Source: Amoebophrya sp. A120 (Eukaryota > Protista > Dinoflagellata). From it: 17,130 bases of DNA. Numbering within the stretch: the stretch's first letter is position 1; the number at the start of each line of letters is the position of its first letter. This document shows, piece by piece, positions 1 to 17,130 of the stretch. A model generated the notes under the pieces. It was not told where the DNA came from. It was given only the letters and a program-made list of their open reading frames with translations, and made no database searches. The stretch spans positions 360,934 through 378,063 of the forward strand of contig CAJINV010000025.1 of assembly GCA_905178155.1 (NCBI GenBank), written 5' to 3'. The translations under genes and the position numbers were made by a program.

Positions 1-2
1 GC

Positions 3-308
3 TGTGGCTTTTTGACGATGTTGGAAAAGGCTGATAGTGACAACGAGTCCTCGCCGTCGCCGGCGTCACCAACTACAACGCCAGCCGCACCTGCTGGACG
101 AGCAAGCAGCCCCGTTCTGGCTCGGCGGTCGATGCCCTTGAGCGACGTGCTGCGGCGAGTCAAGAGGGCCCGAGAAAGTAGTGCAGGCGGCGCCGCAACT
201 ACATTTCTGCAGCGGCGGGGGGGGGGCAGCAGCAGCAGCACCAGCAGCGGCTCGACCACCAGCGAACACAACTACTATGACACAAGCCTCGACTGCGGCA
301 GATTTTGA
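3..308 (+). CDS. 3' end of a gene entering from upstream; Ser/Pro/Gly/Thr-rich low-complexity C-terminus, function unknown
   Basis: Frame is open from base 3 to TGA 306-308. It is GC-rich and composition drops after the stop. The TTG start in the ORF track is probably not a real start. Confidence 0.55.
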   Translation, partial: CGFLTMLEKADSDNESSPSPASPTTTPAAPAGRASSPVLARRSMPLSDVLRRVKRARESSAGGAATTFLQRRGGGSSSSTSSGSTTSEHNYYDTSLDCGRF

Positions 309-1140
309 CGGGGGTGCCAGGTTGGGCAGGCATTGACTGGGGCAGGCAAGCGAAAACGAGGAACAAGTGTCATGGCCATATCACAAATCGAGAAGTTTTG
401 GGGGTCCAGCATGACAAGTTCGTTTCTGTATTGTAGTGCACGCGGACGATGAAGCTGGCTTCACCATTGAACTCGATCCTCCTGCTGGCGTGTTTTACGA
501 TGGACGTTACGCGACCTACGCAAGTCGCGTTTGTAACTTTTTTTAAAGAACGCAAGCCGTAGCCGGTTTGCTCTTTCTGATGCCACGTAGAGTTTCGTCG
601 CGAAGCACCGTTGTCAAGCATTCTGAAGATGCGCCTCTTTTTTTGTTCAGCGAAATAATTATACACTTCTGCGAATAGAAAGACAAAGAAAAAGCCCTGG
701 CTTCTTCTCCTGTGGAAAATAAAGCTCAAGACTCCCACGACGGTTGCTCGCCGTGATAATCACAAATTTTTGTACAACTCGACGTTGGTTGCGCGATCTA
801 CTTCTACTCTTTATGTGCGAACTCCTGGAAGAACCGCTATTGAGTGGTTATGAGTTATCGAGCTCCCGCCGTGGGCCTTGGCCTTCTTCGCATCAAGGCG
901 TTGTGTTCCGTAAGAATGAAAAAGGTCTGCTGTTCTTTCATCTCAAGAAATTCTCAGATAATGCTACTGTTGAAGCTGTTACAAGAAAACTTTCACGATT
1001 TGGTTTTGTCCTCCATCTGTTGCCCTACATTTATATGCATCACAAATTTTTCGATTTTGTCGATTCCGACCCGGGCACATCCATACTGACGACATTTCGA
1101 TTGCATGACGCTTCGATGGATGACGACATTTCGATCTTCT

Positions 1141-1465
1141 AGTTTCATTTATACACAGTGATACATACTTCTTGCCACCTGCGAACTTTATTCGGTCAAC
1201 CTCAACAATACCGGTTCTGTAACTACATGGATCGATGAAGAATCGAATTTTGCAGTTTTGCCCTGCCGCAGCATTTCGGTTATTTCAAAGGCGTTCTCGT
1301 GTGGACCTACAGGGAAAATCGGTCGCGCGTATGGTGCAAAATTTTCTGTATGCGGTATTTTTAACTTCGGTGTTGGTACTACCTTGTCCAAGGTTGAGGC
1401 TGGCTATTTTTCACCCCGTCGGTCCTCGTGCAACGAGGTCACGTTTTTGCAATAGCATGTCGGTT
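1141..1465 (+). repeat. Dispersed repeat R1, copy 1
   Basis: Shares long blocks (gaattttgcagttttgccctgccgcagcat, cgcgtatggtgcaaaattttctgta, ttttcaccccgtcggtc) with 5522-5760 and 7018-7385. Confidence 0.85.
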
Positions 1466-1489
1466 ATCAACTGCAAAAATGTCTGGGTA
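1465..1489. mobile_element. Solo left TIR of family A
   Basis: tatcaactgcaaaaatgtctgggt lies between atgtcggt repeats (1457-1464, 1489-1496). The R1 paralog at 7377-7385 lacks it. Confidence 0.65.
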
Positions 1490-1670
1490 TGTCGGTAATC
1501 AAATGCTAAAATAAAGTATTGATAAAACCATTTGTCATGGTAAGTTTTTTTTTTTCGGACCCCATTCCATTGTCATATGTTGATATTCCCAGTTGAGGAG
1601 GATTTGTATTTGTTTTCCCGAATAAATCCCACCCGTACAACCCGACGTGATCGTTCTTTTTCGCTCAAGT

Positions 1671-2148
1671 GTGGTATTTCGATTCCATCTACCCGAAATA
1701 AAGCAAACCGATCCAATAGAAGGAATTTCTTTCTGTTATCGATTGCAAATATGTCTGGGGCTGGAAATTTGTGTTGTTGAAGCTTTCGCGAGTCTGGGTC
1801 CGTCTGGAAATTTGTGTTGTCAGAGTTCTTGTAGACACTTCCTACATAATTGTCATGACATCAGAACTTTTGCGAAATTCGCAAAGAAGGCACTTACTGC
1901 AGATTCAGGCGTAATAAAATGCACGACAAAGAAGGGCGACAAGGTGCTCTTGCTCAACCTCAATCGCATTCATGCATTACAGATCTTGTTGCCCTTCCAA
2001 TAGTTCGCATGACAAATAACCCAGCCCCAGACTACATATTTGCCAACATGCATACCCGGTTGCTTTCCTGAACTTCACTGTCGTGGTACTTACTTCGATT
2101 CCATCTATCCGAAGAATCTAAACCGATCCAATAGGAATTTCTACCTGT
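1671..2148 (+). repeat. ~65-bp imperfect direct repeat pair (1671-1736 and 2083-2148)
   Basis: Both copies read gtggta..ttcgattccatcta.ccgaa..a....aaaccgatccaatag..ggaatttct..ctgt. Confidence 0.8.
1737..2054. mobile_element. Degenerate family A TAT...ATA element
   Basis: Left end tatcgattgcaaatatgtctggggctggaa; right end ccagccccagactacatatttgcc...gcata. Flanks tctgt/cccgg do not match. Confidence 0.7.
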
Positions 2149-2444
2149 GGAGATGGTCGGCTTGTAACTGTTGGTGTTGTAACTGTAAATAAAAGTTAAA
2201 TTTTACGTGCGGGCTACTTCGAAGAAGAGACAGAAGACCCCCTAGTGCCTATTTCAATTTCTTCTTTTCTGCATCAAAAACCTCCCAAGGCCATCGCTCA
2301 TCTTTCTTGCTTGTTCCGAAGCAAACCTACAGAAGTTTTTGTTGTGAACAAGAATATTAACCGAGTTTATAATTTTTAAGTACTTATAGTAGATTACGCA
2401 TCCTTCCACGAAACGACCCCTGTGAGGACAGCTACATTTTTCCA

Positions 2445-4871
2445 ATGGATACGTCTCGTCGTGGATTGCCCTGTTGGGCGATTGCCGTGCTGGTCGCGGT
2501 AGGGGGAGCTGTCCAAAGCGAGGGAGTGACATGGCGGAGGAGCTGCGGAGAGACGAGGGAGGAACTGCGTCCGCAGGAGCGGGAGGAACTGCGTCCGCAG
2601 GTATCCTGTGCAAAAGTACTATCCGATACTCGTAGAAATGCATTACAAATTTCCTCAGCGTGAGAAATGAAATTTGTAATGCCGATTCACCTTAAGGAAA
2701 AGCAAAAGATGTGCAATGCATGATTACAATACGAGTACGATGCTTTTGCATTGCATAGCAGGGGGGATGGACCGATGTCGACGACGTCTTCCGCTGCAGT
2801 GCGGAGTATGAAATGCAGAAATGTCTCCGTCTGGAAGATTGCTAGGCTTGTGATGCACGTTCTGCATGAGCCATGATCGATCTGTGATGCATGCCCTAGC
2901 ATCACAGATTAGATTTTTTGAGAGCATCTTGATGCGCCAGCCTATTCCGCATGACACATGCACTCTCCGCGTAGCAAAATTCACACTCCCTTTGCTGCCC
3001 ATGCAGTACTACAGATTTCGTTGGAAAAATCCAAATGCAGCGTCACAAGTTGCATTCCCATTCTCCCAGACCCAGATATATTTGCAGTCGATACGCAGGA
3101 CTACGAAGCGATGGCGCAAACCTGGGTTCCAGGCCTCCAGGCAGAACCTGCTGCTGGCTCAAGAACAGTTGGAGGCCTGTTGTCTACTTCCGCGAATTAT
3201 ATTGATAGAGCGGTGCGTCCGGTGCACATTTTCTTCGAAACGTTTGGAAAAACCACCCTGACAGGCGCATATAACTTGATGAAGCAGCTGGCAAAAACGC
3301 CGCACGTTAAAGTCACCTTTGTTGGCCCGGTGGGAAAGTTGATACAGAAAAAGGATCCGGCGACCGGCGAGCGGGTGATTGTGTATGCGGATCAGCTGCT
3401 ACCTGTATTAAATGTAAATATCGATCTGGGTCTAGAAGAATGCCAGGTTTGTCATGCATATTTTGCATATACCCGTGATGCCTGCAATGCAGGACCTAGC
3501 ATCACAGATTCTTAAAGGGCCTTCTTATGCGTGGTCCGCATGAGAAATGCCCACTCCGCGTAGCACAAACTGAACTACTCTTGCTGGTCATGCAATACAG
3601 ATGTTTTTCGCTTCCGAAGACAGCATCACAAGCTGCAACCTTCCAGACATCCAGGGATTTTTGCATTTGATAACCCGCGGCGAGCAACGACGTGAAAGGA
3701 GATCTATCCTGAGTAAAAACGTACCCGCACCAGAGTTGTAAGGCAGATTTGCAAAGACAGGAAGTCTTGTAATGCGCATCCCCATGAGAGCCATTTCCAA
3801 TCGTGTCTTGGAATTTGTGATGCTGTGAACAGGATGAGCAGATGAATCTGTGATGCGGCTGCACTTGCTAACCTGCACTACACTGCATAGTGCAACTTGT
3901 CACGCGTGACTCACAAAACTCCTAGGCTTGTGTTGCAAAATCCTCATCCTGACTCTGGTGTGGGTACGCTTTTACTCAGGATAAGATCTTCCAGATCCCG
4001 CCCTTGAGGGAGACAAGACCTATATGAATTGTGAAAGTGTCTGGGTCTGCAAACTTGTGAATGTGATGCTAAAATGTGCAACCAAGATGAAAACAGTTCC
4101 GAATGGAATGTAGCATGACAACTTTCCAGCACGCTTTCTCATAGGCAATCCGCATGAGAGACTCACTGCGTGTTTGCAGGTACAAAAGAGGCTGCGCCTC
4201 TTGGTGGTTGTGCAATACAGATTTCCTAGGTATAATGAAAAGCTAGCACTACAAGTTCCAACCTTTCAGACCCAGACATATTTTTTGCAATCGATAACCT
4301 ATCTTGCGAAACAACTGAGAAAGTACGATCGGCTGCAGCACAACGGGACGGTCTGGACGGAGAGGAAGTCGGAGAATGTTACTGTTCTTTGGGACTTTGC
4401 TGTCTCCGAAAGCGAGATGAAGAGCCTCGGCGCGGCCGGAGTGGAGTTCGTGCCCTGCCGCCCCCGAAGATACTTTTGGAGTGTGAAAAGCAACACCGCG
4501 GTGCGACAGATGTTGCCGCGTTTGTTTTTGACGGACGGGGGGGAAAATCCGGAGGGCTCTACTTGGGTTATCAAATGCAAATATGTCTGGGTCTGGAAGA
4601 TTGCCAGGTTTGTCATGCATATGTTACATGACCCATGACGATGAAGATGATGCTTCTAATGCATGACCTAGCATCGCAGATTTTCATTTTTAGAGGGCTT
4701 CCTGATGCTTATTCCGCGCAAACTGGACCCCTCTTGTTGGTCATGTAATGCAGATTTTTTTAGAATGCAGCAACAGCATCACAAGTTCCAACCGGCCTCC
4801 AGACCCAGACACTTTTGCATTTGATATCAGTTTTCCGCGAACAAGACAACCGAGACTGGCCGCGCCAGTTT
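2445..4871 (+). CDS. Split gene for an unknown, probably secreted or membrane-targeted protein; segments 2445-2601, 2763-2806, 3099-3405, 3678-3704, 3989-4022, 4302-4568, 4832-4871 (876 nt, 292 codons, no stop yet)
   Basis: Manual removal of six elements plus one 5-bp repeat each gives MDTSRRGLPCWAIAVLVAVGGAVQSEG...EELRPQ/GGWTDVDDVFRCSAE/DYEAMAQTW...ADQLLP/AASNDVKGD/LPDPALEGDKT/YLAKQLRKY...PEGSTW/VFREQDNRDWPRQF with no stop. The N-terminus is hydrophobic. Confidence 0.8.
2557..2601 (+). repeat. In-frame 24-bp tandem duplication (REELRPQE/REELRPQ)
   Basis: gggaggaactgcgtccgcagg occurs at 2557 and 2581. Confidence 0.9.
2602..2757. mobile_element. Family D short TAT...ATA element / putative introner (156 bp)
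   Basis: tatcctgtgcaaaagta...gatgcttttgcattgcata with perfect flanking gcagg/gcagg. Homologous to 11431-11581 and 11635-12000. Confidence 0.88.
2807..3093. mobile_element. Family A element / putative introner (287 bp)
   Basis: tatgaaatgcagaaatgtctccgtctggaaga...ctcccagacccagatatatttgcagtcgata; flanks cggag/cgcag (4/5). Confidence 0.88.
3406..3672. mobile_element. Family A element / putative introner (267 bp)
   Basis: tattaaatgtaaata...ctgggtctagaaga to ttccagacatccagggatttttgcatttgata; flanks acctg/acccg (4/5). Confidence 0.88.
3705..3983. mobile_element. Family B element / putative introner (279 bp)
   Basis: TIR tatcctgagtaaaaacgtacccgcaccagag / ctctggtgtgggtacgcttttactcaggata; perfect agatc/agatc. 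Confidence 0.92.
4023..4296. mobile_element. Family A element / putative introner (274 bp)
   Basis: tatgaattgtgaaagtgtctgggtctg...cagacccagacatattttttgcaatcgata; perfect accta/accta. Confidence 0.9.
4569..4826. mobile_element. Family A element / putative introner (258 bp)
   Basis: tatcaaatgcaaatatgtctgggtctggaaga...tccagacccagacacttttgcatttgata; flanks tgggt/tcagt (3/5). Confidence 0.9.
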
Positions 4872-4997
4872 TATGCATTGCAAACATGTCTGGGTCTGGA
4901 AGATGTCATGCTGCTTCTGCATGACACAGAAGGTCTGGCATGGAAGCCCTAGCATCACAGATCTCGAGAAGGTTTTGCAATCCGCCTAATCCGCGAC
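4872..4997. mobile_element. Truncated family A element (left part only)
   Basis: tatgcattgcaaacatgtctgggtctggaaga plus the internal ctagcatcacagat block; no right TIR found. Confidence 0.75.
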
Positions 4998-5521
4998 AGA
5001 AGAAAAAAATGTGTATAATTTTCGTTTGTTAAAGAGTTTATAATTCTACCACTACTCAGGGAGGTGGGGTAGGCTTAATGGGGTAAATTCAGGCTCTCCA
5101 CCAATGTTGCCCGAATCGGATAGAACACAGACGAGGTCCGCTTCAAAGTTCGACTTTCATTTGTTGAGATACCCAAAAGACTGCTCATATGAGACGACTC
5201 AGTCCGGAGACTACACATCAGGCATTCACAACGAAGTCGGTCGTGTCGGTCCTGTCGTACTTCCACAGCCACCGTAGGAGCGAAACTGTGGAGAAGAAAG
5301 GCTCGCATTAGTAAGCTGGTTCTTGTCTTCGTTCGAGTCGGTGATCATATTATGGTTTAATTGGTGTGGCTCAGCTGTGGTGTATATATAGTTTTGAGCA
5401 GGATTTATTGCAACATTAACGCTTTATCGGTTTCAATTTTTGTCCGAATCTATTTTCAGAATTCGGGCACTTGAATTTGTTAGCGCCATCGGTTAATACT
5501 ATTTGATATCAGACCTGTTCT

Positions 5522-5760
5522 GGTTCTGTAACATGGATGAAGAAGCGAATTTTGCAGTTTTGCCCTGCCGCAGCATCTCGGTTAATATTTCAAAGACGTT
5601 CGGTTCGTGTGGAACTACAGTGTAAATCGGTGTGGTTATTTCAAAGATAAGACGTTCTGGTTCTGTTCGTGTGGACCTACAGTGTAAATCGGTCGCGCGT
5701 ATGGTGCAAAATTTTCTGTATTCTGTCCGAATTATCGTGCAACTTCTGCTTTTAACCTAC
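5522..5760 (+). repeat. Dispersed repeat R1, copy 2 (partial, with internal duplication)
   Basis: Matches 1213-1350 and 7101-7281; tatttcaaaga...ttcgtgtgga.ctacagtgtaaatcggt occurs twice. Confidence 0.85.
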
Positions 5761-6606
5761 TGGCTCGACTGGATAGCGCAGCGCTGGTTCCCGGTATCAT
5801 TTGGAAAAACTTCCCCACCCCATAGTCAAGTAGATGAATCTTGCAACACAAATCTCCAAGTTTTAGGAGCTGCGCATGACAAATTTCCCTCTGCAGTGTA
5901 GTGCTGATTGGCAAGAGAAGCTGCATGAGAAAGCCACTTTCGCATCCTTTTTACAGCATTACAGATTCCAAAACACGAGTGGAAATGCCTCTCATGCAGC
6001 TGCGCATTACAAATGTTGCTGTCATTGCACATTTGCATGACAACTTTGGTGTGGGGACGGCGTTTTTACTCAGGATACCCGGCAGCCGTGTTTCGCAGTC
6101 CGTTCTACTGCGTGTTTCCGAACACGGTGTCACATATTTTGGCCAAAGTGGATATGGGAGTGTCAGGATTGAAATCGTCAAAGTTGAAATAGTTTGTCAT
6201 GCATAAATTGGATGCCGGTTGGAACCCAGGTTCCAAGTAGCGCATGACAGATTCGGGCGTTGCCTAGATCCAGTTTGTAATGCTGCTTAGGCAAAGAGAA
6301 CCGATTTTCTCATGCTACTTTAGCAGCTCCAGCTCTAACCCGAAACAGGCTTACAATCGGCCTCACTTGCCTGCTCTGCAACACACGTCTGTGGCGTCAT
6401 GCATTTTATGCATTAAAAGTTATTCCAACTTTGTCCATTTCGATCCTGACACTCCCAAAGTGGAGGGCTTGCGGTTGGCGAAGCAGGAGGACTATTTGTT
6501 TCTCTTCTACCGAGATTATTGGGTGAACTCTCCAGTTCGGTTTGTTTGTTTCAGAGCAGACGGAGAAAAAGGCTGTAGCAGGGGCGATTTCATCTTCATC
6601 CTGTGA
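5755..6606 (+). CDS. 3' part of a split gene; segments ~5755-5794, 6083-6152, 6465-6606; possibly the end of the 2445-4871 gene
   Basis: Removing two elements plus one repeat each gives TYWLDWIAQRWFP/AAVFRSPFYCVFPNTVSHILAKV/EGLRLAKQEDYLFLFYRDYWVNSPVRFVCFRADGEKGCSRGDFIFIL-TGA. The 5' boundary is uncertain because it abuts R1. Confidence 0.7.
5795..6077. mobile_element. Family B element (283 bp), opposite orientation to 3705-3983
   Basis: Ends tatcatttggaaaaacttccccacc / ggtgtggggacggcgtttttactcaggata. The interior is the reverse-complement homologue of 3780-3950. Perfect cccgg/cccgg. Confidence 0.9.
6153..6459. mobile_element. Family C element (307 bp)
   Basis: TIR tatgggagtgtcaggattgaaatcgtcaaagttgaaata / tattccaactttgtccatttcgatcctgacactcccaaa (terminal ATA reads AAA); perfect gtgga/gtgga. 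Confidence 0.9.
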
Positions 6607-6883
6607 CGCTAGAAGTTCATTTGGCGAAAATTTGTGTAAATAAGTAATTCAGCAGCAGGAGCAGCTGGCTCCAGTACAAGAACAGCTGCTAGTGCAGAAG
6701 ATAATTCTCGTCCAGCAGAACAACACATCATAAATCTTGTGGAAGACAGGTGCTTGAAAGTCGAGGCTTTACGGGCATTCACGGCGGGAGGAATAAAAGC
6801 TGCGAATTTGTAGTAAAAGACTCAACAATAGAGACATACACGCGATCTCTTCGGCAAGAGCTTTGGTTTGCCGTAAGTAGACT

Positions 6884-6934
6884 AAAGAACAACAGAGCAC
6901 GACTTAGTCACTAAGTCGTGCTCTGTTGTTCTTT
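6884..6934. repeat. Perfect 25-bp inverted repeat with 1-nt spacer
   Basis: aaagaacaacagagcacgacttagt-c-actaagtcgtgctctgttgttcttt. Confidence 0.95.
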
Positions 6935-7017
6935 CCATGCTGCACCAATTTCTCAACGAAGAAGTAGTGCACTGGTTATATATTCGATGCACCAATTTTA
7001 ATATCGTCCATCTTCGA

Positions 7018-7385
7018 GTTTCATCATACACCGTGACACTTCTTGTCACCTGCGATGAACTTTCGGTCAACCTCAACAATGATACCGCTTCGGTGACGTG
7101 AAGAATCGAATTTTGCAGTTTTGCCAAGCCGCACCGTTTCGGTCATTTCAAAAACGTTCTTGTCTAGACCTAAAATGAAAATCGGTCGTGCAGCGTATCG
7201 TGCAAAATTTTCTGTACGTACGTATGGTGCAAAATTTTATGTATTCTATCCGAATTATCGTGCAACTTCTGCTTTTCAACTACTTCGGTGTTGGTACTAT
7301 CTTGTCCAAGGTTGACGCTGGCTATAATTTTTCACCCCGTCGGTCGTGCAACGAGATCACTCGTTTTTGCAACAGCATGTCGGTT
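7018..7385 (+). repeat. Dispersed repeat R1, copy 3
   Basis: Collinear with 1141-1465, with small indels. Confidence 0.85.
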
Positions 7386-7630
7386 GTTCTCGCCGTGCAC
7401 AATATGTTGATTATCGTACACAATTCGTACGCAACATCCCACATCCACAACAGGACAATGTGAAGCTTTTGTTCTTCGCGGAATTATAAACGCTTCTACT
7501 TTGCCCCTACAAGTTTACATAAATCACTAACGACGGCTGCTCATCTCACAGATATTGAATTTATATTTTATTGAAGTACTATTCACACCAAAAGAAAACG
7601 AAATTGAATATAAAATTATTGACCACGACG

Positions 7631-8790
7631 AGACAACAAAACTAAGTACTCAAAGAAACACGAAGCGGAAGCGGTGAAGAGAAACACGCATAAGAGAAGC
7701 GGAATCGTGCGTTCCTGCAGCCCACAACAAGTATGAGATGGACTGAGCGATTCAAAATCAACGGATTCAAAAATTTTCTTTCATGTTCCAAGCTTTTCCT
7801 GACTCTTGAAAAGAACAGCAGCAAGGATGGGCTGTGTTCTGGGTGATTTTTTGCGTTCGCCGAAACGTCGCCCAGAAGAGTATCAAGCGAACAAGCTAGG
7901 TCGATCTCAACTTGACTTCGTGACTTAGGCGTACGTGAACGCAGAAAAACCGGGAAGGGGAACAAGGCGAGTGTCTGCATTCATAAACGTGAAGAATTCG
8001 CAGAAGCAAGGGGCAACAGAGTAGGCTACACAGCGGATACCCTCGAAGCCCAAGCCTGCCACTATTTGGCCCCAAGGCGCTTTTTTTGTTGGCATTTTTT
8101 GTTGCATTTTTTTGTTGGCATAGTAGCCCGCGCGGCCTCCGTGGACCTGGTCGAGGCTGCCGCAGGTTTACAACCTTTACGCGAGCAGGCCCAAAGGCAT
8201 TCCCACCACGGCGCACCAGAAGCCGCCGGCCATGCCCGGCGGTCGGCCCGCTTGGGTTTTGGAATGGGCCTTGGGTTGCCCTTCACATGGCTGACGCGCG
8301 TTTTTCCCGGGACACAACTTGGCGGCACTGTTGCGTCTTGTTTTTCCGATCATTTCAAGGCTTCATGCGCACGCGCTGACTTCATCCCCTACTTTGCAGC
8401 CTGTAAGTATAAAATGGCAAGTAGTTGCCTCAAGTTGAGACCGGCCACGTTGGCCTCTTTCGTAGTCTTCGGCCTACATATTTTACTTCCATAACCCGGC
8501 GCCGACATCTCCGCCACTTACCTGAAACTGCTCCGCGCGACGCCGAATCCGGGGACGTTTTGGAGGAGTTGATGGGATGCGTTTTAGTTGAAAAAAAATT
8601 TTTGAATCGCTTGGGTTTGAATCGCTCAGTCCATCTCATAACAAGGTACCTAATTCATTCCCAATCTAGACAACAAACACGAAGCGGAAGCGGTGAAGAG
8701 AAACACGCAATTCCTGCGGTGAACGAAGAGAAACACGTGCGCTCCGGCCGCCCACAAGGTACCTACTTGATTCCCAATCTAGGCATTGCA
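7631..8790 (+). repeat. Tandem pair of a ~110-130 bp unit (7631-7731+8646-8667 and 8668-8782); the first copy is split by the 909-bp element
   Basis: Both read agacaacaaa...acacgaagcggaagcggtgaagagaaacacgca...gcccaca..aggtaccta....attcccaatctag. Pieces recur at 10452-10474 and 12613-12634. Confidence 0.75.
7732..8640. mobile_element. Long family G TAT...ATA element (909 bp), non-autonomous
   Basis: tatgagatggactgagcgattcaaa / tttgaatcgctcagtccatctcata is a perfect 25-bp TIR extending imperfectly to ~55 bp; perfect acaag/acaag. Confidence 0.92.
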
Positions 8791-10444
8791 TTTTTCCAGA
8801 CATCTCATGCTAGGCATCACAGATGATAGCTAGGACTAGGTCGCGCAGCACCAGCGCGAACCTCGTGAGCGCCAGAATGGGTTACTAACCACCTCTGTGG
8901 CCCCATTTTTGTTCTCCCGTGGCCAGCCCTTGCCTACAAAAATGGACGACACCGGGGGAGCACAGGAGACGCGCAGCCAATGCCCACGCCGATGTCGGTG
9001 CGCAATCAATCTGGAGAGGGAGGCGAAGATGGCGCGCGCATGCTAGAGAAGCACGCACTATCAAAGGAGCAACTAAATCACTTCACATCTGAATCATAGG
9101 GCCAAAAAAAAAAATTTTTGAGTATTAATATAGCTTAGCATGAAGAAATGACTTCAGTTGTATGCACATGATGACGATGCGAATATGCCACCAGAATGGC
9201 AGTTTTGAAGGCTCAAATGAAGAGCTTTGATTTTGAACTAGATAGTTGATAGCTGCAGGACGATCTAGATAAGTAGCTAGCTGAAGATCATGGTTTATTT
9301 GATGAAAAAACAAAGAATATTAGAAGGATTTCGCCTTGTGGCTTCCGGCCGGCAGCCTCTCGCCAAGCTGGAGCGAGGAGCTGCTACGCCTCCAATGTGG
9401 AGAGCTGCTGGGAGACATAAACCGCCAATGAGCCGAAGAGCTGGCACTCCGTGACGAAGCAGCCCAACGGATTCGGAGCTGGTACTCCGTGACGAAGCAG
9501 GCCAACGGATTCGCCCGAATCCGTTGGGCTGCTTCGTCACGGAGTTCCAGCCCTCCGGCAGAAGAAGCACACATTCTTCCCCGCAGAGCTCCACGTTGGC
9601 GACGTCCCAGCTCCTCCAGCCTGGCGGGAGGCTGCCTGCCGGAAGCCACCAGGCGAAATCCCTTTACTTTTCTTTGTTTTTTCATTAAATAAACCATGAT
9701 CTTCAGCTACTTATTTAACTAGATCTTCCTGCAGCTATCAACTACCTAGTTTAATTAAGAAGCTCAACAGCAGAGCCTTCTTCTGCCGTACCTGGTTTGC
9801 ATTCTGCATCATATCAACGCAATCATTCATAAGTGAAAGCCACATGATTTGTTACTTGAAATACATTAAAAAAATTTTTTTTTTGGCCCTATGATTCAGA
9901 TGTGAAGTGATTCATTTGCTCCTTTGATAGCACGCGCGGCTTGTTTACTCATCTTGACGCGAATATATATAATTTAGCGAGCTCGTGGCCCCTCTCTCCG
10001 GCGACGCAGTGGCCCGCCACTGCCCGCTAGCGACCTCTGTTGGGGAGGGTTCGGGACTTGTTGCAGCCTCTGTTGCGCCCGGCGCTGCGACCTCTCGGCG
10101 CAGTGCTGGAGCACGGTTCGACCCACGTCTGTGGGCGGACAAGTGCGACGCCCGCAGCCACCTCTGTGGCGCGGACGTCGCGGCGCGGTCCCTGCTGCAC
10201 GCCTCGCTACTGTATCTAGTAGCACAAAAGACGCTGCGAAGCAGCGCAGATACACTTTATACAGAGCCGGAGTTGTTCCACCACTGTGAAGGGTGTCGTG
10301 GCCTTTTGTTGAGAACATACGGACTAGAGCAGCGGCCCCATGCGGCCGCAGAACTGCGGGGATTTGGGAAGTAGTTTGTGTTCGCCTCACGATGATCACC
10401 AAGATGCTACCCAAGTCACATCATGGATCAGGTACCAACAGGGC
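8750..10444 (+). repeat. Segmental duplicate 1 (paralogous to 13487-16384), interrupted by the palindromic element
   Basis: 8831-9058 matches 13552-13830 and 9950-10444 matches 15829-16384 (e.g. ttgcagcctctgttgc.cccggcgctgcgacctctc). Confidence 0.85.
9059..9929. mobile_element. 871-bp foldback (fully palindromic) element with TAT...ATA ends and probable 8-bp target duplication
   Basis: tatcaaaggagcaa..aatcacttcacatctgaatcatagggccaaaa matches the reverse complement at the right end, and the arms pair inward to an axis at 9514-9515. Flanks gcacgcac/gcacgcgc. Confidence 0.92.
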
Positions 10445-10479
10445 GGAAGCCGAAGCGGTGAAGAGAAACACGCATTACG

Positions 10480-10741
10480 TATCAAATGTAAAAATGTCTG
10501 GGTCTGGAAGATTCTAAACCTGTAATGCTGTCTCTGGATTCTAAAAAATTTGTATTGCATGACCAGCAAAAGGACTCCAGTTTGTGCTACGTGAAGAGGG
10601 CATTTCTCATGCGGTAGAGGCACCACAAAGTCCTCTGAAAATCTGTGATGCTAGGGCATGCATCACAGACATCATCGGCCATTCAAAATATGCATGACAA
10701 ACCTGGCAATCTTCCAGACCCAGACACTTTTGCAATGGATA
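10480..10741. mobile_element. Family A element (262 bp), left unit of a composite; opposite orientation to 3406-3672
   Basis: tatcaaatgtaaaaatgtctgggtctggaaga...tcttccagacccagacacttttgcaatggata; own flanks ttacg/ggtgg do not match. Confidence 0.92.
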
Positions 10742-10800
10742 GGTGGGCGCGACCTGCCACCCGGTGGGGCGGGAGGAATTCGACGTGCCTCCACCAGCAC

Positions 10801-11062
10801 TATCAAGTGTAAAAGTGTCTGGGTCTGGAAGATTGCAACTTGTCATGCTAAATCTGAAGCATGCAAAAATTTGTTTTGCATGAGTGCCAAAAGCTGTCCG
10901 CTTTTGACCAAGTTGAGAGGGAGTTTCTCATGCAGGAAAGGCATGATAGAGCCCTCAAAGAATCTGTCATGCTGGGTCTCGCATTCCAGACCTCATGAGT
11001 CATGGAAAACCTGCATCACAAATCTTGTATTTTTCCAGACCCAGACATTTTTACATTTGATA
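10801..11062. mobile_element. Family A (subtype A2) element (262 bp), right unit of a composite
   Basis: tatcaagtgtaaaagtgtctgggtctggaaga...ttccagacccagacatttttacatttgata; own flanks agcac/ttacg. Close inverted homologue of 16385-16646. Confidence 0.92.
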
Positions 11063-11096
11063 TTACGAATACCAAAACGAAAACCGAACTTCAAGA

Positions 11097-11403
11097 TATC
11101 AAAGTGAAAAAAGCCCCCACCCCATATTCAAAAGACGATTTGTGTTGGTGGATTCGTGTACTACGCAAATGAGCTTTGTAATTGCAGCAAGAGCTTGTCT
11201 GCATATAATTCTATAGCCCATTTGGGTGCTGCGCGCCCGGCTAGCAGCTGAGCATGTGAAACAAGGCTGACATATTAGGCGAAAACGCATGACAGACTCG
11301 CTGAACAATGCGCCACAAGGGTTCCGCTTGCCTTGTACGCAAGACAAAGCATCGCAAATTTTCCTCTCGATGTGGGGACGGGGGTGGATTTTTCCTTACG
11401 ATA
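11097..11403. mobile_element. B-related TAT...ATA element (307 bp)
   Basis: tatcaaagtgaaaaaagcccccacccca / ggggacgggggtggatttttccttacgata. The left end resembles 5795-5825; flanks caaga/cgcga (3/5). Confidence 0.72.
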
Positions 11404-11430
11404 CGCGACTCGCTTTCTCCGCGGCCTGCA

Positions 11431-11581
11431 TATGAACTGCAAAAGTATCGTATAAATGCATGACAAATTCCCTCAGCATGAGATTGAGCAATTAAAATTT
11501 GTAAGTATATGCGTATGTGACTTAACAAAAAGATTTGTAATGCATGACTGCAATACGAGTACGATACTTTTGCACAGGATT
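11431..11581. mobile_element. Family D element (~150 bp), right end eroded
   Basis: tatgaactgcaaaagtatcgta...tacgagtacgatacttttgcacaggat; same orientation as 2602-2757. Confidence 0.82.
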
Positions 11582-11634
11582 GCTTTCTATAGTTAGAACT
11601 CCGCGCCAGCTCCTTCACGACGATCGAACTGTCC

Positions 11635-12000
11635 TATCCTGTGCAAAAGTATCGGATTCGTATTGCAGTCATGCATTACAACAAATCTTTTTGTTAAGGT
11701 AAATCAGCATTGCAAATCAGTCAGGGTAGAGGAGCAATCCTCGGGCACATAGATAACAAAACGCTGCACATCTGAAAGAGTTTTTTTGAAAGAAGAAAAG
11801 AACAGACGTGCACCATCAGAAGTGTAGTGCTGGCGGTAGCACTTGTGCTGCACCATCAGAAGTGCGTAACTCGCATGCCGGGCGTGCCATGTCAGGATGT
11901 CAGGATAACGCAGAAGCTCAGTCAGTCAGTCAGCATTGCAAATTTTATCTCTCATGCTGAGAAATGCACTTATACGAGTACGATACTTGTGTAGTTCATA
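11635..12000. mobile_element. Family D element, inverted, containing a nested insertion
   Basis: tatcctgtgcaaaagtatcg...cgatacttgtgtagttcata; perfect tgtcc/tgtcc. Confidence 0.88.
11718..11929 (+). mobile_element. Probable non-LTR retroelement fragment (SINE or 5'-truncated LINE)
   Basis: The insert is absent from the other D copies, is flanked by a 14-bp direct repeat tcagcattgcaaat (11704-11717, 11930-11943), and ends in (TCAG)n. Confidence 0.6.
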
Positions 12001-12022
12001 TGTCCGGCGGGAAAATATCGAT

Positions 12023-12676
12023 ATGAGAGTGCATAAAAACAACTCGATCTCCACGTACTACCCAGCTGCAGCCGCCCGGGACGAGAGTGCGGCTCTACTG
12101 CTGAGCGCGGAAGATAACGCAGTGGGACAGCACGTTGAACAGGAGACGGAAAATGTTGAAAAAACCCCCGCCCACGGGGGCTGTTGCCAAGACTGCTGCA
12201 CGAAAAAGTGCGTGCTCATCCTTCTCCTCATATTTCTCGTCCTCGCAGGCGGTGCTTGCGTTTTAATTTTCGTTCCCTGGTTCGACGTATCAAATGTAAA
12301 AATGTCTGGGTCTGGAAGGATGCGAACTTGTGATGCTGTCTTCGGATTCTAAAAAAATCTGTATTGCATGACAAGCAATTATAGGGCTCCAGTTTGTGCT
12401 TCGCGGGAGGGCATTTGTCATGCGGAATAGGCATGATCAGGAGGGCCTCTAAAGCTCTGTGATGCTAGGTCATGCATTCCAGACCTCATAGGTCATGGGA
12501 AACCTGCATCACAAGTCTTGCAACCTTCAAGACCCAGACATATTTGCAATCCATACGACGGTTGGAGTGAATCTTTGTACACGAGATGGAGAGGAGGTGC
12601 GACGTTCCTGTCGCCCACAAGGTACCTAATTCATTCTCATATTCTAAGCATAACGCACTCCAGATCGGTCACATAA
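12023..12676 (+). CDS. Putative single-pass membrane protein, split (12023-12287, 12561-12676); may be a fragment and may extend upstream
   Basis: MRVHKNN...GGCCQDCCTKKCVLILLLIFLVLAGGACVLIFVPWFD/GWSESLYTRWRGGATFLSP...VT-TAA has a Cys cluster followed by a hydrophobic helix. The last ~20 codons lie in a dispersed repeat. Confidence 0.55.
12288..12555. mobile_element. Family A element / putative introner (268 bp), opposite orientation to those in 2445-4871
   Basis: tatcaaatgtaaaaatgtctgggtctggaagg...ccttcaagacccagacatatttgcaatccata; perfect cgacg/cgacg. Confidence 0.93.
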
Positions 12677-12711
12677 TTCTAGGCATCAACTGCACAAATA
12701 GGACTAGGTCG

Positions 12712-12962
12712 TATGGATTGCAAAAATGTCTGGGTCTGGAAGAATGCAAGTTTGTCATGCTTGTCTGGCATGGCTCGAAAATCTGTGTTGCATAGGCGCG
12801 AAAAGGCTCTCTTGCCTGTCATGCAAAAACCCAGTTTGCCATGCGGAATACGTAAGACATGGCAGCCAAAAAATTTGTCATGCGTAGGTGCGTATTGCAG
12901 TGCGTCTACCATTCACTTTTAGCATTACAAGTTTCCAGACCCAAACGTTTTTACATTTGATA
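12712..12962. mobile_element. Family A element (251 bp)
   Basis: tatggattgcaaaaatgtctgggtctggaa...ttccagacccaaacgtttttacatttgata; perfect ggtcg/ggtcg; empty paralogous site at 8831-8870. Confidence 0.93.
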
Positions 12963-13023
12963 GGTCGCCAGACATCACCACCAGCGCGAAGAACCTCGTG
13001 AGCCCTGGGGGTATTGTGCGGGA

Positions 13024-13233
13024 TATCCCACGAAAAAACTGTTTTACTGTGATGATCTTGCAAGATCTGCATCGCAGGTTTGTATACACATGACACAGAA
13101 AATTTGCATTGTGCGCTTCCCAAGGGAAAACACGCTAAAAAATCCAATGTCTTGCAGGCGTAGCAAGACAAATCGTTCCGTGCTCCATTCTCTGCATCAC
13201 AAGTTCACAGTGAAACAGTTTTTTCTTGCGATA
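13024..13233. mobile_element. Family F element (210 bp)
   Basis: tatcccacgaaaaaactgttttactgtga / tcacagtgaaacagttttttcttgcgata; perfect cggga/cggga. Confidence 0.9.
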
Positions 13234-13281
13234 CGGGAGCAAAACAAAGTGAAGTGGAAATATCAAAGCGACGCAAGCTGT

Positions 13282-13487
13282 TATCCCACGAAAAAAGTGT
13301 TACAGTTACACATTTGTTGTCAATTCCGCAACACAAATTTTCTCTGCATGAGACTTGTAATGCGAAGATCATAAGGGAAAACAGGAAGGAAAGGAGGCTC
13401 CGAAGCATTTCCTGCATGAGAAAGGTTGTCTCTGTTGCCAGTCTTGCATGACAATGTGTAACTGTTGTAACACTTTTTTCTTCTATA
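13282..13487. mobile_element. F-related element (206 bp)
   Basis: tatcccacgaaaaaagtgttacagttaca / tgtaactgttgtaacacttttttcttctata; flanks gctgt/attca do not match. Confidence 0.8.
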
Positions 13488-16384
13488 ATTCATTCTCATA
13501 TTCTAAGCATAACGCACTCCAGATCGATCACATTCTAGGCATGATCACAAATAGGACTACTAGGTCCTCGCGCAGCACCTCCAGCGCGAACCTCGTGAGC
13601 AGGGCCGGAATTTTTATGGGCCAACCACCTCTGTGGAAGGAAGGACCCCACTTTTGTTCTCCCGTGGCGGCGGTGGCCAGAATTAGAATTTATGCCTACA
13701 AAAATGAAAATAAATGGAGGACAGCGGGGGAGCGCAGCAGACACACAGCCAATGCCTACGCCGATGGCGGTGCGCGAACTGGTAGGAGGGAGGCGAAGAT
13801 GACGCTCGCATGCTCTCGTAAGAGAAGCGTTCGCGGCTTGATGTTGGTCACCCTTTTTTATGTTCACACACGACTCGCAAGGCACATCCTGACGTCTATG
13901 GCTCATTTGGAGTCGCGTTTCAAACTTTCACACGCAGAGCGCGGCGATTCGCAAGTTTAGCCGAACCGGCGTAGCGATTTTGTGTCTGGTTTTCTGACAT
14001 TGTGTGCCCATCACAGAATTCGTGTGATAGGCACGCAACACTTTGAGGGGGCCAGAAATAAAACTGCCGCGCCACTTCGGCTGTACTTGCGACCTTTGGT
14101 GCCTTGCGCGTGACAGTTCGATCCGCGTGTCCAAGCGAGGTGACTGTCGACGTAACACGCAAAGCCTGGGAACGAATTTCTGTGAGTCACCTGAATAAAA
14201 TTGGTGCTCAGATCGGTTTTGCTGGTCAGGGCACAAATCTTACGCAGGCAGCCTACAGAAATTAGGTCTCAGGACCCCACATCCGAGAACTTGTCGGATG
14301 GGACTTCACATCCGAGGAACTCCCGGACGTGAACTCACATCCAAGAATTCCTCGTGTGTCAGCTCACATCCGAGAACTTCTCGGCTGTGCGCAGACATCC
14401 CAGGAGTTAGTATTTGATGTGGCGAAAATCCTTGCGAACAAATTGCTGGAAGTCACCTGCGTAAGATTTGTGGTCCGATCGGCAATACCTATTGGAGCAC
14501 AACCCCTACGCAGGTGAGTTACGGATATTAGCTCTCAGGATTTCCGCCGCATCACGAAATTCTTGACGCAGCGAAGATCCTGGGAAATAATTTCTGTAAG
14601 CCACCTGCGTAAGATTTGTCTTCTCACTGGTAATACCGATCTGGGCACAAATCTTATGCAGGTGACTTACAGAAATTACTTCCCAGGATTGGATCATCAG
14701 TGTGTCCAAGTGTGGCGACTGGAGACGCAGTACGCAAATCCCAGAAGTGCATTTCTTTGGGGCACGAAAGCCGAAGTTGTAGGAGCGCGAGTTCTGCTCT
14801 GCTCTTAGGTAAAGAAAACTCGCGCAGCGCTTTTTCCTCCTGGCCTTCTAGAAGTGTGCTTCTGAACACATCTGCAGAGCGATCTGCTTTTTCTTCTAGG
14901 GAGAAGACGCAGCCTCTGCTAGAAGAAGAAGCAGCTTCTTCTAGAAGCTGCGTTTTCTAGAAGAAAAAAAGTCTGCGTCTTCTACAGGAAGACCAGCCTT
15001 CTAGAAGAAGACAAAACTTCGCGCCTTCTTCTAGAAAAAGACGCAGCTTCTTCTAGAACAAGAAGCTGCGTTTTCTTTTAGGAACTCAGTTTCTAGAAGA
15101 AAACTTCCGGAAAAAGTGTTCGGACAGGGGGTTTGCAAAGGGGTCTTCAAAGGGGTGGTCGCGCAAAGTGCCTTAGTCACGACCTAACAAAGGGTCAACG
15201 AAAGGGGTCAACGAAAGGCTCTCTCGGAAGGGGGTTTCCGCGAGACCTTTTCTGAAAGAAGTCAAGAAGACTTCTTTTAGAGTCTGAAAGAAATCCAGCG
15301 GATTTCTTTTAGACTCTCAAAGGATTTCTTCTAGAGTCTCAAGGTGCCTCAGAGGCACCTTGAGATTCTAGAAGAAATCCTGGGAACTCATTTCTGTAAG
15401 TCCGTTGCGTAGGATTTGCACTCAGGTCGGGATTACCGGTCGAAACGCAGATCCTACGCAACCTACTTACAGAAATGAGTTCCCAGGATCCCACATCCGA
15501 GAATTCCTCGGATGTCAGCTCACATCCGAAGGGTTCGCGGAAGTGAGCTGCAGGAGAACTTTCGCGCGCAAAGTGCCGAACTTTGGCGCCCTGCTTGTGA
15601 AAGTTCGATCCGCGTGTCCAAATGCGGCGATGTAGAAAAAACACGGGAATTCTGGGAGCTAATTCCTGGAAGTCGCGTGCGTAGGGTGTGTAGTCAGACC
15701 GGGACTACCGGTCGAAACGCAGAGCCCGCACACCTGCTTCAAAATTTTTGAAAGCCGAAGCTTTTCGGAACTGCTCTGAGAACTAATTTCTGAAAGCTCT
15801 GATATGTTCACACACGACTCGCAAGGCACATCCTGACGTGTATGGCGCGAATATGTAGAATCCAGGGGCTCGCAGCCCCTTCTTCCGGCGACGTAGTGGC
15901 CGAGCGAGCTTTGCGAGGGCGCACGCCCCTCGTAGCGAAGCGAGCCGTCACTACTTACCCGCTAGCGACCTCTGCTGTTCTTGCAGCCTCTGTTGCACCC
16001 GGCGCTGCGACCTCTCGTCGCAGTGCTGGAGCATGCCTCGACCCAAGTGGTCTATGGGCGGACAAGAGCTGCGACGCGCGCAGCGGACGTCGCGGCGCGG
16101 TCCCTGCTGCGCGCCTCGCTGCTATGTATCTAGTAGTGCAAAAGACGCTGCGAAGGAGCGCAGATTATACACCTTTACTTCATACAGAGCCCCCGGAGTT
16201 CCACCACTCTGAAGGGTGTAACCTTTTGAGAACATACGAACTAAACAAGCTGCCAGCCCGTCAAGGGGCGCCAGCGCTCTGCTGGGGATAGATTTGGGGA
16301 GAATTTTGTGCTCGCGCCACGATCATATAGGTAGCAAACCCTCGTACCCAAATTACATCATGGATCTTCAGGTACCAACAGGGC
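13487..16384 (+). repeat. Segmental duplicate 2 (13487-13902 and 15803-16384), interrupted by a 1.9-kb insert
   Basis: 13487-13600 also matches 12628-12711+12968-13003; otherwise see 8750-10444. Confidence 0.82.
13903..15802. repeat. 1.9-kb non-coding insert of repeated hairpin units, ~30-bp tcacatcc repeats and a TTCTAGAA-rich tract, bounded by a 44-bp direct repeat
   Basis: tatgttcacacacgactcgcaaggcacatcctgacgt(c/g)tatggc at 13859-13902 and 15803-15846. Hairpins at 14165-14273, 14430-14539, 14577-14689, 15377-15489 and 15651-15745. Confidence 0.82.
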
Positions 16385-16646
16385 TATCAAATGTAAAAAT
16401 GTCTGGGTCTGGAAGAATGCAAGATTTGCAATGGAGGTTTTCCATGACCCATGAGGTCTAGAATGCGAGACCCAGCACGACAGATTCTTTGCGGTCTCTA
16501 TCATGCCTCTCCTGCATGAGAAACTTCCTCTCAACTTGGTCAAAAGCGGACAGCTTTTGGCACTCACGCAACACAGATTTTTGCATCATTTAGATTTAGC
16601 GTGACAAGTTCTAATCTTCCAGACCCAGACAATTTTACATTTGATA
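16385..16646. mobile_element. Family A2 element (262 bp), inverted relative to 10801-11062
   Basis: tatcaaatgtaaaaatgtctgggtctggaaga...tcttccagacccagacaattttacatttgata; flanks agggc/gagac do not match. Confidence 0.92.
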
Positions 16647-16648
16647 GA

Positions 16649-17130
16649 GACGTGGCCGGGCCATTAAACGGCGGGGGCGATGATCGAACAAGTTCGGATC
16701 TTGGAGGCGATCAAGCCCAAGTTCGCTTCCATAGATCGGATCTATGGAAGCGTCAGGTTTGAAATCGTCAAAGTTGAAATAATTTGTAATGCATAAAATG
16801 CATGGCCCGAGGCACGTGCGTTGCAGAGCAGGCAAGTGAGGCCGATTGTCCGCCTGTTTGGGGTTCCAGCTCGAGCTGCTAAAGTAGCATGAGAAAATCG
16901 CTCGTCTTTGCCTAAACAGCGTGACAAACTAGATGTAGGGACCACCGAAATTTGTCATGCGCCACTTAGAAACTGGGTTCCAACTGGCATCCATTTTATG
17001 CATGACAAATTATTTCAACTTTGTCGATTTCAACTCTGACACATCCATACGATGGGGGTGGTGGCGATCAGGGTGGTGGCGATGGCGATGGTGGTGGCTT
17101 CTCTCCACAGGAGCCTCCTGATGAACCTGA
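16649..17130 (+). CDS. Partial split CDS, Gly/Asp-rich; segments ~16649-16742 and 17055->17130
   Basis: The joined frame DVAGPLNGGGDDRTSSDLGGDQAQVRFHRSD/(R or G)GGGDQGGGDGDGGGFSPQEPPDEP is open, with GGD motifs on both sides of the element. Confidence 0.6.
16743..17049. mobile_element. Family C element (307 bp), inverted relative to 6153-6459
   Basis: tatggaagcgtcaggtttgaaatcgtcaaagttgaaata / tatttcaactttgtcgatttcaactctgacacatccata; flanks ggatc/cgatg (3/5). Confidence 0.9.

Follow-up and report, generated by a model that had tools for sequence, protein, structure and literature searches.

A probable shared splice register for the introners in one window of the Amoebophrya sp. A120 genome, with an apparent two-element exon capture

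The window analysed here is the whole of a 17,130-nucleotide stretch of DNA of Amoebophrya sp. A120 (assembly GCA_905178155.1, contig CAJINV010000025.1, forward strand positions 360,934-378,063). Its region 2445-4871 contains six TAT...ATA inverted-repeat elements, all starting with TAT and ending with ATA, inside what appears to be a coding region. This raises the question of whether, and at which bases, such elements are removed from the message, and by what means.

Six elements and the joined reading frame

The elements were located by a scan for TAT...ATA pairs and flanking 5-mers. The layout of the transcript is given below; the intron boundaries and terminal dinucleotides are those of the inferred register (k=4), where k is the count of flanking-repeat bases retained from the left copy.

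1736..2058, + strand: upstream introner intron; element 1737-2054, flanks TCTGT/CCCGG
2445..2600, + strand: coding exon 1; ATG, hydrophobic signal-peptide-like stretch, short tandem repeat
2601..2761, + strand: intron 1, GT..AG; element 1 (2602-2757), flanks GCAGG/GCAGG (5/5 match); joint 2596>2758, skip 161, in X1, X3 and X7
2762..2805, + strand: exon 2, 44 nt
2806..3097, + strand: intron 2, GT..CA; element 2 (2807-3093), family A, forward, flanks CGGAG/CGCAG (4/5); joint 2804>3097, skip 292
3098..3404, + strand: exon 3, 307 nt; similarity to UDP-glycosyltransferase-like paralogs begins here
3405..3676, + strand: intron 3, GT..CC; element 3 (3406-3672), family A, forward, flanks ACCTG/ACCCG (4/5); joint 3404>3677, skip 272
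3677..3703, + strand: exon 4, 27 nt
3704..3987, + strand: intron 4, CT..AT; element 4 (3705-3983), family B, flanks AGATC/AGATC (5/5); joint 3699>3984, skip 284
3988..4021, + strand: exon 5, 34 nt
4022..4300, + strand: intron 5, AT..CT; element 5 (4023-4296), family A-like, flanks ACCTA/ACCTA (5/5); joint 4017>4297, skip 279
4301..4567, + strand: exon 6, 267 nt
4568..4830, + strand: intron 6, TT..AG; element 6 (4569-4826), family A, forward, flanks TGGGT/TCAGT (3/5); joint 4566>4830, skip 263
4831..4952, + strand: last coding exon; stop TAG at 4950-4952, contigs continuing unspliced to at least 5789 (X3)
4872..4964, + strand: seventh element, truncated family A; left inverted end only

An earlier note, made from the letters alone, had proposed that removal of each element together with one 5-bp repeat (161, 292, 272, 284, 279 and 263 nt for elements 1-6, of which five are not multiples of 3) joins seven segments into one stop-free frame of 292 codons. 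The lengths, and the four short segments (44, 27, 34 and 40 nt), agree with the joints, and the joined frame is open as proposed; it is longer, having 318 codons and running to the TAG at 4950-4952. This frame equals the public A120 protein CAD7973906.1 (P0001; gene GSA120T00023851001), which also bears out the attribution to Amoebophrya. A search with exon 3 finds a single protein among longer sequences, namely P0001 (318 aa, 100% identical, Amoebophrya sp. A120). Since the joined frame equals an A120 protein, the elements are the A120 introner elements of Farhat et al. 2021. Both the six elements and the gene model are already known, as A120 introners and as the public annotation CAD7973906.1. 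The 5-bp flanking repeats of the earlier note can be placed at all six elements and are perfect in only three of them, and its statement that removal proceeds mostly without GT-AG holds, element 1 being the only canonical intron of the six at the inferred register.

Read-through of the elements, which the earlier note had called impossible, is rejected, because each single-element retention ends the frame early (at 72, 79, 205, 180, 219 or 301 aa). When the acceptors are shifted by -1, 0 or +1, 72 of the 729 combinations are likewise open to 4871, and the open frame, taken as sequence alone, is therefore modest to moderate evidence. What decides the matter is the contig that runs across all six joins, together with the identical database protein. 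A single 1274-nt contig lacking all six elements is present in X1 (depth 170) and in X3 (depth 198), and its pieces on exons 1, 3, 6 and 7 have no other letters; contig pieces at 2123-2596, over exon 1, also have none. All six joints are listed in X3; in X1 four of the six are listed and the record coordinates cover the remaining two. The junction evidence is drawn from seven of 13 sequencing runs, and the assembled contigs give the majority form only. Runs X1, X3 and X7 are taken as RNA by guess; neither X1 nor X3 is on record as RNA, and an RNA-like coverage pattern backs this assignment for both. In X3 the depth is zero in six of 30 window bins, and in X1 it is 170 on the exons versus 8 in element 2 and 1.5 in element 5. 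The raw RNA run X11 gives 90 reads, nearly all at an element end with 90-95% identity, and is uninformative on the gene. The six elements are thus absent from transcript-like contigs and are likely spliced from the pre-mRNA.

Upstream, the joint 1734>2058 is found in X3 (depth 177) and X7, with no other letters and continuing to 2473, and the intron 1736..2058 likely belongs to the 5' untranslated region of the transcript that carries the 318-codon frame. Downstream, the seventh element corresponds to the first 103 positions of a family-A element of 268 nt, and no right end for it is found in 4900-5790 (best score 16/70). Contigs of X1 and X3 continue straight through its solitary left end at 4872, which is not removed, and the element gives the final 26 codons and the stop of the frame.

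Interior alignment places the six elements in three families, as the earlier note had it: element 1; elements 2, 3, 5 and 6; and element 4. Element 4 groups with 5795-6077 and element 1 with 11431-11581, and relatives inside the window have 65-82% interior identity. In the inverted ends of the six elements 10-14 of the first 15 positions are complementary, and in the window junction set 11 left ends and 11 right ends, out of 15 each, carry AAA at positions 11-13. TAT was used to place the left ends; the ATA end, which was not imposed, is found in 14 of 15 window elements. The families are repeated in the genome, as 13,388 contigs of run X4 match the window and are heaped on the elements. None of eight window ORFs, including one inside a 909-nt element, has a match at the Pfam cut-off. 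The predicted folding of the six elements has z values of -4.3 to -8.4 (25 shuffles each), and the terminal UAU/AUA are predicted to be paired in 11 of 14 folded elements; for 1737, 11431 and 11635 no pairing of the terminal bases is predicted, though all three are spliced. Strong predicted hairpins are to be expected of any MITE and are no proof of function. The elements are likely old copies of MITE-type DNA transposons.

The position of the cut relative to the element ends

Of 22 window joints 15 are listed, and each takes out a TAT-starting element plus 5 nt. The value k=4 fits all 15 listed joints, such that the intron starts 1 nt before TAT and stops 4 nt after ATA; the neighbouring registers k=3 and k=5 fit 11 of the 15 each. 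Nine joints are informative and two of these fix k exactly, whereas the six with perfect repeats are uninformative. The values of k allowed by the informative joints are as follows.

Joint 1734: {3,4}
Element 2: {3-5}
Element 3: {4,5}
Element 6: {3-6}
Joint 10478: {4,5}
Joint 10799: {4}
Joint 11094: {3-5}
Joint 11429: {4}
Joint 16738: {1-4}

Under a crude null, the chance of such agreement on k=4 is P = 8.6e-5 for a uniform register and 5e-4 for any shared register. Taken alone, the 318-codon transcript has four informative joints, which also point to k=4, weakly (0.028; 0.17 for any register). Contigs with depths of 796-1038 account for eight of the 15 listed joints; those at depths 796 and 886 carry differing letters, and these high-depth joint contigs may derive from sister copies.

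The register is preserved in both element orientations and with mismatched flanking repeats. Family A is removed in the forward orientation (elements 2, 3 and 6) as well as in the other one (10480, 10801 and 12288), and the joints 10799>11067 and 11429>11586 share no base across the join and have the same register. The intron profile at k=4 is N-TAT...ATA-NNNN, in which the +1 base and the final four bases are free: +1 is G6/C4/A3/T2 and -1 is G5/C4/T4/A2 in the 15 joints. GT-AG ends are found in one of the 15 window introns at this register, which is element 1. An A is present at position -7 in all 15 junctions and is a candidate branch adenosine. Two other descriptions were tried and rejected: reading elements 2 and 6 as GT-AG introns takes one base more than the joints show, and a clear shift towards AG among the repeat bases inside the intron does not agree with positions -2/-1, which remain mixed.

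A second gene in the window behaves in the same way: after its six joins a single frame of 181 codons is open, and each of the other five frames contains stops. It is assigned to the + strand, because the only open frame of its joined sequence is a + frame and because it is flanked by GT-AG ends. Its ORF has no similarity to P0005. The contigs of this gene hold a few differing letters and may be sister copies. The element pair 10480-11062 has a single outer TTACG repeat and encloses a retained, in-frame exon of 54 nt, and looks like a two-element exon capture. If the element ends act as a self-removing bracket, two elements can carry the intervening DNA into a gene as an exon.

It is proposed that one code applies in all A120 introners, with cuts 1 nt before TAT and 4 nt after ATA, independent of family, orientation, dinucleotides and repeat match. 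The joint claim that this rule holds and that the self-removing bracket captures exons is judged somewhat more probable than its negation.

Routes of removal

The best explanation overall, with a rough probability of 0.62, is that the introners are spliced at a fixed distance from their paired ends, likely by a relaxed host spliceosome. For its parts, removal at the RNA level is considered highly probable and a fixed register probable; if both hold, the spliceosome is the favoured catalyst with fair confidence. Insertion would create a 5-bp target duplication, abcde-TAT...ATA-abcde. The two inverted ends would then pair, or bind a protein, drawing the exons together and placing the cuts, and the cut would retain abcd of the left copy and e of the right copy. 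With abcd and e retained, a fresh insertion would restore the original message for any target and in either orientation. The element would supply U+2, A+3 and U+4 of the 5' splice site, which resembles the canonical GUA(C) starts of the window, and the catalyst would likely be the cell's own relaxed spliceosome. The spliceosome is favoured because U+2 and A+3 sit where canonical introns have them, because element 1 is GT-AG at the k=4 register, and because A120 is reported to keep nearly all spliceosome proteins together with U2, U4, U5 and U6, with no detected U1 (PMC7789003). In Table S4 of the same source all nine "predominant" A120 non-canonical motifs have T at position 2, as the -1/+4 rule predicts; counting against the proposal, the table also gives GC-AG, GA-AG and GG-AG in A120, at 1%, 1.5% and 0.8%, respectively.

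The elements could also be removed from DNA, precisely and in the manner of ciliate IESs, the element-free contigs then coming from excised DNA or its RNA. Run X4 is informative here, as it behaves as DNA: its depth is even (25-37) on unique stretches, with element bins up to 647,608, and its contigs total 106 million letters versus the 115.5-Mb genome. X4 contains the joins 4017>4297 (depth 30.9) and 4566>4830 (depth 32.4), both at single-copy depth, and the start of the paralog fragment P0003 coincides exactly with the boundary of element 5, so that this copy may itself carry element 5; these observations are in line with DNA excision. However, X4 has no joins for elements 1 and 2 and contains the element-bearing form at 2732-2873 (depth 37, no other letters). 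The contig that holds its element-6 join has two differences, and a second sequence type occurs at about half depth. The amino-acid changes of this type (P135A, T217S and L219I in X4; T206K in X7) are found in the A120 proteins CAD7950986 and CAD7950984, on a different, longer scaffold, and the variants match the close paralog fragments P0002 and P0003. The X4 joins at elements 5 and 6 are best read as a putative paralog without those elements. Environmental DNA contigs cross the boundaries of elements 5 (X9, 4180-4328) and 6 (X10, 4493-4696) unspliced, and a minor unspliced X3 contig (1706-2087; depth 6 versus 177) is what pre-mRNA would give. Since element-bearing DNA exists, DNA excision is unlikely. 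The alternative of this kind in the earlier note is thus mostly unsupported, with element-bearing DNA for elements 1-2 in X4 and 5-6 in X9 and X10; the element-free DNA that it had suggested looking for is seen in X4 at elements 5 and 6, where it probably belongs to the paralog, and is not seen there at elements 1 and 2. Still less probable is that the joins are artefacts of reverse-transcriptase template switching at hairpins with short direct repeats, a hairpin with a direct repeat being a known recipe for false introns (PMC4176328), and all join evidence coming from cDNA-derived contigs. Such switching is hardly compatible with the joints 10799>11067 and 11429>11586, which are without shared bases and yet in register. 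Moreover, the joined form dominates (exon depth 170 in X1, versus 1.5-8 inside elements 5 and 2), the joined protein aligns with the paralog P0004 over junctions 3-6, and the six joins of the second gene also give a single open frame.

A more serious, though still unlikely, possibility is that removal at the same register is the work of a dedicated nuclease and ligase guided by structure, or of another separate machine, in place of the U2-type spliceosome, as has been proposed for the nonconventional introns of euglenids; no such enzyme is known from A120. This possibility agrees with the lack of conservation of G+1 and of the terminal AG in the 15 joints, with the indifference of splicing to element orientation, and with the undetected U1 snRNA. 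It also has a parallel in Euglena, where a motif pairs at fixed spacer lengths (PMC12501133) and the excised introns are circular and not lariats (PMC11282704). Against it, the register sets U+2 and A+3 at their canonical places, element 1 is GT-AG at this register, and 15% of the canonical introns of A120 share the repeat anatomy (PMC7789003). Splicing by the relaxed host spliceosome is therefore retained as the preferred reading.

The host gene and comparison with known systems

P0001 has no Pfam match. Five of its six matches among 1.84 billion representatives are A120 proteins, a full-length search among proteins of 174-557 aa returns only P0001 itself, and in a metagenome scan none of 124 candidate stretches is confirmed. 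Residues 103-294 align with the 815-aa A120 paralog P0004 (35% identity) and residues 102-245 with P0005; the search with the joined protein suggested in the earlier note thus gives the identical CAD7973906.1 and glycosyltransferase-like paralogs. Both paralogs pass the cut-off of PF00201 (UDP-glycosyltransferases, GT-B fold) in their C-terminal parts, and P0004 has weak matches to two glycosyltransferases of known structure (E 0.004 and 0.009). P0001 does not have this C-terminal PF00201-bearing region, for which no match is found in the window. Its similarity to P0004 stops at residue 294, the point at which the broken seventh element begins. Because the similarity ends at this element and the remainder is unmatched in the window, the host gene, as judged from sequence comparison, is likely an expressed, 3'-truncated duplicate of a UDP-glycosyltransferase-like gene, corresponding to its front third. 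Single-sequence AlphaFold modelling of P0001 gives a mean pLDDT of 35. Another protein, P0007, matches the element-derived tail only.

It is doubtful that the 318-aa product is instead a functional secreted protein kept by selection. Its frame is intact, the signal-peptide-like N-terminus predicted in the earlier note corresponds to a hydrophobic stretch (Kyte-Doolittle 11-residue peak of 2.7 at residue 13), and its depth is 170-198 in the RNA-like runs. In comparison with a near-identical second copy, there are four synonymous and four non-synonymous differences among those listed, in exons 3 and 6 (two exon 1 variants, from a more diverged contig, being left out), which leans towards constraint. 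However, the synonymous excess has P = 0.11 versus a rough neutral expectation of 1:3, any constraint may lie on the other copy, and the end of the P0004 similarity at residue 294 and the missing PF00201 region point to truncation. As precise default splicing keeps a frame open without selection, the intact frame is no proof of selection, and the view of the earlier note that the gene stayed under selection finds little backing in this truncated copy.

As a gene finding, this work is a rediscovery, from raw sequence, of a published system. The A120 introners are described as having inverted repeats of 8-20 nt that start with TAT, with a motif of TAT, seven loose bases and AAA, and direct repeats of 3-5 nt, in 29,850 repeated introns (PMC7789003); they are grouped into 58 families (Gozashti et al. 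2025, PMC12130899). Where the cut falls with respect to the hairpin is called variable or unknown in the Fig. 3 legend, and the Fig. S23 legend gives a range of 1-5 nt (PMC7789003); the modal position in those figures may equal -1/+4. In the Gozashti data fam160 has exactly the -1/+4 position with a 5-bp duplication, and other rows, in the part covering 22 of the 58 A120 rows, have different offsets and mixed mechanism calls (PMC12130899). A review leaves the mechanism open (PMC11282704), as a separate machine is left open for diplonemids (PMC12621601). The sections considered of PMC11453091 and PMC12787238 add nothing on the splice mechanism, and Amoebophrya is not mentioned in the part considered of the Roy et al. 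preprint. In the open literature no paper stating a fixed -1/+4 rule was found. What is new relative to these sources is the single -1/+4 offset across all 15 listed window junctions.

If true, the fixed offset would reduce tens of thousands of ambiguous junctions to one rule, would explain insertions that are harmless to the reading frame, and would name the bases to mutate. The exon-capture route could bear on the reported fast evolution of proteins with introners. A survey of the whole genome would be worthwhile for the fixed -1/+4 register as well as for the apparent capture of an exon by two elements.

Ciliate IESs are short transposon-derived inserts in coding sequence that are precisely removed from DNA at TA ends. 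In contrast, element-bearing DNA persists in A120, and its 5-bp repeats can have any sequence. The nonconventional introns of Euglena are similar in having paired end motifs at set spacings, no GT-AG and a likely MITE origin; their signature, N3CDG...CHGN5-6|R, differs from N1-TAT...ATA-N4 and is absent here (PMC12501133), the window introns follow no purine rule at the exon start, and the inverted ends of A120 are much longer. The introners of Fritillaria borealis and of Micromonas/Aureococcus are also TIR/TSD copies that act as introns, with splice sites derived partly from the target duplication, and they keep AG-AC/AG-AT or GY-AG ends, whereas in the window the +1 base and the final four bases are free (PMC11282704). 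The closest agreement is with the A120 introners themselves: the organism, the TAT + 7 nt + AAA inverted ends, the 5-bp direct repeats, the families and the absence from RNA-like contigs are all found here, and with lengths of about 150-370 nt (one of 909 nt), a hairpin and non-GT-AG ends, the elements of the window are not different in kind.

Long and downstream elements outside the main gene

Further inverted-repeat elements of the TAT…ATA type, with a second gene and two features of other kinds, are found in the window as follows.

1-308, + strand: 3' end of an upstream frame
5795-6077: family-B element, inverted with respect to element 4 of the main gene, with a perfect CCCGG repeat
7732-8640: TAT…ATA element of 909 nt, flanked by perfect copies of ACAAG
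9059-9929: 871-nt TAT…ATA element, largely palindromic
10431-12620, + strand: second gene, which becomes a single open frame when six elements are removed
10480-10741 and 10801-11062: paired family-A elements (region 10475-11067)
14158-15730: tract of nested repeats, both direct and inverted, each about 115 nt long, together with short repeats that are 29 nt long or rich in TTCTAGAA

The family-B element lying downstream of the stop codon of the main gene is probably spliced as well, because record 6 of X3 (a run of assembled contigs, RNA-like by our guess) leaves the window at 5789 and its remaining 75 letters are identical to 6078-6152. The 909-nt element is also skipped, as seen from the contig joint 7725>8640 (depth 1038 in X3), and the 192-codon frame inside this element has no Pfam match at the cut-off. 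The flanks of the 871-nt element, CGCAC and GCACG, have no direct 5-bp match, and its central bin has zero X3 depth.

At 14158-15730, where the depth of X3 and of X7 (likewise contigs, RNA-like by guess) is near zero, the repeats are of a type other than the elements. The upstream frame is open for 101 codons from the window start, is rich in Ser, Thr and Ala, and is covered by X7 at 1-141.

The second gene and its paired elements

After removal of its six elements, the frame of the second gene comprises 181 codons and includes a hydrophobic segment. The paired family-A elements share a single outer repeat, TTACG/TTACG, and their inner flanks are mismatched. The contig joints show that these two elements are removed independently of each other, such that a 54-nt in-frame exon (10746-10799) is kept; region 10475-11067 looks like a compound element that brought in an exon. 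Short units resembling those of the second gene, with GT-AG ends, recur near 7640-7730, 8670-8760, 12600 and 16370, and this recurrence suggests a tandem array, with long introns packed with nested elements.

Probable related sequences outside the window

The joins across elements 5 and 6 of the main gene (region 4017-4830) are also present in the DNA-like contig run X4. An X7 contig of 1978 nt has seven differences in exon 6 and extends about 1.6 kb beyond this exon. The source of these X4 joins and of this X7 contig is probably a full-length parent copy of the main gene. The raw RNA reads of X11, which carry the same species label, match only an element end (4569-4602); as the identity is 90-95%, a related inverted end is present in what is apparently another strain.

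What the first reader, a model, noticed from the sequence alone, without database searches (positions are those of the whole stretch)
2602..17049. Six or more TIR families share one rule: TAT...ATA ends plus a variable 5-bp target duplication
Seen: perfect 5-bp flanking repeats at 11 sites (gcagg, agatc, accta, cccgg, gtgga, acaag, ttacg, tgtcc, cgacg, ggtcg, cggga) and 3-4/5 matches at five more. The TA is therefore part of the element and not a Tc1/mariner TA duplication. Established: 5-bp duplications occur with Transib (CAC ends), Ginger2/TDD and LTR integrases (TG ends) and hAT5, while IS3EU has TAY ends but 6-bp duplications, so none fits cleanly. Inference: an unclassified or atypical DDE transposase acting in trans; none is encoded in this window.
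Basis: partly seen in the sequence, partly recalled or inferred. Interest (0 to 1): 0.8.

Follow-up and report, generated by a model that had tools for sequence, protein, structure and literature searches.

The report
Transposon-derived introns with fixed cut register
These short mobile elements interrupt genes of the marine parasite Amoebophrya and are already described as 'introner' introns; the added detail is that assemblies of likely RNA lack each element plus exactly five bases, cut one base before and four bases after it, which would leave the gene unscarred and likely shows how they are spliced without normal splice signals.

Summary
They are the introner elements of Amoebophrya sp. 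A120: TIRs starting TAT-N7-AAA and 5-bp repeats (PMC7789003), and '5-bp TSD, TA/TA termini' (PMC12130899, Dataset S2). Removing six elements plus 5 nt each gives exactly a public A120 protein. RNA-like contigs skip element+5 nt at 15 of 15 junctions. In 141 loci from one metagenome assembly, 246 of 310 elements have exact 5-bp repeats (null 0.4).

Not found in my searches: only one cut register fits all 15 junctions, 1 nt before TAT and 4 nt after ATA (P about 1e-4). It holds in both element orientations and where the duplication is lost, with no GT-AG needed. Since 1+4 equals the duplication length, removal is scarless. A hairpin-positioned, U1-less spliceosome is my likeliest mechanism (untested). 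No transposase was found; an integrase-type IS3EU/GingerRoot-like enzyme is the best guess. The scan noted similar hairpin introns in other genomes, none here.

The parts
2445..4952 (+). Host gene A coding span, 318 aa after six introners are removed; hydrophobic N-terminus; no Pfam family
   Evidence: Spliced translation identical to P0004, named Amoebophrya sp. A120
1737..2054 (.).
   Evidence: X7 record 22 pieces 1608-1734 and 2058-2473, depth 6; retained in X1 record 2
2602..2757 (.). Introner 156 bp, TSD gcagg
   Evidence: joint 2596-2758
2807..3093 (.). Introner, main family F1, flanks 4/5
   Evidence: joint 2804-3097; registers 0/5, 1/4, 2/3
3406..3672 (.). Introner F1, flanks 4/5, opposite orientation to 10480
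   Evidence: joint 3404-3677; registers 0/5, 1/4
3705..3983 (.). Introner, TSD agatc
   Evidence: joint 3699-3984
4023..4296 (.). Introner (diverged F1), TSD accta
   Evidence: joint 4017-4297
4569..4826 (.). Introner F1, flanks 3/5
   Evidence: absent from P0004, left offset 0-2; X1 record 3 piece ends at 4566
4872..4990 (.). Solo left end of an F1 element with no partner end, kept in the last exon of gene A (end approximate)
   Evidence: encoded in the C-terminus of P0004; X1 record 4 covers 4918-5789
5795..6077 (.). Element, TSD cccgg, inverted relative of 3705
   Evidence: joint not among those listed
6153..6459 (.). Element, TSD gtgga, right end AAA, inverted relative of 16743
   Evidence: joint not among those listed
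7732..8640 (.). 909-bp introner, about 52-bp TIR, TSD acaag; size and TIR like published fam38 but no transposase similarity found
   Evidence: joint 7725-8640
8759..10431 (+). Likely canonical GT-AG intron of gene B
   Evidence: ends GT..CAG; loose end behind 8763 matches the exon at 10437; RNA upstream of 10430 differs from the window
9059..9929 (.). 871-bp fold-back element, TAT..ATA ends, 4-bp repeat (gcac), inside the canonical intron
10480..10741 (.). Introner F1, left half of composite; left flank ttacg, no own TSD
   Evidence: joint 10478-10746; registers 0/5, 1/4
10746..10799 (+). 54-nt (18-codon) exon between the two halves of the composite
   Evidence: kept between two joints of one contig
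10801..11062 (.). Introner F1, right half of composite; right flank ttacg; fixes register 1/4
   Evidence: joint 10799-11067, no slide possible
11097..11403 (.). Introner, flanks 3/5
   Evidence: joint 11094-11407
11431..11581 (.). Introner, no TSD, right end ATT; fixes register 1/4
   Evidence: joint 11429-11586, no slide possible
11635..12000 (.). Introner, TSD tgtcc
   Evidence: joint 11629-12001
12005..12286 (+). Largest exon of gene B; transmembrane segment; 62% and 57% identical to A120 proteins P0005 and P0006
12288..12555 (.). Introner F1, TSD cgacg
   Evidence: joint 12282-12556
12622..16371 (+). Likely canonical GT-AG intron (3.75 kb) holding three more elements
   Evidence: X1 joint 12626 + 7 letters + 16651 (table 5c); ends GT..CAG
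12712..12962 (.). Element, TSD ggtcg, inside the canonical intron
13024..13233 (.). Element, TSD cggga, inside the canonical intron
13282..13487 (.). Element, flanks 1/5, inside the canonical intron
16385..16646 (.). Introner F1, flanks 2/5, inverted and 91% identical to 10801-11062
   Evidence: skipped +5, registers 0/5, 1/4 in X1
16743..17049 (.). Introner, flanks 3/5
   Evidence: joint 16738-17051; registers 1/4 to 4/1

Best explanation
These are the introner elements of Amoebophrya sp. A120: short TIR elements with 5-bp flanking repeats that interrupt host genes and are missing, with exactly five extra bases, from assemblies of likely RNA; they likely spread as non-autonomous DNA transposons and are likely removed by a hairpin-positioned spliceosome. 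Shown: anatomy, 5-bp repeats, no target preference, both orientations, removal of element+5 nt, and a single register (intron = N-TAT...ATA-NNNN) that fits all 15 junctions. Inferred, mobility: a transposase elsewhere in the genome cuts the target with a 5-nt stagger; the TA..TA ends and the published integrase-like similarity of fam38 point to an IS3EU/GingerRoot-like DDE enzyme (about 50%). Inferred, removal: the paired TIRs bring the ends together; the U1-less U2-type spliceosome cuts 1 nt before the terminal UAU, which puts U at +2 and A at +3 as in a normal donor, and sets the acceptor by distance, 4 nt after AUA, whatever the bases (about 55%). Because 1+4 equals the duplication length, any exonic insertion in either orientation would restore the original mRNA, which would explain the invasion of exons.
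For: P0004 (100% identical, A120) equals the window gene with six elements +5 nt removed. All 13 listed element joints in contigs of X1/X3/X4/X7 skip element+5; 2 more were derived from pieces and from table 5c. Only 1/4 fits 15 of 15, P = 1.25e-4 for random registers. Letter counts fit direct joins: 47 and 57 letters between the pieces of record 3. The contigs also skip a GT-AG intron, and X1, X3 and X4 have zero depth in several non-exonic bins, as expected of RNA. Family F1 is skipped in both orientations in + strand genes; in the metagenome loci it lies 19 same, 21 opposite. No G excess at +1 (35 of 122); GT/GC..AG is possible in any register in only 7 of 122. Terminal TAT/ATA is predicted paired in 12 of 15. 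A solo end at 4872 stays in the exon. All 9 top A120 non-canonical sites in PMC7789003 Table S4 begin N-T, as a cut 1 nt before TAT predicts. A120 keeps U2, U4, U5 and U6 but no detected U1 (PMC7789003 section 10).
Against: No transposase was found here, and PMC7789003 found none in A120 and argued against general transposase mobilisation. The tool lists X1-X7 as RNA only by guess; they are unstranded contigs from at most 2 samples of 1 study, so the 15 junctions are not independent replicates. Only two junctions fix the register alone (10801, 11431), and 10801 reads CT..AC, canonical on the other strand. Gene B contigs differ from the window at 2 of 282 bases and upstream of 10430, so they may come from another allele or paralog. 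X4 and X7 show a different join at 16647. In 3 of 15 spliced elements (1737, 11431, 11635) the terminal pairs are not predicted. TIR positions 4, 5 and 7 in F1 match no better within elements than between, so perfect pairing is not selected. Published tables show A at -2 far more often (8 of 9 top sites) than my set (39 of 122, p = 0.03 before correction); this is unexplained. No lariat or snRNA evidence was tested.
Confidence: 0.85

Rival explanations
1. Same introners, but removed by a non-spliceosomal endonuclease-plus-ligase that measures from the TIR hairpin, as proposed for euglenid non-conventional introns.
For: Junction bases are free, both orientations work, and U1 is not detected in A120 (PMC7789003). 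Euglenid introns have TIR stems and TSD-like repeats (PMC11282704 passages; circular intron RNAs are known to me only from a reference title there).
Against: The register puts an invariant U at +2, as in spliceosomal donors (recalled). The cut tracks the terminal triplet even where the inner stem is shifted (1737) or the terminal pair is broken (11431). Fritillaria transposon introns appear spliceosomal (PMC11282704 passage).
Confidence: 0.35
2. The shared TAT..ATA plus 5-bp rule is a survival filter, not the mark of one transposase: several unrelated TIR elements insert, and only those whose ends and duplication fit the 1+4 splice geometry persist in exons.
For: The one TAT..ATA element with a 4-bp repeat (9059-9929) lies in a canonical intron. 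Families 6153/16743 and 7732 share only TAT(G) with the others, and 7732 and 16743 are still skipped +5.
Against: Two of the three elements inside the 12622-16371 canonical intron also have exact 5-bp repeats. 2-bp or 8-bp duplications would also keep the frame but are near background (34 and 2 of 310). That set was picked by the TAT-N7-AAA end, so it cannot show other end types.
Confidence: 0.2
3. The elements spread through RNA by reverse splicing of excised introns.
For: No transposase found in A120 (PMC7789003) or here.
Against: Orientation relative to the host gene is about 50:50. The repeats are a fixed 5 bp with random sequence. Copies also lie inside canonical introns.
Confidence: 0.04
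4. The elements are cut out of DNA, like ciliate internal eliminated sequences, and the contigs that lack them are somatic DNA.
For: The runs are RNA only by the tool's guess; excision leaves one repeat copy.
Against: The same contigs skip a GT-AG intron and leave non-exonic bins empty. A DNA-like run lays 39,239 contigs with very high depth on the elements. The offset follows transcript direction, not element orientation.
Confidence: 0.02

Closest known systems
Introner elements / non-canonical introns of Amoebophrya sp. A120 (Farhat et al. 2021, PMC7789003)
   Same: Same organism by a 100% identical named protein; IR motif TAT + 7 bases + AAA; 5-bp direct repeats at exon-intron borders; about 260 bp median for the main family; hairpin; no internal transposase; non-canonical borders.
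   Different: The paper gives repeats of 3-5 nt, calls splice sites variable relative to the hairpin and border positions unknown (Fig. 3 legend), and doubts transposase mobilisation. Here the repeat is 5 bp and one 1+4 register fits all junctions. I could not see its figures (3, S19-S25), which may show part of this.
Amoebophrya A120 introner family 38 (Gozashti et al. 2025, PMC12130899)
   Same: Dataset S2 note: '5-bp TSD, TA/TA Termini'; about 810 bp with 49-53-bp TIR, like the 909-bp element at 7732-8640.
   Different: Reported with ORFs similar to Copia/Gypsy elements and tabulated as Ginger, though the text says it lacks Ginger homology, termini and TSDs. The 7732 element gave no transposase hit, and I could not compare sequences.
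IS3EU / GingerRoot DNA transposons (PMC10045372, PMC6839031, PMC12730594)
   Same: TA..TA termini, TIRs, no nucleotide-specific target, integrase-related DDE enzyme as the candidate.
   Different: TSD usually 6 bp; here 5 bp (0 of 310 exact 6-bp). No transposase to compare. No intron role appears in the passages I read.
Non-conventional introns of euglenids and diplonemids (PMC11282704 passages; PMC12621601 abstract)
   Same: Non-canonical borders, TIR pairing that joins the ends, TSD-like repeats, likely MITE origin.
   Different: Other lineage; pairing motif CAG/CTG at +4..6 and -8..-6 and a pyrimidine|purine junction bias, against TAT at +2..4 and no clear junction bias here.
Aureococcus, Micromonas and Symbiodiniaceae introners (PMC9860276, PMC11282704 passages)
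   Same: MITE-like elements with TIR and TSD that become introns.
   Different: They carry or co-opt ordinary splice dinucleotides; these need neither (7 of 122 could be GT/GC..AG).

Membership tests
Amoebophrya A120 introner elements | Terminal IR starting TAT, seven variable bases, then at least three A | tested here: met
   31 of 44 ends match strictly; 18 of 22 elements have at least one such end (counted by hand); definition
Amoebophrya A120 introner elements | 3-5 nt direct repeats overlapping the exon-intron borders | tested here: met
   10 of 21 exact 5-bp in the window; 246 of 310 in metagenome loci
Amoebophrya A120 introner elements | Removed from transcripts as non-canonical introns | tested here: met
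   15 of 15 junctions skip element+5; only 1 of 13 listed allows GT..AG on the + strand; RNA status of the runs is the tool's guess
Amoebophrya A120 introner elements | Repeated families, no internal transposase, A120 host | tested here: met
   families in both orientations; no transposase hit; P0004 identical
IS3EU / GingerRoot | TA..TA termini with TIRs | tested here: met
   definition
IS3EU / GingerRoot | TSD usually 6 bp | tested here: not met
   0 of 310 exact 6-bp, 246 exact 5-bp
IS3EU / GingerRoot | Integrase-related DDE transposase of that clade | not testable with these tools
   no whole genome held; no autonomous copy among 9 long candidates or the long ORFs scanned
Ginger1 / Ginger2 (TDD) | TG..CA termini | tested here: not met
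   position 2 is A in 120 and 121 of 122 ends; definition
Ginger1 / Ginger2 (TDD) | TSD 4 bp (Ginger1), 4-5 bp (Ginger2) | tested here: met
   5 bp; range; one search gives 6 bp for Ginger2
Tc1/mariner MITEs | TA target duplication outside the TIR | tested here: not met
   a random 5-bp repeat lies outside the TA
Canonical U2 spliceosomal intron | GT..AG borders | tested here: not met
   2 of 122 at register 1/4; 7 of 122 GT/GC..AG in any register
Canonical U2 spliceosomal intron | Lariat intermediate and snRNA dependence | not testable with these tools
   needs lariat reads or experiments

The most novel reading that the evidence does not exclude
Amoebophrya A120 has a ruler-type splicing system matched to its transposon: the symmetric TIR end is the only signal, the cuts fall 1 nt before and 4 nt after it whatever the bases and orientation, and this exactly cancels the 5-bp duplication made by an unclassified TA-ended DDE transposase. 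Any exon becomes a safe target, and paired elements carry small exons into genes in frame (10480-11062).
Probability: 0.5. Interest if true: 0.72.

Novelty: already known. Interest (0 to 1): 0.42.

Why it matters
The elements themselves are published. How A120 splices tens of thousands of introns without GT-AG or U1, and what moves them, was left open in the papers I read. A fixed 1+4 register turns 'variable splice sites' into a precise prediction: where a branch point or ligation junction must lie, and why a 5-bp duplication gives scarless removal. It would also let gene models in this genome be corrected by rule, and it suggests a route to exon shuffling.

Tried and rejected
No whole genome was held, so no genome-wide search was possible; the metagenome records could not be searched whole.

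Transposase searches found nothing. Pfam on 13 window ORFs and on 10 further proteins and ORFs gave no transposase family. Nine TIR pairs over 450 bp with exact 5-bp repeats in the loci were inspected: some are lengthened or nested elements of 457-972 bp, others look like chance pairings across host genes (the 871-aa ORF of L054 has only a weak PH hit). Pfam on 90 of the 134 ORFs of 230 aa or more in the loci gave host domains only; 2 more were and 42 shorter ones were not scanned. The 192-aa ORF of the 909-bp element had no relative among 1.84 billion proteins and only scores under 0.8 in the ESM Atlas.

Two end patterns had 0 matches in viral contigs. Rfam gave 0 matches. Raw-read RNA runs X11 and X12 barely cover the window and say nothing on these genes; no holder is on record as RNA. 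An ORF test on the RPB1 locus L047 was inconclusive. ORF length alone cannot separate +2, +5 and +8 removal.

Rejected: TA duplication (Tc1/mariner), Ginger membership, DNA elimination, reverse splicing. A likeness of N-TATCC to the U12 donor and of N-TATG to the yeast donor is recalled and untested; PMC7789003 reports no minor spliceosome.
Full report
Observation. Ten of the 21 have exact 5-bp flanking repeats, one has a 4-bp repeat, and none has 3 or 6-9 bp; shuffled flank pairings never gave more than one match in 100,000 trials. Seven of 22 have two or fewer matches. There, 310 elements chosen by their ends alone had exact repeats of 5 bp in 246 cases, 4 bp in 1 and 6 bp in 0 (shuffle mean 0.40), with no base preference in the repeat.

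What it is. The stretches between elements looked like exons. Removing six elements plus five bases opens a 318-codon frame from 2445. Its largest exon found one protein, P0004, 100% identical and named Amoebophrya sp. A120 by its source; the whole spliced translation equals P0004. Contigs from runs the tool guesses to be RNA (X1, X3, X4, X7; at most 2 samples, 1 study) skip element+5 nt at all 13 element joints listed; 13 further joints were not shown. Two more junctions follow from record pieces (1737-2054) and from the letters-between table (16385-16646). The same contigs skip a 3.75-kb GT-AG intron, and X1, X3 and X4 leave several non-exonic bins at zero depth, which fits RNA. A DNA-like run lays 39,239 contigs, mostly on the elements. 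A second + strand gene is supported by an open frame across the later elements and by two A120 paralogs that continue across the 12288 junction.

The cut register. Where the two flanks are identical the cut can slide; where they differ it is pinned. Of all registers, only one base before TAT and four after ATA fits 15 of 15 junctions (next best 11 of 15). With random registers a common one arose in 1.25e-4 of simulations. Two junctions fix it alone (10801, 11431). Family F1 is skipped in both orientations within + strand genes (2807, 3406, 16385 against 10480, 10801, 12288), so the offset follows the transcript and not the element. Among 122 of 371 metagenome elements that could be oriented by reading frame, there is no excess of G at +1, AG at the end occurs in 10, and GT/GC..AG is possible in any register in 7. 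F1 copies lie 19 in one and 21 in the other orientation. Terminal triplets are predicted to pair in 12 of 15 spliced elements. A solo end at 4872 stays in the exon. Against: contigs are unstranded; gene B contigs differ slightly from the window; X4 and X7 show another join at 16647; three spliced elements lack predicted terminal pairing; and published tables show more A at -2 than my set (8 of 9 top sites; 39 of 122 here, p = 0.03 uncorrected).

Mechanism. Mobility is inferred to be DNA transposition in trans: TIRs, a fixed-length repeat of random sequence, both orientations, and copies inside canonical introns. The enzyme was not found. TA..TA ends match IS3EU/GingerRoot, whose duplication is usually 6 bp, and a published A120 family has integrase-like similarity, so an integrase-type DDE enzyme with a 5-nt stagger is my best guess (about 50%). 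Removal is inferred to be by the U1-less spliceosome that A120 retains, placed by the TIR hairpin: the register puts U at +2 and A at +3, as in ordinary donors (recalled), and the acceptor is set by distance (about 55%; endonuclease-ligase about 35%). Since 1+4 equals 5, splicing undoes the insertion exactly.

Comparison with print. PMC7789003 (read: abstract, sections 10-12 and 16, passages, supplement legends, Table S4 rows, Table S7; figures not seen) describes A120 introners with IRs starting TAT, seven bases and three A, 5-bp repeats in Fig. S19, and 29,850 repeated introns; it calls the splice positions variable or unknown and found no transposase in A120. All nine of its top A120 non-canonical sites start N-T. 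PMC12130899 (read: passages, SI legends, all 58 A120 rows of Dataset S2; figures not seen) notes '5-bp TSD, TA/TA Termini' for family 38 and leaves 56 of 58 families unclassified. Passages only: PMC12005148, PMC10045372, PMC12730594, PMC11282704, PMC9860276, PMC6839031, PMC11453091. Abstract only: PMC12621601. Seven searches and these readings showed no statement of a fixed 1+4 register or of orientation-independent splicing for A120. The library lacks most subscription journals, bioRxiv supplements are closed, and the unseen figures (3, S19-S25) may show part of it.

Verdict. The finding as given is already known: A120 introners. The elements work like MITEs of a TA-ended integrase-type superfamily but fail the IS3EU/GingerRoot TSD test and the Ginger terminus test. 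The added value is the fixed register, which makes the open splicing question testable, and a composite at 10480-11062 that appears to have brought in an 18-codon exon. Interest 0.42.

Noticed in passing
window 10480-11062: Two F1 elements (73% alike) each lack their own repeat, but the outer flanks are both TTACG and the outer TIRs match over 25 of 25 bases; 54 nt of the spacer stay in RNA, in frame. This looks like a composite move or recombination between copies, i.e. exon shuffling; chance is not excluded.
   Followed up: partly
window 9059-9929: 871-bp fold-back element with TAT..ATA ends but a 4-bp repeat, inside a likely canonical intron; a 1+4 cut would shift the frame if it lay in an exon.
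   Followed up: partly
window 10431-17130: Gene B has many elements without repeats (5 of 11 from 10480 on have 2 or fewer matches, against 9 of 310 in the metagenome loci), repeated exon pieces near 7665, 8680 and 10445, and a variant join at 16647; it seems heavily rearranged. Paralog P0006 carries a glycosyltransferase domain.
   Followed up: partly
window 4872-4990 and 1465-1490: Solo element ends without a partner; the one at 4872 supplies the last codons of gene A.
   Followed up: partly
window 14158-15730: A separate family of about 115-bp repeats in direct and inverted copies, with 29-bp and 22-bp tandem arrays, inside the long canonical intron.
   Followed up: no
window 9945-10430 and 15850-16370; 1236-1440, 5538-5630, 7099-7360: Duplicated non-coding segments (the first pair seen by eye, the second set).
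   Followed up: no
window 6143-6152 and 6455-6464: The right end reads AAA instead of ATA, which makes a 10-bp direct repeat with the left flank.
   Followed up: no
L047 2117-6972: Introners with exact 5-bp repeats lie within or next to RNA polymerase RPB1 coding exons.
   Followed up: partly
L013 591-2090: C-5 cytosine DNA methylase ORF (E 1.7e-37) in the introner-rich metagenome organism.
   Followed up: no

What the first reader, a model, noticed from the sequence alone, without database searches (positions are those of the whole stretch)
3705..17049. Removal appears orientation-independent
Seen: homologous elements lie in opposite orientations inside + strand joined ORFs: B at 3705 vs 5795, C at 6153 vs 16743, and A at 3406/4569 vs 12288. 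Inference: directional signals (5' splice site, branch point, polypyrimidine tract) are unlikely to define the boundaries. The symmetric TAT...ATA stem, or a protein binding it, is the more likely determinant.
Basis: partly seen in the sequence, partly recalled or inferred. Interest (0 to 1): 0.78.

Follow-up and report, generated by a model that had tools for sequence, protein, structure and literature searches.

The report
Transposon introns spliced in either orientation
In a marine parasite, small mobile DNA pieces sit inside genes facing either way and are missing from assembled transcripts at one fixed offset, likely because their mirror-image ends show the splicing machinery the same signals in both directions; the pieces are already known, the fixed offset seems unreported.

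Summary
The window is Amoebophrya sp. A120 DNA: the joined gene at 2445-4952 equals its annotated protein letter for letter. The TAT...ATA elements are the published A120 introner elements (PMC7789003): inverted ends, 5-bp target duplication. Homologues lie in both orientations, and both orientations are absent from contigs of an RNA-like run but not from a DNA-like run. Only C16743 lacks an RNA row, and C6153 looks partly retained. Strand is inferred, not read from stranded reads. The inference is only partly right. The inverted ends give the same 5' and 3' text either way round, so orientation tolerance excludes only signals in the element's interior. Removal is in fact directional: every informative junction fits a cut 1 base before TAT and 4 bases after ATA on the transcript strand. 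That puts T at intron +2 and A at +3, as in GT-A. Two spliced copies have no predicted terminal pairing. The likeliest mechanism is a relaxed spliceosome reading signals carried in the ends, helped by the stem; a Euglena-like structure-guided pathway is the rival. Known system; the fixed register was not found in print.

The parts
2445..4952 (+). Gene 1 coding region, 318 aa after six elements are removed; no family assigned
   Evidence: Joined translation identical to P0001, Amoebophrya sp. A120 CAD7973906.1; X2 contig of 1274 nt fits all six removals
2601..2761 (+). Intron = D-family element 2602-2757 plus 1/4 flanking bases; duplication GCAGG
   Evidence: X2 record 11
2806..3097 (+). Intron = A-family element 2807-3093, orientation F
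   Evidence: the 4/1 mirror register is excluded by P0001
3405..3676 (+). Intron = A-family element 3406-3672, orientation F
   Evidence: X2 piece ends at 3404
3704..3987 (+). Intron = B-family element 3705-3983; duplication AGATC
   Evidence: contig length arithmetic; P0001
4022..4300 (+). Intron = diverged A-like element 4023-4296, weakly F
4568..4830 (+). Intron = A-family element 4569-4826, orientation F
   Evidence: the 4/1 mirror register is excluded by P0001
4872..5001 (+). One-armed A remnant, retained in RNA and translated as the end of P0001
5746..6606 (+). Gene 2 segment: duplicate of residues 1014-1074 of a peptidase M3 family protein (P0005), with two elements
   Evidence: the annotated P0004 (6280-6603) starts inside C6153
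5794..6081 (+). Intron = B-family element 5795-6077, opposite to B3705; duplication CCCGG
   Evidence: X2 record 12 (947 nt) ends at 6152 if it is removed
6152..6463 (+). Intron = C-family element 6153-6459, 3' end CCCAAA; probably partly retained
   Evidence: X2 contigs break at 6152 and 6455 while X1 record 4 runs through 6455; P0005 reads across
7731..8644 (+). Intron = 909-bp TAT...ATA element 7732-8640; duplication ACAAG
   Evidence: X2 joint 7725-8640, depth 1190
8645..17130 (+). Gene 3 model, open for 278 codons, runs off the window; predicted membrane protein, paralogues P0002 and P0003
8759..10431 (+). Inferred canonical GT-AG intron
   Evidence: X2 loose end at 8763 continues with the sequence found after 10431
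10479..10745 (+). Intron = A-family element 10480-10741, orientation R; flanks match 1 of 5
   Evidence: X2 joint 10478-10746
10800..11066 (+). Intron = A-family element 10801-11062, orientation R; flanks match 0 of 5; register uniquely 1/4
   Evidence: X2 joint 10799-11067, no ambiguous base
11096..11407 (+). Intron = E-like element 11097-11403
   Evidence: X2 joint 11094-11407
11430..11585 (+). Intron = D-family element 11431-11581, ends ATT; register uniquely 1/4
   Evidence: X2 joint 11429-11586, no ambiguous base
11634..12004 (+). Intron = D-family element 11635-12000 with an inner insertion, opposite to D11431
   Evidence: X2 joint 11629-12001
12287..12559 (+). Intron = A-family element 12288-12555, orientation R; duplication CGACG
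   Evidence: X2 joint 12282-12556; P0002 and P0003 read across
12622..16371 (+). Inferred canonical GT-AG intron; holds elements 12712-12962, 13024-13233 and 13282-13487
   Evidence: X2 row 12626-16651 with 7 letters between, depth 600 (table 5c)
16384..16650 (+). Intron = A-family element 16385-16646, orientation F, 91% identical to inverted A10801
   Evidence: same X2 row resumes at 16651
16742..17053 (+). Predicted intron = C-family element 16743-17049, opposite to C6153
   Evidence: frame stays open; no RNA row seen

Best explanation
These are Amoebophrya A120 introner elements, short mobile pieces with inverted ends and a 5-base target duplication, which are missing from transcript contigs in either orientation at a cut 1 base before TAT and 4 bases after ATA on the inferred sense strand, likely made by a relaxed spliceosome that reads signals inside the inverted ends. 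Shown: the anatomy, both orientations, removal of element plus 5 bases, and one register that fits all informative junctions. It follows from the geometry that the pre-insertion message is restored whenever the duplication is intact, at any site and phase. Inferred: (1) insertion by a DNA transposase; (2) the arms pair and bring the ends together; (3) N-T-A at intron +1 to +3 stands in for G-T-A, with +1 free; (4) the T tract at -18 to -15 and the A at -7 serve as 3' signals, and the 3' cut is measured from the end of the repeat instead of read as AG; (5) the chemistry is spliceosomal and gives a lariat. Steps 3 to 5 are untested.
For: Identity of host and elements: P0001 100%; ends match the published A120 motif TAT + 7 + at least 3 A. 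Removal in both orientations: six joints in X2 at depth 870.5, with X1 at 0 in those rows; X2 record 11 length fits only removal of all six gene 1 elements, 1 of 16 subsets tried. Other loci: of 76 oriented A copies 21 passed a strict ORF call, 15 R and 6 F; all families 48 of 258 against 14 and 12 in frame-shift controls; an Nramp gene holds both orientations in one 489-codon frame. Directional register: only 1/4 fits A10480, A10801, E11097 and D11431; it also fits F copies A2807 and A4569 and A3406 and A16385, where an element-bound cut would give the mirror 4/1. All 18 predominant non-canonical dinucleotide pairs in Table S4 of PMC7789003 have T at +2. G is enriched at duplication position 4, the last intron base: 24 of 47 against 0.29 background, p=0.002 before correcting for 20 tests; its mirror position shows no such bias. 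Spliced D11431 and D11635 have terminal pairing near 0. Nearly all spliceosomal proteins and U2, U4, U5, U6 were found in A120.
Against: No lariat, branch point or snRNP data exist here. U1 snRNA was not detected. TAT and ATA conservation is partly circular, since I chose elements by it, and a transposase would conserve them too. An A at -7 is very close to the 3' end and would sit inside the stem. Only two junctions fix the register on their own, both in gene 3, whose X2 contigs differ from the window at four listed places and may come from a paralogue or allele. X1 had uncounted joints, so its zeros are not proof. X2 is only guessed to be RNA, and strand is inferred. The G bias is modest and may reflect codon position. 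Euglena introns use the same fixed-spacer layout with machinery thought to be non-spliceosomal. A bias towards R is not excluded (10 vs 3 in frame-specific calls, p=0.09).
Confidence: 0.55

Rival explanations
1. Structure-guided, non-spliceosomal removal. A protein endonuclease and ligase, or a second divergent complex, binds the stem of the paired ends and cuts at fixed asymmetric offsets, as proposed for Euglena nonconventional introns.
For: 19 of 20 elements are predicted to pair their arms, mirror positions 11-14 pair in 16-20 of 20; +1 and -4 to -1 are free; a one-armed remnant is kept; C6153 with a broken terminal pair looks partly retained; U1 not detected; Euglena precedent with 3 and 5-6 base spacers.
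Against: D11635 has no predicted arm pairing on the + strand and D11431 no terminal pairing, yet both are spliced. No G:U excess on the transcript strand. T at +2 in both strains' predominant sites. The outer ends of A10480 and A10801 match best, yet the contig keeps the exon between them (most joint rows were hidden).
Confidence: 0.33
2. The joints are reverse-transcriptase jumps across stable hairpins at the 5-base repeats, or the transcripts come from gene copies that lack the elements.
For: Strong hairpins and direct repeats are the known setting for such artefacts (my own knowledge). Gene 3 contigs differ from the window at 10770, 12034, 12241 and 16687-8. Only contigs were available.
Against: A10801 and D11431 join with no shared base at the same register. 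Gene 1 contig pieces show 0 differences and its 318-codon frame needs all six removals. X1 record 7, which carries one other letter, includes element ends on both sides of the 12001-12282 exon.
Confidence: 0.05
3. The elements are cut out of DNA, as in ciliate internal eliminated sequences or transposon excision, and RNA merely copies the excised DNA.
For: Orientation independence and inverted ends are expected for DNA excision (my own knowledge).
Against: The DNA-like run shows none of the joined forms listed and runs through 6455 without a break. A double-stranded cut would not tie a 1/4 asymmetry to the transcript strand for both orientations.
Confidence: 0.03

Closest known systems
Amoebophrya A120 introner elements (PMC7789003)
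   Same: Same organism label, inverted repeat TAT + 7 + at least 3 A, 3-5 base direct repeats with a 5-base example, non-canonical ends, proposed hairpin-aided splicing.
   Different: The paper calls splice sites variable relative to the hairpin (1-5 bases either side) and, in the text seen, does not treat element orientation. Here one register, 1/4 on the transcript strand, fits both orientations.
Polarella glacialis and Aureococcus anophagefferens introners (bioRxiv 10.1101/2020.10.14.339549, passages)
   Same: DNA-transposon introns with target duplications; several classes make introns in either orientation, with a bias to one.
   Different: They use GT, GC or GA donors and AG acceptors recruited from the element or the duplication. 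Here only T at +2 is fixed and no AG is needed.
Euglena nonconventional introns (PMC12501133)
   Same: Inverted ends, likely MITE origin, fixed asymmetric spacers between the cut and the paired motif.
   Different: Motif CDG/CHG with spacers 3 and 5-6 and a purine at the next exon start; circular products reported. Here TAT/ATA with spacers 1 and 4, in an unrelated lineage.
Fritillaria borealis MITE-derived introns (as reviewed in PMC11282704)
   Same: Inverted repeats and duplications, non-canonical ends, removed by an adapted spliceosome.
   Different: Defined end dinucleotides (AG-AC, AG-AT); here the ends vary except at +2.

Membership tests
Amoebophrya A120 introner element | Inverted repeat starting TAT, 7 looser bases, at least 3 A | tested here: met
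   Element positions 11-14 are A in 17, 16, 19 and 15 of 20; the C copies and the 909-bp element deviate
Amoebophrya A120 introner element | Direct repeat of 3-5 bases at the boundary | tested here: met
   5 bases; 10 of 20 perfect in the window, 189 of 244 in other loci
Amoebophrya A120 introner element | Repeated family, removed from RNA at non-GT-AG ends | tested here: met
Amoebophrya A120 introner element | Host is Amoebophrya A120 | tested here: met
   P0001 identical to joined gene 1; P0004 read from the window lies on a contig of the same length
MITE (non-autonomous TIR DNA transposon) | Short, inverted ends, fixed-length duplication, many copies | tested here: met
MITE (non-autonomous TIR DNA transposon) | A cognate transposase that moves it | not tested
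   No genome held; PMC7789003 found no transposase in A120, PMC12130899 reports TIR and other transposon classes there
U2 spliceosomal intron | GT (or GC) ... AG ends | tested here: not met
   +1 is G in 8 of 20; -2/-1 vary; only T at +2 and A at +3 are fixed, by my selection rule as well
U2 spliceosomal intron | Branch adenosine, lariat, snRNP dependence | not testable with these tools
   A at -7 in 20 of 20 is only a candidate
Euglena nonconventional intron | 5'-N3CDG ... CHG-N5-6|R signature | tested here: not met
   Ends are N-TAT ... ATA-N4
Euglena nonconventional intron | Circular excised product | not testable with these tools
   No raw reads on the exons or elements of this strain
DNA-level eliminated sequence | Joined form exists in DNA | tested here: not met
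   X1 depth 0 at the 7 X2 joints listed, with the tool's warning that some joints were not counted

The most novel reading that the evidence does not exclude
Amoebophrya A120 uses one strict splicing code, N-TAT ... ATA-NNNN, carried wholly in transposon ends. It makes any insertion, at any sequence, phase or orientation, a perfect intron. It is read by a U1-less spliceosome that has dropped both terminal G bases and measures the 3' cut from a branch A inside the repeat. Recombination between such introns would then also shuffle exons, as the A10480-exon-A10801 unit suggests.
Probability: 0.35. Interest if true: 0.78.

Novelty: already known. Interest (0 to 1): 0.45.

Why it matters
How Amoebophrya removes tens of thousands of non-canonical introns without a detected U1 snRNA is open (PMC7789003). 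A fixed, strand-bound register turns 'variable splice sites' into a rule that can be tested base by base and used for gene prediction. It also explains why these transposons are nearly harmless in either direction: exactly one duplication's worth is removed. It parallels the spacer code proven in Euglena. The elements themselves, and orientation-tolerant introners in other algae, are not new.

Tried and rejected
No whole genome is held, so no genome-wide count. A closer read-level look at 2100-6800 was not obtained, which leaves B3705, B5795 and C6153 without direct joint rows. Pfam found nothing for 7 window exons at E 0.001 (one hit at 0.061), 4 of 28 locus ORFs had hits, 0 of 4 short L033 exons. 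Rfam: 0 matches. Removing elements without the 5 extra bases breaks gene 1 and gene 2. G:U against A:C looked suggestive in the window (15 vs 8) and vanished in the larger set (61 vs 54). The lenient ORF call had high controls (38-44 against 96), so stricter cuts are quoted. No crossover point was seen inside A10480 or A10801, and no second composite unit among adjacent pairs in the loci (1 pair with both duplications failing, outer match 2 of 5). Earlier scan notes: none. Considered that gene 2 is on the minus strand, which would cancel the B and C pairs; rejected because P0005 reads across both junctions on +.
Full report
What the window is. Twenty elements of 151-909 bases start with TAT and end in ATA or a one-base variant, with inverted ends. 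Removing six of them plus 5 bases each from 2445-4952 gives a 318-codon frame on +. A search with one exon returned one protein, P0001, labelled Amoebophrya sp. A120 and identical to that joined frame. PMC7789003 describes A120 introner elements whose inverted repeat starts with TAT, then seven looser bases, then at least three A, with 3-5 base direct repeats. The elements here are those.

The observation. Whole-element alignments put B3705/B5795, C6153/C16743 and A3406, A4569/A12288 in opposite orientations. In the A family, 2807, 3406, 4569 and 16385 face one way (F) and 10480, 10801 and 12288 the other (R); 4023 is weakly F and 12712 unresolved. A10801 and A16385 are 91% identical when one is inverted. 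D11431 and D11635 are also opposite. The flanking duplication is 5 bases: 0.71 identity against 0.18-0.31 for other lengths in the window, and 189 of 244 perfect in loci found by the inverted ends alone.

RNA evidence (4 of 12 listed runs laid). X1 covers all 30 bins with very deep elements and behaves as DNA. X2 covers 26 bins unevenly and behaves as RNA; the tool marks this as a guess. Fifteen of 1455 joints were shown. Six at depth 870.5 in X2 remove A10480, A10801, E11097, D11431, D11635 and A12288; one at 1190 removes the 909-base element; X1 is 0 in these rows, though the tool left some X1 joints uncounted. A further row resumes at 16651, which removes F-oriented A16385. For gene 1, X2 record 11 is 1274 bases; of 16 subsets tried, only removal of all six elements ends it at 4947, 30 bases into record 12, the overlap expected of neighbouring assembly pieces (the expected overlap is my knowledge). 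Record 12 ends at 6152 if B5795 is removed. Record 13 starts at 6455, where X1 runs through. I read this as spliced and retained forms of C6153 together; the annotated P0004 starts inside C6153. C16743 has no row among those shown. Gene 3 contigs differ from the window at 10770, 12034, 12241 and 16687-8, so they may come from a paralogue or allele.

Strand. No stranded reads were available. Gene 1 is + by P0001. Gene 2 is + because P0005 reads across both junctions. Gene 3 is + by a 278-codon frame against at most 120 on the other strand, two inferred GT-AG introns, and paralogues that read across A12288.

Other loci. An exact 31-base match to the A repeat gave 130 loci of one contig series, 338 kb; those under 1.5 kb were skipped. 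Of 258 elements, 48 sit in a joined frame of at least 200 codons with 80 on each side and twice the other strand, against 14 and 12 when 4 or 6 bases are removed instead of 5. Of 76 oriented A copies, 21 were called: 15 R, 6 F. In L033 an Nramp gene holds F and R copies in one 489-codon frame; the Pfam hits flank the R copy, and the F copies lie upstream in the same frame. In L037 an F copy splits an ABC transporter. These loci have no RNA data. A mild bias to R is possible (p=0.09).

The register. Where the two 5-base flanks differ, the junction shows where the cuts fall. A10801 and D11431 allow only 1 base before and 4 after; A10480 and E11097 allow that too. F copies A2807 and A4569 allow it and exclude the mirror 4/1; A3406 and A16385 agree. 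So the cut follows the transcript, not the element and not the repeat homology: A10801 shares no flank base at all. This argues against DNA excision and against enzyme slippage at repeats. It puts T at intron +2 and A at +3. All 18 predominant non-canonical pairs in Table S4 of PMC7789003 have T at +2, and A25 repeats start TTA.

Inverted ends show the same text at both ends whichever way the element faces. Orientation tolerance therefore excludes interior signals only. The stem is real in prediction for 19 of 20 elements, but the three TAT/ATA pairs are firm in 11 of 20 and absent in two spliced copies. Mismatches are not skewed to G:U on the transcript strand. A one-armed remnant at 4872 is kept and translated, which fits any model that needs both ends.

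Mechanism. I favour a relaxed spliceosome (0.55) over a Euglena-like structure-guided pathway (0.33). For it: T+2 and A+3, a T tract and a fixed A near the 3' end, a strand-specific G bias at the last intron base, and an almost full spliceosome in A120. From my own knowledge, not tested here: the two terminal G bases contact each other in the second step, so both could relax together, and fused branch-acceptor motifs occur in some protists and yeasts. Against it: no U1 detected, no lariat data, circular selection on TAT and ATA, and the Euglena precedent, where fixed spacers were shown by knock-in.

What is in print. Seen: PMC7789003 abstract, passages, sections 10, 12, 16 and supplement text; its figures (logos, S19-S25, snRNA alignments) are images I could not see and may show the register. 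Passages only: 10.1101/2020.10.14.339549 (its supplements are closed), PMC12130899, PMC9860276, PMC13326754 (45, uninformative). PMC11282704 passages and section 6 (24, 44). PMC12501133 abstract and sections 7, 8, 12 (50, 53, 54, 59). Six searches showed no paper stating orientation independence or a fixed register for Amoebophrya; subscription journals are not searched. Either-orientation introners are reported for Polarella and Aureococcus.

Verdict. The system is already known; the fixed strand-bound register is a useful and apparently unreported detail. Interest 0.45.

Noticed in passing
window 10475-11067: A10480 and A10801 each lack their own duplication, but TTACG flanks the pair, and the outer ends are the best-matched repeats. 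The unit carries a 54-base in-frame exon. It looks like composite insertion or recombination between introners, that is exon shuffling. No crossover seen inside the copies and no second case found.
   Followed up: partly
window 4872-5001: One-armed A remnant is retained in RNA and supplies the last 26 residues of P0001.
   Followed up: yes
window 1737-2054: Diverged A-like element with extra bases in its right end lies unspliced in a low-depth X2 contig (1719-2142, depth 29).
   Followed up: partly
window 5746-6606: Duplicate of a peptidase M3 gene fragment (P0005 residues 1014-1074), in RNA continuous with gene 1; the annotated P0004 starts inside C6153.
   Followed up: partly
window 12034, 16687-16688: X2 shows other letters that X1 does not show: paralogue, allele or editing, unresolved.
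   Followed up: no
window 9051-9937: Large imperfect palindrome (arms 9051-9119/9869-9937 and 9207-9373/9614-9780) inside the first inferred GT-AG intron; a different element type.
   Followed up: no
window 14158-15800: Nested direct and inverted repeats and short tandem units inside the second inferred GT-AG intron.
   Followed up: no
window 8760-10440 and 13540-16384: By eye the two long GT-AG introns share start and end segments, as if gene 3 grew by tandem duplication.
   Followed up: no
window 1236-1442, 5538-5730, 7099-7360: Three copies of a non-TAT repeat between genes.
   Followed up: no
window 16562-16646: About 200 raw reads of X10 match only this half element and continue into other sequence on both sides.
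   Followed up: no
loci, duplication position 4: G in 24 of 47 on the inferred transcript strand against 0.29 background, with no mirror bias.
   Followed up: partly
L033:1946-4436: Nramp gene with seven elements, all with perfect 5-base duplications.
   Followed up: yes

What the first reader, a model, noticed from the sequence alone, without database searches (positions are those of the whole stretch)
10475..11067. Composite unit: two elements plus a captured 59-bp spacer share one outer duplication
Seen: neither 10480-10741 nor 10801-11062 has matching flanks, but the pair is bounded by ttacg/ttacg. The GC-rich spacer 10742-10800 is open (GRDLPPGGAGGIRRASTS) and is 5+54 nt, so excising the two units separately would add 18 codons in frame. 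Inference: two neighbouring introners moved together via their outer ends and carried the intervening mini-exon, a route to exon shuffling analogous to bacterial composite transposons.
Basis: partly seen in the sequence, partly recalled or inferred. Interest (0 to 1): 0.75.

Follow-up and report, generated by a model that had tools for sequence, protein, structure and literature searches.

The report
Paired introners carrying a gene piece
Two small jumping introns enclose a 59-base stretch resembling part of a gene found elsewhere in the genome and share a single insertion scar, so they likely moved together as one unit, but the piece probably landed ahead of a gene rather than inside its protein code.

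Summary
Two complete 262-bp TIR elements (73% alike, separate subfamilies) flank a 59-nt spacer. Their own flanks match 1/5 and 0/5; the pair's outer flanks match 5/5. In a census of 357 such elements, 327 keep a 4-5/5 duplication, and this is the only composite among 241 neighbour pairs (chance about 4e-4 over all pairs). The spacer is host-gene DNA: a roughly 90% identical homologue lies in uninterrupted contigs of 4 of 4 runs laid. That homologue has no element at either junction, so it is not the predicted donor. A second element-spacer junction, differing by a few letters, is in both DNA-type runs; it may be the donor paralogue, a sibling or a duplicate. Best reading: two introners inserted 59 nt apart in a gene copy, then moved by their outer ends, like maize macrotransposition (0.6). 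Main rival: conversion into a resident element (0.2). Exon shuffling is not shown. No ATG lies in the non-element DNA between here and the likely start codon at 12023, no splicing was seen, and frame neutrality is a one-in-three property. Real and rare: a new variant of a known kind.

The parts
10475..10479 (+). Left copy of the 5-bp outer duplication (TTACG)
   Evidence: Sequence
10480..10741 (.). E1: complete 262-bp non-autonomous TIR element of the TAT...ATA introner family; left end equals the family consensus 30/30, right end deviates at 4 of 30 positions
   Evidence: closest relative among those fetched 92% (L001); G|TAT...ATA|G gives a GT-AG frame
10742..10800 (+). Captured 59-nt piece of a host gene (likely coding exon); begins GGTGG and ends AGCAC, the inferred inner halves of the two original duplications
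   Evidence: Homologue in uninterrupted contigs of X1, X2 (926 nt) and X5, X6 (2618, 2610 nt): 3 other letters in 41 nt, then a 3-nt gap and 1 substitution
10801..11062 (.). E2: complete 262-bp element of another subfamily (73% to E1, 91% to 16385-16646 reversed); right end equals consensus 30/30, left end deviates at 2 of 30
11063..11067 (+). Right copy of the 5-bp outer duplication (TTACG)
   Evidence: Sequence
9955..10444 (.). Context: right part of a larger repeat (second copy 15843-16384, 74-78% alike, many indels not multiples of 3); multi-copy in run X1
11068..12022 (+). Context: short non-element pieces and three further elements; no ATG in the non-element pieces; likely 5' leader or upstream region
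12023..12598 (+). Context: coding exons of the downstream gene (membrane-anchor segment), interrupted by element 12288-12555; Met 12023 aligns with a Met of P0001
   Evidence: 62% to P0001, 57% to P0002 (PF04488 listed for P0002)

Best explanation
Two complete non-autonomous TIR introners enclose a 59-nt piece of a host gene and share one 5-bp outer duplication, and they likely moved here together when a transposase supplied in trans cut at the two outer ends. Inferred order of events: E1 and E2 inserted independently, 59 nt apart, into a copy (paralogue or allele) of the gene, making GGTGG and AGCAC duplications; the transposase later paired E1's left end with E2's right end, both perfect consensus ends, excised E1-spacer-E2, left the outer halves of the old duplications behind, and inserted the 583-bp unit at TTACG. 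It likely landed upstream of the start codon of a gene, so the cargo is probably a dead passenger or part of a 5' leader. Shown: anatomy, rarity, host-gene origin of the spacer, absence of chimerism inside the elements. Inferred: the donor with both elements, the enzyme, the order of events, the non-coding landing site.
For: Outer 5/5 match with both inner flanks unmatched against a family norm of 327 of 357 at 4-5/5. Both elements are full length and follow their own subfamilies along the whole interior, which a capture inside one element would not give. The spacer's ends coincide to the base with where homology to an uninterrupted gene starts and where the element-free gene runs on, with 0 and 1 nt of microhomology to the element ends (read by eye). 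Substrate is common: 95 of 241 neighbour pairs have 100 nt or less between them. Two distinct element-end-plus-spacer contigs (0 and 2 other letters) in both X1 and X2, and a C/A split at 10770 in which the other version agrees with the gene, point to a second element-spacer-element copy. Outer ends 30/30, inner ends decayed. Precedent: a maize Ds/Ac pair mobilised up to 100 kb of intervening DNA (passage in PMC3260210).
Against: The donor was not seen: the readable homologue has no elements, and the second copy could be a segmental duplicate of this very locus (11118-11338 has a similar depth, 48.7, and 11324-11450 has 97.6 in X1) or an allele. No empty site was seen. Perfect ends are common (48 and 66 of 162 left and right ends, inflated by how loci were picked), so the 30/30 match is weak support and fits a single resident element as well. 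No second composite in 240 other pairs. PMC7789003 reports no candidate transposase in the strain whose introners look like these (passage).
Confidence: 0.6

Rival explanations
1. Ectopic gene conversion or gap repair: one resident element with a TTACG duplication broke, and its two ends copied E1-spacer-E2 from a donor gene by pairing within the shared terminal repeats; no transposase acted on the pair.
For: [quoted passage not shown]
Against: Neither element is chimeric inside: E1 follows its clade (0.78-0.92) and not E2's (0.61-0.73) across all 7 interior segments, E2 likewise, so at least one switch would have to fall within about 30 terminal bases.
Confidence: 0.2
2. The unit is a working shuffled exon: both elements are spliced separately and the 19-20 captured codons are read, in the donor's frame, at the N-terminus of the downstream gene's protein.
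For: With one choice of boundary for the element at 11431, a 240-codon open frame runs from 10328 through the spacer in the donor frame into the 12002 exon; E1 has GT-AG ends; the neighbouring gene stays open across six such elements under frame-keeping trims.
Against: The other boundary gives a 252-codon open frame with the spacer in a different frame, so the test does not discriminate; the upstream part lies in a repeat with frame-shifting indels; no ATG in the 34 nt between that repeat and E1 or in the pieces down to 12022; P0001 and P0002 show no match to the spacer or left flank; no RNA-guess contig with the window's version of the spacer in 2 of 2 such runs (contigs drop rare forms). This rival concerns the consequence and is compatible with either mechanism of movement.
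Confidence: 0.08
3. Filler capture or multi-step rearrangement: the exon piece was copied from the element-free gene during repair between two elements inserted at one site, or the pair is what is left of deletions between elements.
For: The only readable homologue lacks both elements; the region is crowded with nested repeats and another element (16385) has lost its duplication next to a larger repeat.
Against: No microhomology at the junctions, both element ends complete, and an in-frame 3-nt difference from the element-free gene fits descent from another gene copy.
Confidence: 0.1
4. Chance or assembly artefact: two unrelated decayed elements whose outer flanks happen to match.
For: A single 5-mer; 3 of 576 other pairs within 3 kb also match 5/5 outside, but those keep their own duplications. 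Outer junctions not individually confirmed.
Against: About 4e-4 over all 241 pairs; inner junctions present without differences in X1; the spacer belongs to a gene whose flanks are not here.
Confidence: 0.02

Closest known systems
Amoebophrya introner elements, A120 type (PMC7789003, sections 10-11 read)
   Same: TAT + 7 nt + AAA terminal motif, inverted repeats, 5-bp direct repeats, about 260 nt, no coding capacity, many per gene; six such elements interrupt the gene at 2445-4871 without breaking its frame
   Different: Described as single elements, each with its own direct repeat; here two elements share one. Splicing at this site not shown.
Maize Ac/Ds macrotransposon (one sentence in PMC3260210 citing Huang and Dooner 2008; the primary paper was not held)
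   Same: Two separate linked TIR elements mobilise the DNA between them by their outer ends
   Different: There one end is an autonomous Ac and movement was observed; here both ends are 262-bp non-autonomous introners, the cargo is 59 nt, and movement is inferred from a scar
Bacterial composite transposons (Tn5 type) and MITE-flanked integrons (PMC10969869, passages)
   Same: Two complete elements flank a cargo, one outer duplication; better outer than inner ends (decay of inner ends in Tn5/Tn10 is recalled, from no call)
   Different: No transposase in either element, flanking elements only 73% alike, cargo is an exon fragment and not a gene
Pack-TIR / Pack-MULE (PMC8277862, abstract and passages)
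   Same: A host gene fragment inside a TIR-bounded unit with one duplication; GC-rich cargo
   Different: Pack elements hold cargo inside one element with internal breakpoints and microhomology; here the cargo sits between two whole elements with flush ends

Membership tests
Amoebophrya A120-type introner element | Terminal inverted repeat beginning TAT, 7 looser bases, then 3 or more A | tested here: met
   Ends against section 11 of PMC7789003
Amoebophrya A120-type introner element | Member of a repeated family | tested here: met
   163 distinct family copies in the window and 131 loci; closest 92%
Amoebophrya A120-type introner element | Own 3-5 nt direct repeat | tested here: not met
   1/5 and 0/5 singly; met only by the pair, and by 132 of 163 family copies at 5/5
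Amoebophrya A120-type introner element | Spliced from a transcript at this site | tested here: inconclusive
   No joint from X5 or X13 among the 15 rows shown of 103; X13 gave only 9 reads
Eukaryotic macrotransposon / composite TIR unit | Two complete elements with intervening host DNA and one outer duplication | tested here: met
Eukaryotic macrotransposon / composite TIR unit | Donor locus with both elements, or empty target site | tested here: inconclusive
   Element-free homologue and an unplaced second junction copy; no genome held; 0 hits of the spacer in 131 loci and of a junction pattern in metagenome contigs
Eukaryotic macrotransposon / composite TIR unit | Movement by a transposase acting on the outer ends | not testable with these tools
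   Inferred from the 5-bp duplication and the ends
Bacterial composite transposon (Tn5 type) | Transposase encoded by a flanking element | tested here: not met
   262-bp elements, too short to encode one; definition from PMC10969869
Bacterial composite transposon (Tn5 type) | Cargo of whole accessory genes | tested here: not met
   59-nt exon fragment
Pack-TIR / Pack-MULE | Cargo inside a single element, breakpoints internal, microhomology | tested here: not met
   Two whole elements of different subfamilies, flush junctions

The most novel reading that the evidence does not exclude
Dense introner invasion turns each mini-exon between two introners into a mobile cassette: the pair E1-exon-E2 has moved as a unit, perhaps more than once (the second junction copy), and because both ends can still be spliced, such cassettes can drop ready-made exons into other transcripts, a direct route from intron gain to exon shuffling.
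Probability: 0.15. Interest if true: 0.75.

Novelty: new variant of a known kind. Interest (0 to 1): 0.45.

Why it matters
If the outer-end mechanism is right, a single scar shows that these introners are moved by an enzyme that reads DNA ends in trans, which bears on an open point in PMC7789003 (no transposase found; copy-paste or RNA routes discussed). It also shows that an introner-invaded genome can move exon pieces, and gives a simple genome-wide test (adjacent elements without own duplications but with a shared outer one). The event looks rare (1 of 241 pairs, and that one was pre-selected) and here seems to have made no new protein, so its evolutionary weight is unproven.

Tried and rejected
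No whole genome is held and the fetched loci have no searchable genome behind them, so the BLASTN for the donor could not be run genome-wide. Spacer within the window: best other match 12 nt. Spacer and flanks in 131 loci: 0 hits. Junction pattern in metagenome contigs: 0; element end in viral contigs and prokaryote genomes: 0. Protein search with the 41-residue frame through the spacer: 4 candidates, none at E<=10 (weak). No RNA holder was on record; X5 had no depth over 10150-10457 and 11162-11293, which is no evidence of silence. X13 raw reads covered almost nothing. RNA folding: the unit folds outer-with-outer and inner-with-inner, but so do 9 of 10 ordinary same-family pairs, so rejected as evidence. 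Open-frame test through the unit: rejected as non-discriminating. Depth as copy number: single-copy depth in X1 is uncertain (about 20-35), so the 1.5-1.9-fold ratio is only suggestive. Pfam: 0 families at cut-off for 6 translated pieces. Rfam 9900-12100: 0. Other orphans: none of 12 had a composite partner within its locus; several lie near contig ends. Earlier findings: 3 look-ups, nothing.

Full report
1. Observation. The anatomy is exactly as reported: TTACG, E1 (10480-10741), 59 nt, E2 (10801-11062), TTACG. E1's own flanks match at 1 of 5 positions, E2's at 0 of 5. E1's left end and E2's right end form a 30/30 inverted repeat; each element's own ends match 26/30 and 28/30. E1 and E2 are 73% alike in the same orientation; E2 is 91% like 16385-16646 reversed, E1 79% like 12288-12555. 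The spacer is 73% G+C and has no stop in any of 6 frames.

2. What the elements are. They fit the introner elements described for an Amoebophrya strain: inverted repeat starting TAT, seven looser bases, then a run of A, with 3-5 nt direct repeats (PMC7789003, sections 10 and 11 read whole, abstract, passages, and supplement legends; the supplementary figures themselves could not be seen and may show more). The gene at 2445-4871 carries six related elements and stays open (0 stops in 11 of 12 frame-keeping trims, 1 stop in the twelfth) but breaks under 5 of 5 frame-shifting trims (4-10 stops), so the family does behave as introns in exons. An exon of the downstream gene hits 2 proteins that their source labels Amoebophrya. 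The window's own record was not identified.

3. Is the outer match chance? With the window, they hold 163 distinct copies of this family: 132 with a 5/5 duplication, 20 at 4/5, 6 at 2/5 or less, of which two are E1 and E2. Over all TAT...ATA families: 357 elements, 278 at 5/5, 49 at 4/5, 16 at 3/5, 14 at 2/5 or less; 241 neighbour pairs, 95 with 100 nt or less between them; only 1 of 241, the window's, is two orphans with a shared outer 5-mer. Unrelated flanks match 5/5 at 0.0016. The joint chance is about 2e-6 per pair, 4e-4 over 241. So the unit is real and rare.

4. Where the spacer comes from. Laying public runs on the region gave the main result. In 4 of 4 runs one contig matches 10742-10782 with 3 other letters; its match starts at the first base of the spacer, and its loose letters behind resume the spacer after a 3-nt gap with one substitution and run on past 10800 into non-element sequence. 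The same loose letters stand in the DNA-type runs (926-nt contig) and in the RNA-guess runs (2618 and 2610 nt, longer than the DNA contig as a spliced message would be; the RNA label is the tool's guess; the four runs are two samples). Junction microhomology with the element ends is 0 and 1 nt.

5. A second copy. X1 and X2 each hold two different contigs over the E1-end/spacer junction (0 and 2 other letters in 10723-10767) that converge on one spacer/E2-start contig; X1 reads C at 10770 and X2 reads A, the gene's letter. Depth of the shared contig is 38 and 64 against 20 and 44 for the gene contig. This points to a second element-spacer-element copy about 97% like the window's. Its outer flanks cannot be read, because contigs break in the elements. 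It may be the donor paralogue, a sibling composite, or a duplicate of this locus; DNA just downstream is also at two- to several-fold depth, so the last is a live option.

6. Mechanism. Both elements follow their own subfamily along the whole interior (E1: 0.78-0.92 to its 12 closest, 0.61-0.73 to E2's; E2: 0.78-0.94 against 0.55-0.75). Two whole, unrelated elements with flush ends around a contiguous exon piece are most simply two insertions into a gene copy, followed by movement of the pair. A fresh 5-bp duplication of the family's length at perfect consensus ends suggests a transposase acting on the outer ends (0.6). Conversion of a resident element by template switches within the terminal repeats makes the same picture and is not excluded (0.2); perfect ends are too common to decide. 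Filler capture or deletion (0.1) and chance (0.02) fit worse. No enzyme was found here; PMC7789003 found none in the matching strain, while PMC12130899 (passages) reports families there with integrase-like frames inside TIRs.

7. Consequence at the landing site. The unit lies 35 nt right of a larger repeat whose two copies in the window differ by many indels that are not multiples of 3. None of the 6 non-element pieces from 10446 to 12022 holds an ATG, and Met 12023 aligns with a Met of P0001 (in the annotated protein it is residue 46, so the true start is uncertain). Modelled splicing gives long open frames under both choices of one doubtful boundary, with the spacer in the donor frame in one and not in the other. 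A spacer length that keeps frame is found in 49 of 128 neighbour pairs. Trimming one base each side, which gives GT-AG for E1, adds 20 codons, not 18. No splice joint was seen in the rows shown. The exon-shuffling outcome is therefore possible but unsupported.

8. Comparison and novelty. It works like maize Ac/Ds macrotransposition (one passage in PMC3260210; primary paper not held) and resembles bacterial composite transposons and MITE-flanked integrons (PMC10969869, passages) without meeting their membership features. It differs from Pack-TIRs (PMC8277862, abstract and passages) in having two whole elements. I found no report of paired introners moving an exon in searches (introner + composite transposon: 0 papers; introner + exon shuffling: 5 listed, seen as listings only; 25 of 932 listed), nor in term look-ups within PMC12130899, PMC11282704 and PMC9860276 (passages). 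The 2023 Current Biology paper on dinoflagellate introners was not seen. Verdict: real, rare, a new variant of a known kind; interest 0.45.

Noticed in passing
window 7720-10444 and 12613-16384: A larger repeat occurs twice, with GCCC...GGTACC at the left and GGTACC...GGGC at the right end (a loose inverted repeat, 12 of 24), itself riddled with introners; no clear duplication at its flanks.
   Followed up: partly
window 16385-17130: Element 16385-16646 has no own duplication and abuts the end of that larger repeat; coding-like pieces follow it and weakly resemble the end of P0001 (E 7.4), so the 12023 gene may resume here after a 4-kb insertion; a larger composite running off the window is not excluded.
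   Followed up: partly
window 2445-4871: Gene with a signal-peptide-like start and six introners, open for 298 codons when one base is trimmed each side of every element (net +3 nt), whatever the splice dinucleotides; no Pfam family at cut-off.
   Followed up: partly
window 9059-9929; L026 6329-6608; L056 2085-2443: Some TAT...ATA elements have 8-bp flank duplications (7/8, 8/8, 6/8) instead of 5 bp.
   Followed up: no
L066 6980-7457: Two adjacent elements 60 nt apart both lack own duplications; outer flanks match only 2/5; a third element starts near the contig end, so a longer unit cannot be tested.
   Followed up: partly
window 7662-7691, 8681-8709, 8725, 10446-10475: A motif of about 30 nt is repeated on both sides of the larger repeat; the composite's left duplication directly follows one copy.
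   Followed up: no
window 11324-11450: An element end, a 27-nt piece and the next element start are at about 98 depth with no differences in X1, so this junction is multi-copy; it could be another mobile pair or a segmental duplication.
   Followed up: no
window 14158-15750 and 14908-15080: Other repeat families: palindromic elements of about 115 nt and short tandem repeats rich in TTCTAGAA.
   Followed up: no
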